From Terriglobia bacterium (GTDB lineage: Bacteria; Acidobacteriota; Terriglobia; JAJPHL01; JAPKYU01): a stretch of DNA of 64,000 nt. Where the stretch lies: the NCBI GenBank assembly GCA_965206645.1, contig CBDBKE010000003.1:608001-672000 (forward strand), given 5' to 3'. Made by a program: the position numbers and the translations under genes. Under the pieces are notes generated by a model. That model was not told where the DNA came from. It saw nothing but the letters and a program-made list of their open reading frames with translations, and did no database searches. This document shows positions 1 to 64,000 of this stretch, one piece after another (the stretch's first letter is position 1; each line of letters begins with the position of its first letter).

Positions 1-146
1 AGTACGGCCTCGGCAGGGATCGCGTACTGTCACAGCTCGACTACCAAGCAGCCAATATCAAGCAGGATCGTGCAACTCTTCTGAACGAACTGCGAAAGGC
101 AGTTCCCAGGTTTGCCGATCTTGTTGTAACGGGTAAAGTTAACTAG
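1..146 (+). CDS. 3' end of an unknown ORF entering from the window edge (possible passenger gene of an IS1-like element)
   Basis: Open frame from 3: YGLGRDRVLSQLDYQAANIKQDRATLLNELRKAVPRFADLVVTGKVN, TAG at 144-146; converges on and overlaps the stop of the 139-420 ORF. Confidence 0.4.
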   Translation, partial: YGLGRDRVLSQLDYQAANIKQDRATLLNELRKAVPRFADLVVTGKVN

Positions 147-420
147 AATTCTTGGCGTTTCCCCACCGCTTCTTGGCAGCTTTGGCAGCAATTTCTTTGC
201 GTCGTTCTGGCGTGAGGGTCACTAGCCGCCTCTTACCGCCGATCTTTCCGCCACGGCGACCCATTGCGGCCATTACTCGGGATATCTGTGACTTGCTCGG
301 CCTACTATTACGCCCTGCCTTTGTTGGATTGGATTCGGTTTCAGTAGAGAGACGGACAAGATGATGGGCGAGTTGATTCACGTCCTTGGGTCGCCAGCCT
401 GTGCTTAAACGCTTTGGCAT
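139..420 (-). CDS. Small basic protein (RPKDVNQLAH...GRRGGKIGGKRR...RRKEIAAKAAKKRW), type found as accessory gene of IS1-like elements
   Basis: Translation with KGG-like basic C-terminus; adjacent to IS1-like end at 467-485. Confidence 0.65.
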   Translation of the reverse strand: MPKRLSTGWRPKDVNQLAHHLVRLSTETESNPTKAGRNSRPSKSQISRVMAAMGRRGGKIGGKRRLVTLTPERRKEIAAKAAKKRWGNAKNSS

Positions 421-571
421 ATCCATAGTATGCCACGGATCAGCCTCCCTGTGAACCCCCGTTGGGTTCAAAGTAGCCCACTACCGAAGGTCCAATGTCC
501 TTGAGTTTCGGAAGGAAACTATAAGCGAACTCCGGTGCCGGTTCCATCATCTGGCGTGCACCCGGCGTGGT

Positions 572-1036
572 TCAGGGCTGGTGGTCCGCAGCCGAAACTT
601 GCACCTCAAGACCGTCGGGATCCGGGAAGTAGACACGATTGGACCCTGCCGGGCGCCTGGGATTCAATCCCTGGCGCTTCAGCTCTTCCACCACCGAATC
701 GGCCTGATAATTCCTGATGGCGATACAGAAATGGTCCATCCCGGCGTTTTGATTGTGAAACAGCGCCAGGAAGTTCTTGCCCATTCCAAGGAAGCAACTG
801 CTGCTGGACTGGCGGACGACCGGCAGGCCGAAGTGCTCCTGGTAGAAATCGCGGGAGCGCGTCACGCTGCTTACCCGCAGGGCGACGTGGTTAATCTCAA
901 GTCCCTGAAACGTGGACGCAGAGGCGGACCCAGCCTGGGCCGCTAGGGTTACAGCAGCTAGGCCCTGAATCAATTGTCGGCGGCTGACGGCGCCGCCTTC
1001 GTAGCTATCCAGCATGCGCGAGATGATTTGTTCCAT
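572..1036 (-). CDS. VOC/glyoxalase family protein with Tat-like signal
   Basis: SRRQLIQGLAA...AGSASA leader; INHVALRV, MDHFCI and YFPDPDGLEVQV motifs. Confidence 0.85.
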   Translation of the reverse strand: MEQIISRMLDSYEGGAVSRRQLIQGLAAVTLAAQAGSASASTFQGLEINHVALRVSSVTRSRDFYQEHFGLPVVRQSSSSCFLGMGKNFLALFHNQNAGMDHFCIAIRNYQADSVVEELKRQGLNPRRPAGSNRVYFPDPDGLEVQVSAADHQP

Positions 1037-1099
1037 GGCAGCCTCCCTTTCCGATTGCGCATTTGTGCGCTGCGACTGGGAGCAATCTTATTCCGACAC

Positions 1100-1172
1100 T
1101 GGGCAGCTTTCAATCTGGTCGGGCAACCTGGCAATCTGGCCGGGCAATCTGGTCGGGAATCTGGTGGCCTGG
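1100..1172. repeat. Degenerate short tandem repeats (GGCAATCTGGTCG-like) in a divergent intergenic region
   Basis: caatctggtcggg / caacctgg / caatctggccggg / caatctggtcggg / aatctggtgg. Confidence 0.55.
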
Positions 1173-1237
1173 GTAAAGCAGAAAGGTTCTGCGCCACGAA
1201 TTCAGAATCGTTGCTTTAATATCAATGGAGAGGGCAG

Positions 1238-2143
1238 GTGATGCCAGCTAAGGTCTTGGTGGGAACAACCGTTGGACTCCATGAGTTGGGTAAGGACCGG
1301 AGTGTTCAGCTGGCGGGGCGCGATGTCACGTGGGTGACGAACCATGCTTCGGGGCGGTGGGCCATTGTCGATGGCAGGGAGATTTGGCATGTCGCTCCCA
1401 GAGGCAACTGGAAGCTGGTCACTGCCATTGACGCCCAAGAGGCAAACTGTCTATTGCTCGTGTCGTCTGAAATTTTCCTAGGGACCTCGGAAGCCCATCT
1501 GTTTCTGCTGAGAGACGGGGAGCTCGAGCGGGTCCATTCCTTCGACCAAACTGAAGGTAGGGACACATGGTTTACACCGTGGGGCGGGCCACCGGATGTG
1601 CGGTCGATGTTTGCAGACCCGAAGGGCACGGTTTATGTCAATGTGCACGTCGGAGGAGTGCCGCGATCCGAAGACGGTGGTAAGTCCTGGCACCCCACCA
1701 TCGATGTCGAGGCCGACGTTCATCAGGTTCTCTGCGACCCTGGCTCCGGGCTGGTTTTTGCGGCTACGGGTCAGGGGCTCGCCGTCAGTGCCGATGGAGG
1801 AAAGTCCTGGGAGTTTGATGCTCAAGGGCTGCATGGAGACTACCTCCGAGCAGTCGCGGTTGCTGGTGAGACGGTCTTGGTTACGGCATCAACCGGTCCA
1901 TTCACACACCGTGCCGCGTTGTACCGAAGACCTGTTTCTGGTGGCGGGCACTTTGAGCGATGCGAGAAGGGTCTGCCCAAGTGGTTCTCCAAGAACATCG
2001 ACACGTATTGCTTAGCGGGGTGCGATGCCCAGGCGGCTTTCGGTACCTCAGAAGGGAAGGTATTTGTCTCGTTGGACCAAGGCTCGAGCTGGACAGTAGC
2101 GGCAGAGGGACTCGCGGCGGTCCGATGTCTGGCTCTCGCTTGA
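1238..2143 (+). CDS. BNR/Asp-box (WD40/YVTN/VPS10-like) beta-propeller protein
   Basis: Asp-boxes SEDGGKSW, SADGGKSW, SLDQGSSW; WFTPWGGPPDVRS motif. Confidence 0.8.
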   Translation: MMPAKVLVGTTVGLHELGKDRSVQLAGRDVTWVTNHASGRWAIVDGREIWHVAPRGNWKLVTAIDAQEANCLLLVSSEIFLGTSEAHLFLLRDGELERVHSFDQTEGRDTWFTPWGGPPDVRSMFADPKGTVYVNVHVGGVPRSEDGGKSWHPTIDVEADVHQVLCDPGSGLVFAATGQGLAVSADGGKSWEFDAQGLHGDYLRAVAVAGETVLVTASTGPFTHRAALYRRPVSGGGHFERCEKGLPKWFSKNIDTYCLAGCDAQAAFGTSEGKVFVSLDQGSSWTVAAEGLAAVRCLALA

Positions 2144-2228
2144 GCCAGCTCCGGCCGTCCGAACTCATGTGACATCACTCAGGTGACATCGGGGCTCCCT
2201 TCCGGGAGCTGTTGCCTCGGAGGAAATC

Positions 2229-2639
2229 GTGCTTCAAGCGAAAATTGCGGCTCTAAAACCTTATGTGCTTTCGTTGTTGCGGATCGTCGCCGGGTTTACC
2301 TTCTCACTCCACGGCTTCCAGAAAGTCTTCGGACTCCTGGGAGGGATGGGGGGAACCGGCGCCAAAGCCCAATTCTTTTCCCTCATCTGGTTTGCCGGCT
2401 TCCTGGAACTCGTGGGGGGCCTGCTGCTCATCTTGGGCCTCTTCACCGTGCCCACTGCTTTCCTTTTAAGTGGTCAGATGGCGGTGGCGTATTTCATGGC
2501 CCACTTTCCGAGAGGATTCTGGCCGATTCTGAATGGGGGCGAGCTGGGCGCTCTGTACAGCTTCGTGTTCTTGTACCTGTTCGCCGCCGGTCCCGGTCCC
2601 TGGAGTCTGGACCGCCTGCTGCGCAAGAAACCAACCTGA
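2229..2639 (+). CDS. DoxX family membrane protein
   Basis: LLRIVAGFTFSLHGFQKVFG...AFLLSGQMAVAYFMAH...NGGELGALYSFVFL...GPGPWSLD; AGGA RBS. Confidence 0.9.
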   Translation: MLQAKIAALKPYVLSLLRIVAGFTFSLHGFQKVFGLLGGMGGTGAKAQFFSLIWFAGFLELVGGLLLILGLFTVPTAFLLSGQMAVAYFMAHFPRGFWPILNGGELGALYSFVFLYLFAAGPGPWSLDRLLRKKPT

Positions 2640-2730
2640 GCAAGCACCGCTGCTGGCATCGGAACTGCTGGCGTCGGAACGCTTCCTTCCCCCAGGCAAG
2701 ATTCACCGGGTCCCCGCGGAAGGATCTGGG

Positions 2731-3684
2731 CTACTCGCGCTTGGTTGGAGGCGTGCGCTCGGTCGCGAGCATCTCGCGGATGCCTCCCACCGAGCCAAGA
2801 ATGCTGCTGGCCTCGAAGGGGAGGAAGATCTTGGTTGCCTGTCCCGCGGAGATCTTTTCGAGCGACTCCAGGTACTTCAGTGCGATGAGGTAGTTGGCCG
2901 GGCTGGCCTCGCCCAACGCTCCGCGCACGCGAGTGAGCGCCTCAGCTTCTGCCTGAGCGATTTTCAGCCGCGCTTCGGCCACGCCTTCCGCATCCAGGAT
3001 GGTGGCGCGCTTGTCTCCTTCGGCTTTGGCAATGGCGGCCTCCCGTTGCCCTTCGGCACTCAAGATGGCTGACCTCTTGGTGCCTTCCGCCTCGGTGACC
3101 ACGGCCCGCCGTTCGCGCTCCGCCTTCATCTGCATGGCCATGGCGTCGCGAATCTCCCGTGGCGGCTCGATGTTCTTCAATTCTACACGGTTGACCTTGA
3201 CTCCCCACTTGTCCGTGGCCTCATCGAGCACATCGCGCAGCTTGGCGTTCACCGTCTCCCGCGAGGTGAGGGTATCATCCAGCGCCAGCTCGCCCATCAC
3301 GTTGCGCAGGCTGGTCACGGTGAGCTGGTGGATGGCTGCCCCCAGGTCAACGATTTCGTAAATGGCTTTAAACGGATCGGTAATCTGGAAGTACAGTACC
3401 GTATCCACTTCCATGGTGACGTTGTCGCGGGTAATCACCGGTTGGGGCGGGAAGTCGATCACCTGTTCCCGCATGTCCACATGGGGAGACCGCCGGCCCG
3501 ACAACACAAATGGCCGGACGCTGTCCACAAACGGCCAGATGAAATTGATCCCGCTGTGGGCAATCTTGTGGAACTTGCCCAACCTCTCCACGATCTTGAC
3601 CGTGGCCTGCTGAACGATCTGGATGCCTCTTTTGGCCACCACGAAAAGCACAATCACCAGAACAAAGAAAGTAAACCCCGTCAT
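2731..3684 (-). CDS. SPFH domain protein, QmcA/paraslipin type
   Basis: IVERLGKF, QPVITRDNV, LDEATDKWGVKVNRVEL, MKAERERRA coiled coil; GGAG RBS. Confidence 0.92.
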   Translation of the reverse strand: MTGFTFFVLVIVLFVVAKRGIQIVQQATVKIVERLGKFHKIAHSGINFIWPFVDSVRPFVLSGRRSPHVDMREQVIDFPPQPVITRDNVTMEVDTVLYFQITDPFKAIYEIVDLGAAIHQLTVTSLRNVMGELALDDTLTSRETVNAKLRDVLDEATDKWGVKVNRVELKNIEPPREIRDAMAMQMKAERERRAVVTEAEGTKRSAILSAEGQREAAIAKAEGDKRATILDAEGVAEARLKIAQAEAEALTRVRGALGEASPANYLIALKYLESLEKISAGQATKIFLPFEASSILGSVGGIREMLATERTPPTKRE

Positions 3685-3693
3685 AGCTCCCTC

Positions 3694-4923
3694 CTAAATT
3701 GGTTTCACCCGAACCTTGTTCCCCACCACGTCCAGAACCTCCACTTTGGCTCCTTCAAGAATCTGGGTTTCCTCCTCACAGATAGCGGACCACACCTCTC
3801 CCCCAATCTTTACCGAGCCCGTCTTGAGAGTACCCTCGATGGCCTTCAGCACGATTGCTTGCTGGCCTTTCAGGGCTTCGACATTTGTGGCGACGCTCTG
3901 CTGGCTGCGAAACAGCGTGCTCTGGAATATGGTGCGCGAAAACACCAGCAGCAGAAACGAAATAGCCAAAAAGGCGCTCACCTGAACCGCCTGCGACATC
4001 CCCAGGAAGGCCAGTAAAGCAGCTACCAAAGCTCCCACCCCGAACCAGAGAACAAAGAATGCGGGGATCAGGATTTCTACCACAACCAGCGCCAGACCCA
4101 GGAGCAACCAAACATGCCAGGTGCGAAACTGCTCGAACCAACCGCGCGCGTCCACAGCTTCGGCTGCACGCGCGGCTTCCTTGCGGCTTTCGGCGACCAG
4201 TTCGAGCTTGTAGGTTTCGAGCAGCTGTTCCAAATCTTTGCTCTTAGCTGCCGCAAGCTTCAGGGTCAAGGCCTCCTGGGTGGTCAAGGTCAACAGCTTC
4301 CCCTTCTCCACGACTTCCGGGACCACCACATCGGCATCTACCATCGCCTCGGCCAGCGCGCCCGGATGATTTCGGCTTTCCGCGGTCGCCTTCATCTCTT
4401 TGCGGAAGTAACTGATCGCTTTTTCCCCTGCTGGCTCCGACTCCGTCCAGGTCAACCGCACAGGAGTGGCCGCCCCGATCGTGGACCCCGGCGCCATGAC
4501 GATCTCGTGGCTGGCCAGGGCAAGCAGCGCGCCGGCCGAGATGGCGCGTTTGTTCACAAAAGCGATGACGTGCAACGGCGTGTCCAAGAGAGCGTCTCGG
4601 ATTGCGACGGCCGCGTCTAACTCCCCGCCGAAAGTGTCAATTTCCAGGATTGCCGCTTGTGCTCCTGAGGCCGCTGCTTTTTGGAGTTCCTGGCGGATCC
4701 GCCTTGCCAGGCGACTGTTTACAGGCCCCTTCGCGAGAATCAGATAAGCCTCACTCGGACCGGCCGCCTCTTCAGCGCTCGCCTGCCCTTGTCCAGCCTC
4801 CTCCTGCAATGCTTTGGCTCCCGTGGCGGGTGCCGTCACAAGGGGGATTGCGAAGGCGAAGCCGACCAGTGCGGACAGGAGTGCCCGCCTAAGCCACCAC
4901 ATATCCATTCGCCTGCTCTGCAT
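3694..4923 (-). CDS. NfeD family protein: ClpP-like serine protease domain plus short membrane/OB-fold NfeD C-terminus
   Basis: IDTFGG, AISAGALLAL, TIGAATPV, EKAISY; C-terminal GSVKIGGEVWSA...VGNKVRV; upstream of SPFH gene. Confidence 0.85.
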   Translation of the reverse strand: MQSRRMDMWWLRRALLSALVGFAFAIPLVTAPATGAKALQEEAGQGQASAEEAAGPSEAYLILAKGPVNSRLARRIRQELQKAAASGAQAAILEIDTFGGELDAAVAIRDALLDTPLHVIAFVNKRAISAGALLALASHEIVMAPGSTIGAATPVRLTWTESEPAGEKAISYFRKEMKATAESRNHPGALAEAMVDADVVVPEVVEKGKLLTLTTQEALTLKLAAAKSKDLEQLLETYKLELVAESRKEAARAAEAVDARGWFEQFRTWHVWLLLGLALVVVEILIPAFFVLWFGVGALVAALLAFLGMSQAVQVSAFLAISFLLLVFSRTIFQSTLFRSQQSVATNVEALKGQQAIVLKAIEGTLKTGSVKIGGEVWSAICEEETQILEGAKVEVLDVVGNKVRVKPI

Positions 4924-5040
4924 ACTTGTCTTTGTGAACCCCTATGATCGTCAAGGCTAACGCGATGACGCTGGCCTCGTCAATTCTGATGCTGGTCTGA
5001 TGCCGGAAAAGAAAGGCCGAGGCGGATCGGGATTGCTTCG

Positions 5041-5502
5041 CTAGAGCTCTCGGGCCATCAGCCAGGCGTCCATGCGGCCAAGGTAGTAGCGTCGGACACG
5101 GGCCACGGTCTGGTAGCCAAGCTTGCGGTAAAAGGCCACTGCCTGAGTGTTCTCCACCCAAGTGAAGAGCTCTACGTGCGTGACCTTCATCTGCTTGAAT
5201 CGCCCCTGTGCCCGCTCGATCAGCTCCGTGGCGATGCCCGCCCGGCGGTATTCCGGCAGCACCTCAATCGTGATGATGTGGCCATTGGCGTCGTGTTCCC
5301 GGCGGCCGAGGACAAATCCGGTGATGCCGGTCGCCTGCTGGTCTTCCGCAACGATCGCGAAGGTGTCTCGGGACCGCAGCCAGTAGGACAACTCAGCCGG
5401 GCTATAGGCGATGCCTGCCGGGAAACACAGCCGGTCAATATCGCATAGCGCGCGGAAATCGCCCGGCTGATAGTCACGGAACCCAATGCCGGCTTTGTTC
5501 AT
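5041..5502 (-). CDS. GNAT acetyltransferase, RimI-like
   Basis: GHIITIEVLPEYRRAGIATEL, ENTQAVAFYRKLGY, RRYY; ATG at 5502 chosen over the long upstream extension. Confidence 0.85.
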   Translation of the reverse strand: MNKAGIGFRDYQPGDFRALCDIDRLCFPAGIAYSPAELSYWLRSRDTFAIVAEDQQATGITGFVLGRREHDANGHIITIEVLPEYRRAGIATELIERAQGRFKQMKVTHVELFTWVENTQAVAFYRKLGYQTVARVRRYYLGRMDAWLMAREL

Positions 5503-5680
5503 TTCCTTGGCTTGGCGCTGCCAGGTGGCAACCGGAGTGACACTCGGGACTCGTCTTTGGTCACTGCCGCTGCCTGGCATCAGTAAGCCCTGTTTCAGAG
5601 TGTGGGAAGAGCCTTGCGCTTTCTCAGTGTAGCAGGCGCCGAAACGGGTGTGGAGAGATTGCTGGCTGGAGACGCCCGCT

Positions 5681-6562
5681 CTAGCGGCGCCCGGCGTGCG
5701 ATTCGACCGGTTCGGGAGCCACCGCGCGCGGCGGCCCCAGGGCCTGTAGCCGATACAGGTGGTTGAGCAACACGGGCCAGCGTCCCATCGCGTGACCTTT
5801 TTCCATGGCCTGGGTGACGTAAGCCTTAGCCAGCACGATTGCGTCCGGCAGGGACTTGCCCAGGGCCAGGTTGGCCGCGATCGCCGAAGAGAACGTGCAG
5901 CGGGCCCCATGCATCTTCGGTGGGCGGAGCCGGCCGCCAGCCCTGTTGCCAGCAAAGACGAAATTCTCTCTGCCGTCAAACAGCACGTCCTGGGGCTTTT
6001 TAAGGTGCTCCCCGGTGATCACCACCGCTGCTCCACACATGCCGTGGAGGCTTGCGGCGACCGCTTTCATCTCCTCGACGGTACGCAGGCTCCACCCGGT
6101 CAGGTGGGAAGCCTCCTCCGTGTTGGGAGTCATGAGGGTAGCTTTGGGAAGAAGCCGGTCGTGCAGCAGCTCCACGGCCTCCGGCGCCAGCATGGAGGCG
6201 CCGCTGCCGGAGCGAAACATCGGGTCCAGAACCACAAACGGTAGAGCATAGCGGTCCAGTGCGGCGACCACCGCCTCAACGTTGGCGGCCGAACCCATCA
6301 GACCAATCTTAACTCCGGCCAGGGGGATGTCCTCCGCCAGGGGCGCGATCTGTTGGGCCAACCATGACGCTGGAACGTCCTGGCGACCGCCCACCCGTTC
6401 GGTGTGTCGCACGGTAAGTGTCGTCACCGCTGACACCCCGTAGCAATTGTGGGCTGCAAAGGTTTTCAAGTCTGCGATGATGCCGGCGCCACCGGAAGGG
6501 TCGAAGGCCGCAATGGTGAGAACCACGGGCACGTCGGTTCCGGCTTCGCCACGCGCATGCAT
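5681..6562 (-). CDS. thiD: Hydroxymethylpyrimidine/phosphomethylpyrimidine kinase
   Basis: VLTIAAFDPSGGAGIIADLKT, VKIGLM, VVLDP, TPNTEEA, HGARCTFSSAIAA. Confidence 0.85.
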   Translation of the reverse strand: MHARGEAGTDVPVVLTIAAFDPSGGAGIIADLKTFAAHNCYGVSAVTTLTVRHTERVGGRQDVPASWLAQQIAPLAEDIPLAGVKIGLMGSAANVEAVVAALDRYALPFVVLDPMFRSGSGASMLAPEAVELLHDRLLPKATLMTPNTEEASHLTGWSLRTVEEMKAVAASLHGMCGAAVVITGEHLKKPQDVLFDGRENFVFAGNRAGGRLRPPKMHGARCTFSSAIAANLALGKSLPDAIVLAKAYVTQAMEKGHAMGRWPVLLNHLYRLQALGPPRAVAPEPVESHAGRR

Positions 6563-6754
6563 AGCCAGAAAGGTAGCGCGGCCGGTCCGGGAACGCAATT
6601 ACTGTCGCGAAGGGGGAAACCAATCAGTCACCAGCAACCAGCGGGCCACAGTGCCTTCCCGCCGTAGGAGTCAGCGGCCTCGCGGCCCTACGGACTCGAT
6701 TTCCAACCGCTCTTGCTTCACCGCCTGGATTGGCCTACCATTGAGGAAGTCCAC

Positions 6755-7300
6755 ATGACCGTTGACGAAGCAATCACCCAGATCGAGGACGGCATACGCC
6801 GACTGAAGATCGAGTTTGACATCTGCTTTAACGGCGCCTCGAAGCGTCCTCCCACGGACCTCCACTGGAAGATCGAGAGCCTGATCAAGCGCTACGGCGA
6901 GGGGCAGAAGCTGACATTTGCTCAACGGTTCCGCTACAACAGCCTGGTGTCTCGCTACGCCCTCTTCAACGACAGGTGGCGGCAGAAAGTAAAAGCCCGC
7001 GAGGAAGGCCGCGAACCGCGCCGACGCGAGGAGCCGCGCGAGGAAGCCCCGGCAGCGTTCAAAACCCAATGGCAGGACCCGGACAAAGAGCACCAAAAGG
7101 TGGAACAGCTGTTCCAGGCCCTGGTGGAGGCCAAGAAACAGTGTGGGCAGGCGGGCGACGCCCTGCCGCTGGACAACTTCAAGCGCTTCGTCAAGCAGAA
7201 GACCGAGCAGTTGAAGAAAGACCAGGGGTGTCAGTCTGTTGAGTACGTCGTGGAGGTGGAAAAAGGCCAGGTCCGATTAAAAGCAAAAGGCTCATCCTGA
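6755..7300 (+). CDS. Conserved hypothetical protein, MXAN_5187 C-terminal-domain-like
   Basis: RRLKIEFDICFNG..KRPP...RFRYNSL...W and C-terminal VEYVVEVEKGQVRLKAK; GAGGA RBS. Confidence 0.65.
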   Translation: MTVDEAITQIEDGIRRLKIEFDICFNGASKRPPTDLHWKIESLIKRYGEGQKLTFAQRFRYNSLVSRYALFNDRWRQKVKAREEGREPRRREEPREEAPAAFKTQWQDPDKEHQKVEQLFQALVEAKKQCGQAGDALPLDNFKRFVKQKTEQLKKDQGCQSVEYVVEVEKGQVRLKAKGSS

Positions 7301-7350
7301 GTTTCTGACGATCCAAAGCGTCGGCATCCTCTATTTTTTCGACCCCATCT

Positions 7351-8925
<1,575 letters not shown>

Positions 8926-9060
8926 TGGAGGAAGACCGTCGACTCGAACGCGCACGAGCCAGAACGGTTCCTACTGGTGACCTTATCTGATCCGTTTTCG
9001 GGCCTCGAGGACGTGCTATACTGGGGGAAAGTGGGCTCAGATGCCTTCTGAGCAGGCGGC

Positions 9061-11139
9061 TTGATGAACAGATTCCTGTCGGTAGTCTTACTGCTGCTGC
9101 TGGGTGCCGGGGGGCTGTGCGGGCAACAATCCGAGGAGCCTGAAGCGCAGCCTGGTGCCCTCAGCAACTTGCCCACAGCGGTACCCGACCGCGGTCGGTC
9201 CTATTACCACTACACTTTGGCTCACCTCTACAAGGAAATGGCAGTAGCCCACAGCCGTCAGGATTACTTTGCCCGGGCCATCGAAGAATACAAGCAGGCC
9301 ATCCAGTACGACCCAGGTTCAGCTTTTCTTAGCGCGGAGCTGGCCGACCTGTACGCCCGCGCCGGGCGCATCCGCGAGGCGGTGCTGCAAGCCGAAGAGG
9401 TGCTCCAGCGCGATCCCAGTAGTCTGGAGGCACGGCGCCTCTTGGGCCGCATTTACCTGCGGGTGCTAGGGGAGCCCTCAGGCGGCGGGCAGCGGGGAGA
9501 CGTGCAGCGCCGGGCCATCGAGCAGTTCGAAGCGATTGCCCGGCTCCAGCCCAAGGACCTGGGTGTCCGGGTCACCCTGGGGAGGCTGTACCGGTTGAGC
9601 AGCGACTTTAGCAAGGCCGAGGAGGTGCTCAAGGAAGCGCTGGCACTGGAGCCGGAATCCGAGGCGGCGCTGACGACCCTGGCCTTCCTCTACACCGACA
9701 CCAGCCAGTTTCATGCTGCTTCGGAACTGCTGGAAAAAGCCACTGGCCGGAATCCGGACCCCAAGCTCCTAGCAGCCCTCGGGGCGGCCTACGAGCAGGG
9801 GCGCGAGCATGAGAAAGCCGTTCAAGCCTACCGCAAGGCTTTGGAGCGGGACAAGGACAACGCTCAATTCCTCAGCGCGCTGGGCCGCAACCTGATCTAC
9901 AACGAACAGTACGAGGAAGCCCTGGTTCCCTATCAGGCGGTGGCGGCCGCCCAACCCCGCAACGGGAACGCCTTCCTGCGGATGGGGCAAATCTACCGCC
10001 AGTTGAGGAAGTACGATCTGGCATTGGAAAACCTGAGGAAGGCCGGGGCACTGCTGCCGGAAAGCGTGGAGGTTCCTTACAACCTGGCATTGTTGCACGA
10101 AGCCCAGGGTCGGCCGCACGAGGCCATCCAGGCAATGCAGAAGTTGTTGGACCAGACGAACAAGGCCGGCGCCAGCCAAAACGGTCCACGCGAGAAAGCC
10201 AACCGGGCCATCTTGCTGGAGCGGCTCGGGGTTCTGTACCGCAGCACGGAAGATTACGCGGCCGCCGAAGAGGCGTTCCGGCAGATGCTGGAAAGCGACG
10301 AGGAAAACGCAGTCCGCGGGGCCACCCAGCTGGTGGAAACCCTCCGCCAGGCCAGAGAGCTACCCCGGGCGCTGGCCGAGGCTGAAGCGGCACTCCAACG
10401 TTTCCCCGAGGAACGCAGCCTGAAGCTCACTCACGTTTCGCTTCTGGGCGAGAGCGGAGAGGCGGAACGCGCCTCCCAGATTCTGCGAGCCATGCTCCAG
10501 GACAAACCGGAGGACCGCGAGGTGCTGCTCACCCTGGCTCAGGTGAACGAGCGCGCGAAGCGCTATCGGGAGGCCGAGCAGGCTATCGCCGCAGCGGAAA
10601 AGTACTCGTCGCGCCAAGAGGAAAAGGAGTTCGTTTACTTCCTCTGGGGCTCCATTCTGGAGCGGCAGAAGAAATACGACGGCGCCGAAGAGCAGTTCCA
10701 GAAAGCCCTGGCCATCAACCCCCAGAGTGCGATGACCCTCAACTACCTCGGCTACATGCTGGCCGACCGTGGCGTGCGCCTTGAGGAAGCCAAACGATAC
10801 ATTCAGGCCGCCCTGGAGCAGGACCCCAATAACGGAGCCTACCTGGACAGCCTGGGCTGGGTGTTTTACAAGCTGGACCAGTTAGACGTGGCCGAGCAGT
10901 ACCTGCTGAGGGCGGTCCAGCGGATTTCCCGCGATGCCACCATCCACGACCACCTGGGCGACGTGTACTACAGCACCGGGCGAATTCGCGAAGCGCTGAT
11001 TCATTGGCAAAAGGCGCTGGCCCACTGGTCGCGCGCCCTGGCCAGCGAAGCTGACCCGCAGGAAGTGGCGAAGATCCAGAAGAAGCTGGAAGGCGCTAAA
11101 GTGCGCCTGGCCCGGGAAACCGGCAAGAAGCGAGATTGA
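9061..11139 (+). CDS. Tetratricopeptide repeat protein (exported)
   Basis: Signal peptide; many TPRs; LNYLGYMLAD...AYLDSLGWV...DHLGDVY; upstream of ispE. Confidence 0.9.
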   Translation: MMNRFLSVVLLLLLGAGGLCGQQSEEPEAQPGALSNLPTAVPDRGRSYYHYTLAHLYKEMAVAHSRQDYFARAIEEYKQAIQYDPGSAFLSAELADLYARAGRIREAVLQAEEVLQRDPSSLEARRLLGRIYLRVLGEPSGGGQRGDVQRRAIEQFEAIARLQPKDLGVRVTLGRLYRLSSDFSKAEEVLKEALALEPESEAALTTLAFLYTDTSQFHAASELLEKATGRNPDPKLLAALGAAYEQGREHEKAVQAYRKALERDKDNAQFLSALGRNLIYNEQYEEALVPYQAVAAAQPRNGNAFLRMGQIYRQLRKYDLALENLRKAGALLPESVEVPYNLALLHEAQGRPHEAIQAMQKLLDQTNKAGASQNGPREKANRAILLERLGVLYRSTEDYAAAEEAFRQMLESDEENAVRGATQLVETLRQARELPRALAEAEAALQRFPEERSLKLTHVSLLGESGEAERASQILRAMLQDKPEDREVLLTLAQVNERAKRYREAEQAIAAAEKYSSRQEEKEFVYFLWGSILERQKKYDGAEEQFQKALAINPQSAMTLNYLGYMLADRGVRLEEAKRYIQAALEQDPNNGAYLDSLGWVFYKLDQLDVAEQYLLRAVQRISRDATIHDHLGDVYYSTGRIREALIHWQKALAHWSRALASEADPQEVAKIQKKLEGAKVRLARETGKKRD

Positions 11140-12122
11140 GTCCGCAGTCAAACCGGCCTCTACGGGCGGCCTTCCGCCGGGTGAAATGTCCCGCCCGCCG
11201 TGTGAAATGTCCTGCGAAGATTAACCTCGGGCTGCAAGTGTTGGGTCGGCGTCCCGACGGCTACCACGAGCTCCGTACGGTCTTCCAAACCATCGCGCTG
11301 CACGATGAACTGCTCCTGCAGGAGGAGCAGGCAGCCAGAACGGCCAAAGTGGAACTGTCTGGCGACGGGGCAGAGGCAATTGGACTGCCCAACCTGGCGG
11401 TTCTGGCAGCGGAAGCCGTATTAGAAGAACTGGGGGAACGGCGCGCAGTCCGGCTGACGCTCAACAAGAAGATTCCGCCGGGCAGCGGGTTAGGGGGCGG
11501 CTCCAGCGATGCTGCAGCCGTGCTGCGAGTGCTGCCGGTTTTGTTGGGCCGGCCGTTGGCGCCGGAACGTCGGCTGGCATTGGCGGCGGAGCTGGGTGCC
11601 GATGTCCCGTTTTTCCTGGTGGGCGGCCAGGCCATCGGGTTGGGTCGGGGGACTGAGGTCTATCCGTTGCCCGACGTTCCGGCTCTACCCCTTGTGGTGG
11701 TCCATCCGGGCCTGCACGTTTCTAGCGCCGACGCTTACCGGCAGCTCGATCAGGCCCGAGGCAATCCGGAACCACTCGACCCCGCGGCGTTGACAAGCAC
11801 CGCGACAGAGCCTAGTATACTTAGCTTCTGCGCCATCGTTTGTAGTCGGAGATGGGACCGACTCAGGAACGATTTTGAGCCGGTTGTTTTTTCCACCTAC
11901 CCAGAACTGGCGCGGCTCAAGACAGCTCTCACTCGAGCCGGCGCATCGGCGGCAATGCTTTCCGGGAGCGGTTCGGCCGTGTTTGGGATTTTCGATTCGG
12001 GAACGGCGGCCCGGCATGCTGCGGCGCGACTCCGGCGCCGATGGCCCCGGTGGCAGATCTGGGTAACTCGGACTGTCTCACGCCTTGAACTGGCGCGCGA
12101 GTGGGTTGGGTATGGACAGTGA
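11136..12122 (+). CDS. ispE: 4-diphosphocytidyl-2-C-methyl-D-erythritol kinase
   Basis: PAKINLGL...RPDGYHEL, KKIPPGSGLGGGSSDAA, LGADVPFF, LSGSGSAVFG. Confidence 0.96.
   Translation: MSPQSNRPLRAAFRRVKCPARRVKCPAKINLGLQVLGRRPDGYHELRTVFQTIALHDELLLQEEQAARTAKVELSGDGAEAIGLPNLAVLAAEAVLEELGERRAVRLTLNKKIPPGSGLGGGSSDAAAVLRVLPVLLGRPLAPERRLALAAELGADVPFFLVGGQAIGLGRGTEVYPLPDVPALPLVVVHPGLHVSSADAYRQLDQARGNPEPLDPAALTSTATEPSILSFCAIVCSRRWDRLRNDFEPVVFSTYPELARLKTALTRAGASAAMLSGSGSAVFGIFDSGTAARHAAARLRRRWPRWQIWVTRTVSRLELAREWVGYGQ
11790..11818 (+). promoter_or_regulatory. sigma70 promoter embedded in ispE, upstream of prs and ribosomal genes
   Basis: TTGACA (11790-95), 17-nt spacer, TAGTAT (11813-18). Confidence 0.6.
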
Positions 12123-13056
12123 TCGATTGAAAATCCTAGGCGGCAACGCCAACTCGCTGCTGACCGAAGAAATTTGCGCCTGCCTGAAGGTTCCGGTGGC
12201 CAACGCCTCCGTGACTCGCTTCAGCGACGGGGAGGTCTACGTCCAAATCCTGGAGAACGTTCGCGGGGCCGATGTCTTCGTGGTGCAGCCCACCTGCCAG
12301 CCGGTGGATACCAACCTGGTGGAGCTGCTGCTGCTGATCGACGCGCTCAAACGGGCCTCGGCCCAGCGCATCACCGCCGTGATCCCCTACTATGGGTATG
12401 CGCGACAGGACCGGAAGGACAAGCCCCGGGTACCAATCTCGGCCAAGCTGGTGGCCGACCTGCTGACCACGGCCGGCGCTAGCCGAACGCTCACCCTGGA
12501 CCTGCACGCGTCGCAGATCCAGGGCTTCTTCAATTGCCCGGTCGATCACCTGTTTGCCTCGCCAGTGCTGGTGAGTTATTTCCAGAACCTCGATTTGCCC
12601 GATCTGACCGTCGTGGCACCGGACGCTGGTGGCGTGGAGCGCTCGCGCTCTTTCGCCAAGAAGGTGAACGCGCCGCTGGCGATCATGGACAAGCGCCGCG
12701 AGGAAGTCAACGTGGCCGAAGTGATGCACGTCATCGGCGACGTGCACGACCGCACCGTCCTGATTGTGGACGATATTGTAGACACGGCCGGGACGCTGGT
12801 GAAGGCGGCCGAGGCGCTGCTGGACAACGGCGCCCGCCGCGTCTTTGCCTCGGCGACTCACGCGGTGCTGTCCGGGAGTGCGGTGGAGCGGATCTGCAGG
12901 TCGCCGATCGAACGGCTGGTGGTCACCAACTCGATCCCACTGCAGCCGGAGGCGCAGGGCTGCGACCGGATCAAGGTGTTAAGCATCGCCGAACTGCTGG
13001 CTAAGGCCATCCATTCCATTCACGCGGAGACCTCCGTCAGCCAACTGTTCATTTGA
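12112..13056 (+). CDS. prs: Ribose-phosphate pyrophosphokinase
   Basis: FSDGEV, YYGYARQDRKDKPRVPISAKL, VVAPDAGGVER, IVDDIVDTAGT. Confidence 0.98.
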   Translation: MDSDRLKILGGNANSLLTEEICACLKVPVANASVTRFSDGEVYVQILENVRGADVFVVQPTCQPVDTNLVELLLLIDALKRASAQRITAVIPYYGYARQDRKDKPRVPISAKLVADLLTTAGASRTLTLDLHASQIQGFFNCPVDHLFASPVLVSYFQNLDLPDLTVVAPDAGGVERSRSFAKKVNAPLAIMDKRREEVNVAEVMHVIGDVHDRTVLIVDDIVDTAGTLVKAAEALLDNGARRVFASATHAVLSGSAVERICRSPIERLVVTNSIPLQPEAQGCDRIKVLSIAELLAKAIHSIHAETSVSQLFI

Positions 13057-13095
13057 GTTTGCATTCATGAAATTCTCTGTTTGGAACCTGCGGCC

Positions 13096-13785
13096 ATGGT
13101 GAACAAGACGGTCATCGAAGCCGAGCCTCGCACCGAGACCGGCAAGAACGTGGCCCGGCGCCTGCGCCAGAGCGGCCATATGCCCGGGGTCCTATACGGG
13201 GCCGGCCAGCCGACGGTGCCGGTGTCGCTGAACCCCCGGCAGGTGCGGACCGTGCTGGAATCGGAGACCGGACGGAACACGATTCTTACGGTGGAGGTCA
13301 AGGGCGGCGAAACCAGCAAGGCCATGCTGGTGGACTGGCAGTATGAGCCTGTGCACAGCAGACTGCTGCATGTGGACTTAAAGCGCATCGTGCTGGACCA
13401 GCAACTGCAGGCCACCGTGCCGGTCGTCCGCTTGGGGGAGGCTCCGGGCGTCAAGCTGCAGGGCGGCATTCTGGAGTTCGTGGCGCGCGAGGTGGAAGTC
13501 GAGTGCCTCCCCGCCGACATCCCGGATAGTATCCATGCTGACGTCAGCGAGCTGATGATCGGAACGAGCGTGCGGGTGCGGGACCTCAAGGTGGACGAGA
13601 AGGTGCGCGTTCTCTCTGACCCCGAGCTGGTCGTGGTGCACGTCGTTGCGCCCAGGCAAGTCGAAGAGAAGCCTGCGGAGGAGGCGGTTGTGCCCGAGGA
13701 GGCCGCGTCGGCCGAGCCCGAGGTCATTCGCAAGGGCAAGGGCGAGGAGGAAGAAGAGGAAGCCACCGAGGCCAAGAAGAAATAG
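13096..13785 (+). CDS. rplY: 50S ribosomal protein L25/Ctc
   Basis: GKNVARRLR..G..PGVLYG, LLHVDL, GVKLQGG, acidic tail EPEVIRKGK. Confidence 0.95.
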   Translation: MVNKTVIEAEPRTETGKNVARRLRQSGHMPGVLYGAGQPTVPVSLNPRQVRTVLESETGRNTILTVEVKGGETSKAMLVDWQYEPVHSRLLHVDLKRIVLDQQLQATVPVVRLGEAPGVKLQGGILEFVAREVEVECLPADIPDSIHADVSELMIGTSVRVRDLKVDEKVRVLSDPELVVVHVVAPRQVEEKPAEEAVVPEEAASAEPEVIRKGKGEEEEEEATEAKKK

Positions 13786-13824
13786 CCCGGCCGGCTCCCG
13801 CGCCGCCGACTCCCGCGCCGAGAG

Positions 13825-14421
13825 ATGCGCGTCATCATCGGTCTCGGTAACCCCGGGATCGAATACCAGTTTACGCGCCACAACCTGGGTTTCCGCGTGG
13901 TGGATCGGCTGGCCGAAGCGGCCCGGGCGCGGGTCGAACGGCCCGAGGCCCGCTGCCTGCTGGCTCACGCCGAGCTGGAGGGGCAATCGGTGGTGCTGGC
14001 CAAGCCCCTCACCTACGTGAACTTGAGCGGGCTGGCCGTGCGAGAACTGCTTCAGGTTTTGGAGTTGACTCCGGAGGCGCTGGTGGTGGTCAGTGATGAG
14101 CTGTCCCTGCCGGAGGGGGGGCTGCGTATCCGCCCCCACGGCAGCGCTGGCGGGCACCACGGCCTGGAGTCCATTATTGGGGCGCTCGGCACGCAGGAGT
14201 TTTTGCGGGTGCGCCTGGGCATTGGCCCCGAGCATCCAGTGAACGACGCCTCGGACTTCGTGCTGCGGACCTACCGCCGTTCGGAGCTGAAGCGGGTGGA
14301 TGAGCAAGTGGAGAGGGCGGCGGAGGCGGTGCTGCTGATCCTGCGCGAAGGCCTGCAGAAGGCAATGAACCGGTTCAACCGCCGGCCTCCTAGGCAGGCC
14401 GCTGAAAAACAGGGGGAGTGA
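13825..14421 (+). CDS. pth: Peptidyl-tRNA hydrolase
   Basis: IGLGNPG..Y..TRHNLGF, KPLTYVNLSG, GSAGGHHGL. Confidence 0.97.
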   Translation: MRVIIGLGNPGIEYQFTRHNLGFRVVDRLAEAARARVERPEARCLLAHAELEGQSVVLAKPLTYVNLSGLAVRELLQVLELTPEALVVVSDELSLPEGGLRIRPHGSAGGHHGLESIIGALGTQEFLRVRLGIGPEHPVNDASDFVLRTYRRSELKRVDEQVERAAEAVLLILREGLQKAMNRFNRRPPRQAAEKQGE

Positions 14422-14499
14422 CTGGCCCCGGCCGTGGCTCGGTAGCCTGAACACAGGCGATGGGCTCCTCCGCAACCTGTGAGCAGGTTGCCCAAACCA

Positions 14500-14556
14500 G
14501 GCTGTGTTGCTCGCGTGGCCGCCGGCGAGCGTGCGGCCTGGAGAAGCTGAGGGAGA
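14500..14556 (+). promoter_or_regulatory. Possible S6:S18 ribosomal leader upstream of rpsF
   Basis: ttgctc-gcgtggccgc..gcggcc hairpin just before the GAGGGAG RBS; position fits, motif not verified. Confidence 0.25.
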
Positions 14557-14970
14557 ATGCGCGCTTACGAGATTCTGTTCATCCTCAGACCGGACATGAC
14601 CGAAGAGGATGTGGATCAGTTTCTGGTCCAAATGGAAACCGTGGTGTCTTCCACGGGGGGAACCCTCCAGAGCAAAGAGAAGTGGGGCCGGCGCCGGTTG
14701 GCCTACGAAGTGCGGCGCCACCGCGAGGGCTATTACGTCTTGTTTAACCTGGAATGTGAGCCGCCCACGGTTCGTGAGTTCGAGCGAGTCCTGAAGGTCT
14801 CCGAGCCTGCCATCAAATTTCTGACCGTGCGGATTGACCAGGAACTCAAGCGTCTGGAGAAACTCCGCCAAAAACGGGAGAAAAAGGAGAAGCGGGGCAA
14901 GCGCGGAGCCGCGCGCGGCACCTCGGCCGCGCCGCCCGTGCCCGCGGCGGCGCCCGAGGCTGCAGTGTAA
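14557..14970 (+). CDS. rpsF: 30S ribosomal protein S6
   Basis: MRAYEILFILRPD, WGRRRLAYEV, EGYY. Confidence 0.97.
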   Translation: MRAYEILFILRPDMTEEDVDQFLVQMETVVSSTGGTLQSKEKWGRRRLAYEVRRHREGYYVLFNLECEPPTVREFERVLKVSEPAIKFLTVRIDQELKRLEKLRQKREKKEKRGKRGAARGTSAAPPVPAAAPEAAV

Positions 14971-15012
14971 CGGGGCGGGCTCTGTCCGGCCCCTGGAGGT
15001 AGAGCAGGTATC

Positions 15013-15285
15013 ATGCCCAACCAAGCGTATCCACGCCGTCCCGCCAAACCGGGGGGCGTCAAGAAGCAATATGCGCGACGCAGGAAGGTTTGCAAGTTCT
15101 GCGTCGAGCGGATTGACAACATCAACTACAAGGACGTGAGGCTGATCGGCCAGTTCGTCGTTGAGCGGGGCAAGATCATCCCCCGGCGCATTTCCGGGGT
15201 CTGCACGCCGCACCAGCGGCGGCTGAGCGAAGCGATCCAGAAGGCGCGAAACATCGCCCTACTTCCTTTCGCCGCCGAGCTCTGA
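15013..15285 (+). CDS. rpsR: 30S ribosomal protein S18 (Cys/Zn type)
   Basis: RRKVCKFC, YKDVRL, ERGKIIPRRISGVC..HQR..AIQKAR. Confidence 0.97.
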   Translation: MPNQAYPRRPAKPGGVKKQYARRRKVCKFCVERIDNINYKDVRLIGQFVVERGKIIPRRISGVCTPHQRRLSEAIQKARNIALLPFAAEL

Positions 15286-15340
15286 GGCGCGCAAGGCTGC
15301 CCCGGCGCACAACTGCCATTCACCTTCTCGGGAGAGTGCC

Positions 15341-15787
15341 ATGGAAGTGATCCTTCGAGTCGATGTCCCCAAGTTGGGCCAGCGCGGCAAGGTCGTAGAT
15401 GTGGCCTCGGGGTACGCCCGCAATTTCCTTTTGCCACGCAAACTAGCGGTGCCGGCCACCGCGGGCAACAAGAAGGTTGTGGAGCAAGAGAAGGCGGCGG
15501 CAGCCCGCCACGAGGCCAATGAGCGCACCCAGGCTGAGGAACTCGCCCGCCAGTTAGCCGACCTCACCGTGACCGTTGCCCGCAAGTCCGGCGAAGCGGA
15601 CCAACTCTTCGGCTCGGTCACCTCGCTGGACGTTGCTGACGCCTTGCAGGCCAAGGGCTACCACATCGACCGGCGCAAGATCCACCTAGAAGAGCCGATC
15701 AGGCACCTGGGTGAGTACGAAGTCCCGCTGCGCCTGCACCGCGAGGTCATCGCCACGCTGAAGTTGCAGGTGGTGCAGGAGGAATGA
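15341..15787 (+). CDS. rplI: 50S ribosomal protein L9
   Basis: MEVIL..DV.KLG..G.VV.VASGYARNFLLP, LFGSVT. Confidence 0.97.
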   Translation: MEVILRVDVPKLGQRGKVVDVASGYARNFLLPRKLAVPATAGNKKVVEQEKAAAARHEANERTQAEELARQLADLTVTVARKSGEADQLFGSVTSLDVADALQAKGYHIDRRKIHLEEPIRHLGEYEVPLRLHREVIATLKLQVVQEE

Positions 15788-15833
15788 TGGGTGTTGTTCC
15801 GCCCTCGGTCCAACGCCGCAGAGAGCCCGCCCT

Positions 15834-15969
15834 CCCACGTGATACCAGCGAGGGTTTAGCCAGCGAGACGTGGGCACCCCTCAGGATTCTGGCCCCCAGC
15901 AATCATTGAGCCAAGAATCATTAAGCCAAGAAGCATTAAGATGGAAAGCGGCACAAAGCTGCCGCACTC
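15834..15969. repeat. REP-like palindromes and 15-bp tandem repeat between convergent rplI and larB
   Basis: cccacgt...acgtggg (15834-15874); aatcatt(g/a)agccaag x2.7 (15901-15940); aaagcggca-caaagc-tgccgc-actc (15945-15969). Confidence 0.55.
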
Positions 15970-15989
15970 GGTGAGGGCTGCCAAGTGGA

Positions 15990-16736
15990 TCACAACCGGT
16001 TGATCATGCTGGCCACGGAGCCGGCGCCGAAGCCGTTGTCAATGTTGACCACGGCGACGTTGCTGGCGCAGCTGTTGAGCATGCCCAGCAGCGCAGCCAA
16101 GCCCTGGAAGCTGGAGCCGTAGCCAATGCTGGTGGGTACAGCAATCACCGGCACAGCCACCAGACCAGCCACCACGCTGGGCAGCGCACCTTCCATCCCG
16201 GCCACGCAAATGATTACGCGGGCCGAACTCAGAACGTCCCGGTTGCCCATCAGCCGGTGGATGCCCGCCACTCCGACGTCGTAGAGATGCTCCACAGGGT
16301 TGCCCATGACGCGCGCTGTCACTAGCGCTTCTTCGGCTACCGGGATGTCGGAGGTGCCCGCCGTAAGCACCAGCACCTTGCCGCGCCCGTAGATGGTGTG
16401 ATCGCGTTGGATGGTGATGGCGCCGGAAAGGGAGTGGAACTTCACGGCGGGAATGGCCTTGCGGAGCCGACGATACAGGGCTTCGTCGCCGCGCGTCACC
16501 AGTACATTGGGCGAGACGCGCAGCATCTTCTTCACCACACCCACCACCTGTTCCGGCTGCTTGCCGCGCCCCAGGATCACCTCCGGCATGCCCTGGCGAA
16601 GGGCACGGTGGTGGTCAATTTTGGCGAATCCCAGGTCTTCAAATGGAAGGTGTTTGAGCTGCCCAACGGCTCCTTCCACGTCCACCTTTCCCCGCCGTAC
16701 CTGCTCGAGCAGAGCGCGCAGCTTCTTTTCTGTCAT
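15990..16736 (-). CDS. larB: Nickel-pincer cofactor biosynthesis protein LarB
   Basis: [60 protein letters not shown]. Confidence 0.95.
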
Positions 16737-16770
16737 CTCTGGTCCGTCATCTCTGGTCCGTCATCTCTGG
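16732..16770. repeat. 14-bp tandem repeat GTCATCTCTGGTCC x2.8 overlapping the larB start codon
   Basis: Read directly from sequence. Confidence 0.8.
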
Positions 16771-16904
16771 CGACCAGGTTTCCATGTGGCAGTTTATCAG
16801 CACCGGGGTGGGTGCTCAAGGATTCCGCAGGCCTGCCGGCTCGACTTGCGGGCAGCCGCAAAGGTGTTGCGCGCAGACAGGAATTTTGTACACAATGGCG
16901 CGAC

Positions 16905-18140
16905 ATGTTCGCTCCGCCCCTTTACCCTGTGGATTCTGGCGTGGCTTGTTTTGCGCTGTTTTCCACAGGTCAGAAGACGGACCTGCTCTTCACTCTGTTC
17001 CTCATTTTCGTCTCGGCTAAATTGCTGGCAGAAATCTTCCAGCGGTTCAGTCAACCGGGGTTGGTGGGGGAAATCCTGGCTGGGGTGTTCATCGGGCCGG
17101 CACTGCTGGGCTGGGTGACACCTTCGGAAGTCACCATCGCGCTGGCGGAGCTGGGGGTGATGTTTCTTCTGTTTAACGTCGGTCTGGAAGTCAAGCCCAG
17201 GGAGCTGTTCGAGGTGGGGGGCACAGCGGTTAAGGTGGCTGTTCTCGGTGTCGTGCCGCCGTTTTTCGCCGGATGGCTGCTGGCGCAGGCCTGGGGCTAT
17301 TCGAGCCTGGAATCCATTTTTATCGGCGCGGCCCTGGTGGCTACCAGCGTGGGCATCACCGCCCGGGTCTTGCAGAGCCTGGGACATTTGAAAACGCGGA
17401 TGGCCCGGGTGATTTTGGGAGCCGCGGTCATTGACGACATCCTGGCCCTGATTGTGCTGGCCTTGGTCAGCGGCCTGGCCGGCGGCTCGGTGCACTACGC
17501 GCAGTTGGTCGCGACTGCCGGACTGGCCTTCGGCTTCACTGGCTTCCTGGTTTTTGTGGGGTTTCGAGCGATCCGCCGGTTGGTGCCGCTGGTGCACCGG
17601 CTGCACCTGGAACATGCCATGTTCATTTTTGGCCTGGCGCTGCTGCTGGGTCTCTCTTACCTGGCCAACCACATCGGCATCGCTGCCATTATTGGCGCCT
17701 TTATGGCCGGCCTGCTGCTTGCCGACTATAGCCGCGAGTCGGAAATGGACACCCACATGCATGCCATCGGCGAGCTGTTGATGCCGTTTTTTTTCGTTGA
17801 CATTGGCATGCGCGTGAGCCGTCAGTTCTTTAGTGAGCCCAGCGCGCTTCTGTTCGCCCTGTTGCTGATTGTGGTCGCGGCGACCACCAAGCTGGTGGGC
17901 TGCGGCCTGGGGGCCGCGCGCCTCGGGTGGCGCGACGCGACGACGATTGGTGTAGGCATGATCCCGCGAGGTGAGGTTGGCATTATTGTGGCGCAACTGG
18001 GGCTGACCGTCGGTGTCCTCTCCGACACGCTTTATTCCGTCCTGGTCGTCATGGCCGTGGTGACGACCTTGATGGTGCCCCCGATCTTGCAACGGATGCT
18101 GGGGGTGCTTCGGCCCCAACCTATCGAAGCGCCGATGTAG
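16905..18140 (+). CDS. CPA2 cation:proton antiporter (NapA/KefB-like); start uncertain
   Basis: VGEILAGVFIGP, LAELGVMFLLF..GLE, GAAVIDDI, GMIPRGEV. Confidence 0.9.
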   Translation: MFAPPLYPVDSGVACFALFSTGQKTDLLFTLFLIFVSAKLLAEIFQRFSQPGLVGEILAGVFIGPALLGWVTPSEVTIALAELGVMFLLFNVGLEVKPRELFEVGGTAVKVAVLGVVPPFFAGWLLAQAWGYSSLESIFIGAALVATSVGITARVLQSLGHLKTRMARVILGAAVIDDILALIVLALVSGLAGGSVHYAQLVATAGLAFGFTGFLVFVGFRAIRRLVPLVHRLHLEHAMFIFGLALLLGLSYLANHIGIAAIIGAFMAGLLLADYSRESEMDTHMHAIGELLMPFFFVDIGMRVSRQFFSEPSALLFALLLIVVAATTKLVGCGLGAARLGWRDATTIGVGMIPRGEVGIIVAQLGLTVGVLSDTLYSVLVVMAVVTTLMVPPILQRMLGVLRPQPIEAPM

Positions 18141-18150
18141 TATTGTTGGC

Positions 18151-18179
18151 TTTACCGGGGCGTCTGTTTTCCGTATGAT
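18151..18179 (+). promoter_or_regulatory. sigma70 promoter of the HU gene
   Basis: TTTACC, 17-nt spacer, TATGAT; AAGGAGG RBS downstream. Confidence 0.5.
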
Positions 18180-18214
18180 AGTTGTTCTCGCTCAGGAACA
18201 CTTGAAGGAGGAAT

Positions 18215-18511
18215 ATGGCAGCTCGAATGACGCAGAGCCAGGTGGTCCGGCACTTGGCAGAGAAGAATGGACTCACAAATAAGGCAGCGCACGAGTTCCT
18301 CGATTCGCTGGTGGATCTGGCAGTCCAACAGACCAAACGGGGCGGCATCTTCGTTCTGCCCGGCCTGGGCCGGATGAAAAAGGTGCAGCGGAAGGCGCGC
18401 ATGGGCCGCAACCCCGCTACCGGCGAGACCATCAAGATTCCGGCTAAGACCACGGTGAAGTTCTACCTGGCCAAGGCCGCTCGGGACGCGGTCGCTCCGC
18501 CCAAGAAGTAA
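18215..18511 (+). CDS. HU family DNA-binding protein
   Basis: LPGLGR...RKARMGRNPATGETIKIPAKTTVKF. Confidence 0.95.
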   Translation: MAARMTQSQVVRHLAEKNGLTNKAAHEFLDSLVDLAVQQTKRGGIFVLPGLGRMKKVQRKARMGRNPATGETIKIPAKTTVKFYLAKAARDAVAPPKK

Positions 18512-18618
18512 CCCAAGTACCGAGGCCGCGCCGGGAGTGGGTGTTTCTCCGGGGGTAGCTACGTCCCTTCGCGAAGCGCCATTGTGTTTGGGAGCAGGGG
18601 CCGGCAGGCTCGCGCCAG

Positions 18619-19533
18619 CTATAGGCGCGGGGAAAGTGTGGCGCTCGCAGCCGCCGCGGCGGCCACGGGGGGCGGCGAATCCTCGATAACGACTTCTTCC
18701 CACAGTGAACGGTCGCGCATCAAGCGATCCACCAGAACCACGTGCATCTGGTGGCCAGCCCGTTCGGCGATGACGTGTCCCAGCAGGGGGCGGCCGATGA
18801 GCGCCAGGTCACCGATCAGGTCCAGCAACTTATGGCGGCAGAATTCGTCGGGGAAGCGAAGCCCGCTGCCGTTGAGCAGACCGGCATCCGTCAGCACCAG
18901 CGCGCTATCCAACGAAGCGCCTCGGATCAGGCCCATGTTCCGCAGCGCGTCCACGTCTCGCAGAAAGCCGAAGGTTCGGGCAGGCACAATGTCGCGCACG
19001 TAGTTCTCTGGGGTTAGTTCCAAGTCGAAGCTCTGGCGGCCAATCAGCGGATGAGGGAAGTCAATCGTGCAGCTCAGGCGGTAGGTGTCGGCCGGGTAGA
19101 TGCCGATGCGCTTTCCGTCCTGGCGTACTTCCGCCGGGCGCAGCACCCGCAGGTAGGAGCGTCTGGCGCGCTGGCGCCGTAGGCCGGCCCGCTGGATCAT
19201 CTCCACGAAGGGCATGGCGCTGCCGTCCAGGATCGGCAACTCCAGCGAGTCAATTTCAAGGATGGCATTGTCCACCCCACAGCCGAGCAGCGCCGACAGC
19301 AAGTGCTCGGTGGTCGAGATGAGCACGCCCTTCTTCATCAGGCTGGTGGCGTAGCTGACCCGCGCCACGTGCTTCCAGCTCGCTTCAATCTCGAAATTTT
19401 CCAGGTCTGTACGCCGGAAGACGATGCCACGGCCCGTAGCGGCGGGAAGGATGCGCAGGTTTACGCGGGCGGCGCTATGCAGGCCAATTCCTGAAACCTC
19501 AACCGGGTTGCGGATTGTGGTCTGCCTGTGCAA
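18619..19533 (-). CDS. lpxC: UDP-3-O-acyl-N-acetylglucosamine deacetylase
   Basis: QTTI..GIGLHS, TEHLLSAL, ELPILDGSA, ARTFGF, RHKLLDLIGDL, AGH; TTG start assumed. Confidence 0.95.
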   Translation of the reverse strand: MHRQTTIRNPVEVSGIGLHSAARVNLRILPAATGRGIVFRRTDLENFEIEASWKHVARVSYATSLMKKGVLISTTEHLLSALLGCGVDNAILEIDSLELPILDGSAMPFVEMIQRAGLRRQRARRSYLRVLRPAEVRQDGKRIGIYPADTYRLSCTIDFPHPLIGRQSFDLELTPENYVRDIVPARTFGFLRDVDALRNMGLIRGASLDSALVLTDAGLLNGSGLRFPDEFCRHKLLDLIGDLALIGRPLLGHVIAERAGHQMHVVLVDRLMRDRSLWEEVVIEDSPPPVAAAAAASATLSPRL

Positions 19534-19734
19534 GAGTGGTCCAACCCCGACTCCACCCGAGGGCACGCACAGGTTAGCAAACCGCAGGCCGTTTCGCAAA
19601 AATAAACTAATCCATTTGTATACAAAAGGTTAATAGACCTAACCATGGGCGCCTACTGTTGCTATTTTGCCACACTCGTCGGCTCAAACTGTGGCATCCA
19701 CGACACAGCCTTGGTTCTGAGTGCGGTCGTGGAT

Positions 19735-20148
19735 CTAGGCCCTGCGCGGGTAGCAAAGGAAAAATACCGCGAGAGACGCGAAAACCAAGCCGAAAGCCAC
19801 CCCGCGGCTGCCGCCCAGGAAGTGCAGCACCAGGCCGAAGATGGCCGGGGCTTCCGAAAGGGCAAAGCTGAGTGCATAGAGGTTGAGCGCGCGAGCCGGA
19901 GTCGCTGCGGCTGCCAGGCGGTAGCGTACGAACAGCGCTGCCGCCGCGGTCAGCAACGCCACGCCCAGAATCACTTCCCCCACCGGGTAGGGGACTTTCG
20001 CACCCCCCGGCGGTAGGACCATTTGGATGAGCTCGCCGTAGATCAACACGGCGCCCACGAGCGCAAAGTAGATGATGCGCACCGCGGGAAGGTCCGTCGG
20101 AGTTCCAGGCGCGGGCGTCGTTTCAGCGTCCAGCGCGGCTGCGAGCAT
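19735..20148 (-). CDS. Hypothetical four-TM membrane protein
   Basis: Four hydrophobic segments, ALSEAPAIFGLV; divergent from polA. Confidence 0.6.
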   Translation of the reverse strand: MLAAALDAETTPAPGTPTDLPAVRIIYFALVGAVLIYGELIQMVLPPGGAKVPYPVGEVILGVALLTAAAALFVRYRLAAAATPARALNLYALSFALSEAPAIFGLVLHFLGGSRGVAFGLVFASLAVFFLCYPRRA

Positions 20149-20209
20149 ACGAGCTGTCCTCTGCCGCCGTCAACCGGAGTCCTGAGTGTCGGCGTGCTAG
20201 AATTTCCGC

Positions 20210-22854
20210 ATGGAAGCGAGTCGTAGGCGGCTGTTCCTGATCGACTCGATGAACTACATTTTCCGGGCCTACCACCAGCCACAGACACAACGCTTCTACA
20301 CGGGCGCGGGCTTGCCTACGGGAGCGGTCTTCGTGCTCCACAACATGCTTCGCAAGCTGCTGGCGGCGCATCAGCCCGATTACGTCACGGGTGTGTTTGA
20401 CGTAGCCGCGCCTACCTTCCGTGACGCGCTGTTTGCTGACTACAAAGCCAACCGGGCTGAAATGCCTTCCGAACTGGCGCAACAGATTCCCTACATCCGG
20501 CGGCTGCTGGAAGCGCTGCACATTCCCATCCTGGAGTTTGCCGGCTACGAAGCTGACGACCTGATCGGGGCGCTGGCGGTGCAGGGGGCGCAGGCCGGGC
20601 TGGAGGTCACTATCGTCTCCAGCGACAAAGACATGCTGCAACTGGTCACCTCCAACGGAGGAGAGAGCCCCGGCTTGGTCCGCGTCCTGATTCCCACCAA
20701 AGACGACCTGGTTTGCGATGCGGCCAAGGTCGAGGAGTTGCTGGGCGTGCCCCCCTGGCGGGTACCGGACGTGATGGCCCTGCGCGGCGATGCCATCGAC
20801 AACATCCCCGGGGCACCGGGAATCGGCGAGAAGGGCTCGCGCGAGCTGATCCAGCACTTCGGCTCTGTGGAGGAGGCTCTGCAGCGTGCCAAGGAGGTGG
20901 GGCGAAAGACCTGCCGCGAGTCCCTCGAGAAGTACCGCGACCAGATCCTGCTCAGCAAGAAGCTGGCCACGATTGAGACGGCTGTGCCAGTCAGCCTGGA
21001 GCTGGAGGCCATCGCCACCCGGCCTCCCGACAAGGTTGCCCTCCAGCAGCTCTACAAGGAACTGGAATTTCACAGCCTGGCGCAGGAGTTGTTGCCGGCG
21101 CTCGAGGTCCGGGAGAGAGATCACTCTGAACTTTCGAGTGAGGCGGAGGTGGCCGAGTTTCTTCAGAAGCTGCCCGCTGGGACTGCGCTGCCAGTTGCGC
21201 TGCCGATGGCGTTAGAGGTAGCGCTGCAGGTGGTCCTGGAAGCCGGCGAGGAAGGCCAGATCCGCTTTGGTCCTGGGCTGGCCGTCTCACCCCAGGCGGG
21301 GCTGGCCCGCGTGATCCCAGAGCGGCTGCTTCCCGCCGCTCGAACCTGGCTGGAATCAGATGAAAGGTTCAAGGCGGTGTGTAACGCCAAAGCGGCGATC
21401 CACGCCTTGCGCGCGCGGGGCATGGCGCTGCGCGGGGTGCGCGATGACACGCTGCTCTATTCCTACTTGCTGGATCCTACCCAAGGCAACCACACGCTGG
21501 AAGAGGTGGCCAAGCGCCGTTTCGGCGCGCGCCTGAGCGGCAGCCCAGCGGAGCGTTCCGACGTATTGGGCCAGCTTGCCCGCTTGCTGGCCCCGGAGGT
21601 GGAGCAGGCCGGTCTCCGGCCAGTCTACGAGGAAATCGAGCTGCCTCTGACGCCGGTGCTGGCCGAGATGGAAGAGGTGGGCGTGCGCGTGGATACGCGC
21701 CAACTGGCCGAGCTTTCCGAACAACTGGCCCAGCAGATTGAGACGCTGACGGCGGAAATTCATAAACTCAGCGGTGCCGAATTCAACATTAATTCTCCAC
21801 AGCAGCTCGCCAAGGTGCTGTTCGAACAGCTCAAGCTGCCGGCGCCGCGCAAGTACGGCAAGGGCAAGGTCTACTCGACCGCTGTGGACGTGCTGGAAGA
21901 GCTGGCCGAGGCGCACGAAGTGCCGCGGAAGGTGCTGGAATTTCGCCAGCTCACCAAGCTGAAGAACACCTACATCGACGCGCTGCCCAAGCTGGTGAAC
22001 CCGCGCACCGGCCGCATCCACACCACGTTCGACCAGGCGGGCACGGCCACCGGCCGGCTCTCCTCGCGCGACCCGACTTGCAGAACATTCCCATCCGCAC
22101 CGAACTGGGACGGCGGATTCGCGCGGCATTCTTGCCCGCGCATGGCCTGGCCGAGTCGGGGTGGAAGATTCTCTCGGCCGACTACTCGCAGATCGAGCTG
22201 CGCCTGCTGGCCCACTTCTCCCAGGACCCGGTGCTGCTGGAAGCCTTCCGCCAGAATCAGGACATCCATTCGCGAACCGCCGAGCTGGTGTTCGGCGTGC
22301 CGCCTCTGTTGCAGACCGGCGAGCACCGCCGTCGCGCCAAGGCTGTCAATTTCGGCATCGTTTACGGCCTCAGCGCATTTGGCCTCTCACAGCAGCTTGG
22401 AATCGAGCAGTCGGAGGCGCAACAGTTCATTGACCATTACTTCGCCACCTACGCCGGCGTTCGCCGCTATATTGACAAATGCCTGGAAGAGGTGCGTCGC
22501 TCGGGCGTTGTGCGGACGCTGTACGGGCGGCTGCGACCGATCCCGGAAATCAACAGCCGCAATGCCCAACAGCGTGGCTTTGCCGAGCGGACCGCCATCA
22601 ACACTCCGCTGCAAGGCACCGCCGCTGACCTGATCAAGCTGGCGATGATCCGCATCCACAACGAGCTGGCAGGCCAGGAGCTGCGCGCGCGGATGCTGCT
22701 TCAGGTCCACGACGAACTGTTGCTGGAATCGCCGCCTGAGGAGGTGGAGGCCACACGCAGCTTGGTGAAGCGGGCAATGGAGCAGGTCGCATCCCTTTCG
22801 GTGCCCCTGGTAGCGGACGTTGGCGTGGGCGACAACTGGCGCGACGCCAAGTGA
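20210..22854 (+). CDS. polA: DNA polymerase I, with 1-nt deletion at about 22076 (probable sequence error)
   Basis: 5'-3' exonuclease motifs (LIDS..YIFRAY, YEADD, DNIPGAPGIGEK); TATGRLSSRDP then frame change to LQNIPIR, ADYSQIELR, AKAVNFGIVYG, QVHDEL. Confidence 0.93.
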
Positions 22855-22855
22855 G

Positions 22856-22975
22856 CAGGTTTTAGGTTTCAGGTGCCAGGTGTCAGTTATCTGTCTGTCA
22901 TCTCGATGTCGGCGGGATTGACCGGTGGGCTGGAGGGGACTAACCTGACACCTGAAACATGAGACTTGGCACCTT
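22856..22975. repeat. Inverted heptamer-array hairpin element between polA and ruvA
   Basis: Left caggttt taggttt caggtgc caggtgt; right acacctg aaacatg agacttg gcacctt (complementary units). Confidence 0.7.
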
Positions 22976-22978
22976 TTC

Positions 22979-23565
22979 ATGATTGGATTTCTGCGGGGAC
23001 GGGTATTGGAGAAACGGCCCAGCCAGGTGATCCTGGATGTGCAGGGAGTCGGTTACGACGTGAACATTCCGGTTTCCACCTATTACCTGTTGCCTGACCC
23101 GCCTGCTGAAGCGCAACTGCACATCCACACGCATGTGCGCGAAGGCGCGCTGGCGCTCTATGGCTTTCGCAGCCTGGGTGAGAAACAGATGTTTGAGAAG
23201 CTGCTCAGCGTGAGCGGCATCGGGCCGCGGCTGGCCATCACCATTCTCTCGGGCTTGGAGGTGCAGGAACTGGTGCCGGCCATTCGCCAAAACGACTTGC
23301 TGAAGTTGAGCCACATCCCAGGCGTGGGCCGCAAGACCGCTGAGCGCATCGTGGTGGAACTACGCGATAAGGTGGCCGGGGCCGAAGCTGAGCCGGCATC
23401 TCGCCCGAGGCTGCCTGCAGTTCAGGAAGATGTATTGTCGGCGCTGCTCAACCTGGGCTACCCGCGCGCCGCGGCCGAGAAGGCAGTGGGGCAGGCCGTC
23501 GCCCAGGACGGCAGCGCGCCTTTTGATCAGCTGTTGAAACGAGCTTTGCACTTGCTGGTGAGGCC

Positions 23566-23569
<4 letters not shown>
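22979..23569 (+). CDS. ruvA: Holliday junction branch migration protein RuvA
   Basis: [47 protein letters not shown]. Confidence 0.97.
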
Positions 23570-24591
<1,022 letters not shown>

Positions 24592-24696
24592 GATGTTCTG
24601 AGCTGTTCTGAGAGAGCAGCCGACGGTCAGCCCAGACATTTCCGCTGCCTGGGTAGGAGTTGCAGACAGCGGTGAGCTGCCTATAGCAAGTGGAGT

Positions 24697-25194
24697 GTGA
24701 AGAAACGAGTCTACCTCTGTCTGGGTTCCAATCTGGGTGACCGGCGGGCCTACCTGGCGCGCGCGCTGGAGGAGATGCAGGCCGCGAGAATCCGGGTGCA
24801 GCGCGTCTCGGCCCTCTATCACACCCAGCCGGTGGACTACACCGCGCAACCCTGGTTCTTGAATTGCGTAGCGGAGGTGGAAACCGAGTACATGCCGCGG
24901 CAACTGTTGCGCCAACTGCAGCGGATTGAAAGGCAATTGGGACGCCGGCGCGGCGTCCCGCGAGGACCGCGCACCATTGACATTGACATCCTGCTGTACC
25001 AGAACCACGTCATGCGCACCAGCGAGCTGACCATCCCGCACCCGCAGCTGGCAGAGCGCCGCTTCGTACTGGAACCATTGCGTGACCTGGCCCCGGGGCT
25101 GCGGCACCCGGTCAGCCAGCGAACCGTCATTGAGCTGCTGGCCGCCGCGGCGGACCGCAGCCATGTCCGCCGTCTGCGTAGCGGCGGGCTTTAG
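24697..25194 (+). CDS. folK: 6-hydroxymethyl-dihydropterin pyrophosphokinase
   Basis: LGSNLGDR, FLNCV, GPRTIDIDIL, IPHP..ERRFVLEPL. Confidence 0.96.
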   Translation: MKKRVYLCLGSNLGDRRAYLARALEEMQAARIRVQRVSALYHTQPVDYTAQPWFLNCVAEVETEYMPRQLLRQLQRIERQLGRRRGVPRGPRTIDIDILLYQNHVMRTSELTIPHPQLAERRFVLEPLRDLAPGLRHPVSQRTVIELLAAAADRSHVRRLRSGGL

Positions 25195-25249
25195 CCTGCT
25201 GGGGATGGCGCCCTAGAAGGTCGCCTGTACGTCTGGGAGCCTGTAGGAC

Positions 25250-25909
25250 ATGGCCGATTACCACCCGCCACGCCAGATCGCCCCACAGCAGATCGTCATT
25301 GAAGGATCAATCCGGGTAGGCAAGACGACACTGGCGCGGCTACTGGCCGACCGGCTGCGCGCTCGCACGTTGCTGGATTCCGAAGAGAACCCGTTTCTGG
25401 CAGAGTTCTACCAGGAGCGGCCCGGGGCTGCCTTCAGGGCACAGATGTGGTTTCTCATCCAGCGCTTCCAGCAACTGCGAGCCCTCGGTCTGGGAAATCC
25501 ACATGCCACAGTGGTGGCCGACTACCTATTCGAGAAGGACAAAATCTTCGCCTATATCAATCTTAGTGACGATGAGCTCCGCCTCTATGACGCGTATTAT
25601 GAACTGCTCCGCCCGCAGGTCCCCCCGCCCGACTTGGTGATCTATCTTCAGGCGACTCCCGAAGTGCTCCTCCGGCGCATCGCACGCAAGAATTCGCCGC
25701 TGGAAACCGAGATCTCACTGGAATACCTGGAGGCAGTGGTGAAGGCCTACGAGCATTTCTTTTTCCACTACAAGATGTCGAAGCTGCTGGTGATCAATAC
25801 CAGCGAGATTGATTTTGTCGCGAACCGGAACGAACTGGAAGAGCTGTTGCAACGGCTCACACAGCCGGTAGTGGGCACGCAGTACTTCCTTCCCCTGGGC
25901 TCCAGCTAA
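25250..25909 (+). CDS. Deoxynucleoside kinase family protein
   Basis: IEGSIRVGKTTLA, ENPFL..FY, DYLFEKDKIFA, PDLVIYLQA. Confidence 0.92.
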   Translation: MADYHPPRQIAPQQIVIEGSIRVGKTTLARLLADRLRARTLLDSEENPFLAEFYQERPGAAFRAQMWFLIQRFQQLRALGLGNPHATVVADYLFEKDKIFAYINLSDDELRLYDAYYELLRPQVPPPDLVIYLQATPEVLLRRIARKNSPLETEISLEYLEAVVKAYEHFFFHYKMSKLLVINTSEIDFVANRNELEELLQRLTQPVVGTQYFLPLGSS

Positions 25910-26060
25910 AAGTGGCTAGCCTCGGCATTCGGGTCTATTTTGGGCACCGCCGGGCCTATTTTGGGTGCCGAGCCGCCCTGCGGAGCCCGGATTCTCCCTT
26001 GCCCCCACTTTACTCTCGCGCTCGATAGGTCGCGGTTTCGTCCTATGCCGGCCAAGAGGC

Positions 26061-26094
26061 GTTTTATGCGGGGCAGCCTGAACACGAGTTAGGC
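26061..26094 (+). other. attI-like recombination site, copy 1
   Basis: gttttatgcggggcagcctgaacacgaGTTAGGC; 26/34 ungapped identity to 52145-52178 (minus); GC drops after the core. Confidence 0.55.
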
Positions 26095-26468
26095 AGCAAC
26101 CGAATCCCAGTGGTCGTCCAGGCAAATCAACAGAGCCAGGTTAAGAAAGGAGAAAACCATGAACTCGTTTATTGAGGTGTTAAAAAAGAATGCGGTGTTT
26201 ACAGGGCGCTCACGGCGAAAAGAATATTGGTTCTTCGTCTTGTTCAATATTCTTATCTACATAGCGCTCACCATCGTCGACGGTGTGGTTGGGTCTTCTC
26301 CACTGTTTGGCGGTCTTTACATGTTGGCAGTTTTGATCCCCAGTATCGCAGTTGCTATCCGCAGGCTCCACGATGTTGGCAAGAGTGGATGGTGGCTGTG
26401 ACCTGCCTGGCGATTTCCGGACCAGCTGAAGCCTGAGAGAATGGCGCCCTCGGAGAAACGAGGGAGCC

Positions 26469-26732
26469 ATGAAGAAGACCCGGTTTACCGAAGAGCAGAT
26501 GGTGACGATCCTCCGCGAGGCCGATCAGCGGCCCGTTCCGGAGGTGGCCAAAAAGAACGGCGTCAGCGCCCAGACGCTCTACGCCTGGCGGAAACACTTC
26601 GGCACGTTGGAGCCCGCCGATGTGAAGCGGCTGCGGCAGCTCGAGCAGGAGAACGGCCGGCTGAAAAAGATGGTGGCCGATCGAGATCTGGAGATCGACG
26701 TGCTCAAGGAAATCACCCGAAAAAAATGGTAG
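26469..26732 (+). CDS. IS3 OrfA (HTH)
   Basis: MKKTRFTEEQMVTILREAD...TLYAWRK...RLRQLEQENGRLKKMVAD; A7 run at 26720-26726. Confidence 0.93.
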   Translation: MKKTRFTEEQMVTILREADQRPVPEVAKKNGVSAQTLYAWRKHFGTLEPADVKRLRQLEQENGRLKKMVADRDLEIDVLKEITRKKW

Positions 26733-27649
26733 GCGCACGCGTGCGCCGGCCGCAGGTCGCGTATGCACGTGCACGCGGTCTGTCGGGTCGCCGCGCGTGC
26801 GCCTTGCTCTCCGTCGCACGGTCCACGCTGGGCTACCAGTCGCGGCTGGTCGACCGGGATGCCCCGGCGCTGGCCGCGATGCGTCGTCTGGCGGCGCAGT
26901 ATCCGCGGTACGGCTATCGCCGGATTCGGATTTTCCTAAAACGCGAAGGGCACACGATGAGCACGGACCGGACCCATCGCCTCTGGCGCCAGGCGGGGTT
27001 GCAGGTGCCTCGGCGGCGGCCGCGGCGCCGGGTCGCCCTGAGCCGGCCCCGCCCGGTGCCCGCCACTGCGGTCAATCACGTCTGGGCGTACGACTTCGTG
27101 TTCGACACCTGCGCGAATGGGCAGACGCTCAAGTGCCTCACCGTCGTCGACGAATGGACCCGCGAGTCACTCGCGATCGACGTGGCCGGCGGCATTCGGT
27201 CCGGGCGCGTTATCGAGGTGCTCACGCAGCTCGTGAGCGTCCACGGAGCCCCACGTTACCTCCGGTCCGACAACGGCCCCGAGTTTGTCGCGGGTGCGAT
27301 TCTCCGGTGGCTGCTCCAGGCGCAGATCGAAACCGCGCTCATCGAGCCGGGCAAGCCGTGGCAGAATGCGACCGACGAATCGTTCAACGGGAAGTTCCGC
27401 GACGAGTATCTGAGCCTGCAGTGGTTTCGGAACCGCGTGGACGCGAAGGTGGGGATCGAGCAATGGCGACGGTACTACAACGACGTGCGACCGCACTCGA
27501 GCCTTGGCTATCTGACGCCAGCCGAGTTCAAAGCGCAGCTCCGTGCTGGCTCGGATGACGGTGGGCGCTCGCCGGCGATGCCGGCTCACGCTGACCAAGA
27601 AGAACACGAGAGCGACTTAACCATGCCGACTGGCGCTGTTCTCCAGTAA
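26720..27649 (+). CDS. IS3 OrfB DDE transposase, reached by -1 frameshift at A7
   Basis: YGYRRI, WAYDFVFD, SDNGPEF, PGKPWQN..ESFNG, YNDVRPHSSLGY; -1 frame relative to OrfA. Confidence 0.92.
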   Translation, partial: KKMVGARVRRPQVAYARARGLSGRRACALLSVARSTLGYQSRLVDRDAPALAAMRRLAAQYPRYGYRRIRIFLKREGHTMSTDRTHRLWRQAGLQVPRRRPRRRVALSRPRPVPATAVNHVWAYDFVFDTCANGQTLKCLTVVDEWTRESLAIDVAGGIRSGRVIEVLTQLVSVHGAPRYLRSDNGPEFVAGAILRWLLQAQIETALIEPGKPWQNATDESFNGKFRDEYLSLQWFRNRVDAKVGIEQWRRYYNDVRPHSSLGYLTPAEFKAQLRAGSDDGGRSPAMPAHADQEEHESDLTMPTGAVLQ

Positions 27650-27795
27650 TCGGTGGTCCGAAGAAAGCCGGCAGGTCAGCTGTTGATCAGTCTTGTGCCA
27701 CTCGTGAGCCTTGTGCTTTTATACTTCATGGTGCAAGACAGTCAGCCGGGTGGAAATGAGTATGGCCCTAACCCAAAGGCGGCAGCAGCATAACC

Positions 27796-27824
27796 GCCCA
27801 ACAGGTCGCTACTTGGCGTTCGGC
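27796..27824 (+). other. Internally deleted attC-like remnant after the DUF805 stop
   Basis: GCCCAAC (RYYYAAC) aggtcgcta cttggc GTTCGGC, 2 nt after TAA. Confidence 0.5.
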
Positions 27825-28100
27825 GACTGAACAGAGCGCGTCCTGTGGGAGGACCCCCGGTTGCGGGGGCACCAGTAACTACATCTCTTTGCCATAATCT
27901 ACAATTGACTTTTCTCTAGTCTCCTCGGAAACCGGCCGATTCGGGACGGGCAGGGGTGTCGAGCGGTGCCCACACTCGTGTCAAGATTTATACAGAGGGC
28001 TTGCGGGCTGCGCCTGGCGCACCCAAGAAGCTCAACAATTTGGGCGATGGCAGAGAAATTGCCCTCAGAAAAGAGCCAGCCCTAAGGTCACAGGAGTTCC

Positions 28101-28940
28101 ATGGCAACACCGAGAGGAATGGGCAAACGGGGTTTGTTTCCAGCCGCCTTCTTGCCAGCTGCCCTCTTGAATGCGCTGCTGCTGGCCGTAGCGGCCGGAG
28201 TCGTCGGATTGAGTCCTGGCAGCTTGAGCGGCTTGGTTTCGCCCGGGCCCGACCGGATGAAAGATGTTCCCAACATTGTCTTGTGGGCCTGGGAGCGGCC
28301 GGAGGATCTGGAGTTCCTCCCGCCGGGCAAAGTGGGAGTGGCATTCCTGGCTCGGACTCTTTACCTTCGCGGCGACGAGCTGCTCCAATATCCGAGGCTC
28401 CAGCCCCTTCGCTTGCCTCCAGGAGCCGCTCCCATCGCGGTTGTTCGCATTGAATCGGATAGAGCGCAGCCGCCGGAGCTGTCAGAGGAACAACAACTTA
28501 AGGCGGTGTCCGCCATAGCCGAAGTGGCCGCCATGCCCGGCGTGGCCTCCATCCAGGTGGATTACGACGCGACTGTGTCGGAACGTGGGTTTTATCGAGA
28601 GCTGCTCCAGGACCTGCGCCGGCGCCTGCCCAGATCCGTTGGCCTCTCGATCACGACTCTGGCCTCGTGGTGTCTGGGTGACCGGTGGCTTTCCGGACTT
28701 CCCATTGACGAAGCCGTCCCCATGCTGTTTCGCATGGGTCCTGACCGGCTCCCGGTGTTGCTGCACTTGAAGGGTGGAGGCGACTTTCGGGAAGCAGCTT
28801 GCCGGAATAGCATCGGCATTTCCACCGACGAACCCGTACACCGGCTGCCGGCCGGCCGGCGGCTTTACGTGTTTCACCCCCGGCCCTGGTCGCACAGGGC
28901 CGTTGAGCAGGTTCTCAAGGAGGCGGCGCAATGGCAGTAA
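28101..28940 (+). CDS. DUF3142-like protein
   Basis: LWAWERPEDL, IQVDYDA, SITTLASWC, IDEAVPMLFRMG. Confidence 0.75.
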   Translation: MATPRGMGKRGLFPAAFLPAALLNALLLAVAAGVVGLSPGSLSGLVSPGPDRMKDVPNIVLWAWERPEDLEFLPPGKVGVAFLARTLYLRGDELLQYPRLQPLRLPPGAAPIAVVRIESDRAQPPELSEEQQLKAVSAIAEVAAMPGVASIQVDYDATVSERGFYRELLQDLRRRLPRSVGLSITTLASWCLGDRWLSGLPIDEAVPMLFRMGPDRLPVLLHLKGGGDFREAACRNSIGISTDEPVHRLPAGRRLYVFHPRPWSHRAVEQVLKEAAQWQ

Positions 28941-31284
28941 GGCGTGCAAGGGCCTGTGCTTTGCTTTTGGCCACCGTCCTGCTTGGCCTGGCCAGCCCGG
29001 CGTTTCCCTGCGGCCCATTTTTTCCCCAGGCTGTCTTCACCTTTACCAGGCATCCGGACCTGCCGCTGGAAAATTTCTTACGGGGTCAACTGGGAATTGT
29101 CCTGCCGACCTACTCCCGCTCCCACCTCTACCTCTCCTATCGCTACCTGGCAGGCAAGCCATTCAGCCCAGAGCAGCTCGCGGCTCTGGAAGGGGTCTGG
29201 ATTCGGCGCAGGCCATCGGATGTGTCCGGTGCGCTGCAGAAAGCGCCAAAGCCGCCGAATTGGATCAAGCTATGGGTTGAGGCGAGGAAGAAAATCCCGG
29301 GGCTGGATACAAGCGCGCCGACGCCGCTGGGCGTACACAACCCGTTGGGCGCGTACCGGTCCGAACGAATCGGCACCACCTACATCGGCTACTACAATTG
29401 TCTTTCGGATGCATTTCGCACCGCAGTCCATACGCTGGAGGAAAGAGTTGGCCGATTTGGAGTGGACAGCGCTGCAGTCAACAGTTGGGTGCAGGCGCAA
29501 GACCGGGTCTTCGCCAATTGTTCCGGTGGAGGAAACGGGTTAGAGAAGCAGCAATTTCTGCCACTCAATGCCTCTGCAGAGGACTCTCCGCTGATTCGAG
29601 CCGACCGTGCCTACCAGATGGGGGCAGCCCATTTTTATGCCGGCAATTTCGAGATTGCCGGGAAGGTCTTTGAGGAAATCGCCCACGATCCCGATTCGCC
29701 CTGGAGCTGGCTCGCTCCCCTGCTGGTAGCCAGATCCCTGATCCGCCAGGCGACCGTCTACACCGAGCCGGGCAAGCCCGATCTGGCCTTCCTCGTCCAG
29801 GCAGAGACCCAACTGCAGAAGGTCTTAGCCGACAACAGTCTGCGCCGTACGCATCCCTCTGCCCGTCGGCTGTTGAGCTACGTCCAGTTGCGCCTGCGCC
29901 CCAACCAGCGCATCTGCCAGCTACGCGAAGCCTTGCTGGAAGGTACGTCGCCTGGGACGCTTCGGCAGGACCTGACCGACTACCTGGCGCTGCTCGCCAA
30001 GTGGCCTGCGGGAGGCGGACGCGGGAACCGAATGCCGCTGGCCGAGTTGCGAGCAGAGGACGAGCTGGCAGACTGGATGCTGACATTTCAGCGGCAGACC
30101 CCGTCGGCACGAGACGGGTTCGCTGCCGTGGCTAGTTGCAGCCATTTCCAAGGCGCAGGCAGGAGGCCCCAAGCTCGCGGCGCTCTTGGAGGCGGCGGGA
30201 ACAATTCCCCGGAATTCGTCCGCTTTTCCCACCATTGCCTTCCACAGGGCACGTCTGTTGGCCGCTTCTGGAGAAGCCGCGCAGGCGCGGATAGCGCTGG
30301 AGCAGATGCTGGCGAAAGACGTGTCGCTGCCCCGCTCCTCCATCAACCTGGTCCTCGCGCTGCAAATGAAGCTGGCCCGGAACCTGGAAGAGTTGCTTGG
30401 AAGCGCACGGCGCGTTCCTACTCGAGTTGGCTGGAATCACTTCGGGCACGTGATTGCCGAACAGCCAACCGACAGAAGAGGCCGGCAACCGCGCCCGCAG
30501 CCGCGCTGGCTGTTCGATGCCGACGCTGCTCGGGTCTTAACCGAACGAATGCCACTGCGGCTTTTGCTGCAGGCGACTGGCAGCAAAAGCCTCCCTCCGA
30601 ATTTGCGCCGGGAGGTGGCGCTGGAACCTGGGTCCGCTGCGTCTTGCTCGATCGAGAGAAGGTGTCCGGGAGGTCGTGCCGATCCTTGAGCAACTTGCGC
30701 CGGAGTTGAAAGGCGACCTGTGGAGGTACGTATCCGCCCCAAACAGCCCGTCACGCCGCTTCGCTGCTGTGTTCACTATCCTGCGATTTCCGGGCGTGCA
30801 CCTCTATGTGGGCGCCGGCCCCGCCCGGAGAACTCCCCTCGCTCGCATTGACAACTTGCGGGAAAACTGGTGGTGCCGACTGGCGCCTGCTCAGCGCGGC
30901 AGTCGAATCTATATGGGCTACCGTCACTACCGGATGGACACAACTTTTCACATGCCCTTGAAGATGCTTTATCCCAGCCAGGAGCTGGACTACCCTGCCT
31001 TCCTCAGCCCCGCCCAAAAAGCAGAAGCAGCCCGGGAATGGGAACAGCTTTCGGCCCTGGAAACCGCGCCGAACCATCTGGGCCGGCAAGTGCTGGGATG
31101 GGCCAAGAGCCATCCGGACGACCCACGAGTGCCCCAGGCCTTGCACTTGACGGTGAAAGCCCCGCGTTACGGCTGCGCCGACGAACAAACAGGACACTAT
31201 TCCAAAGCGGCCTTTCAGTTTCTTCACAGGAAATACCCTCACAGTTCCTGGGCAAAGAAAACAAAATACTGGTACCGCTTCTAG
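28931..31284 (+). pseudogene. Large exported helical protein partnering DUF3142; three frame disruptions (about 30105, 30624, 30670), errors or pseudogene
   Basis: Signal then CGPFF; NCLSDAF..A; SLPWLVAA in a shifted frame; final frame DNLRENWWC...DPRVPQALH...RYGC...KYPHSSWAKKTKYWY. Confidence 0.7.
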
Positions 31285-31460
31285 CTGAACAGCGCGCCCG
31301 GCCTTCTCGTCCCGCAAACGGGGTGATGAGCCAGCAGGTTCGCCCTATTGCCTTGGGTGATTCCCGTGCGTAACTGTTTTGTTTCTAACGGATAGATCGT
31401 TGATATATAATGGCAAGCGTTCAGACGAGCCCAAGTGCGGTATTTTCAACGGATCCGGGC

Positions 31461-32261
31461 ATGAAACAGCAACTGTTCGTACTGGGCGTCGTTGGCGCGG
31501 TGGCTGCAGTGTCGGCCCCGGCCTCCCGAATTGCGTCCTATGTAGATGACAACGGACGCCGGGTTTACGTGAATGCCGGGGAAGCAGCAAAGCAGGTCGC
31601 CTCAAAACGCAAGTCCAAGCCCAAGCAACGTTCTCGGCATAGCGTGTTGGTCCGGAGGGACCCATACACGAACCAGCTGGTTACGGTGCCGGCGCGCAAT
31701 GAGTCGTTGGGATTGTCCGGACCGGCGAAGGCCACACCCAAGCAACCCAAGGGCGCTGGGGCGCTCTCGGGCCCCGAAAACCGCACCACCCAGATGGCCG
31801 TGGACGAGCTCATCGTAAGCACGGCGGAACGACACTCCATTGATCCGGACTTGGTTCGGGCCGTCGTCAAGGTCGAGTCCAACTTCAACCCTGCCGCCGT
31901 ATCCCGCAAAGGCGCTACAGGACTCATGCAGTTAATGCCGACCACGGCACGACGCTTCGGTGTTGGGAACATATTTGACCCGGAGGAAAACCTGGACGGT
32001 GGGGTTCGCTATTTGAAGCACTTGCTGGGGCTTTTCGAGGGGAACTTGGCGCTTTCGCTGGCCGCTTACAACGCGGGAGAGAAGGCCGTGGCGCGCTATG
32101 GTGGCATCCCACCCTACCCGGAGACCCGGCGATACGTTCGCAAGGTTTCATCGCTGTACGGCAGGGGCTACGGGCTCAGGTCCCGGTCCCAGCGCCCCGT
32201 GATTATGAAATGGGTGGATGAGAGGGGCAGGGTGCACTTCAGCAACACCCAAGGATGGTGA
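31461..32261 (+). CDS. Lytic transglycosylase (SLT domain)
   Basis: VKVESNFNP.AVS.KGATGLMQLMP, LAAYNAG, PPYPETRRYV. Confidence 0.92.
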   Translation: MKQQLFVLGVVGAVAAVSAPASRIASYVDDNGRRVYVNAGEAAKQVASKRKSKPKQRSRHSVLVRRDPYTNQLVTVPARNESLGLSGPAKATPKQPKGAGALSGPENRTTQMAVDELIVSTAERHSIDPDLVRAVVKVESNFNPAAVSRKGATGLMQLMPTTARRFGVGNIFDPEENLDGGVRYLKHLLGLFEGNLALSLAAYNAGEKAVARYGGIPPYPETRRYVRKVSSLYGRGYGLRSRSQRPVIMKWVDERGRVHFSNTQGW

Positions 32262-34108
32262 GGGACAGCGAGAAAGTGCCCGGCAACAGGTCAACGCGTC
32301 TCCCGTGGATAGCAGCGGCCTTGCTGCTGTGCCTGCTTCCCGGTTCCGGCTTGGGCTCGACCGCCAAGAAGAAAGCGCAAGCCCGCGCCGAGTTCGGGAA
32401 GGCCGAGCGACTGAGGGCGGAACTCGAAGCCAAGCCTGAGGCGCGGCGTCGCCCCGCCGAGTACTTGGGGTTGATCCGGCTCTACGATCGGGCGCTGCAC
32501 CTGGGCCCCGCCATTGGAGAGGCCGACGATAGTGTGTTCGCCGCTGCCGAACTGTGGGCCGAGAAAGGGCGGCTGTTTAACGATCCGCAATCGCGGAAGC
32601 GCGCCGCGGAAAAATATCGCTTCCTGATCCGGGAGTACCCTTACAGCAAGTACCTGAAAAAAGCCAGGCTGGCCTTGAAAAAGCTGGAGAAGTCGGCCTC
32701 GGCAAAGAAGAGTTCCACCAAGCTGGCCCGTGTCACACAGATCCGCCATTGGGCCACCGCCAGCTACACCCGGGTGGTCATTGAACTGGATGGGCCGGTA
32801 GAGTATCGGCGCGCCCGCATCGCTAACCCCGAGCGAATTTTCTTTGACCTGTATGGGGCCCGGCTCAGCTCGAAAGTGCGAAATCGAACCCTGGGCGGCG
32901 ACGAGAGCCTGGTCCGGCGCATCCGGGTTGGCCAAAACCAGGCGGGTATCGCGCGCGTTGTGCTGGAAGTGGGTTCGGTGCGCGAGTGCTCCGCCTTCGT
33001 GTTGCCCAACCCCTTCCGCCTGGTGGTGGACATCAATGGCGGGCCGCCTCCTAAGCGGACCAAGTCCGCTTCAGCATCCAAGCCCTCCGCCGCTCCGTCC
33101 GGCAAAAGGCCCAAGGCGGTGTCGAGGGCGCCCAAGGCAGTGTCGAGGGTGCCCAAAGCAGTGTCGAAGACGAAGGAAGCGCGACGGGCCACTGCTTCCA
33201 CTGGCGGCCCTTCCGGCCGTCCGTCCGGGAAGCAAGCTGCCAATTCCGAGCCGCAGACCTCCAGCAAGAAGGCTGGGGCAGAAAAATCAACTAAGCAGGG
33301 TCCCGCGAAGAAAACCGAGGTAGCTGCCGCCACTCCGCCGCCCCCCCCGCGCCCTGCCCGGCCTACCAGCTCGGGCAAACGTTCTCTGACCCGCGCCTTG
33401 GGTCTGAAAGTCGGCCGCATTGTCATTGATCCCGGACACGGCGGCCACGACACAGGCACCATCGGCCCGACCGGGCTGATGGAAAAGGAAGTGGTGCTGG
33501 ACCTGGCACGGCGGCTCGGGACGCTGCTGGAAGAGCGGTTGGGCAGCGAGGTTGTCTACACCCGGGAGAAGGACACGTTTGTCCCGCTGGAGAAGCGCAC
33601 CGCCATCGCCAACCAGAAGCAGGCCGACCTGTTCGTCTCCCTTCACGCCAACTCCAGCCGCAACCGCGCCATTCGCGGCATTGAGACCTATTATTTGAAC
33701 TTCACCAGCTCCGCGAATGCCCTGGAAGTCGCGGCGCGGGAGAACGCCGTTTCGGAAAAGTCCATCCACGAGTTGCAGGACCTGGTGAAGAAGATCACCA
33801 TGAAAGAGAAGCTGGAGGAGTCTCGCGAGTTCGCGGCGCAGATGCAGCGGGCGCTGGTGAGGGGCATGGCGCGCCGCAACGGGCTGCGCAACCGCGGCGT
33901 GAAGAAAGCGCCGTTCATCGTGCTGATCGGCGCCCAGATGCCATCCGCCCTGGCGGAAATCTCCTTCCTCAGCAACCGCACCGACGAACGGCTGCTCCGC
34001 AAACCAGCATACCGGCAGAAGATGGCCGAGGCGCTGTACCGCGGTATCCAGCGCTACGCCAATTCCCTGGGCGGGGTGAAAGTCGCCCAGAGCCGGCCGG
34101 GCGAGTAA
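32255..34108 (+). CDS. N-acetylmuramoyl-L-alanine amidase (AMIN plus Amidase_3)
   Basis: YTRVVIEL..NPERIFFDL; IVIDPGHGGHD, EKEVVL, FVSLHAN, LAEISFLSN. Confidence 0.95.
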   Translation: MVRDSEKVPGNRSTRLPWIAAALLLCLLPGSGLGSTAKKKAQARAEFGKAERLRAELEAKPEARRRPAEYLGLIRLYDRALHLGPAIGEADDSVFAAAELWAEKGRLFNDPQSRKRAAEKYRFLIREYPYSKYLKKARLALKKLEKSASAKKSSTKLARVTQIRHWATASYTRVVIELDGPVEYRRARIANPERIFFDLYGARLSSKVRNRTLGGDESLVRRIRVGQNQAGIARVVLEVGSVRECSAFVLPNPFRLVVDINGGPPPKRTKSASASKPSAAPSGKRPKAVSRAPKAVSRVPKAVSKTKEARRATASTGGPSGRPSGKQAANSEPQTSSKKAGAEKSTKQGPAKKTEVAAATPPPPPRPARPTSSGKRSLTRALGLKVGRIVIDPGHGGHDTGTIGPTGLMEKEVVLDLARRLGTLLEERLGSEVVYTREKDTFVPLEKRTAIANQKQADLFVSLHANSSRNRAIRGIETYYLNFTSSANALEVAARENAVSEKSIHELQDLVKKITMKEKLEESREFAAQMQRALVRGMARRNGLRNRGVKKAPFIVLIGAQMPSALAEISFLSNRTDERLLRKPAYRQKMAEALYRGIQRYANSLGGVKVAQSRPGE

Positions 34109-34184
34109 CCCAAACCGCAGATCGTATCTCTCCGGGTCCGTGAACGGTCAGCGATTCACGGTTGCCGCAACAGATCGCTTGTTG

Positions 34185-35618
34185 TCACCCCAACATCAGG
34201 TAGCAGACCGTCGTGATGACTGCCACGCCGGCCAGGTTAAGCACGAAGCCCTCGCGGATCATGGTGAGAATCGTCAAGCGGTCGGTGCCGAAGACGATGG
34301 CATTGGGCGGTGTGGCCACCGGCAACATGAAAGCGCAACTGGCGCTGACCGCCGCAGGGACCATGAGCAGGGCTGGGTCAAGCTGGGCCACCTTGCCTGC
34401 CTCGAATAGAACAGGCATGAGCAACACGGTGGTAGCAGTATTGGAGGTAATCTCAGTCAAGAACGTCACGCACAAGCAGATCACGCCGATCATGAGCCAG
34501 ACGGGGAGGGCTTGAAGGCCCTCCAGCGACTGTCCCATGACACCGGCCAGCCCCGACTCTTTGAACGCGGTGCCGATCACCAGGCCACCGCCAAACAGGA
34601 GCAGTATCCCCCAGGGGATGTTGACGGCAGTTTGCCAATCCAGCAGTCGTCCGCCCTTTCCGTCGGACACGATGAACATCACCACGACCATGAGCAAAGC
34701 GACGGTACTGTCGCCAACCAAAACCTCGTTTTGTCCGCCCCAGAACTGCTGCAGGAAACCGCCCCAGCCTCCGAAAGGCCCCCTTCTGGTGATCCACAAC
34801 AGGGCCGTGAGCACCAGGACGATCATCACTCGTGTCTCCGCCTTCGTGCGAAGTCCGCAGTCGGGTAATTCAATTCGGCGGGCTTTGCGCAGCTTGCGTG
34901 TCAGCCACAACCACGCCAGCGGCACGAACACCAGCACCACCGGCAGGCCGATCATCATCCATTGGGCAAAAGTCCACGGCTCACCCAGGCGTTGCCCCGT
35001 ATTGCGAACGTGATCCCCTAAGGCCTGATCGTAGTAGGCCATAAAGTAGGCGTTGGGCGGGGAGCCGATGGGAGTGCCAAGCCCGCCGATGCTTGCCGCA
35101 TAAGCGATGCCCAGTAACAGTGGCACGGCTAGTTCCTCGTCATCGGCTTGCTCGAGCACTGCCAGGGCGATCGGAAGCAGCATAAGCGTCGTGGCGGTGT
35201 TGGTAATCCACATGCTAAGAGCGGCCGAGGCGATCATGAAGCCCAGCACCAGCCAACGACCGCCCGCGCCGCCCACCATCCGGCACAAGCCCAGCGCTAC
35301 CCGCCGGTGCGCGCCGCTTTTCTCCATCGCCCGGGACAGCATGAACCCGCCCATAAACAGGAGGATAATGTAGTGGCCGTAGCTGGTAGCAACTTGCTTG
35401 TACGTCAACACACCTACCAGGGGAAACACCGCAAACGGGATGATCGAGGTGGCAGGGATGGGGATCGGTTCGAAGATCCACCAGATTGCGCAGAGGCAGG
35501 TAATGGCAGCCGTCCAGCAGACGGCGGGCTCCAGTTGCACTCCGATGCGCAGCGCCAGCCACAGAGCCGCCGCACCAGTCGGCCCGCCGATCAGGGCCAC
35601 TGTTTTCCGATCCGGCAC
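34185..35618 (-). CDS. SLC13/DASS family di/tricarboxylate or sulfate transporter
   Basis: SMWITNTAT, AYAASIGGLGTPIGSPPN, TEITSNTAT, CAFMLPVATPPNAIV; GTG start assumed. Confidence 0.93.
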   Translation of the reverse strand: MPDRKTVALIGGPTGAAALWLALRIGVQLEPAVCWTAAITCLCAIWWIFEPIPIPATSIIPFAVFPLVGVLTYKQVATSYGHYIILLFMGGFMLSRAMEKSGAHRRVALGLCRMVGGAGGRWLVLGFMIASAALSMWITNTATTLMLLPIALAVLEQADDEELAVPLLLGIAYAASIGGLGTPIGSPPNAYFMAYYDQALGDHVRNTGQRLGEPWTFAQWMMIGLPVVLVFVPLAWLWLTRKLRKARRIELPDCGLRTKAETRVMIVLVLTALLWITRRGPFGGWGGFLQQFWGGQNEVLVGDSTVALLMVVVMFIVSDGKGGRLLDWQTAVNIPWGILLLFGGGLVIGTAFKESGLAGVMGQSLEGLQALPVWLMIGVICLCVTFLTEITSNTATTVLLMPVLFEAGKVAQLDPALLMVPAAVSASCAFMLPVATPPNAIVFGTDRLTILTMIREGFVLNLAGVAVITTVCYLMLG

Positions 35619-35758
35619 GAACGAGATGCTACAACGGAACAGATAGGACGCACAAATCCCCTTTGAGCAGAGAGCGAACTGAGGACTGCGCCGAATTGAT
35701 GGGCAAGAAGTATGGCAAAACCCGGCGGGGGCCATGGTACAACAGGCGCCGAGGCTCG

Positions 35759-37447
35759 ATGGAGCAGCAAGCCGCAGTTGGAAACGCGTCGGCCGTCATG
35801 ACCGCCCAATCCGCATTCCGCGCTCCACACCTGCGAGCGCTGCCCCCCCTTGCGTTTGCACTACTGCTGCTAGGGATCATTTTCCTGCTCCGCATTTTTT
35901 ACGCCGGTTATGTGTGGGCCGACGAGGGACTGTGGTTCACGGCGGCGCAGGAACTACTGCGGGGCAAGGCGCTCTATTCGGAAATTTGGTTTGATAAGCC
36001 GCCGGCAGTGGCTTGGCTCTATGCCGCGTTGTTTGCGCTGGCAGGCCCAAGCCTGCTGGCCGTGCGCCTGTTCACCATCTTCTATGCCACTCTGGTGGCG
36101 CTGGCCCTGTGGCACATGGGCCGTCGCTTTTGGGGCGACGAGGAAGGCCGATTGGCAGCCTTGCTCTACGCCTTGTACAACGCCACCTACCTTCATTCCC
36201 AGGTTCAGCCGTTGGCGGTGGATCACTTGCTATTGCTGCCCTACCTCTACGCGGGATTTTTCTTCCTGTACGGGCGAAGCTTCTGGAGTGGCCTGCTGGT
36301 GGCCGTCGCCTTCTGGCTGAATCCGAAGGCGCTGGTCCTTTGCTTGTTTTTCGTCGCCGTCGAATTGCTGCTTCCCAAGTTCCGCACTCTTGCTGGCGAC
36401 CAGGCTGGACCGCTGCGGCGGTGGGGGTTGTTGCTGGCCGGCTTTCTGGCCGGATGCGCGCCGTGGGTGGCCTACTTGCTGGTAGACGGCAAGTGGGCCG
36501 ACTACCTGCGGGAGTTCTGGGGTTGGGGATGGAGCTACGTCACCGTGTACTCGCCGGTGACTGGGGTGCTGACCGGCTTGCGCAAGACGCTGAACTACGC
36601 GGGTTTTCATTTCGCTCTGTTTCTGGGGCTGGCGCTTCTGCTGGCGTATTTCCCGCGGGGCAAGGCCACTCCGGAGCGCGAAGTTTCCCACGCTGTCTGG
36701 CTCTGGCTGGGGGCTTCCTTCCTGGGGGTGGCCATTGGCGGGCGATTTTTTCCGCGCTACTTTTACCAGGTGTTGCCGTTTCTTTGCCTGCTGGCCGCGC
36801 GCGGCTACAGGCTCGCGCGGCAGGCTGGCGAGTGGCTGCCGGAAAAGAAGAGCGTTCGGATCAACGCCGCCCTGCGCGTGCTGTTTTGGGCGGGCATCGT
36901 CTTCGCCCTGGTCTGGTTCCACAATCGGACCGCAGTGCGCGCCTATGAGCTTGTCACCGGCCGCTCTACGACCTACATGGCCACCTGGGATGATCCAGCA
37001 ATTGACCAAGACAGCCGCCGGATCGCTCGTCGCCTGCTATGGGAAGAGAAGCGAAGGGGAACCGCAGAAGGATCGGCGGCGCGGTCGCCGGCCAACCTGG
37101 GGCACGGGCCCTCGCTGTTTGTCTGGGGGTATCGGCCGGAAATCTACTTCTACTGCGGCTGCCCGCCTGCCTCAAAATTTCTCAGTTCGCAGCCGCTGAC
37201 CGGGGTGCCCGCCGACATTCACCTGGTCCAGTCGCGCAGCGTGGCACCCAAACGAGCGGCCGAGAATCGCCGCCTTCTCCTTCGCGAACTCCAAGCGTCT
37301 CGGCCTGACTACATCGTGGACGGCCTGGGCCTGTACAACACGGAGCTCGCGATGGAAATGTATCCCGAGCTGGGCGCCTTCCTCCATCGGCATTACCGCC
37401 CCCTTGCCCAGCTCGGCTGGGGCGCGATCTATTCCAGGAAAAGGTAG
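35759..37447 (+). CDS. GT-C fold membrane glycosyltransferase (ArnT/GT39-like)
   Basis: DEGLW...G..LY...DKPP, many TMs, GGRFFPRYF, LFVWGYRPEIY. Confidence 0.8.
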   Translation: MEQQAAVGNASAVMTAQSAFRAPHLRALPPLAFALLLLGIIFLLRIFYAGYVWADEGLWFTAAQELLRGKALYSEIWFDKPPAVAWLYAALFALAGPSLLAVRLFTIFYATLVALALWHMGRRFWGDEEGRLAALLYALYNATYLHSQVQPLAVDHLLLLPYLYAGFFFLYGRSFWSGLLVAVAFWLNPKALVLCLFFVAVELLLPKFRTLAGDQAGPLRRWGLLLAGFLAGCAPWVAYLLVDGKWADYLREFWGWGWSYVTVYSPVTGVLTGLRKTLNYAGFHFALFLGLALLLAYFPRGKATPEREVSHAVWLWLGASFLGVAIGGRFFPRYFYQVLPFLCLLAARGYRLARQAGEWLPEKKSVRINAALRVLFWAGIVFALVWFHNRTAVRAYELVTGRSTTYMATWDDPAIDQDSRRIARRLLWEEKRRGTAEGSAARSPANLGHGPSLFVWGYRPEIYFYCGCPPASKFLSSQPLTGVPADIHLVQSRSVAPKRAAENRRLLLRELQASRPDYIVDGLGLYNTELAMEMYPELGAFLHRHYRPLAQLGWGAIYSRKR

Positions 37448-37542
37448 TGGCCTAGGCGCGGCGCCAGCCGCGCGCCACTTGGAAGTCCTTGTCTCAGTCA
37501 ATGGTCAGGGCCGAACTTGGCCGGATGGTAGTAAGTCGCTTG

Positions 37543-38319
37543 CTACGACTCAGGGAGGTCGAGGCCGAACTGCTTCACGACTGCGGTAAGGGAGTCGCCG
37601 ATGTGCTCTCGAAGCACGACGTCAGCGATTCGATCCAGCGGCGTCTCCGTCCTGTTGAGGATCACCAGGCGGGCGCCACTCCGCTTGGCCTGCAAAGGCA
37701 GTGAGGCGGCCGGCTCCACCACTAGCGAGGAGCCGATGGCCAGCATCAGGTTAGTGCCCGCGCAAAGGTTGCAGGCCTCCGACAGCACGTCCTGGGGCAG
37801 CGTTTGCCCGAACGAGACGGTGGCCGATTTCAACGGACCCCCACAGCTGTCGCACAGGGGAATCTCTTCCCCGTTCTCCAGGCGCGCCTGGATTGCATCC
37901 GGGTCGTACCGGGCCTCGCACTGCAGGCAGACGACCGAGCGGCTTGTGCCATGCAGCTCCAGAACTCGCCGGCTGCCGGCATCCTGGTGCAGCCCGTCAA
38001 TGTTTTGCGTTATCACCGCTACCAGCTTGCCTGCTGCTTCCAGTCGGGCCAGGGCCCGGTGCCCCGCATTGGGCTTGGCGCGGCGCATTTCCCAGTAGCC
38101 TTCCTTTTTCATGCGCCAGTACTGGCGGCGGGCATCGGCGCGGGCCAGGAAATCCTGGAACATCACGGGCTGGTACTTGCTCCACACACCTCCGGGGCTG
38201 CGGAAATCTGACACGCCGCTTTCGGTGCTGATCCCCGCTCCGGTGAAGGCCACAACCCGGTGGGATTCCGACAGGTAGCGGGCAATCTGCTGGGTGGGGC
38301 GGTTGGAGTTGGACGACAC
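37543..38319 (-). CDS. cobB: Sir2 family NAD-dependent deacylase
   Basis: TGAGISTESG..DFR, ITQNIDGLHQ, LHG, CLQC..CDSC, GSSLVVEPA. Confidence 0.93.
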   Translation of the reverse strand: MSSNSNRPTQQIARYLSESHRVVAFTGAGISTESGVSDFRSPGGVWSKYQPVMFQDFLARADARRQYWRMKKEGYWEMRRAKPNAGHRALARLEAAGKLVAVITQNIDGLHQDAGSRRVLELHGTSRSVVCLQCEARYDPDAIQARLENGEEIPLCDSCGGPLKSATVSFGQTLPQDVLSEACNLCAGTNLMLAIGSSLVVEPAASLPLQAKRSGARLVILNRTETPLDRIADVVLREHIGDSLTAVVKQFGLDLPES

Positions 38320-38481
38320 TCAGTCCTCGACCGAGAGCTCGCAGACTTCCCGGCAACCCTCGCAGTAATAGCAGCCGTCGAAGCACAGCCGCACGTTTTC
38401 ATCCGACTTGCAGATGGTGCAGAACTTATCGCACTGGCACGATACTTCGTGCTTGTCACACATGGAGCAGACATAGGGCAT
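38320..38481 (-). CDS. 53-aa cysteine-rich small protein (11 Cys), below ORF-track cutoff
   Basis: MPYVCSMCDKHEVSCQCDKFCTICKSDENVRLCFDGCYYCEGCREVCELSVED*; TGA directly abuts the cobB GTG. Confidence 0.75.
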   Translation of the reverse strand: MPYVCSMCDKHEVSCQCDKFCTICKSDENVRLCFDGCYYCEGCREVCELSVED

Positions 38482-38596
38482 CGCCCGTATTTTACACCTG
38501 GTCCATTCGCTTCCGCCGCGCGTAGTTTGACGGTGCCCCCGGCGCTATACTAGGCTTGGTGCCCGTGAGAGCCGCTCCATCCTGCCGGAGGCCTTC

Positions 38597-39757
38597 TTGA
38601 GCGGTCCCCCGCATCGCACCGCGCTGCATGCCGTGCACAAGCGGATGGGCGCCCGGATGGTGCCCTTCGGAGGCTGGGAGATGCCGCTCCAGTACAGCGG
38701 CATCGTGGAAGAACACCTGGCGGTCCGCACGCGCGCCGGTCTGTTCGACGTCAGCCACATGGGCCAGATCGAAGTGCGGGGCCGCGACGCCCTGCGCCTG
38801 GTGCAACACGTCACTTCGAACGATGCGGCCCGCCTGGCTATCGGGCAGGCGCAGTACAGCGGCCTGATGTACCCGCAGGGCACGCTGGCGGACGACCTGC
38901 TGGTGCATAAGCTGGCCGATGACCACTTCCTGCTGGTGGTCAATGCAGCCAATCAGGAGCGCGACTTCAACTGGATTTGCGAGCAGAACCGCTTCCACGC
39001 CGAAGTGTGCAACACCGGCGCCCAGTATTCCCAGCTGGCCGTGCAGGGCCCGCAATCTACGTCCATCTTGCAGAGGCTGACCGACACCGACCTGGGCGCT
39101 CTCGGTTACTACTGGTTTGCGCGCGGCGCCGTGGACGGGGCAGAATGCCTCCTGGCGCGCACCGGCTACACTGGTGAAGACGGCTTTGAACTCTACTTCG
39201 CGCCGTCGGAATCCGAGCGCCTCTGGTACAGGCTGCTGGAAGTGGGGCGCGGGCACGGCCTGGTCCCCTGCGGACTGGGGGCGCGCAACACTCTGCGCCT
39301 GGAAGCCAAGATGGCTCTTTACGGGCATGAAATTGACGAAACCCACACACCGCTGGAAGCCGACCTCGGCTGGATCTGCAAGTTGGACAAGGGCGAGTTC
39401 CTGGGCCGGGAGACCCTGGTGCACCAGAAGCAGCACGGGGTGCGCCGCCGCCTGGTCGGCTTCCAAATGACCGAACGCGGGATCGCCCGAGACGGCTATC
39501 CGGTGTATGTGGAGGGTACCGAGGTCGGCTACGTCACCAGCGGCTCGCCCGCCCCTTTCCTGCGAACGAATATCGGGCTGGCCTACCTGCCGTCAGAGCT
39601 GGCGCAGGTGGGTGGGGAAATCCGGATCGGGGTCCGCAACCAGCGCGTCGCGGCGCGCATTGTCGAGACGCCCTTTTACAAGAGGAAGCGGCCAAACAAA
39701 CACGAGGCCAAGCCGGGGTCAAACAAACACGAGGCGAAGCCGGACGGCACCAAATAA
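38597..39757 (+). CDS. gcvT: Glycine cleavage system aminomethyltransferase T
   Basis: MVPFGGWEMPLQY, LFDVSHMG, RTGYTGEDGFE, GLGARNTLRLEA. Confidence 0.97.
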   Translation: MSGPPHRTALHAVHKRMGARMVPFGGWEMPLQYSGIVEEHLAVRTRAGLFDVSHMGQIEVRGRDALRLVQHVTSNDAARLAIGQAQYSGLMYPQGTLADDLLVHKLADDHFLLVVNAANQERDFNWICEQNRFHAEVCNTGAQYSQLAVQGPQSTSILQRLTDTDLGALGYYWFARGAVDGAECLLARTGYTGEDGFELYFAPSESERLWYRLLEVGRGHGLVPCGLGARNTLRLEAKMALYGHEIDETHTPLEADLGWICKLDKGEFLGRETLVHQKQHGVRRRLVGFQMTERGIARDGYPVYVEGTEVGYVTSGSPAPFLRTNIGLAYLPSELAQVGGEIRIGVRNQRVAARIVETPFYKRKRPNKHEAKPGSNKHEAKPDGTK

Positions 39758-39758
39758 A

Positions 39759-40154
39759 ATGGCGGCCTATCCCCCCAATTGCCGCTACACGCGCGAGCAC
39801 GAGTGGATTCGAGTGGAAGGCGAGACCGGCACCGTCGGCATCACGGACCATGCCCAGAAGCAGTTGGGCGATATCGTGTACCTGGAGTTGCCTCGCGTCG
39901 GTGACCGCTTCCAGGCCGGTCAGCCCCTGGGCACGGTAGAGTCGGTCAAGGCGGTCTCGGAAATTTTTGCCCCGGTCAATTGCGAGGTCCTGGACGCCAA
40001 TGAAAAGCTGACCGGCAGCCCTGAGCTGCTCAACCAGGATCCGCACGGGGAGGCCTGGCTGGTCAAGGTCCGCCTGATGAACCCCGCTGAGCTGGCAGAT
40101 CTGCTCAGTGCCGAGCAGTACGAAGGCTATATCGCGGAGGAGGAAGAACAGTGA
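39759..40154 (+). CDS. gcvH: Glycine cleavage system H protein
   Basis: YTREHEW, VGITDHAQ..LGDIVY, VESVKAVSE lipoyl site. Confidence 0.97.
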   Translation: MAAYPPNCRYTREHEWIRVEGETGTVGITDHAQKQLGDIVYLELPRVGDRFQAGQPLGTVESVKAVSEIFAPVNCEVLDANEKLTGSPELLNQDPHGEAWLVKVRLMNPAELADLLSAEQYEGYIAEEEEQ

Positions 40155-40227
40155 AGAGCGGTGCCTGAAGAGTGAAGGAAGAGTGAAGGAATCAAAGCCC
40201 GTTCACTCTTCATCGGCACTCTTCACT
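40151..40227. repeat. Inverted GTGAAGA-repeat hairpin between gcvH and gcvPA
   Basis: agtgaagagcggtgcctgaagagtgaa ... ttcactcttcatcggcactcttcact. Confidence 0.7.
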
Positions 40228-40234
40228 CAAGAAC

Positions 40235-41536
40235 ATGCGCTATCTGCCCAAGTCGGAGTCGGAACGGCAGCAGATGCTGGAGTCGCTGGGACTCAGGCAC
40301 GTGGAGGAGCTGTTTGCCTCGATCCCCGACGAGGTCCGCTTACAGCGGGGGCTGAACATTCCCGATGGCATCTCTGAATTTGACCTCGTGCGGTATTTCC
40401 GCGAGTGGGCGCGGGAGAATGCGAGTGGTTATGTATCGTTCCTCGGCGCGGGGGTGTACCCGCATTTCCGGCCGGTGGTGGTGGATGCGCTGATCTCGCG
40501 CAGCGAATTTTACACCGCCTACACGCCCTACCAGGCGGAGATCTCCCAAGGCACGCTGCAATCCATCTTCGAGTTCCAGACCATGATCTGCCAGCTGACC
40601 GGGACCGAGGTGGCCAACGCCTCGATGTACGACGGCTCTAGCGCGCTGGCCGAGGCGGTACTGATGGCGGCGCGGATAACCCGGCGCTCGAGGGTGCTGG
40701 TGGCGCGCTCCGTCCACCCGGAATACCGGCAGGTGCTGGCCACCTACATACGCCATCAAGGGATTGAGGTGCGGGAGCTGGAATACGACCGCCGGGACGG
40801 CACGCTCGCACCGTTTTCGGTGCCGGAGGATCTGGCGGCGGTCGTCGTACAGTCCCCGAACTTCTTCGGTGTAGTGGAGGACGTGGAGCGGGCGGCGGAA
40901 ATCGCCCGCGCTTCCGGGGCGCTGCTAGTGGTGGCAATCGCAGAACCGGTCTCGCTGGGCGTGCTGCGGCCCCCGGCCGCTGCCGACATCGTCGCCATGG
41001 AGATTCAGGGCCTGGGTATTCCGGCCAGTTACGGCGGTCCCTACGCCGGGGTGATCGCCACGCGGGAGAAGTACGTGCGCAGCCTCCCCGGGCGCCTCGT
41101 CGGGCAGACCACCGACGTCGAGGGCCGCCCCGGCTTCTGCCTGACGCTGGCCACCCGCGAGCAGCATATTCGCCGCGAGAAGGCCACGTCCAACATCTGC
41201 ACCAACCAGGCGCTGTGCGCTCTGGCGGCTACCATCTTCATGACCGTCTACGGCAAGGAAGGCTTGCGGGAGCTGGCCCGCCACAACCTGGCCAAGGCGC
41301 ACTGCGCTGCCTCCGGCCTGAATCTACAGTTCTCCGGGCCTTTCTTTAACGAGTTCGTAGTGACCCTGAGGCCAGGCGAAGCCGACAGGAAGCTTCAGGC
41401 ACTGCGTGAGAAGAAGATTCTGGGCGGCCTGGACCTGAGGCCGTTCTACCCGGAACTGGGCGAGGCGCTGTTGCTGTGCGTGACCGAGGTCCACACCAGG
41501 GAGCAGCTTGACCAACTGGTCGAAGTGCTAGCATGA
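40235..41536 (+). CDS. gcvPA: Glycine dehydrogenase subunit 1
   Basis: TAYTPYQAEISQGTLQ, NASMYDG, REQHIRREKATSNICTNQ. Confidence 0.97.
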   Translation: MRYLPKSESERQQMLESLGLRHVEELFASIPDEVRLQRGLNIPDGISEFDLVRYFREWARENASGYVSFLGAGVYPHFRPVVVDALISRSEFYTAYTPYQAEISQGTLQSIFEFQTMICQLTGTEVANASMYDGSSALAEAVLMAARITRRSRVLVARSVHPEYRQVLATYIRHQGIEVRELEYDRRDGTLAPFSVPEDLAAVVVQSPNFFGVVEDVERAAEIARASGALLVVAIAEPVSLGVLRPPAAADIVAMEIQGLGIPASYGGPYAGVIATREKYVRSLPGRLVGQTTDVEGRPGFCLTLATREQHIRREKATSNICTNQALCALAATIFMTVYGKEGLRELARHNLAKAHCAASGLNLQFSGPFFNEFVVTLRPGEADRKLQALREKKILGGLDLRPFYPELGEALLLCVTEVHTREQLDQLVEVLA

Positions 41537-43122
41537 AGAAAGCCGCCTCCCACGTCAGCCACCATCTCTGCCGGCGCCACATCAGCCAAGATGAAGGGCT
41601 GATCTTTGAGCGCTCCTCGCCGGGCAAGCACGCCTGGCAGTTGCCGGCGCTGGAGGTGCCGGAGGTGGATCCGGTCGCGATGCTGGGTCAGGCCAATGTG
41701 CGGGCCGAAATTGCCGACTTCCCCGAGGTCAGCGAGGTGGAACTGGTGCGCCACTTCACTCGCCTCTCAAGCTGGAACTACGGGGTGGAAACGGGACTCT
41801 ACCCGCTGGGTTCCTGCACCATGAAGTACAACCCGAAGGTCAATGAAGTGGTGGCGCGTCTGGAAGGTCTTGCTGACCAGCACCCCTATCAGCCCGATGA
41901 GCTGGCCCAGGGCTGCTTGAAGATCCTGCGGCAGCTCTCCACTTACCTGCTGGAAATCACCGGTATGGATGCGGTGACGTTGCAGCCGGCTGCCGGCGCC
42001 CAGGGCGAGCTGACGGGCATCCTGCTGGTGCGCGCCTATCTTGAAGCGCAGGGGAACCCACGAAAGAAAATCCTGATCCCGGATTCGGCGCACGGAACCA
42101 ATCCGGCGACGGCATCGATAGCCGGGTACACGGTCGAGAACGTCCGCTCCAACGGTGACGGCCGCGTGGATCTGGAAGCGCTCGAGAAAGCTGTCACCGA
42201 ACAGGTTGCGGCGCTGATGATCACCAACCCCAACACGCTGGGGATTTTTGAACAGCAGATCGCCTCCATTGCTGATCTGCTGCATGCCCGGGGCGCCCAG
42301 CTCTACATGGACGGCGCCAACATGAATGCTCTGCTGGGCAAGACCCGTCCTGGCGACTTCGGGGTGGACGTGATGCACCTGAACCTGCACAAGACCTTTT
42401 CCACCCCGCACGGCGGCGGCGGTCCCGGGGCCGGCCCGGTTTGCGTGAAGAAACACCTGGAGCCGTACCTGCCGGTGCCGGTTCTGGAAGAAGGGCCGCA
42501 TGGCCGGCTGCGCCTGAACCACCAGCGGCCCAACTCCATTGGGCGGGTGCGCGCCTTCGCGGGCAACTTTGGCGTGCTGGTGCGCGCCCTGGCTTATGTT
42601 CTGGCGCACGGCGGCAACGGCCTCAGGGCGGTAGCTGAAGACGCCGTGCTCAACGCCAACTACATCCGCAGGCACCTGGAGGACGTTTACGAGCTGACGT
42701 ACCGCCAGGCGTCGCTCCACGAGTGCGTCTTCAGCGACCGGCTCCAGGCGCGCCACGGCGTGCGTACCGGCGACATCGCCAAGCGCCTCATTGATTACGG
42801 CTTTCACCCCTACACCGTCAGCTTCCCGCTGATCGTTCAGGGCGCGCTGATGATCGAGCCGACGGAAACCGAGAGCAAGCAGGAGCTGGATTTCTTCATT
42901 GAGGCGATGCGCGCGATCGCCCGTGAGGCGGAAGAAGAACCGGAGACGGTGCGCAACGCGCCGCACGCTACCCGGGTGGGCCGCCTGGACGAAGTGGCGG
43001 CCGCGCGCCGGCCCATCCTGCGCTGGAAACCGCAGCTGCCCGTCGCCCAGAGCCCCGTGACCGAGCCCGACGCCACCGAACAGCAACAGCCGGAGGAATT
43101 GACCGCAAGAAAATCTCCCTAG
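41533..43122 (+). CDS. gcvPB: Glycine dehydrogenase subunit 2
   Basis: YPLGSCTMKYNP, PDSAHGTNPA, LNLHKTFSTPHGGGGPG, MIEPTETE. Confidence 0.97.
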   Translation: MKKAASHVSHHLCRRHISQDEGLIFERSSPGKHAWQLPALEVPEVDPVAMLGQANVRAEIADFPEVSEVELVRHFTRLSSWNYGVETGLYPLGSCTMKYNPKVNEVVARLEGLADQHPYQPDELAQGCLKILRQLSTYLLEITGMDAVTLQPAAGAQGELTGILLVRAYLEAQGNPRKKILIPDSAHGTNPATASIAGYTVENVRSNGDGRVDLEALEKAVTEQVAALMITNPNTLGIFEQQIASIADLLHARGAQLYMDGANMNALLGKTRPGDFGVDVMHLNLHKTFSTPHGGGGPGAGPVCVKKHLEPYLPVPVLEEGPHGRLRLNHQRPNSIGRVRAFAGNFGVLVRALAYVLAHGGNGLRAVAEDAVLNANYIRRHLEDVYELTYRQASLHECVFSDRLQARHGVRTGDIAKRLIDYGFHPYTVSFPLIVQGALMIEPTETESKQELDFFIEAMRAIAREAEEEPETVRNAPHATRVGRLDEVAAARRPILRWKPQLPVAQSPVTEPDATEQQQPEELTARKSP

Positions 43123-43171
43123 CCCGCAGTCTTCTAGTGTCGCGCCCCAGAAATTCGCTACAAAAGTTCAT

Positions 43172-43241
43172 GACCACTCGCTCACGCTCGTGGCTCGGAA
43201 GCGCGTTGGAAATACAGAGCCGCGCGCGTCAGCAAGCGGTC
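43172..43241. repeat. REP doublet (inverted 25-mers)
   Basis: gaccactcgctcacgctcgtggctc ... gagccgcgcgcgtcagcaagcggtc. Confidence 0.7.
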
Positions 43242-43481
43242 CCACAAGCACACAAACATAGGCAACGTTCTTCCGGGACATAACACCAGCAGCTTTGTTT
43301 TTCATCTCGCAAAATGCCGCGCGGGAGGCGCTGAAACCAAGTAAACTGAAAAAAGAACCTGGAATTTCAGGCTTTGGGCAGGCGGCTTCTGGTGGGAGCA
43401 ATGCCGAGGCGGTCAAGCCCGGCTTGGCAGAAGATTTCGACGGCACGCAGCATTGTTGCGAAATCGGGCTGCAAGATCGGC

Positions 43482-46418
43482 ATGAACAAACTGGGACAAT
43501 CAACAATCCTTCCGATTTGCCTGGTCCTGGCAGCCATCTTGATTGCCCAGAACCCGCCGGTGCAACCCCCGGGCTCGGCCGATTCGGCGCAGGGCGAGAC
43601 GCCTGCGGCCTCGGCTCCCAAGCGCGCCGGAACCACGGATGCAGCACGGCTGGAAGCAGTGGAGGAGTTGTCCGAATCTTTGGCCAACGACCTATTGGAT
43701 CTGTCGCTCGCCGTGCGGGATCGGGAGGCGGAGCGAGTGGCCGAGTACGTTCCAGCCCAGTTGTCGGCTACCGCCTTCTGGTCCACTCCGCTGCCGGTTA
43801 TGAAGGAAGTGAGATGGGTCGCCAGGCACGGATGGACGGCGGATGATCACAGTTCCGGGCACTCCTCGCAACGCAGCGCGCGCTCCCGCGCGGTGAAACA
43901 CCGCATGCCCAGGGAGGAGTTCTTGGGGGCGTTGTTCGCCTTCCTGGATCACTTCCAGGAGATCGAAGACGCGCGCTTCAAGGTGTCGGGAGCCCAATTC
44001 GCTGATTCGGCTGATGTCGAGATGGAGGCGAATGTTCCCACCGCCAAAGTGGGTTCCGAAGGAACAGCACGCCTGAAGTTTTACCTGGTGGGCCGCGACA
44101 CTGACGGGCAGCGCGAGTGGACGCGGGGAGCGGCCGGGGTCGCGGTCCGTCGGGCGGCCAACGGGCGTTGGCAGTTTGAATCGTTCGAACTGCTGAGCCT
44201 GGATTCCATGCTGGCCACCACCGATCTGTTCTCGGAAGTCTCCGTGCCGGTCGGCGTGGCCGCCAGCCTGCCTTCTTTTGCGGAGCGGGGAGGACCCAGC
44301 TTCGCCTGGTACGGGGCGGCGGCCGGGGATTTCAATCTTGACGGCTGGATCGATCTGTTCGTGACCTCGCCGGATCGCAATTATCTTTACTTGAACGACG
44401 CACAGGGCCGGTTCCGTGACGCCTCCCTGGAAGCGGGCGTGGAGCTGCTCGACCGCGGGGTGGCGCCCCTGGTTCTCGATTACGACAATGACGGCGATTC
44501 CGACGTGTTCCTCTCCTCGGTTGGGCACCAGATGCTTTTGGAGAACCGGCAGGTGCCGGACGGGAAGCTGGAACTTCGCGATGTTTCCTGGAAAGCCGGG
44601 GTGGGCCGGCAGGCGATAGGGTTCAGCGCCGTGGCTGGGGACGTGAACGGCGACGGGTATACCGACATCTACGTTGCCTGCTACAACCACTTCGGCCGGG
44701 TGACGCCGGATTCCTGGTACCGGGCCACCAATGGCACGCCGAACTTGCTGTACATCAATCAGGGCGATGGCACCTTCCGCGAGGAAGCGGCCCGCTGGGG
44801 CGTGGATGACCGGCGCTGGAGTTACGCAGCCGCCTTCGCTGACGTCAACAGGGACGGGCGCCTGGACCTGTACGTGGCCAACGACTTTGGCGAAAACGCC
44901 CTGTTCATCCACCACGGAGACAAGTTCGTGAATGAGGCGCGGGAGCGCGGCGTTGTGGACCCCGGCAACGGCATGGGCGTCTCCTTCGGCGATTACGACA
45001 ACGACGGAGAGCTCGATCTGCACGTCACCAACATGTCCTCGACCGCAGGCAACCGCATCGTGTCGCGGCTGTTTCCCGGCGCTGGCGCCGGGAACAACGT
45101 GTACCGGAAGCTGGCCTCCGGCAACAACCTGTATCGGAATGCCGGCAACGGCTACTACCGGGACGTGACCGCCGAGAGCGCTGGCTTCTCCGGCGGATGG
45201 GCCTGGGGGGGGGGGTTCCTCGACTTCGATAACGATGGCTGGGAGGATCTGCTGACCCCCAATGGGTTCCTCTCCGGCAGTTCCATGAAGGACACCTGAA
45301 GTCAGTTCTGGCGTCAGGTCGTGGCGCAAGACAAGAATCCGAAACAGGGGCAGGGCGCGCTCCGTGCCGACCAAATGCGCCTGATCGCCCAACAGGGATT
45401 CTCATTTAGCGGGTACGAACGCGATCTGCTCTCCCTGAACCTGGGCACGGGCAAGTATTTGGACGTCTCCGGAATCTCTGGAATTGACTCGATTAGCGAT
45501 GGCCGCGCGGCGGTGTTTGCCGATTTCGATAACGACGGCGATCTGGACGTGTTTCTAACCACCATCCAAGGGGAAGCACACCTGCTGTTTCGCAACAATA
45601 TCGGGCAGGCGAATAACTTCCTGCGGATCGTGTTGGAAGGCAGCCGGGAGCTGGGCCGCGACGCCTATGGGGCTGTGGTCCGCCTGCGGACCTCAGCCGG
45701 GACGATGACCAAGATCAAAAGCGGCGGCTCAGGCTTCATCGCGCAGCATGACCCGCGCCTGCTATTCGGGCTGGGGTCGGAGGAGCGTGCCGAATGGATC
45801 GAGGTGTCCTGGCCCAATGGGGAAGTCGAGCGATTCCAGGCCGACGCCCGGGCCGGCTCGACGCTGCTGCTGCGCGCCGGAGCCGGGCGCGCCGAAGTGC
45901 TCGCGCTCGGCCGCGCCCAACTGCCTGATCCGCTCACCCGCGCGGAAACCTTTGCCCGCAAGCTGAAGATCAGCGTGGGCAAACCCATGCCCGATCTGGC
46001 TCTGAAAACCTTGGACGGAGAGGCAACTTCCCTCTACAAGCAGCTCCGCCCGGGCCGCCGGGCGCTCATCAATGTCTGGGCCACCTGGTGCGCGCCCTGC
46101 ATCCTGGAGATGCCGGAGCTGGAAAAACTCCGGCCGCAGCTTTCGGCCAGCGGGGTCGACTTGATCGGCCTCAACGTGGATACCGAACCCGACGCCGACA
46201 TCGGCCGGTTTGTAGCCGACACCGGCATCAGCTATCCGATCTATATCGGTGGGATTCCGGCTGTCGAACAGTTGTATGCTTCCGATGAACTCTCCGTGCC
46301 GTTGTCGGTTCTGCTGGACGAGAACGGCGCCGTAGCCGAAGTGATTCCCGGCTGGTCCGAGGAAACCCGCCGCCGCTTCTCTGCGCTGGCCGGCAACCAA
46401 GCCAGCGACGGGACGTAA
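43482..46418 (+). CDS. FG-GAP/ASPIC-UnbV (CRTAC1-like) plus TlpA thioredoxin fusion with one in-frame UGA (candidate selenoprotein, 978 aa if read through)
   Basis: ORFs 43374-45299 and 45321-46418 share a frame; repeated D-x-D/N-x-DG-x-x-D motifs continue on both sides; C-terminal NVWATWCAPC. Confidence 0.75.
45307..45331 (+). promoter_or_regulatory. Bacterial SECIS-like hairpin
   Basis: UCU-G-GCGUCA [GGUCG] UGGCGC-A-AGA; loop begins after 17 nt from the UGA. Confidence 0.55.
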
Positions 46419-46449
46419 CCTCTCTCTTGCCTCCCCGGTAAAAAAGAAC

Positions 46450-46484
46450 TTGACAAGCTGGATCACAATATGTATATACATCTA
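46450..46484 (+). promoter_or_regulatory. Promoter with palindromic MarR-type operator
   Basis: TTGACA at 46450-55; perfect palindrome ATGTATATACAT (46470-81) over the -10 region. Confidence 0.65.
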
Positions 46485-46487
46485 ACT

Positions 46488-46955
46488 ATGGCTGCCGAGA
46501 CGGTAAGGGAACGGCAGAAGGGCCTGCCAGGGCTGCTGCCGCTGCCCTGCGCCTGCGCCAACCTGCGCCGGGCCGCGCGGGCTGTGACGCAGCTTTATGC
46601 CGAGGAGTTTCGACCCATCGGACTGGAGCCGACGCAGTTCACCTCGCTGATGGCGCTGGAGACCTGGGGGGAACTCACCCAGGGCCAACTGGCCGAGAGA
46701 CTGGCCATTGACAGCACCACGCTGACCCGTACGCTAGCCCCTTTGCGCCGCCGCGGTTGGATCCAGGCCAGGCCCGGCCCGGACCAGCGCGAGCGCCGCT
46801 TGCGGCTGACACCAGCCGGCCGCCGACAGCTTGCACGTGTCCGCCCATATTGGGAACGGGCGCAGCGGCGCCTGCGCCGAACCCTGGGCGAAGACGGCTG
46901 GAACCGGCTGCAAGCCGGTTTGGTCGACGTGACACGAGCAGTGCAGAGGGCATGA
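46488..46955 (+). CDS. MarR family transcriptional regulator (CAC..LRRAAR type)
   Basis: CACANLRRAARAVTQLY, TQF, LA..L.ID.TTLTR.L, D.R.R...LT..G. Confidence 0.93.
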   Translation: MAAETVRERQKGLPGLLPLPCACANLRRAARAVTQLYAEEFRPIGLEPTQFTSLMALETWGELTQGQLAERLAIDSTTLTRTLAPLRRRGWIQARPGPDQRERRLRLTPAGRRQLARVRPYWERAQRRLRRTLGEDGWNRLQAGLVDVTRAVQRA

Positions 46956-46970
46956 TTTTTTTGCGACATA

Positions 46971-46986
46971 TAGATGTATGCGCATC
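46971..46986 (+). promoter_or_regulatory. Second operator-like site before the Fe-S/SCP2 gene
   Basis: TAGATGTATGCGCATC versus rc of first site TAGATGTATATACAT. Confidence 0.5.
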
Positions 46987-47005
46987 CTATTTCCGAGAGG
47001 CAACG

Positions 47006-48346
47006 ATGCAACTAGCCGAACATCCGACAGTGAAGCAGTTCCAGAAAAACCAGGCGGCAGGTGTGCTGCCGACTCGCCCGGCGAAGATCGAAGCAGCGTG
47101 GCTGCAGGGGCTCTGCCAGGAGGCCGGCGCCGAGGAGGTGGGTTTTGTCGAGCTCGATCGAGAGAAAATCGCGGATCAGCGAGACGATATTCGGGCCGCC
47201 TTTCCCCGCGCCAGGACGCTGATCAGTTTTGTTCTGCGAATGAACCGGGAGAATGTGCGGAGCCCGGCTCGCTCGATTGCCAACCTGGAGTTCCACCATA
47301 CGGGCGACGAGGTGAACGAAGTTGCCCGGCGGATCGTGGCGGCGCTGGAGCGGGAAGGGGTGCGTGCAATGAACGGGGCGATGGGTTTTCCCATGGAAAT
47401 GGACCGCTGGCCCGGCAAGCTCTGGGTGGTGTCGCACAAGCCGGTGGCGGTGGCCGCCGGTTTAGGCCGGATGGGGATTCACCGTAACGTGATTCACCCC
47501 AAGTTCGGCAATTTCATTCTGCTGGGCACGGTGGTCACCGATGCGGAGGTGAGCGAGTACTCCCGGCCCATCGACTACAACCCCTGCCTGGAATGCAAGC
47601 TGTGTGTTTCGGCCTGCCCGACCGGGGCGATCGGTCCCGACGGGCATTTCAACTTCGCGGCCTGCTATACGCACAACTATCGGGAGTTCATGGGCGGATT
47701 CACCGACTGGGTGGAAAACGTCGCCGACAGCAAGAACGCCCAGCAGTACCGAGAGAAGGTCAGCGACCCGGAAACCGTCTCGCTGTGGCAGAGTCTGGGG
47801 TTCGGGCCCAACTACAAGGCCGCCTACTGTCTCTCGGTCTGTCCTGCCGGCGAAGATGTGATTGCACCGTTTCTCACCGAGCGGAAGCAGTTCCTCGAGG
47901 ACGTCGTGAAACCTCTGCAGAGCAAGCCAGAAACGGTCTACGTACGACCCGGTTCCGATGCCGTGGCGTACGTGCAGCGACGTTTTCCTCACAAGAAACT
48001 CAAGGCAGTGGGCAACGGCCTGCGGCCTCTGTCCATCGCGCAGTTCCTGGACGGACTGGGCTTCACCTTCGAGCGGGGTCAGTCGGAAGGCCTCGATGCC
48101 ACCTATCACTTCACCTTCACCGGTGAGGAGGAGCGCAAGGCCACAGTGACCATTCGCCACAAGACGCTGCGCGTCGAGGACGGGCACGTGGGAAAAGCGG
48201 ACCTCCGTCTTCAGGCTGACAGTCGCACCTGGCTCGGGTTTCTCGCCAAAGAGCGGAACCTGGTGTGGGCTTTGCTCAGCCGCAAGATTCGGCTCAAAGG
48301 GTCACCACGACTGTTGGTAGCATTCGGGAAGTGCTTCCCTTCTTAG
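47006..48346 (+). CDS. QueG/reductive-dehalogenase-like 4Fe-4S protein with C-terminal SCP2 domain
   Basis: VSHKPVAVAAGLG.MG.H.NVIHPKFG.F..LG, CLECKLCVSACPTGAI, YCLSVCP; tail TYHFTFTG...ALLSRKIRLKG. Confidence 0.85.
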   Translation: MQLAEHPTVKQFQKNQAAGVLPTRPAKIEAAWLQGLCQEAGAEEVGFVELDREKIADQRDDIRAAFPRARTLISFVLRMNRENVRSPARSIANLEFHHTGDEVNEVARRIVAALEREGVRAMNGAMGFPMEMDRWPGKLWVVSHKPVAVAAGLGRMGIHRNVIHPKFGNFILLGTVVTDAEVSEYSRPIDYNPCLECKLCVSACPTGAIGPDGHFNFAACYTHNYREFMGGFTDWVENVADSKNAQQYREKVSDPETVSLWQSLGFGPNYKAAYCLSVCPAGEDVIAPFLTERKQFLEDVVKPLQSKPETVYVRPGSDAVAYVQRRFPHKKLKAVGNGLRPLSIAQFLDGLGFTFERGQSEGLDATYHFTFTGEEERKATVTIRHKTLRVEDGHVGKADLRLQADSRTWLGFLAKERNLVWALLSRKIRLKGSPRLLVAFGKCFPS

Positions 48347-48423
48347 CAAGCCGGAGAGGGGCAAGCAGGATCAGGTAGCCGAAAGGGAGAGCGGGAACGT
48401 CTGAACGATGAAAGGAGTTCGCT

Positions 48424-48828
48424 ATGGAGTCGGAACCGCGGGCGATGGGCAAAACGAGGGCGAGCCTCTTCTACCTCGTCGGGTATCTGACCGTTGGAGG
48501 CATCGCGCTGCTGATTGCCCCACAAAAAGCGATGGACCTGTTGCTCGCGACCGGCTCCTACGCCGACTTGATGCTCCGCATCATGGGGACGTTCATGCTC
48601 GCCCTTGCCGTGATTGTTACGCAGATTATTCGTACTCGCGCCAGCCAGCTGTATAGTACGACGCTGATCGTCCGATGCCTGATCCTGACGATGTTTGTCG
48701 CCTTCTATTTGACCTACCGCGACCCGTTCCTGCTGGTCTTGACCGCGATCGTTGGATTGGGGCTTGCTTTCACTTCCACGGCTTTCATCGTCGACCGCAG
48801 AAAGACCGCGCACAAGGTGGCTCAATAG
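48424..48828 (+). CDS. Hypothetical four-TM membrane protein
   Basis: Four hydrophobic segments; AAGGAG RBS. Confidence 0.7.
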   Translation: MESEPRAMGKTRASLFYLVGYLTVGGIALLIAPQKAMDLLLATGSYADLMLRIMGTFMLALAVIVTQIIRTRASQLYSTTLIVRCLILTMFVAFYLTYRDPFLLVLTAIVGLGLAFTSTAFIVDRRKTAHKVAQ

Positions 48829-49366
48829 CTGATCGAGGCGGTCCGAAAGCAGCAGCCAGATGAGGCCCATCTAGTACAGGTGGTTGCCTGGGCCAGTTTC
48901 GCCGCGACGCGCCGCATTTCCCAGTGGCTGCATTCGCCCGGCGCCTAGCAGCTCAAGAACCGTATTGCAAGTTCTGGGAAGGGCTGGTGGTGGGTCAGTT
49001 TCCGGAAAGGGCGTTATACGTCCAAGTGGCGCACTGCTGAGCGGGTGGGAGGTATAATTGCTCGCGGATCAGCGTTTTGTTAGAGTTTGTTATTATGTTC
49101 CACAGTTATTACTACATTTCCCTTTTTGTGCCCTTTATCGACATACTGGTGAGCCTCGGCAGTCTGTTCCAACGGATAGAATCTATCTATGACTGGTTTT
49201 ATCTTTCCCGCCTCAGCAAGCTCTTTGAGAAAGATTAGATCTTTGGTCTTTTCGCCTGCTGGCCTCAAACCTGTGAACGTAATCATTGCCCTTTTGCTGC
49301 CGATCTTTGAAGTCCATAACATTTGAAATAGAATTGCCAGGGTGAGGACAGTTGAAAGATAGACCC

Positions 49367-50595
49367 GGTGGTCTCAACCCATCGACGCAACACTTTGCCT
49401 TGAAAGGAGGAGGTGGAGTGTATGCGGATGAAGCAAAGAGCTCGTCGCGGTTACACGCTGGCGGAACTGGAGGAGGTGTGGGATCGGTGGAAACGAGGGG
49501 AGTCGCTCAAGTCGATTGGACGAGTGTTTTGTAAGCAGCCATCGTCTGTTTACCATCAGCTTGCTCCGTACGGAGGCATCCGTCCTCGGCCACCACGCCG
49601 TTCATGTTGGGCACTGACGTTGTCGGAGCGCGAAGAGATCTCTCGAGGCATTGCGGCACATCAATCGATACGATCCATCGCCGGGTTGCTGGGTCGCTCA
49701 CCATCGACGGTGAGCCGGGAGATTCGGCGGAATGGCGGCGATAATGACTATCGAGCAGCGGAGGCCGATGAGCAAGCCGGGGAGAGGGCCCGCCGGCCGA
49801 AGCGGTGTCAGCTGGTCAAGCATCCACAACTACGACGGGTAGTGGCCAGAAAGCTCAGCATAAACTGGTCGCCTGAGCAGATCGCCAGCTGGCTGAAACG
49901 AGCCTATCCGAAGGATCCGTCCTATCACGTGTCTCACGAGACCATCTACCGCAGCCTGTTTGTTCAAGCCCGCGGTGCGCTGAAGGCAGAGCTGATGCAG
50001 CATCTGCGGTCAAAGCGGACGATTCGTCGATCCCGACATGCAAGTCTGAGAGGCCATGGACGAGGACAGATCACCGACATCGTATCGATCCGTGAGCGCC
50101 CGGCCTCGGTCGAAGATCGTGCCGTGCCCGGTCATTGGGAAGGCGATCTGCTGTCCGGATCGAAGAACAGCCACATTGCGACTCTGGTCGAACGTCATAC
50201 GCGCTACGTGATGCTTACGAAAGTATCCAGCAAGAAAACGGAGACGGTCGTGTCGGCGCTCATCAAGCACGCGAAGAAGCTGCCGACGGAACTGTACAAA
50301 TCTCTGACTTGGGATCGAGGCCTGGAGCTCGCCGAGCATCGACGGTTCACGTTGGCGACCGACATTGACGTATACTTCTGTGATCCTCAGAGTCCATGGC
50401 AGCGCGGTTCGAATGAGAACACCAACGGTCTACTTCGACAGTACTTCCCCAAGGGAACGGACTTGTCGGTGCACTCTCAGGCGCATCTGAACAAGGTGGC
50501 ACGTCAGCTGAACGAACGGCCCCGTCAGACGCTGGAGTTTGAAACTCCGGCAGAACGATTTAACGCTTGTGTTGCATCGACCGGTTGAGCTGGCA
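49367..50595 (+). mobile_element. IS30-family insertion sequence, about 1229 bp, 2-bp duplication CC
   Basis: Ends GGTGGTCTCAACCCATCGACGCAACAC and rc TGCCAGCTCAACCGGTCGATGCAACAC; host frame restored with a 2-bp DR. Confidence 0.9.
49422..50588 (+). CDS. IS30 transposase
   Basis: LGRSPSTVSREIRRN, WSPEQI, SHETIY, GHWEGD, TWDRG.E, PWQRGSNENTNGLLRQYFPKG. Confidence 0.96.
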   Translation: MRMKQRARRGYTLAELEEVWDRWKRGESLKSIGRVFCKQPSSVYHQLAPYGGIRPRPPRRSCWALTLSEREEISRGIAAHQSIRSIAGLLGRSPSTVSREIRRNGGDNDYRAAEADEQAGERARRPKRCQLVKHPQLRRVVARKLSINWSPEQIASWLKRAYPKDPSYHVSHETIYRSLFVQARGALKAELMQHLRSKRTIRRSRHASLRGHGRGQITDIVSIRERPASVEDRAVPGHWEGDLLSGSKNSHIATLVERHTRYVMLTKVSSKKTETVVSALIKHAKKLPTELYKSLTWDRGLELAEHRRFTLATDIDVYFCDPQSPWQRGSNENTNGLLRQYFPKGTDLSVHSQAHLNKVARQLNERPRQTLEFETPAERFNACVASTG

Positions 50596-51044
50596 CCCTC
50601 TTTGCTTTAGCGAGCCTTTACAACGTGAAAATGAACTCTTGCCTACTGCGTCACAAATGATGTCATAGGTTTCACCGCTTTGGGCAAAATCCTCTTTAGT
50701 GTAATCAATGACCTTATCGGCTCCCAGAGACTTCACCAATTCCACATTCGTGGTATTGCATACCCCGGTGACTTCCGCCCCGAAGTGCTTAGCAAGCTGC
50801 ACGGCAGAAGTACCTACCGATCCAGAAGCGCCATTGATTAGGACTTTTTGTCCGCGCCGAATCTTCCCGGTATCTCTTAGGAAAGGCAGTGATGTTAATC
50901 CTCCACCACAGACGCTCGCGGCTTCACCGTAGGTCATATTGGCCGGCTTCAATGCCAGCGCCCCCTCTTCAAGCAGACATACGTACTCGGCATGAGCGCC
51001 AAAAGTGGCAGCGCTAGCTGCAAACACCTGGTCACCTTCTTTAA

Positions 51045-51823
51045 TCTCTTTTCCCATTCTTTGCTGGCGCTCAATCTCGGGCAACAGGAGTTTCTCCCAA
51101 CCCTCGGCACTGTGCACGTTGCCCGGACGGAGCTGGGCCGCCAGACAGTCGCCGTCTCGATTGAACAAAAGCAGCGGGTGATAGCAAGTGGACTCAAAGT
51201 GTCCGTTGTAGGCGCTCTGTTCCTGCTCCCCGTAGACCGGAATCTCGGTTGAGTCCATATCCAGCACCGCTCGGTAGTGCCACTGGAAGGCTTCGACCTT
51301 TCCGATCAGTTCCCGGTTGATCCGGGCTAACCCGACGAAGTTCTCCACCTTCGCCAGCATCTCCGTCTCGAAAGTTTGCAACCTGGAGGTCAGCGCCGCG
51401 CCTCGTTCCCAAGTCTTCTCTGAACCAATCGGCCGAAAGGTCGGGTCTTGCGACAGCCGCTCGGCATCATTGACATCCTCGTATCCAGCTAGGCAACTGT
51501 AGACCGACTGCCGCAGCAAGTCCGCGAAAGCAAACCGAGCATTGTTTGCCCGCGAATCGGTCAGGTGCGCGTCAATGAGTTCGCTGAATCCCAGACGCTC
51601 ATCCAACTCCCGGACCAGAATCAGTCCGCCATTGGAAGTCACTCGTGATCCCTGAAACCCGACTCGCAGAAATTGGTTGAACGACAGCTGGAATCCCTGT
51701 TTTCCGCTCTCACCCATTGGGTTTACGCCTCCGAACGCTCCGATTGATGCTGCAACCAGTATCAATATTGACGTTGGAGGTTAGCTGAAGGTTGCCGCTG
51801 CGTTTTCAAAAAGGAAATCCGGG
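51045..51823 (-). mobile_element. 5' fragment of an IS1380-family element bounded by a 5-bp TTAAA duplication
   Basis: Starts CCCGGATTTCC; transposase N-terminus from 51717 (VTSNGGL..RELDERLG, GYEDVNDA..L..DP, LDMDST, YHPL, LRPGNVHSA) stops mid-protein. Confidence 0.85.
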
Positions 51824-52144
51824 TTTAAATCGCTTTACATCTTTGCCAACTGCTTCAACTTCTCCGGCCAAGTTAGACCCTAGTGTAGTTATTTTTGGTC
51901 TTATGAGACCAGTGGCAAATCTTGCAATAAACGGGTCACCCCTTCGAAAGGTGCAGTCCTCTGACATAACTGTTGTCGCATGTATTCTTATCAGTACTTC
52001 ATTGTCCTTTGGAATAGGTTGTTCTACCTCTTTGCGCTGAAGAACCTCCGGTGGACCGTATTTTGTGTATACAATCGCTTTCATGAGTCTCCTCAAAGAT
52101 TGCTTTAGCGGTATTTCACACAATCCATGCGATAAGTTTGCAAA

Positions 52145-52178
52145 ACCTAACTCTTGTTTGGTCTGACCTGGATAAAAC
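52145..52178 (-). other. attI-like recombination site, copy 2
   Basis: gttttatccaggtcagaccaaacaagaGTTAGGT on minus; 26/34 identity to copy 1; precedes the low-GC oxidoreductase. Confidence 0.55.
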
Positions 52179-52219
52179 TACGGAAGGGTTGCACAGGTTG
52201 ACACCGCCGGACTGGGGGC

Positions 52220-53392
52220 TCAGGCGCGGACGGCCTCGGCGACGGTAGAACCAATGCGCTCGATCGCCTTCTGAATATTTTCCTGGGAATTGGCGTAGGA
52301 GAAGCGCAGGTAGCCTTGCCCGTACTCTCCGAAGTCTTCTCCGGCAAGGCAAGCGACCCCGGCTGACTGCAGCAGCAGGTCGGCGATCTGCCGCGAGGCC
52401 TTGCCGGTGCCCTGGATGTTGGGGAAGACGTAAAAGGCGCCGCGTGGCGGCGTGCAGGAGAAGCCGGGGATGCGGTTCAGCCCGCCCACAATCAGGTCCC
52501 GCCGCCGGCGAAACTCCTCCACCATTTTCCGCACAGCGTCTTGGGGGCCTCGCAGGGCCTCGATCCCCGCTCGCTGCGTGAAGCTGGCCGTGCAGGAGGT
52601 GGAGTTGACCTGCAATCGGACCACGTGCTGGGCCAGCGCGACCGGCATCACCCCGTAGCCCAGGCGCCAGCCGGTCATGGCATAGGTCTTGGAGAAGCCG
52701 TCCAGGATGATCGTCTTCTCTCCCATGCCGGGGAAGGAGGCGATCGAGCGGTGCTGGCCCTCATAAAGAATCTGGCTGTAGACCTCGTCGGAGAGCACCA
52801 CCAGGTCACGGTTAGCACACAGGCGCGCGATCTCGCTGAGGTCTTCTTCGGGAATGATGCCGCCGGTGGGGTTGTGGGGCGAATTCAGAATCAGCAACCT
52901 GGTGCGGTCGCTAAGTTGATCTGCCAGCGAGTTCAGGTCCAGCGAAAAACCGCGCTCTTCCGACAGCCGGAGGGGTTTGGGCTGAGCCCCCAGGTATTGG
53001 ATCATGGACTCGTAGATGGGGAAGCCGGGGTTGGGGTAGAGCACCTCGTCGCCGGGTTCCAACAGAGCCAGCAGGGTGAAGAACAAGATGGGTTTGGCGC
53101 CTGGCACCACCACTACCTGCTCGGGCGTGACCCGGATGCCGCGGCTGGAGGAGACTTGCTCGGCGATGGCTTCCCGCAGCTCCGGGTAGCCTTGGGAAGG
53201 GCCGTAGTGTGTCCAGCCTTGCTGCAAGGCGGCCTCAGCGGCGGCCACAATGTGAGGCTCGGTGGGGAAGTCAGGCTCGCCGATTTCCAGGTGGATAATG
53301 TCACGTCCGGCCGCTTCCAGCTTGCGGGCCCGCGCCAGCACCTCAAACGCCGTCTCGGTTCCCAGCCGACTCATCCGCTCTGCAAAGCGCAT
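52220..53392 (-). CDS. PLP-dependent class I/II aminotransferase (aspartate aminotransferase-like)
   Basis: LEIGEPDF, NSPHNPTG, SDEVY, DGFSKTYAMTGWRLG, GAFY. Confidence 0.95.
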   Translation of the reverse strand: MRFAERMSRLGTETAFEVLARARKLEAAGRDIIHLEIGEPDFPTEPHIVAAAEAALQQGWTHYGPSQGYPELREAIAEQVSSSRGIRVTPEQVVVVPGAKPILFFTLLALLEPGDEVLYPNPGFPIYESMIQYLGAQPKPLRLSEERGFSLDLNSLADQLSDRTRLLILNSPHNPTGGIIPEEDLSEIARLCANRDLVVLSDEVYSQILYEGQHRSIASFPGMGEKTIILDGFSKTYAMTGWRLGYGVMPVALAQHVVRLQVNSTSCTASFTQRAGIEALRGPQDAVRKMVEEFRRRRDLIVGGLNRIPGFSCTPPRGAFYVFPNIQGTGKASRQIADLLLQSAGVACLAGEDFGEYGQGYLRFSYANSQENIQKAIERIGSTVAEAVRA

Positions 53393-53578
53393 CCTTGTTC
53401 CTCCAGGGGTTCTTTCGGGGTCTCCTCCGGGCGTTCAGCATAGCATGCGACACTGTCTTTCCGGTGCGTGAAGCCCGGCTTGACCGCTTGCCGGCAGGCC
53501 CCGGGCCGGGCGACCTGTGGGGCCAAACGTACTGCTTTGCAAAGGGCAGGCGGTGGGGTATAACAGTCGGACCTGACC

Positions 53579-55009
53579 ATGCGAAAAGCCAAGATCATAG
53601 CTACAGTAGGGCCGGCCACGAACACCCGGGAAGGCGTGCAGGCGCTGGTGCGGGCCGGGGCAGACGTGGTGCGGCTTAACTTTTCTCACGGGACTCACCA
53701 GCAACACGCGCGGCTCATCCGGCTGGTGCGGGAAGTGGCCGCGGCCGAGAAGCGCCACCTGGCCATCCTGCAGGACCTGCCGGGACCGAAGATTCGCACC
53801 GGACGACTCGAGCAGGGCCGTCCGATAACGCTGCGGGCCGGCCAGACGCTGCAGTTGACGCCCAAGGAAATTGTCGGCACCTCCCGGCGGATTTCCATCA
53901 GCTATTCGCGGCTGGGCCGGGACGTGCGCCCTGGTGACCGGATCCTACTGGCCGACGGGTTGATCGAGCTGCAGGTGAAGAGCTGCCACGGCAACGACGT
54001 GGCCTGCAGGGTCCAGAATGGCGGCCTGCTGGGTGAGCACAAAGGCGTCAATTTGCCCGGCGCCAAGCTGCGCATCCCTGCGATGACCAAAGAGGACGAA
54101 CGGCACCTGAAATTCGGCCTGGAGCAAGGCGTGGACTATGTGGCGGTCTCCTTCGTGCGGGCGGCCCGGGACGTGGCCGTGGTCAAGGAGGTGATCGCGC
54201 GCTCGAGGAACCAGACTCCTGTCATCGCTAAGCTGGAAAAGCCGGAGGCCATCGAGGACCTGGAGAACATCCTGAAGATCAGCGACGCGGTCATGGTGGC
54301 CCGGGGGGACCTGGGCGTGGAGATGTCGCCGGAGAAGGTCCCGATGGCGCAGAAGCGCATCATCGAGAGGGCCCGCGCCGCCAAGGTTCCGGTGATTACC
54401 GCCACGCAGATGCTGGAGTCGATGACCGAGAATCCCCGCCCCACCCGGGCCGAAGCCAGCGACGTCGCCAATGCCATCTTCGATGGCACCGACGCGGTGA
54501 TGCTTTCCGGCGAGACTGCCAGCGGGAAATACCCGCGCGAAGCCGTGGCGATGATGGCGCGCATTGCCGAAGAGGCCGAGAGGCACATGAGCGAGATCCA
54601 TCCCCGGCTGCGGCGGGCGATGCACGAGCACAATATCGCGGAGGCGGTCAGCGAGAGCGTGGCCCACGTGACCGAAGAACTGGACGTCAAGGCGGTCGTG
54701 GTCTTCACCCGCAGTGGTTCCACAGCTCGGCTGATCTCCAAGTACCGCCCGGTGCCCCCCATCTACGCCTTCTGCCCGGAGCAGCGGACCTGCCAACGGG
54801 TGGCTCTCTACTGGGGCGTGCAACCGTGGTTCATGCCGCTGGTTTCCGACACCGATTCCACCATCGCCTCGGCGGAAAAGATCTTGCTGCAAAAGAAGCT
54901 AGTCGCCCGGGGCGATATCCTGGCGGCCGTGGCCGGCAGTCCTTTCACCGCGCCCGGCGGCACCAACCTGATGAAACTAGTGCGCGTCGGAGAATGGCGG
55001 CGAGCCTGA
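53579..55009 (+). CDS. pyk: Pyruvate kinase
   Basis: KIIATVGPA, RLNFSHG, AKLEK, MVARGDLGVE, ATQMLESM, MLSGETA. Confidence 0.98.
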   Translation: MRKAKIIATVGPATNTREGVQALVRAGADVVRLNFSHGTHQQHARLIRLVREVAAAEKRHLAILQDLPGPKIRTGRLEQGRPITLRAGQTLQLTPKEIVGTSRRISISYSRLGRDVRPGDRILLADGLIELQVKSCHGNDVACRVQNGGLLGEHKGVNLPGAKLRIPAMTKEDERHLKFGLEQGVDYVAVSFVRAARDVAVVKEVIARSRNQTPVIAKLEKPEAIEDLENILKISDAVMVARGDLGVEMSPEKVPMAQKRIIERARAAKVPVITATQMLESMTENPRPTRAEASDVANAIFDGTDAVMLSGETASGKYPREAVAMMARIAEEAERHMSEIHPRLRRAMHEHNIAEAVSESVAHVTEELDVKAVVVFTRSGSTARLISKYRPVPPIYAFCPEQRTCQRVALYWGVQPWFMPLVSDTDSTIASAEKILLQKKLVARGDILAAVAGSPFTAPGGTNLMKLVRVGEWRRA

Positions 55010-55150
55010 GGCGGCCGTGCCCGACTACTCTCCGTGCTGGCTCCTCGTGCTCGCTTCGGGCGCTGACGGCCTTCTAGCGCAGCTGCCCGATCGACCGCTC
55101 GAAGCTGCATCTGACGGTCTCCCGACGCTTGGCGGGCCGTCCAACTTTCA

Positions 55151-55177
55151 TGTAACTTTCCTGCTACCTTTAGCGTC
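55151..55177 (+). promoter_or_regulatory. Possible ECF-sigma promoter upstream of bamA
   Basis: TGTAAC, 17 nt, CGTC. Confidence 0.35.
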
Positions 55178-55303
55178 GGAATGGGTTTATCCCCTCGGAC
55201 CGGCAAGCTTCCAGAGTCTTTGCCTGGAAGCCCTGCGGCCGTTGTAAAATGAATGGGTCGCCCGACGCAGGGCGTCTCGTATGAAAACTCTGAGTCGGGA
55301 GAG

Positions 55304-58105
55304 ATGTTCCGTTTGAAGCTGTCGGCACCGCCCAGGTTGCTTTTCCTGCTGTTCCTGTGCTGGTTGGGGGCCCTGCCCACCAGTGCCTCCGCAGCAGCGC
55401 CGGCCGCCCAGCAAGCCGAGTCGGAGGAGCTCATTGACCACATTCGGTTTCTAGGGAACCGGCGCGTGCCCGCGGCCACCCTGCGCTCCCGGATCTTCAG
55501 CAAACCCGGCGATCCCTACAGCCCGGATGCCCTGCGCCGCGATTTCATGTCCCTGTGGAACGCAGGGTTCTTTGAGAACATCCGTCTCGAGGTGGAGGAC
55601 GGCGACAAGGGGAAGATCGTTCTCTTCCACGTGGAGGAGAAACCCACCATCCGCGCGATGGATTACAAGGGCATCAAATCGGTCACTGTCTCGGAGATTC
55701 TGGATCGCTTCCGGGAGCGCAGGGTGAGTTTAACGCCGCAAAGCCAGTACGAGCCCACCCGGGTGCGGCGGGCCGAGGTGGTGCTGACTGAGTTGCTGGC
55801 TGAGCGCGGCCGCCAGTACGCGAAGGTTCGAGCCGAGCCCAGACGCGTGCCGCCGAACTCGGTGATGCTGGACTTCGTCGTTGAGGAAGGGCCCAAGGTC
55901 AAGGTCGGCAAGATCGAATTCACCGGCAATACTGTTTTTAGCAACCGGGATCTGCGCCGGGCAATGAAACACATGAAACCGATCGGGATTCCCTACTCCA
56001 TCATTCTGGAAAACATCTTTAGCAAGACCTTTGACCACAACAAGCTGGCCGCCGACCTGGAACAGGTGCGCGGCAAACACCAGGACAGCGGCTACTTCAC
56101 CGCGCTGGTGCTGGACCCGGACATCAACAGTCGCGACACCGGCGGCGGGTGGTTCCGCATTCCCCTGTTCTATCCCAACCGGCCCAGCAAGCGGGTGGAC
56201 CTGACAATCCCCATCCAGGAGGGCGAGCAGTACCGGGTGGGGAAGTTGGCTTTTACCGGGGTCAAATTCTTCCGCCAGCCGGACGCCATTATGTACCCGT
56301 TGTTCAAGATGAGGGAAGGCGACATCTTCGATGTTTCCAAGATCCGCTCTGGGCTGGAGGACCTGCGCAAGCTGTACGGGGAATTCGGCTTCATCAATAT
56401 GGTTCCTACGCCGGACGCCGACGTGGATCGGCAGAACAAGGTCATCAACATGACCCTCGACATCGAAGAGGACAAGCAGTTCTTTGTCCGGCGTATCGAG
56501 TTCTCGGGCAACACCACCACTCGCGACAAGGTCATCCGGCGTGAGTTGCTGTTGGACGAAGGAGACATGTTCAACAGCCGGCTGTGGGAGGTCAGCATCC
56601 TGCGCCTGAACCAGCTCGGCTTCTTCGAGGCACTCAAGCCCGAGGAGGCCGACATCCGGCCTAACAACCGGACCGGCCAAGTGGACATCAATTTGAACGT
56701 CAAGGAACGCGGGAAAAACACCATCGGGTTGACGGGTGGGACCAGCGGCATCGCTGGCAGTTTTATTGGGATGAACTACTCCACCAACAATTTCATGGGG
56801 CTAGGGGAGACCCTGACTTTTGGGGTGGAGCTCGGGAACCGCCAGCGCAACATCCTGTTCGGCTTCACCGAGCCCTACGCGTTTGACCGCCCGCTGCAGA
56901 TGGGTTTCACCATCTTTGCCCGTCGCTTCAGCTTCAATCAGGCGCGCGAGGCCTCCATCCTGAGCGGGCGCAACCTGATCCCGCTGTTTGAGTTGTTGGG
57001 CACCGACAACATCCAGAATTTCCGCCAGTCCAGCCAGGGGTTCACCGTCTTTGCCACCTATCCGCTGCGGCGCAGTTTCGCCCGCGTGGGCCTCACTTTT
57101 GGCTACGACCGCTCCGACATCAGGACCTTCAGTGCGGCTTCCAAGCAATTCTTCGAGTTCCTGAATTTCCGGGGCGCCAGTGGCCCCAACGCGCTGGAAG
57201 GGATCACGACCAGCAGGGTCATCCCCACCTACCTGTACAACACGGTGGATCACCCGATCACACCCACCCGCGGCACCAAAGTCTTCGGTAGCCTAGAGTT
57301 GGCCGGCCTGGGCGGAAACGTCCGTCTCTTCCGGCCCACCTTCGAGTTCACCAAGTTCCATCCGGTGAACAAGAAGGGGCATATCGTGGGGTTCCGCTTC
57401 CTGACCTCAGTCCTGAGTGGTTACGGGGGCAGGGTGGCGCCACCGTTTCAGCGCTTTTACATTGGTGGGGAGACCGACATTCGCGGCTTCTTCATCCGCG
57501 CCGTCAGCCCGATGGCCTTCGTCACCGACGAGGCCACGATCGGTGTGGTCAATCAAGACGGCACGCCGCGATTTGTCCCGGTGGTGGTCGATGGGGAGGT
57601 GCAGCTGGTGCCCCAAACCGTCACCTACCCGGTGAACCGCATCATCTTCCCAGGCGGGGACTTGCAGACGATCGGCAACTTCGAATACCGCGTCCCGATT
57701 TTCGGGCCGGTAGTCCTGGCGGCGTTCTTCGACGCCGGGCTCAATACCGTCTGGCGGCAAAGCCAGCTCACGATGAACCCCTCGCGGTTGTCAGACCTGA
57801 TGGCTAAGTTCCCCGGCCAGGAGTTTCCCTCGAGGGTACAATTGTTGCCAGGAACCAACCGGCAGATTCGCAGCTCGACCGGATTGGAGGTCCAAGTGCT
57901 GCTGCCGGTCGTCAATGCTCCGTTCCGCGTGTACTGGGCCTACAACCCGAACCGACTGGAGACCCTCCTGGCCCCGCCGGTCCTGATTAACCGGAGCCAG
58001 TTCCCCAACGATGCCACCTTCAGGTCGGCGTTGCTGACTACCCCGCGCGTGTTCTGGCGGGAGAAGAGCCGGACCTTCCGATTCAGCGTCGGCCGGACTT
58101 TCTGA
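55304..58105 (+). CDS. bamA: Outer membrane protein assembly factor BamA
   Basis: Signal peptide, POTRA domains (GNTTTRDKVIRRE), RFYIGGETDIRGF, C-terminal FSVGRTF. Confidence 0.96.
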   Translation: MFRLKLSAPPRLLFLLFLCWLGALPTSASAAAPAAQQAESEELIDHIRFLGNRRVPAATLRSRIFSKPGDPYSPDALRRDFMSLWNAGFFENIRLEVEDGDKGKIVLFHVEEKPTIRAMDYKGIKSVTVSEILDRFRERRVSLTPQSQYEPTRVRRAEVVLTELLAERGRQYAKVRAEPRRVPPNSVMLDFVVEEGPKVKVGKIEFTGNTVFSNRDLRRAMKHMKPIGIPYSIILENIFSKTFDHNKLAADLEQVRGKHQDSGYFTALVLDPDINSRDTGGGWFRIPLFYPNRPSKRVDLTIPIQEGEQYRVGKLAFTGVKFFRQPDAIMYPLFKMREGDIFDVSKIRSGLEDLRKLYGEFGFINMVPTPDADVDRQNKVINMTLDIEEDKQFFVRRIEFSGNTTTRDKVIRRELLLDEGDMFNSRLWEVSILRLNQLGFFEALKPEEADIRPNNRTGQVDINLNVKERGKNTIGLTGGTSGIAGSFIGMNYSTNNFMGLGETLTFGVELGNRQRNILFGFTEPYAFDRPLQMGFTIFARRFSFNQAREASILSGRNLIPLFELLGTDNIQNFRQSSQGFTVFATYPLRRSFARVGLTFGYDRSDIRTFSAASKQFFEFLNFRGASGPNALEGITTSRVIPTYLYNTVDHPITPTRGTKVFGSLELAGLGGNVRLFRPTFEFTKFHPVNKKGHIVGFRFLTSVLSGYGGRVAPPFQRFYIGGETDIRGFFIRAVSPMAFVTDEATIGVVNQDGTPRFVPVVVDGEVQLVPQTVTYPVNRIIFPGGDLQTIGNFEYRVPIFGPVVLAAFFDAGLNTVWRQSQLTMNPSRLSDLMAKFPGQEFPSRVQLLPGTNRQIRSSTGLEVQVLLPVVNAPFRVYWAYNPNRLETLLAPPVLINRSQFPNDATFRSALLTTPRVFWREKSRTFRFSVGRTF

Positions 58106-58205
58106 GCCGCTAGTAAGTCCCCTGAACTGTATACTGCAGAGGGCGGACAAGGGACTGTGGCCCCAGCGGGCGCAGTTGGCACGTCAGCGAAAGTGCCGGG
58201 CCGGA

Positions 58206-58235
58206 TTGACCCGGTGATGGGGAGACAACTATAAT
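58206..58235 (+). promoter_or_regulatory. sigma70 promoter of skp
   Basis: TTGACC, 18 nt, TATAAT. Confidence 0.6.
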
Positions 58236-58306
58236 GGCTTGATAGGATAGACCTCCGGCTCTTTGCGAAAGGGGCAAAGGTCCCGACTTCACGGTTAGGA
58301 GTTTAG

Positions 58307-58915
58307 ATGAGAAAGCAGGCTTTTCCTTTGGCACTGGCTGTTGCTTTGGGGGTGACCCTGTTGGGTAACGTGCAGGCCCAAAACCCAGCGCCCACGCCGG
58401 GATCCAAGATCGGCATCATCAACATTCAGCGGGCCATCGTAGAATCGGAAGAGGGGAAGAAGGCACAGGAGAAGTTGCGAGCGGAGTTTGCTCCCAAGGA
58501 CAAGGAATTGCGGGCCAAACAAGAGGAAATCGAGAAGTTGCGGAAGCAGCTTCAGGAAAGCGAAAGGGTTCTCAGTGATGAGGCCCGGAGGAACCTGGTG
58601 CGGCAGATTGAAACCAAGACCAGGGATTTCAATCGCAGCAACGAGGACCTCAACGCCGACTTCCAGCGGGCCCAGGGGCAGATGGTCAACGAGATCGGGC
58701 GGAAGCTGATAAAAATCCTGGATCAGTACGCGCGCGAGAACGGCTACCACCTGGTAATCGACGTCAGCTCGCCCCAAGCTCCTGTTGCGTGGGCTAGCAC
58801 AACTCTGGATGTGACCGAAGACATCATCAAACTGTACAACGCTAGCTTGGCCGCTTCCGCTGCTAGCGCTCCGGGTGCCACGACTGGAAGGAAATCGCCC
58901 TCGGCGCAGCGCTAG
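58307..58915 (+). CDS. skp: OmpH/Skp chaperone
   Basis: Signal peptide, KIGIINIQRAI.ES.EGKKA, coiled coil, YA.ENGY.LVID, LDVTEDII. Confidence 0.92.
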   Translation: MRKQAFPLALAVALGVTLLGNVQAQNPAPTPGSKIGIINIQRAIVESEEGKKAQEKLRAEFAPKDKELRAKQEEIEKLRKQLQESERVLSDEARRNLVRQIETKTRDFNRSNEDLNADFQRAQGQMVNEIGRKLIKILDQYARENGYHLVIDVSSPQAPVAWASTTLDVTEDIIKLYNASLAASAASAPGATTGRKSPSAQR

Positions 58916-59065
58916 CCTCCGGAAAGCCTCTTCGGGGCCGAGGCTGGCCGAGCCAATCTGGCGGTTGGTGACTGCCGGCCGAGCCAAGCTGCCGGATAGT
59001 GACCTAGCTATTTCCTCTCTTCTGTCCATTGAACCTCCGGCTGTTCACGAATAGACTTTCGACAA

Positions 59066-59632
59066 GTGCGCTATTTTTTTCGCAGTCGGATCCCCGAGCC
59101 CCGAATGGTGCTGCTGGTCGAGAGCGGTTCGCGCTCGGTAATGGAGAGAGCCTACGCGCGGATGCGCCCGATCTTTTCCCGGGCCCGTTTCGAGCTGTGC
59201 ACCTGCTTTCCCGGTGTGCCGGCCCCCGGCGGCTTTGAGCGTGTCTACAGAGTGACGGAGGCGCCCGATGTAGCCAGCAAGTGGAAGATGCTGCTCGCTA
59301 TGCGGCGCTCGCGAGCCTCCGTGGCAGGCCTGCTGTTCACGCGGGAATCCGTTTTGCTTCGCTGGAAGCTCCTTCTCATGTTCTTTCTGCCCTCCAAGCT
59401 GCTGGTGGTGAATGAAAACGGGGACTTCTTCTGGCTCGACTGGTCCAACCGGGCCTCCATTCGCCGCTTCCTGGGTGCTCGTATGGATGTGGAGGGTGCC
59501 GAACTGCTCCGAACGGCCTTCCGTCTCCTGCTGCTTCCCTTTGTCTTCCTGCTTCTGGCCTGTTACGCCCTGTTCGCTTACCTGGGGCGCTGGCTTCGGG
59601 TGCTTTCCTGGAGCTTGTTGCGCCGCAGCTAA
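59066..59632 (+). CDS. Hypothetical protein with C-terminal TM helix
   Basis: LLVESGSR...PSKLLVVNENGDFFW; operon-like position after skp. Confidence 0.65.
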   Translation: MRYFFRSRIPEPRMVLLVESGSRSVMERAYARMRPIFSRARFELCTCFPGVPAPGGFERVYRVTEAPDVASKWKMLLAMRRSRASVAGLLFTRESVLLRWKLLLMFFLPSKLLVVNENGDFFWLDWSNRASIRRFLGARMDVEGAELLRTAFRLLLLPFVFLLLACYALFAYLGRWLRVLSWSLLRRS

Positions 59633-59787
59633 AGCACATCACGCAGTGCGTTTAGGGAATGCCTGACGGCGCCAAGAACCTGTCAACTCAAGAAAACTTC
59701 CCGCTTTGGATAATCTTGTAACCATAGCTTTGCGTCAGGATATTTACTTTGTTTTAAAAGAGATAGCAGGTAGTACACGGGCCCGGA

Positions 59788-59896
59788 CCAATCTTGACTT
59801 TTTAGTCTAGATTGGCTATCCTGGATCTTGCTACGGGAGGTTTGTGAGTCAAAGTAACAGCTGGGCAAATTAATCTTGACTCATTTGTATAGATTG
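59788..59896 (+). promoter_or_regulatory. Two related Rrf2/IscR-like operator sites upstream of suf
   Basis: CCAATCTTGACT-TTTT-AGTCTAGATTGG (59788-59815) and AATCTTGACTCATTTGTATAGATTG (59872-59896). Confidence 0.65.
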
Positions 59897-60008
59897 CATA
59901 CGCTGCCGCTTGGCTGGCGCTCCCCACTTTTTGTGAAGCGTCACCTTCGGTTGGAAGCACTGAGAGTTTCTACACAATGCCTCTAAGAGGGAGAAGACAA
60001 GACAAGCT

Positions 60009-61457
60009 ATGAGCACTCCGGTCAACAACATCGAGGAGCTTACCAACAAGGAGTACAAGTACGGTTTCTTCACGGAAGTTGAGACCGATACGGTGCCCCC
60101 TGGGTTGAATGAGGACGTCATTCGGTTGATTTCGGCCAAGAAGAACGAGCCGGAGTTCATGCTGGAGTGGCGGCTGAAAGCCTACCGGCACTGGCTCACG
60201 TTGAAAGAGCCGAGCTGGGCCAACGTGCACTACCCGCCTATTGACTACCAGAGCATTGTCTACTACTCGGCGCCGAAATCGCAGGAGGACCGGCCCAAGA
60301 GCCTGGACGAGGTGGACCCGGAGCTGCTGAAGACTTACGAGAAGCTGGGCATCCCGTTGCGGGAGCAAGAGATGCTGGCCGGAGTGGCGGTAGATGCCGT
60401 GTTCGACAGCGTCTCGGTGGCCACCACTTTCAAGGAGAAGCTGGGCGAGCTGGGCATCATCTTCTGCTCGTTTTCCGAGGCGGTGCGGGAGCACCCGGAG
60501 CTGGTCCGCAAGTACCTGGGCTCGGTGGTTCCTTACACCGATAACTTCTTTGCAGGACTGAACGCGGCTGTATTCAGTGACGGCTCGTTCTGCTACATCC
60601 CCAAGGGCGTCCGCTGTCCCATGGAGCTATCCACCTACTTCCGCATCAACGCCCAGAACACCGGCCAGTTTGAGCGCACCCTGATCATTGCCGAGGAAGG
60701 CAGCTACGTCAGCTACTTGGAAGGCTGCACGGCGCCGATGCGCGACACCAACCAGTTGCATGCCGCCGTGGTGGAGTTGATCGCGCTGGATAACGCGCAG
60801 ATCAAGTACTCGACCATCCAGAACTGGTATCCCGGCGACAAGCAAGGCCGGGGCGGCATCTTCAATTTCGTGACCAAGCGCGGCAAGTGTCTGGGAGTCA
60901 ATTCCAAGATCTCCTGGACGCAAGTGGAGACCGGCTCGGCGATCACCTGGAAGTACCCCAGCTGCATTCTGCTGGGGGACAACTCGGTGGGCGAGTTTTA
61001 CTCGGTGGCCACCACCAACAACTACCAGCAGGCAGACACCGGCACCAAGATGCTCCACATCGGCAAGAACACCCGGAGCACCATCGTCTCCAAGGGGATT
61101 TCGTCCGGCCACGGGCAGAACACCTACCGTGGCATGGTGAAGATGCTGCCGGCCGCCACCGGCGCGCGGAATTATTCGCAGTGCGACTCGCTGCTGATCG
61201 GCGACCAGTGCGGAGCCCACACCTTCCCCTACCTGGAAGTCAAGAATCCGTTGGCACAGGTGGAGCACGAGGCTTCCACCTCCAAGGTCGGCGAGGACCA
61301 GATCTTTTACTGCCGCCAGCGCGGCCTCTCCAGCGAAGACGCCGTCTCGATGATCATCAACGGCTTCTGCAAGCAGGTGTTCCGCGAGCTGCCGATGGAG
61401 TTTGCCGTCGAGGCCCAGAAGCTGCTGAGTGTGAGTCTGGAAGGCAGCGTGGGCTAG
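60009..61457 (+). CDS. sufB: Fe-S cluster assembly protein SufB
   Basis: [50 protein letters not shown]. Confidence 0.98.
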
Positions 61458-61476
61458 TGCCCTAGAGGGGTTCCCA

Positions 61477-61545
61477 GTGTCATTCCGAGCGGGGCGAGGA
61501 ATCTGTTTTTCCACCGCAATTGCTTGCAGGACAGACAGATCTCTT
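61477..61545. repeat. Degenerate REP-like element between sufB and sufC
   Basis: tgtcattccgagcggggcgaggaatctg ... cagatctc. Confidence 0.4.
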
Positions 61546-61626
61546 GGGCTGACGAAGCGCGTCGGCCCTCCCTATGAGACGCGGGCAAGGTTTTCCGTAG
61601 CCCGCTGAAGGAGATCTTTTTCGAGC

Positions 61627-62397
61627 ATGCTGGAAATCAAGAATCTGCGCGCCAAGACTGGCGACATCGAAATCCTGCGCGGTGTGGACCTCAAAGTCAA
61701 CCTGGGCGAGGTGCATGCCATCATGGGACCCAACGGGTCGGGCAAGAGCACTCTGGCCCAGGTTCTTGCTGGACGCGACCTCTATGAAGTCACCGCTGGC
61801 GAGGTGACCTACAACAGCCAGGACCTGCTGGCCATGTCCCCGGAAGATCGCGCCGGCGACGGCATCTTCCTGGCCTTCCAGTATCCGGTGGAGATTCCCG
61901 GGGTGAGCAACACCTACTTCCTTAAGGCGGCGCTGAATACCATTCGCAAGCACCGCGGCTTGCCGGAGCTGGACGCCATGGATTTCCTGGCGCTGATCCG
62001 CGAGAAGGTGAAGGCGCTGGGGCTGGATGAGAGCCTGATGACCCGCTCGGTCAACGAGGGCTTCTCGGGTGGGGAGAAGAAGCGCAACGAAATCTTCCAG
62101 ATGACGGTCCTGGAGCCCCGGTTGGCCATCATGGACGAGACCGATTCGGGTCTGGACATCGATGCGCTAAGAATTGTGGCCGGCGGGGTCAATGCCATGC
62201 GCAGCCCGGAGCGCGCCATTCTTGTGGTGACCCATTACCAGCGACTGTTGAACTACATCGTTCCCGACTTCGTTCACGTCCTGCACAACGGCCGCATTGT
62301 CCGCTCGGGCGACAAGAATCTGGCTCTGGAGTTGGAGAATCGTGGCTACGGTTGGCTGGAGGCAACCAGCCAGAGCGCGCAGCCCGTGACTGGGTAA
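61627..62397 (+). CDS. sufC: Fe-S cluster assembly ATPase SufC
   Basis: GPNGSGKST, FQYPVEIPGV, GFSGGEKKRNE, DETDSGLDID. Confidence 0.98.
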   Translation: MLEIKNLRAKTGDIEILRGVDLKVNLGEVHAIMGPNGSGKSTLAQVLAGRDLYEVTAGEVTYNSQDLLAMSPEDRAGDGIFLAFQYPVEIPGVSNTYFLKAALNTIRKHRGLPELDAMDFLALIREKVKALGLDESLMTRSVNEGFSGGEKKRNEIFQMTVLEPRLAIMDETDSGLDIDALRIVAGGVNAMRSPERAILVVTHYQRLLNYIVPDFVHVLHNGRIVRSGDKNLALELENRGYGWLEATSQSAQPVTG

Positions 62398-62405
62398 AGA
62401 GAACC

Positions 62406-63764
62406 GTGTTCCCAACAATTGGAGCCGAAGCCGTCAAGGAAAACCAGGAGCCCTACTTCGCCAGCTTCGCGGAACTGGAGAAGCGGCTGGGCGGAGGCGC
62501 GGGATCTTGGATTCATCAGCTTCGCCGCCAGGCCATTGCACGCTTCGGCGAACTCGGCTTCCCCACCACGCATCAGGAGGAGTGGAAGTACACCAACGTC
62601 GCCCCGCTCGTCCGGGTTCCATTTCAGCCTGTCACTCAGCAGACACACGGGCTGAGCGCCGAAGAGATGGCGTGCGCACCGCTGGCCGGAGTAACCAAGA
62701 ACCGGCTGGTGTTTGTCAACGGCTCCTACTGTGGCGAGCTATCTTCGACCGCCGGGCTGCCGGAGGGTATTCAGGCCGCCAGCCTGGCTGAGGCCCTGGC
62801 CGGCGAGGCCGGCCGGAGCGGCGAGCTGGAGCAACATCTGGCGCGGCATGCCGGCTACGACCAGCAGCCGTTTGTAGCGCTGAACACTGCGTTTCTGGAA
62901 CAGGGAGCCTTCCTCCGGATTCCCCGGGGTCTGGTTCTGAAGGAGCCCATCCAACTGCTGTTTGTTTCCACTGGCGCTGCGGCACCCTATATATCCCACC
63001 CCCGGAACCTGATCCTGCTGGAGCAGGAGAGCCAGGTAGCTGTGGTCGAGAGCTACGTTGGACTGGGCGAGGCCGTCTATTTCACCAACGCGGTCACCGA
63101 GATCGTGGTGGGCGAGAACGCGGTGGTCCAGCACTACAAACTGCAGCAGGAAAGCCAGCGCGCTTTCCACGTAGCCACGGTGCAGGTGCACCAAGCGCGC
63201 AGCAGCGTGTTCACCAATCACAACATCTCGCTGGGCGGCGCCCTGGTGCGCAACGACCTGACCGCGGTGCTGGACGGGGAAGGCGCCGAGTGCACACTGA
63301 ACGGCCTGTACCTGGGCACGGGCCGCCAGCACATAGACAACCACACCACCCTGGACCATGCCCGGCCCCACTGTAGCAGCCACGAGACCTACAAGGGCAT
63401 CCTGGATGGAAGAGCTACCGGGGTGTTCAACGGTGGAATCATTGTGCGGCAGGACGCGCAGAAGACCAACGCCAAGCAGAGCAACAGGAACCTGCTGCTG
63501 TCGGAAGCGGCGGTGATCAACACCAAGCCACAATTGCAGATCTGGGCCGACGACGTCCGCTGCACCCACGGGGCGACCATTGGGCAAATTGACCAGGACG
63601 CCTTGTTCTACCTGCGTACGCGAGGCATTGATCAGCAGGCGGCTCGCCACCTTCTGACCTACGCCTTCGCCAGCGAGCTACTGGGGCAGATGAATCTGGA
63701 GGCCGTGCGCGGTTGGGCGGAGACGGAGTTGTTTGCACAGCTGGCCGAGGGCTGGAGGAGTTGA
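62406..63764 (+). CDS. sufD: Fe-S cluster assembly protein SufD
   Basis: [45 protein letters not shown]; start uncertain. Confidence 0.95.
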
Positions 63765-63768
63765 AGCG

Positions 63769-64000
63769 ATGCGCACTGGTGGCAGCCCTGTGATGAGTTC
63801 CACGGCGCGAGAGGCGATCCTTGACGTGCAGAAGATTCGGGAGGACTTCCCGATCCTCAAGCAAACCGTGCACGGCAAGCCCCTGGTCTACCTGGACAAT
63901 GCGGCCACCAGCCAGAAGCCGCAGGTGGTGATTGACGCCGAGCTGCGCTTCTACCTACAGGACTGTTCCAACGTCCACCGCGGCATTCACCAGCTTAGTG
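63769..64000 (+). CDS. sufS: Cysteine desulfurase SufS, partial (runs off the window)
   Basis: IREDFPIL...[16 protein letters not shown]...SNVHRG. Confidence 0.93.

What the first reader, a model, noticed from the sequence alone, without database searches (positions are those of the whole stretch)
43482..46418. Candidate selenoprotein: FG-GAP/ASPIC-UnbV propeller fused to TlpA thioredoxin, with in-frame UGA and SECIS-like hairpin
Seen: the two listed ORFs are in one frame, separated only by TGA 45297-45299; read-through gives GFLSGSSMKDT-U-SQFWRQVVAQD, and FG-GAP motifs (FLDFDNDGWED before, FADFDNDGDLD after) continue across the stop. The downstream ORF has no evident RBS. Just 3' is a hairpin GCGUCA[GGUCG]UGGCGC with the loop 17 nt after the UGA. 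Established: the E. coli fdhF SECIS has a CAGGUC apical region at a very similar distance. Inference: a 978-aa exported protein with Sec in a propeller loop and a WCAPC thioredoxin domain in the same chain, a possible intramolecular redox relay in a family not among the classic selenoproteins. Caveat: the hairpin may be a by-product of WRQVVA codons.
Basis: partly seen in the sequence, partly recalled or inferred. Interest (0 to 1): 0.9.

Follow-up and report, generated by a model that had tools for sequence, protein, structure and literature searches.

The report
New exported selenoprotein: propeller plus thioredoxin
The in-frame TGA is almost certainly a real selenocysteine codon in a secreted beta-propeller protein fused to a thioredoxin-like domain, a widespread family that genome annotation cuts in two and that I did not find in the latest selenoprotein inventory.

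Summary
One frame runs from 43482 to 46418 and is broken only by TGA 45297-45299, with a 6-bp hairpin just downstream.

- The genome has selA, selB, tRNA-Sec and a TGA-containing selD.
- In a 401-genome phylum sample, 66 of 94 homologous hits in 55 genomes carry exactly one stop. It is always TGA, and it sat at the same codon in every hit I fetched.
- 19 named assemblies of Planctomycetota, Verrucomicrobiota, Gemmatimonadetes and Acidobacteria have it too.
- The hairpin covaries: one pair shows six standard pair types. It is broken in most non-TGA homologues that encode the same WRQVVA peptide, so it is not a codon by-product.
- Cys occupies the site in a minority of homologues.
- 44 of 46 assessable Sec forms keep a CxxC thioredoxin domain. 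Five related non-Sec forms have lost that CxxC.

This supports, but does not prove, a Sec-to-CxxC redox relay; the substrate is unknown.

No FG-GAP/CRTAC1 selenoprotein appears in NCBIfam or in the 119-family table of a 2026 review. GenBank names the truncated halves "VCBS repeat-containing protein". Selenium incorporation has not been shown directly.

The parts
43482..46418 (+). Whole gene: 978 codons plus a TAA stop, with TGA 45297-45299 read as selenocysteine (U606).
   Evidence: Two orthologues at 92-94% identity have the same layout. The AF2 model is confident as a single chain, with pLDDT 88.5 and pTM 0.87.
43482..43550 (+). Likely Sec-type signal peptide (residues 1-23, MNKLGQSTILPICLVLAAILIAQ).
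   Evidence: Inferred from the sequence: a basic N-terminus followed by a 16-residue hydrophobic core. No signal-peptide predictor was run. Many of the read-through orthologues that start at a Met also begin with a hydrophobic stretch.
43641..44231 (+). N-terminal alpha+beta domain (about residues 54-250) with no Pfam match.
   Evidence: Pfam is silent here. The AF2 model is mostly above pLDDT 90, with one long helix (54-79) and a four-stranded sheet. Several columns are conserved in alignment A2.
44289..45581 (+). FG-GAP/VCBS beta-propeller blades with DxDxDG motifs, running on both sides of the TGA.
   Evidence: Pfam FG-GAP_3 scores 4.4e-41 over 6 stretches. Foldseek matches murine CRTAC1 9etn_A at E 1.6e-29 with TMt 0.74.
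45297..45299 (+). UGA decoded as selenocysteine 606, in the motif D-T-U-S-x-F-W-R. It is the first residue of helix 606-615.
   Evidence: TGA is conserved at this codon in 30 of 30 group-1 loci, 13 of 13 group-2 loci and 19 named assemblies.
45307..45331 (+). SECIS-like stem-loop. The core helix is 45311-45316 paired with 45322-45327, the loop is GGUCG at 45317-45321, and three outer pairs join 45307-45309 to 45329-45331.
   Evidence: Fold. Covariation: 91.7% of cells are paired, 0 of 500 shuffles reach that, and pair 18-28 shows six pair types. RNAalifold predicts the core helix on its own.
45663..45845 (+). UnbV_ASPIC domain (residues 728-788).
   Evidence: Pfam PF07593, E 1.7e-13.
45975..46361 (+). 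TlpA/ResA-like thioredoxin domain (residues 832-960).
   Evidence: Pfam Redoxin at 1.4e-17. PDB sequence hits to ResA 4nmu and TlpA 1jfu. Foldseek TMt 0.78-0.81 to ResA.
46089..46100 (+). The CAPC redox motif (C870, C873).
   Evidence: CxxC is present in 30 of 30 group-1 Sec forms and in 14 of 16 assessable cross-phylum Sec forms.

Best explanation
**What is shown or strongly supported.** The gene at 43482-46418 encodes a single exported 978-residue selenoprotein. UGA 45297-45299 is decoded as selenocysteine by the organism's SelA/SelB/tRNA-Sec/SelD system. Decoding is directed by the stem-loop 11-35 nt downstream, whose GGUCG apical loop resembles the loops of E. coli fdhF and of this genome's own selD.

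**What is inferred.**
- Sec606 sits at the N-terminus of a helix inserted between blades of a CRTAC1-like FG-GAP propeller.
- It acts as a redox-active selenol.
- After oxidation by an unknown extracytoplasmic substrate (a peroxide, sulfoxide or disulfide-type oxidant), it is re-reduced by the CxPC motif of the fused TlpA-like domain.
- That domain is in turn re-reduced through a CcdA/DsbD-type membrane protein.
- When selenium is scarce, termination at the UGA would release a 605-residue truncated product.
For: **Sec machinery in this genome**
- selA scores 441 bits.
- tRNA-Sec scores 78.5 bits, and ARAGORN calls it SeC with anticodon tca.
- selB scores 309.5 bits, 342.8 with its C-terminal piece.
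- selD scores 354 bits and itself carries one in-frame TGA.

**Conservation of the TGA**
- Two same-genus orthologues keep it.
- In the 401-genome phylum sample, 43 of the 44 closest non-own hits have exactly one TGA. Over all 94 non-own hits the figure is 66, in 55 genomes. No hit has TAA or TAG.
- The TGA is at the same codon in 30 of 30 group-1 loci and 13 of 13 group-2 loci.
- It is at the same codon in 19 named assemblies from four phyla.
- 78 of the 120 listed protein clusters cover the query only up to this codon. All 22 of these that I fetched end in ...DT.

**Link to Sec use**
- 51 of the 55 TGA-bearing genomes have SelA. The other 4 have tRNA-Sec at 68-76 bits.
- The 5 SelA-negative genomes that hold a homologue have only non-TGA forms.

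**The hairpin**
- 91.7% of cells are paired, against 84.4% in shuffles, and 0 of 500 shuffles reach the observed value.
- The covariation score is 0.251 against 0.110. Slid controls pair in 20-71% of cells.
- Pair 18-28 reads CG 24, UA 5, GU 4, GC 3, AU 2, UG 2 and other 2.
- Of 31 non-TGA homologues, only 1 keeps all 6 pairs. Among the 15 with the identical WRQVVA peptide, 11 break pair 18-28.
- selD in the same genome has a 7-bp stem with a GGU loop 20 nt after its UGA.
- The fdhF comparison was checked on the E. coli record.

**Both halves are translated as one protein**
- The downstream part shows 63 synonymous against 22 non-synonymous codon differences.
- The AF2 model is one continuous propeller.
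- Cys occupies the site in P0002 (same architecture), P0007, P0009 and L117.

**The relay**
- CxxC is present in 30 of 30 group-1 Sec forms.
- It is present in 14 of 16 assessable cross-phylum Sec forms.
- Five related non-Sec forms have CSQS, SAAES, SPPS, SSAS or SPQS in its place.
- The two Sec forms without a thioredoxin domain have a Cys at +2.
- A DsbD_TM protein is encoded at G000:C3:398036-398683.
Against: **Against, or weakening, the Sec reading**
- There is no direct evidence of selenium in the protein.
- Among 36 untruncated metagenome homologues the site is Ser 10, Arg 9, Ala 4, Cys 3 and seven other residues. The usual Sec/Cys pattern is therefore a minority here.
- The hairpin alone is thermodynamically unremarkable, with z = -1.11.
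- No Rfam family matches it.
- RNAalifold supports only the inner 4 pairs.
- L089 fits the helix poorly, and several distant forms use a register shifted by one nucleotide.
- SelA was not found in 4 of the 55 TGA-bearing genomes.

**Against the relay**
- P0010, P0013, P0014, P0018 and P0029 keep a CxxC but have Val, Ser, Leu, Ala or Gln at the site.
- L138 and L167 have the TGA but no thioredoxin domain.

**Limits of the expression evidence**
- The contigs from RNA libraries that span the TGA do not prove transcription, let alone translation.
Confidence: 0.85

Rival explanations
1. The TGA is a true stop. The locus is two genes, or a split gene whose C-terminal part (propeller remainder plus thioredoxin) starts independently at GTG 45321 or nearby.
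For: GTG codons lie 8-9 codons after the TGA, and the ORF listing gives an ORF 45321..46418. Gene callers in public databases treat the locus this way.
Against: - The codons between the TGA and the GTG (S607, W610, R611) are at least 90% conserved in frame, including in non-TGA homologues.
- The stop is always TGA and never TAA or TAG, across 66 hits.
- TGA forms occur only in genomes with Sec machinery.
- The candidate GTG lies in the 3' arm of the conserved hairpin.
- The C-terminal piece would lack a signal peptide, yet it completes the same propeller.
Confidence: 0.03
2. The UGA is read through by something other than Sec, for example near-cognate Trp or Cys insertion, and the hairpin merely stimulates that read-through.
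For: A downstream structure can stimulate read-through (general knowledge). The site tolerates many residues in homologues.
Against: - The hairpin has the size, spacing and G-U-containing apical loop of bacterial SECIS elements, including this genome's selD and E. coli fdhF.
- TGA forms track SelA and tRNA-Sec.
- The close same-architecture homologue P0002 has Cys at the site.
- Sec forms keep a partner CxxC.
Confidence: 0.04
3. The gene is a pseudogene, or the TGA is an assembly or sequencing error.
For: A single in-frame stop is what a fresh nonsense mutation looks like.
Against: - The same TGA occurs in 55 other genomes of the phylum sample and in 19 named assemblies.
- It is unchanged in contigs of four runs from three other studies, while neighbouring synonymous sites differ.
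- The downstream part is under purifying selection.
Confidence: 0.01
4. Sec is real but is not recycled by the fused thioredoxin domain. It might instead bind a metal or cofactor in the propeller, while the TlpA-like domain acts on a separate client.
For: - Five homologues keep CxxC without Sec or Cys at the site.
- Two Sec forms lack the domain.
- Sec is a metal ligand in formate dehydrogenase and in [NiFeSe] hydrogenase, as described in review PMC13188914, section 7.
Against: - 44 of 46 assessable Sec forms have CxxC.
- All five class-level non-Sec forms with the domain have lost the CxxC.
- In the 30 group-1 loci the sequence downstream of the Sec holds only 2-3 Cys, two of which are the CxxC.
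Confidence: 0.15

Closest known systems
E. coli formate dehydrogenase H (fdhF) UGA/SECIS, the textbook bacterial Sec insertion element
   Same: Both have an in-frame UGA followed at once by a coding-region stem-loop. The fdhF apical loop GGUC is at nt 22-25 from the U of UGA; here GGUCG is at nt 21-25. In both, CAGGUC precedes the 3' arm.
   Different: The protein is unrelated, and the stem here is shorter (6 bp plus 3 outer pairs). I did not assess the bulged U that I recall as important for SelB binding in fdhF. SelB binding was not tested.
CRTAC1 / ASPIC-UnbV family (murine CRTAC1, PDB 9etn; bacterial 'CRTAC1 family protein')
   Same: It has the FG-GAP propeller plus the UnbV_ASPIC domain. 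The sequence match to 9etn_A is E 4e-27. The fold match is E 1.6e-29 with TMt 0.74.
   Different: To my recollection, CRTAC1-family proteins have no known catalytic residue, and I found no report of one bearing Sec. This protein adds Sec at the start of a helix, an extra N-terminal domain and a C-terminal thioredoxin domain.
TlpA / ResA extracytoplasmic thiol-disulfide oxidoreductases (PDB 1jfu, 4nmu, 1st9)
   Same: The C-terminal 130 residues have the Redoxin fold and a WCxPC motif at the start of a helix.
   Different: Here the domain is fused to a propeller rather than anchored to the membrane on its own. The NCBIfam TlpA and ResA models score far below their cut-offs: 61.3 against 230, and 75.4 against 170.
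Neisseria PilB/MsrAB, whose N-terminal TlpA-like domain recycles the fused Msr domains (PDB 2jzr, 2fy6)
   Same: It is an exported fusion of a catalytic domain with a TlpA-like reductase domain. The thioredoxin domain here matches those chains weakly, at E about 5e-4. The recycling role of that domain in PilB is recalled from memory, not tested here.
   Different: The catalytic partner here is a propeller with a single Sec, not an Msr domain, and the domain order is reversed.
[quoted passage not shown]
   Same: They are bacterial selenoproteins that involve a TlpA/Redoxin-type domain.
   Different: In those families Sec sits inside the thioredoxin redox motif (UGC, UxxC). Here the thioredoxin motif is all-Cys, and Sec lies about 264 residues upstream in another domain. 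The WAxxUGC model NF041054 scores 41.5 against a cut-off of 300.

Membership tests
Bacterial SelB/SECIS-dependent selenoprotein | An in-frame UGA conserved at one codon among orthologues, and never replaced by another stop codon. | tested here: met
   66 of 94 non-own hits have exactly one TGA and none has TAA or TAG. The TGA is at the same codon in 30 of 30 group-1 loci, 13 of 13 group-2 loci and 19 named assemblies.
Bacterial SelB/SECIS-dependent selenoprotein | A stem-loop directly downstream of the UGA, with its apical loop about 16-37 nt away and a G in the loop (the bSECISearch-type criteria, recalled from memory). | tested here: met
   The loop GGUCG begins 17 nt after the UGA. Covariation is shown and the non-Sec control. 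selD and fdhF were compared.
Bacterial SelB/SECIS-dependent selenoprotein | The genome encodes selA, selB, selC and selD. | tested here: met
   Among the 55 other TGA-bearing genomes, 51 have SelA and the remaining 4 have tRNA-Sec.
Bacterial SelB/SECIS-dependent selenoprotein | Homologues with Cys at the Sec position. | tested here: met
   P0002, P0007, P0009 and L117 have Cys. That is only 3 of 36 untruncated metagenome homologues; most have Ser, Arg or Ala.
Bacterial SelB/SECIS-dependent selenoprotein | Selenium is physically incorporated at the UGA. | not testable with these tools
   This needs 75Se labelling or mass spectrometry.
CRTAC1 / ASPIC-UnbV family | FG-GAP repeats plus the UnbV_ASPIC domain, both above the Pfam cut-offs. 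| tested here: met
   FG-GAP_3 scores 139.7 bits against a cut-off of 26.9. UnbV_ASPIC scores 50.6 against 23.4. The fold matches 9etn_A.
TlpA/ResA-type thioredoxin | Redoxin fold with a CxxC motif at the N-terminus of a helix. | tested here: met
   Redoxin scores 64.3 bits against a cut-off of 26.6. C870 immediately precedes helix 871-889.
TlpA/ResA-type thioredoxin | A score above the NCBIfam cut-off for the TlpA equivalog or the ResA subfamily. | tested here: not met
   The scores are 61.3 against 230 and 75.4 against 170. The domain is TlpA-like, but it is not a TlpA or ResA orthologue.
Any of the 119 listed prokaryotic selenoprotein families (PMC13188914, Table 1) | A match to a listed family's domain model with Sec in that family's motif. 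| tested here: not met
   I read the whole table and it has no FG-GAP, VCBS, ASPIC or CRTAC1 entry. The NCBIfam scan gives no selenoprotein model above its cut-off.

The most novel reading that the evidence does not exclude
This would be an undescribed selenoprotein family spread over at least four phyla: Acidobacteriota, Planctomycetota, Verrucomicrobiota and Gemmatimonadota.
- A CRTAC1-type beta-propeller has been turned into an extracytoplasmic redox enzyme. It gained one selenocysteine at the start of a helix, together with a fused TlpA-like CxxC domain that recycles it.
- It would be the first beta-propeller selenoprotein.
- It would also be the first catalytic clue for the ASPIC/UnbV/CRTAC1 superfamily.
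- Sec and CxxC appear to be gained and lost together.
Probability: 0.55. Interest if true: 0.8.

Novelty: new variant of a known kind. Interest (0 to 1): 0.72.

Why it matters
- **Annotation.** Acidobacteriota, Planctomycetota and Verrucomicrobiota are abundant in soil and sea. In the phylum sample, 55 of 400 other genomes carry this gene with the TGA. Public annotation nevertheless splits it, calling the first half a "VCBS repeat-containing protein". The selenoproteomes and selenium demand of these groups are therefore underestimated.
- **Biochemistry.** Most known selenoproteins are thioredoxin-fold or metal enzymes (PMC13188914, section 7). A secreted propeller with a lone Sec served by a fused thioredoxin would be a new architecture.
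- **A handle on an unexplained family.** It gives a testable entry into the CRTAC1/ASPIC-UnbV family, whose function is unknown. That family includes a vertebrate cartilage protein.
- **A natural experiment.** The correlated loss of Sec and CxxC in relatives shows what the pair is needed for.

Tried and rejected
**Steps that led nowhere or were not decisive**
- Single-sequence folding gave no significance: z = -1.11.
- An Rfam scan of 45200-45450 found only a chance lncRNA match at E 4.9.
- Gene neighbourhood gave no clue. The gcvH/gcvPA/gcvPB genes upstream and the MarR gene downstream were each found next to the gene in one or both same-genus genomes. Neither was found within the 1.5-kb flanks of 46 other loci.
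32 of its 80 loci have a gap at the site.
- I could not measure the Sec-to-CxxC distance, because model coordinates are not exposed.

**Literature searches**
- Searches combined selenoprotein or selenocysteine with FG-GAP, ASPIC, UnbV, CRTAC1, VCBS and enediyne biosynthesis protein. They gave no relevant paper, judged from listings and abstract starts only.
- Further searches led to PMC13188914, PMC12013277, PMC9312934, PMC2398784, PMC1794560, PMC4807772 and bioRxiv 10.1101/2022.07.06.499078.
- I searched the main text of each for these words and found none.
- I read parts 1 and 2 of section 7 of PMC13188914 in full.
- Supplementary tables were closed. Examples are S9 of PMC4807772, the family lists of the GOS paper and the deep-Sep lists. 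They could still hold this family under a "hypothetical protein" label.

**Explanations considered and rejected**
- Pseudogene or sequencing error.
- A split gene with reinitiation.
- Read-through by something other than Sec.
The evidence is given under the rival explanations.

**Unpublished genomes**
G086 (one TGA row, SelA-positive), G188 (one non-TGA row) and G063 (SelA list only) are flagged unpublished. They enter only the counts. Without G086 and G188 the counts become 65 of 92 hits, in 54 genomes. I fetched no sequence from them.
Full report
**1. The observation**

The window holds one reading frame from ATG 43482 to TAA 46416-46418. It is interrupted only by TGA 45297-45299. Read through, it gives a 978-residue protein with ...GFLSGSSMKDT-U-SQFWRQVVAQD... 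at the break.

DxDxDG-type FG-GAP motifs lie on both sides of the stop. Pfam finds FG-GAP_3 in six stretches, UnbV_ASPIC at 728-788 and Redoxin/AhpC-TSA at 832-960.

The hairpin GCGUCA[GGUCG]UGGCGC occupies nt 15-31 counted from the U of UGA, which is window 45311-45327.

There the loop GGUC lies at nt 22-25. Here GGUCG lies at nt 21-25.

On its own the hairpin is not statistically remarkable. It folds at -10.8 kcal/mol with z = -1.11, and 30 of 200 shuffles fold as well. No Rfam family matches it.

**2. Can this organism make selenoproteins?**

Yes. The window is G000:C3:608001-672000. The genome encodes all four components:
- selA at 441 bits.
- tRNA-Sec at 78.5 bits, which ARAGORN calls SeC with anticodon tca.
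- selB at 309.5 bits, 342.8 with its C-terminal piece.
- selD at 354 bits, itself with one in-frame TGA.

The selD UGA is followed by a 7-bp stem with a GGU loop that starts 20 nt downstream. That makes it an in-genome reference element of the same style.

**3. Is the TGA conserved?**

*Close relatives.* Two same-genus genomes, at 94% and 92% protein identity, keep the TGA.
- Between the window and the 92% orthologue, the part downstream of the TGA differs at 63 synonymous and 22 non-synonymous codons out of 372. The upstream part differs at 85 and 58 out of 605. Both halves are therefore under purifying selection.
- The 20 codons just after the stop carry no synonymous change, where about 3 would be expected. 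This is only a weak hint of constraint on the RNA.

*The phylum sample.* I searched 401 genomes with residues 500-800. Of these, 80 had a hit at E <= 1e-40.

| Set of hits (window's own excluded) | With exactly one TGA | Other |
|---|---|---|
| The 44 closest hits (55-71% identity) | 43 | 1 (G420, which has Ser, codon TCC) |
| All 94 hits | 66, in 55 genomes | 28 with no stop |

No hit contained TAA or TAG.

*Position of the TGA.*
- It is at the same codon, D-[TL]-U-S-x-[FLY]-W-R, in all 30 fetched loci of the close group.
- It is at the same codon in all 13 fetched loci of a second, larger paralogue group with open frames of 925-1535 aa.

*Other phyla.* A scan of named assemblies found the same TGA in 19 loci. 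Their titles name:
- Acidobacteria and Pyrinomonadaceae.
- Planctomycetota, Phycisphaerae, Pirellulaceae, Mariniblastus and Planctomycetaceae.
- Roseibacillus, Akkermansiaceae and Verrucomicrobiales.
- Gemmatimonadetes.
- Candidatus Multivorans.

*Protein databases show the same break.* 78 of the 120 best clusters cover the query region only up to this codon. All 22 of those I fetched end in MKDT or MADT. NCBI nr names two of them "VCBS repeat-containing protein".

*Independent sequence data.* Contigs from two runs of other studies and from two metatranscriptome libraries cover the site with the TGA unchanged. One 1030-nt contig from an RNA library spans 45153-45900. It differs at the neighbouring synonymous sites 45293, 45296 and 45302, but not in the TGA. 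These are contigs, so they show presence, not expression.

**4. Does the TGA track Sec usage?**

- SelA was found in 301 of the same 401 genomes.
- Of the 55 TGA-bearing genomes, 51 are SelA-positive.
- The other four (G265, G351, G117, G290) lack a convincing SelA hit. All four have a tRNA-Sec at 68-76 bits.
- The five SelA-negative genomes that hold a homologue (G135, G205, G245, G255, G341) have only forms without a stop.

**5. Is the hairpin a SECIS or a codon by-product?**

*The TGA forms.* I aligned 42 distinct 48-nt stretches starting at the TGA (alignment A1) and tested the six-pair helix.
- 91.7% of cells are paired, against 84.4% in shuffles. None of 500 shuffles reached the observed value.
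- The covariation score is 0.251 against 0.110, again with 0 of 500 shuffles reaching it.
- Controls with the partner slid by one to three columns pair in only 20-71% of cells.

*The telling pair.* Pair 18-28 joins the third base of the Arg codon to the first base of the Ala/Thr/Ser/Pro codon. It reads CG 24, UA 5, GU 4, GC 3, AU 2, UG 2, with 2 unpaired. In other words, a synonymous position covaries with an amino-acid change.
- The loop's third-codon position varies freely between C, G and U.
- One form, L094, swaps the closing A-U for G-C.
- L095 encodes a different peptide (WNSVVPHW) yet forms a 7-bp stem with a GUGC loop at the same place.
- RNAalifold independently predicts the inner four pairs and the same loop.

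*The control.* I examined 31 homologues without a stop.
- Only one keeps all six pairs.
- Among the 15 that encode the identical WRQVVA peptide, pair 18-28 is standard in 4. In the other 11 it is a G-G or A-G mismatch.

The hairpin is therefore maintained specifically where the TGA is present.

*Distant forms.* In the cross-phylum forms the helix is sometimes shifted by one nucleotide, with GGUC or GUUG loops. L089 fits poorly.

**6. What occupies the site elsewhere?**

Among 36 untruncated metagenome homologues, the site is Ser in 10, Arg in 9, Ala in 4 and Cys in 3. Leu, Glu and Asp occur twice each, and Val, Met, Thr and Gln once each.
- The Cys forms include P0002. It is 70% identical over the queried region 520-720 and has the same architecture, thioredoxin domain included.
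- L117 also has Cys, codon TGT.
- The flanking residues D604, T605, S607, W610 and R611 are invariant or at least 90% conserved across alignment A2.

So Sec has been placed in a conserved site at a position that is otherwise variable. Sec/Cys alternation exists, but it is the minority pattern. I count this as the main oddity.

**7. Structure**

With a 39-row alignment, AlphaFold2 gives mean pLDDT 88.5 and pTM 0.87.
- The propeller is continuous across the TGA.
- U606 is the first residue of helix 606-615, which lies in an insert between blades.
- C870 immediately precedes helix 871-889.
- An N-terminal alpha+beta domain (about residues 54-250) has no Pfam match.

The closest solved structures are:
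- Murine CRTAC1, 9etn_A. The sequence match is E 4e-27 and the Foldseek match is E 1.6e-29 with TMt 0.74.
- ResA and TlpA, for the C-terminal domain.

Coordinates are not exposed, so I could not measure the Sec-to-CxxC distance.

**8. Mechanism**

*Shown or strongly supported:* UGA606 is a Sec codon served by a downstream SECIS.

*Inferred:* Sec606 is a redox-active selenol recycled by the fused CxPC motif. The argument rests on co-occurrence.

| Forms examined | State of the thioredoxin CxxC |
|---|---|
| 30 close-group Sec loci | All 30 have [WYF]CxPC, 259-295 residues after the Sec; the sequence downstream of the Sec holds only 2-3 Cys |
| 16 assessable cross-phylum Sec loci | 14 have CxxC |
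| L138 and L167 (Sec, no thioredoxin domain) | No CxxC, but a Cys two residues after the Sec (U-x-C) |
| 5 class-level homologues with Ala, Ser or Glu at the site | Thioredoxin-like domain kept, motif degenerated to CSQS, SAAES, SPPS, SSAS or SPQS |
| The 9 full-length Ser forms without the domain (P0003-P0006, P0008, P0012, P0015, P0016), plus the contig-end fragment P0027 | No thioredoxin domain |
| P0010, P0013, P0014, P0018, P0029 (Val, Ser, Leu, Ala, Gln at the site) | CxxC kept: these are the counter-examples |

- The genome has a DsbD_TM/CcdA-type protein that could supply electrons.
- Export is inferred from the N-terminal hydrophobic signal-like segment. It also fits my recollection that TlpA-type and FG-GAP/ASPIC proteins are usually extracytoplasmic.
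- The substrate is unknown.
- A Thr before the Sec, together with the conserved Trp and Arg, recalls peroxidase-type sites. That is a resemblance from memory, not a test.

**9. Comparison with what is known**

- *Sec decoding.* It works like any bacterial SelB/SECIS selenoprotein and meets every membership feature that can be tested here.
- *The protein.* It is a member of the CRTAC1/ASPIC-UnbV family, with a TlpA-like domain that is not a TlpA or ResA orthologue by NCBIfam cut-offs.
- *Listed selenoprotein families.* It belongs to none. No selenoprotein model in NCBIfam release 20 reaches its cut-off. Table 1 of the May 2026 review, with 119 families and subfamilies, has no FG-GAP, VCBS, ASPIC or CRTAC1 entry; I read the table whole.
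- *Literature.* Full-text searches and word searches in seven selenoproteome papers found nothing. Supplementary tables were closed and might list the family under an uninformative label.

**10. Verdict**

- I put about 0.9 on Sec decoding.
- I put about 0.55 on the whole picture: an undescribed family with a working Sec-to-CxxC relay.

It is a new variant of a known kind. The decoding is ordinary, but the protein context is new: a secreted beta-propeller with a lone Sec and a fused thioredoxin, spread over several abundant environmental phyla and systematically mis-annotated as two proteins.

Noticed in passing
window 46470-46955 (+): A MarR-family regulator gene starts 52 nt after the selenoprotein gene, behind a TTGACA...TATATA-like stretch. 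Its N-terminus carries a C-x-C (LPLPCACANL). It lies next to the gene in one same-genus genome (L035). tblastn did not find it in the other (L034) or within the 1.5-kb flanks of 46 more distant loci.
   Followed up: partly
window 39507-43122 (+): The glycine cleavage genes gcvH, gcvPA and gcvPB lie directly upstream. The gcvPB adjacency is seen only in the two same-genus genomes.
   Followed up: partly
window 49413-51765: Two mobile-element genes sit here: an rve integrase with HTH_38 on the + strand, and a DDE_Tnp_1_4 transposase on the - strand. The transposase ORF also carries an ADH_zinc_N match at its C-terminal end, which suggests an insertion into, or fusion with, a dehydrogenase gene.
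   Followed up: no
window 46757-48346 (+): A 529-aa ORF has weak 4Fe-4S ferredoxin matches and an SCP2/Alkyl_sulf_C C-terminal match. It overlaps the end of the MarR gene in another frame, so its true start is unclear.
   Followed up: no
window 43641-44231 (residues 54-250 of the protein): This is a conserved N-terminal alpha+beta domain with no Pfam or NCBIfam match. It is folded confidently (pLDDT mostly above 90) and is shared by the Sec, Cys and Ser forms of the family.
   Followed up: partly
G000:C2:761488-762411 (outside the window): selD of this genome is itself a selenoprotein gene (KASG-U-ASKLSPK). Its SECIS has a 7-bp stem and a GGU loop.
   Followed up: yes
L083-L095 and L123-L134 (other genomes): A second, larger paralogue group (open frames 925-1535 aa, motif D-L-U-S-F-F-W-R-Q-V-V-[SP]) also carries the TGA and a covarying hairpin. 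Some genomes hold both groups (G184, G206, G236, G295, G124, G285, G364, G043, G091), and G417 holds two copies of the close group.
   Followed up: partly
L138 and L167 (Pirellulaceae and Planctomycetaceae assemblies): These divergent TGA forms lack the thioredoxin domain but have a Cys two residues after the TGA (U-S-C and U-R-C). In L138 the next stop after 215 codons is again TGA.
   Followed up: no
G000:C3:398036-399315 (outside the window): The only DsbD_TM/CcdA-type gene of the genome lies just upstream of a gene with a thioredoxin-like domain that matches residues 833-953 of this protein. It is a candidate electron supply line.
   Followed up: no

Follow-up and report, generated by a model that had tools for sequence, protein, structure and literature searches.

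The general view is that an integron platform does not move by itself and that a chromosomal one occupies a single locus. Their recombination sites are built from boxes named R, L, R'' and L''; an attC recombines as a single strand, and without its hairpin it no longer allows IntI to excise the cassette. The closest described system to the one reported here is the inverted-integrase integron of Treponema (PMC3607928; the group is treated in PMC4889954), in which intI is transcribed toward attI and in the direction of the cassettes, as in the parent element reconstructed below. Treponema has a single syntenic locus that was gained once (PMC3607928), whereas the attI family described here occupies about 40 unrelated positions, several per genome, with no intact intI. 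A complete inverted-integrase example is plasmid 1 of Gemmatirosa kalamazoonensis KBS708, where an intact intI, 59% identical to one of the integrases recovered below (P0002), is followed by nine co-oriented attC matches within 5 kb, and whose attI does not match our family profile. Inverted-integrase integrons have been noted in permafrost soils (PMC13323075) and integrons are known in Acidobacteriota (PMC8618304; further integron sources: 10.1101/2022.02.06.479319; PMC8876359).

CALINs and SALINs (PMC4889954; 10.1101/2022.09.11.507474) are similar in consisting of integrase-less cassettes, one or a few per place and at several places per genome. They are defined by attC only, unlike the family arrays here, each of which begins with a true attI accompanied by remnants of the platform; SALINs are ascribed to insertion at attG sites (10.1101/2022.09.11.507474). 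Roughly a third of all intI genes are pseudogenes, and a fifth of lineages carry several (PMC2426708). The chromosomal integron of Xanthomonas (10.1101/2025.06.18.660453) also shows frequent intI loss and additional CALINs elsewhere; yet its intI always lies at one locus (ilvD), and its CALINs lie at a few conserved loci for which the sections available to us report no attI.

Within the window (the whole 64-kb stretch of DNA that was analysed) we identified two sites of the attI family described here. Site 2 lies at 52145..52208 on the minus strand with its crossover G at 52151 (33.8 bits, E 1e-8), and its sister, site 1, at 26031..26094 on the plus strand with its crossover G at 26088 (40.8 bits, E 6.5e-11), 120 bp 3' of a deoxynucleoside kinase gene. 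Both scores derive from a profile built from other genomes only, and this profile found no third copy in the 64-kb window. The 34-mer at minus 52178-52145 is identical to plus 26061-26094 at 26/34 ungapped positions, exactly the likeness on which the original prediction of two attI-like sites was based, compared with 21/34 for the next best match in the window and a maximum of 23 over 200 Markov-simulated windows. This likeness extends upstream (13/17 positions at -56..-40) and falls to chance level past -56 (18/64) and past +7 (15/53). About 57 bp of site 2 are platform-derived, comprising a degenerate distal arm, a TTTTAT repeat, the L arm (52168-52158) and a 7-bp spacer, after which the cassette-derived core begins.

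The proximity of the two copies, within 26 kb and on opposite strands, and the presence of three insertion sequences in their two cassettes would fit a single integron of this genome whose duplication, or whose disruption by insertion sequences or rearrangement, produced two attI copies that face each other; rearrangement is named as a source of CALINs by Cury et al. (PMC4889954). We consider this very unlikely. The two sites agree at only 39/59 positions, and each is closer to a site in another genome (47/59 for site 1, 42/59 for site 2), while the insertion sequences lie inside the cassettes and not at the left ends, and the DNA separating the sites consists of ordinary host genes. By this divergence the pair is not a recent duplication. 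Compared with the family consensus, site 1 matches at 46/59 and site 2 at 40/59 positions, so that neither is closer to its sister than to the consensus.

To place the sites among relatives, a genome collection was scanned once with the 20 bases common to both, ending at GTT. The scan yielded 45 loci (46 matches), where about one chance match is expected by arithmetic. Three loci in A+T-rich genomes that matched the pattern only (L003, L006 and L043) were excluded before all counts, and the remaining 42 loci (43 matches in 37 genomes) share a site of about 60 bp that extends well beyond the searched bases. According to bin labels, 36 of these belong to Acidobacteriota and six to other phyla. 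Four genomes carry two to three separate loci each, and such counts per genome are lower bounds because copies with one mismatch in the 20 bases are missed. The expectation that further copies exist is borne out in relatives, some of which carry several per genome at unrelated places. Neither the window locus nor its orthologue is among the scan loci, and only one pair of the 42 is orthologous (L014/L021). Flanking genes differ between loci and include mnmE, malQ, enolase, prmC and amidase genes among others, and a search for tRNA targeting returned one doubtful tRNA in the 42 loci. First cassette genes with Pfam names are of the kinds usual in cassettes, encoding glyoxalases, methyltransferases, and restriction and Schlafen domains (scan of 275 ORFs around the loci, many without a match).

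Positions free of the search pattern are strongly conserved across the loci back to about -57, and conservation is lost from +7. The bases at +3..+6 are core-like, with a strict GTTRRRY in 27/43 sites, and sequences diverge right after the G/TT, in agreement with the crossover point that had been anticipated. A G+C breakpoint at the same position had been proposed as a further mark; G+C is indeed lower downstream of the crossover in 30/38 loci (higher in six), but the mean step of 0.04, though real, is small and not diagnostic.

We propose that both window sites are almost certainly attI sites of one family of Acidobacteriota inverted-integrase integrons, an assignment made from sequence comparison. 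As in a simple attI site, an L arm at -17..-7 is inverted relative to the core and separated from it by a 7-bp spacer; this arm scores 11.4 at site 2 and 9.0 at site 1, against 21 for the consensus. Moreover, in the 16 loci whose first attC was found by the model, pairing between the R'' box of that attC and the site's own four variable core bases occurs at 51/64 positions, compared with 43.6 in permutations (p 0.00085). In a wider set that includes seven half-sites picked by score or by eye the figure is 78/92, and at site 2 itself two of the four variable bases pair. Such core/R'' pairing is the mark expected of a cassette circle opened at G/TT. The covariance model used here was built from 18 attCs (16 from scan loci, two from R751) and detected an intact attC downstream at E<0.01 in 17/42 loci, in every case on the expected strand, so that these loci qualify as CALINs or SALINs. 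Most of the first attCs are training sequences, whereas ten further attC matches in the loci were new, and the model found none in the three chance loci. At least two intact attCs stand downstream in 7/42 loci, and the claim that each site holds one cassette is not supported.

A known site for comparison is attI1 of class 1 integrons (R751; PMC3146285), which shares with the family a length of about 60 bp, inverted L and R boxes, a 7-bp spacer, two upstream repeats and a G/TT crossover. The two are unrelated in sequence (profile E 3.4 on R751), and the family described here differs in having an inverted pair of its 11-bp arm across the intI stop codon and the integrase on the same strand. Further copies of this arm form the L box and a distal repeat at -45, and since no covariation accompanies them we read all these copies as putative IntI binding sites. 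The 11-bp inverted repeat, and the host gene that often precedes the motif, might suggest that it is instead an attC, a structured RNA or a transcription-factor site. This reading is hardly credible, as the downstream genes are unrelated and start past a sharp boundary, there is neither covariation above shuffles nor unusual folding (z 0.67), and both the core/R'' pairing and the intI linkage described below refute it. The same results speak against a long attC or a hairpin as the identity of the site; as an attC it receives no score from the attC model, its right-half scores are strongly negative and the palindrome of an attC is lacking. The original identification of the motif as an attI, rather than a transcription-factor site, thus stands on the family profile match, the core/R'' pairing and the intI linkage.

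That linkage emerged from tblastn searches, in which IntI1 served as the first query and 12 integrases of the family as later ones, and which revealed intI fragments upstream of the sites, co-oriented with the cassettes. In 16 loci the homology at nucleotide level extends as far back as the region of the intI stop (about -130), and seven more keep N-terminal or other intI coding pieces fused near attI, giving 23/42 loci with remnants. Two loci keep promoter and leader only, and in L001 and L010 both ends of intI are kept while the middle is gone. A search with the L001 fusion recovered intact integrases of 355 aa, and a second search brought up a family of these with 78-88% identity, most of whose members lie on contigs 1-10 kb long. 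Two members (P0002 and P0003) score 468 bits against TIGR02249 (cut-off 265), and the catalytic R-K-H-R-H-Y residues align with those of IntI1 in 6/6 proteins. The known host taxa of intact integrases are Acidobacteria (P0034) and Planctomycetota (P0021). In one database integrase (P0043), which is frameshifted near its end, the reading frame continues across the spacer and enters attI (-269..-24 of L010, E 1e-30); another (P0027) starts in the promoter region. A plasmid collection gave a single DNA match, to an intI 3' end.

From these data the parent element is predicted to consist of a promoter, intI (355 aa), about 130 bp, attI and cassettes, all on one strand. We assign it the inverted-integrase layout because the intI remnants are all co-oriented with the cassettes, with the intI 3' end facing attI, and because P0043 reads on into attI; P0027 starts in the promoter region. 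A comparison of the motif with the attI next to an intI had been suggested, and the attI family is indeed linked to the 3' end of intI (remnants in 23/42 loci, and P0043). An intact intI joined to attI was found in none of the 38 loci with at least 600 bp of upstream sequence (35 of which have at least 1,200 bp), so that our picture of the parent is a composite of fragments and one read-through protein. Four contigs end within 200 bp upstream of attI and could conceal an intact intI; metagenome-derived assemblies tend to lose such DNA. Full or partial recombinases near three sites were rejected as family IntI: that of L011 is IS91-associated and below the TIGR02249 cut-off, that of L022 is a fragment, and that of L005 has 31% identity and lies 4 kb away. 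A first motif search for tyrosine recombinases in the loci found none; it lacked a positive control and was superseded by tblastn.

The window itself contains no IntI match, confirming that no integrase is adjacent to either site, and remnants of intI, promoter or spacer were not detected at site 1 or site 2. A match to the family promoter or leader in the window and a sigma-70-like site upstream of either window cassette were likewise not found. By the standard of a complete integron, both sites thus lack an adjacent intact intI and a cassette promoter Pc. What had been missed earlier is that, on the family comparison, the sites are the remains of a platform that once comprised promoter, intI and attI, its integrase gene running in the direction of the cassettes. 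This also bears on whether the units are ordinary SALINs, that is, lone cassettes at native secondary attG sites where the shared motif would be a host hotspot. GWT sites at many places in genomes serve as targets of cassette insertion by IntI (10.1101/2022.09.11.507474), and each window site heads one cassette by a host gene. Such sites share little beyond GWT, whereas here about 60 bp are shared across 37 genomes and joined to intI remnants, which makes this reading highly improbable.

How the sites came to be dispersed is less clear-cut. The platform remnants extend leftwards to between -30 and beyond -270, intI having been lost through deletions that differ in extent, and about 16 loci keep a promoter-like left end together with attI (by inspection). 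In ten loci the left part is recognisable by a conserved motif that lies 170 bp upstream of the intI start. Three pairs of loci share one deletion junction each at unrelated flanks, namely L034/L042 (240 bp, its first base falling exactly on the start of a -35-like box), L036/L038 (290 bp) and L009/L018 (about 220-240 bp), and simple erosion in place explains these poorly. An attI also occurs behind an ORF within arrays, as attI-ORF-attI in L007 and L020 and as attC-ORF-attI in L025. Defined ends, target duplications or a recombination site at the left edge of the platform were not found; in a comparison with MITE-like elements, the left-end motif of ten loci and the junctions common to three pairs were accompanied by no common end or crossover signature. 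The left-end motif was also rejected as an attC junction, which would have indicated an integron moving as a cassette: it scores -9.5 to 1.9 compared with 5.0 to 17.6 for true attCs, no R'' stands upstream, and the shared sequence continues 17-54 bp past it in subsets of loci.

On balance we favour the explanation that the sites are relics of the family attI whose platforms were dispersed and then eroded, and the history of repeated platform arrival, cassette capture and erosion that goes with it is only slightly less probable. Whole platforms would have arrived repeatedly at different chromosomal places, most plausibly via off-target IntI recombination, captured cassettes and then eroded through deletions of differing extent that removed the costly integrase, at site 2 all but the last 57 bp. 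Loss of the attC hairpin would then have locked the site 2 cassette in, and two insertion sequences would later have destroyed its gene.

A rather unlikely alternative keeps the same identity for the sites with another history, in which integrase-less mini-platforms (promoter plus attI, or attI alone) were moved by IntI from elsewhere, as attI-ended cassettes, and kept by selection as dispersed sites of capture and expression. The three locus pairs with one deletion derivative each at unrelated flanks, the roughly 16 loci combining a promoter-like left end with attI, and the intact multi-cassette arrays behind orphan sites would all be expected. In addition, L007, L020 and L025 match an architecture that is excised and inserted by IntI1, as described for Delta-attI-type cassettes of class 1 and 2 integrons (PMC12901181). 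Those cassettes likewise carry attI fragments of varying length 3' of an ORF; as described there they lie in clinical mobile integron arrays and are mostly 11 bp, compared with the 30-290 bp pieces here at chromosomal places away from integrons. Against this alternative, the left ends carry no crossover signature, the shared junctions could also have arisen through recurrent deletion between identical short repeats, or reflect old orthology in which the flanks were later replaced, and both window sites have a decayed L arm and head dead cassettes. Drift of attI is below that of invariant intI codons (8/133 vs 28/213, p 0.045), as selection on attI would predict, but this form of the test is post hoc with one misregistered locus dropped, and p was 0.58 in the first form and 0.14 when only the distal arm was considered.

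Equally doubtful is the extension of that alternative to an Acidobacteriota distributed integron, which would have shed intI and in which promoter-attI or attI-only modules would be copied round the chromosome by IntI in trans, with single cassettes captured, expressed from a module or host promoter and fixed by attC collapse. If true, it would constitute a route to CALINs and SALINs that is distinct from attG insertion and invisible to attC searches once the attC has collapsed. Independent of the route, one attI family is spread over some 40 unrelated positions in 37 genomes, with as many as three in a single genome under the strict pattern, and without an intact integrase. This offers a concrete and searchable origin for part of the integrase-less arrays that have no recognisable intI pseudogene (95% of CALINs according to PMC4889954). 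The 60-bp profile detects such relics including those with a collapsed attC, and the attI/IntI pair, from a dominant soil phylum, is assayable. Each ingredient is known; as far as we searched, there is no earlier description of dispersal on this scale, of so uniform an intI loss or of mini-platforms shared between loci. Our literature search found neither multiple attI-headed integrase-less units nor this attI family; supplements, possibly with integron tables listing intact members, and most subscription papers lay outside its scope.

Present-day site 2 is, as predicted from its remains, an orphan and partly decayed docking site heading a dead cassette. Immediately upstream lies a co-oriented host gene for a class I/II aminotransferase (53392-52220, minus strand; PF00155) whose named relatives are Acidobacteria at 68-76% identity, making an acidobacterial host probable, and whose stop stands about 12 bp before the site, as originally described. 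Fourteen aminotransferases share 93-96% identity with it, 12 of which are encoded on contigs longer than 200 kb. The cassette gene, a zinc-type/quinone oxidoreductase on the minus strand, has the low G+C noted earlier (0.46 for the cassette vs 0.64 for the aminotransferase gene), but is in three pieces. Piece 1 (51824..52084; N-terminal 87 aa, PF08240, TIGR02824 positions 1-80) is separated from piece 2 (50599..51042; positions 81-223, open frame) by a truncated IS1380-family element (51045..51823, minus strand; NF033539 positions 2-195 of 419) that has a 5-bp direct repeat on either side (51828-51824 and 51044-51040). An IS30-family element on the plus strand (49367..50597, ends approximate; transposase ORF 49413-50588, NF033563 above cut-off) with terminal inverted repeats (49373-49393 / 50569-50589) precedes piece 3 (49080..49364; PF13602, TIGR02824 positions 252-325). 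Split by these two elements, the oxidoreductase gene is a pseudogene, which was probably intact before the insertions since its three pieces are otherwise open. Cassette 1 is similarly broken, with its DUF805 gene (26159..27793, plus strand) split by an IS3-family element (about 26407-27671), and at both window sites the L arm has decayed.

Expression by read-through had been suggested for these cassettes. No terminator-like or promoter-like site was found in the gap between the aminotransferase gene and the site 2 cassette, and since a family promoter is also missing, read-through from the aminotransferase gene is predicted to be the only evident source of expression and is possible as such. 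The gene to be expressed is nevertheless split by two insertion sequences, and that of cassette 1 by IS3; two weak terminator-like hairpins also stand before cassette 1.

Finally, the claim that the cassettes were fixed by attC decay holds for both cassettes of the window, because IntI cannot excise them without a hairpin. The covariance model found no intact attC in the window, and with no attC at E<0.39 in this home-built model neither unit counts as a CALIN or SALIN; for this reason attC-based tools would miss both. At cassette 1, the weaker case, R'' and R' are kept 29 bp apart (27796..27824, plus strand) and the L boxes and hairpin are lost (11.7 bits, E 2 in the attC model; left half 7.2, R' part 9.6, L'-R' half -12). 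At site 2, the oxidoreductase stop TAA (49082-49080) lies within an attC-like start, as first reported, and this attC had been described as then breaking off. The start is present, but a degenerate right half directly adjoins it, which indicates an internal collapse. The collapsed attC (49052..49085, minus strand) retains an R'' box, a 5-bp spacer, a 4-base word and a degenerate L'-spacer-R', where the word is common to L'' and L' and the intervening hairpin is gone. Its left half scores 14.0 bits, a value reached by two of about 128,000 window positions, and the adjoining L'-spacer-R' half 9.0 bits, reached by 0.04% of positions. Slippage between the short repeats where the hairpin was anchored may have removed it, and the same L''/L' fusion occurs in one further locus of the family (L044).

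The two attI sites of the window, with their crossover G at 26088 (+) and 52151 (-), point towards each other across 26 kb, and recombination between them could invert this segment if an integrase were supplied in trans. At the second site, the IS1380 copy in the oxidoreductase cassette (51045-51823) lacks its right half and has a 5-bp direct repeat on both flanks, as if it had transposed using an internal substitute end. IS1380-family elements lie no more than 3.5 kb from attI at this site and in five of the 42 loci from other genomes that carry the same attI (L012, L014, L032, L038 and L044), which suggests that these attI regions accumulate insertion sequences.

Between the deoxynucleoside kinase gene and the first attI site lies a palindrome with a tandem repeat inside (25916-25972), which does not match the left-end motif conserved before intI in the parent family of inverted-integrase integrons. 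Further upstream, the polymerase domain of the DNA polymerase I ORF (20210-22633) is matched only at positions 2-132 of 381, and a second ORF (22078-22854) overlaps it, which suggests a frameshift or a sequencing error. Mild dips in G+C content (0.50-0.54) also occur at 1-500, 3501-4000 and 59501-60000, none of which contains an attI or attC match.

Among the related loci, L007 carries two attI copies spaced 580 bp apart (3370-4000), and the two small genes between them look, by eye, like a HicB/HicA pair. What resembles the start of an attC is joined to the second copy at -56 from the crossover G, the same left limit as at both window sites. At L013, a sequence that resembles a tRNA but has a defective anticodon (6046-6136) begins directly after an attC left half.

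L004 and L019 have the same glyoxalase (96%) as first cassette, following attI pieces of unequal length and with differing flanks. One methyltransferase gene (85% DNA identity) is the first cassette in L035 and lies upstream of attI in L042 (-2434 to -1600). Plasmid 1 of Gemmatirosa kalamazoonensis (L048, 5001-10660), a record without annotation, encodes an intact, co-oriented intI with at least nine similar attC sites of 94-99 bp each.
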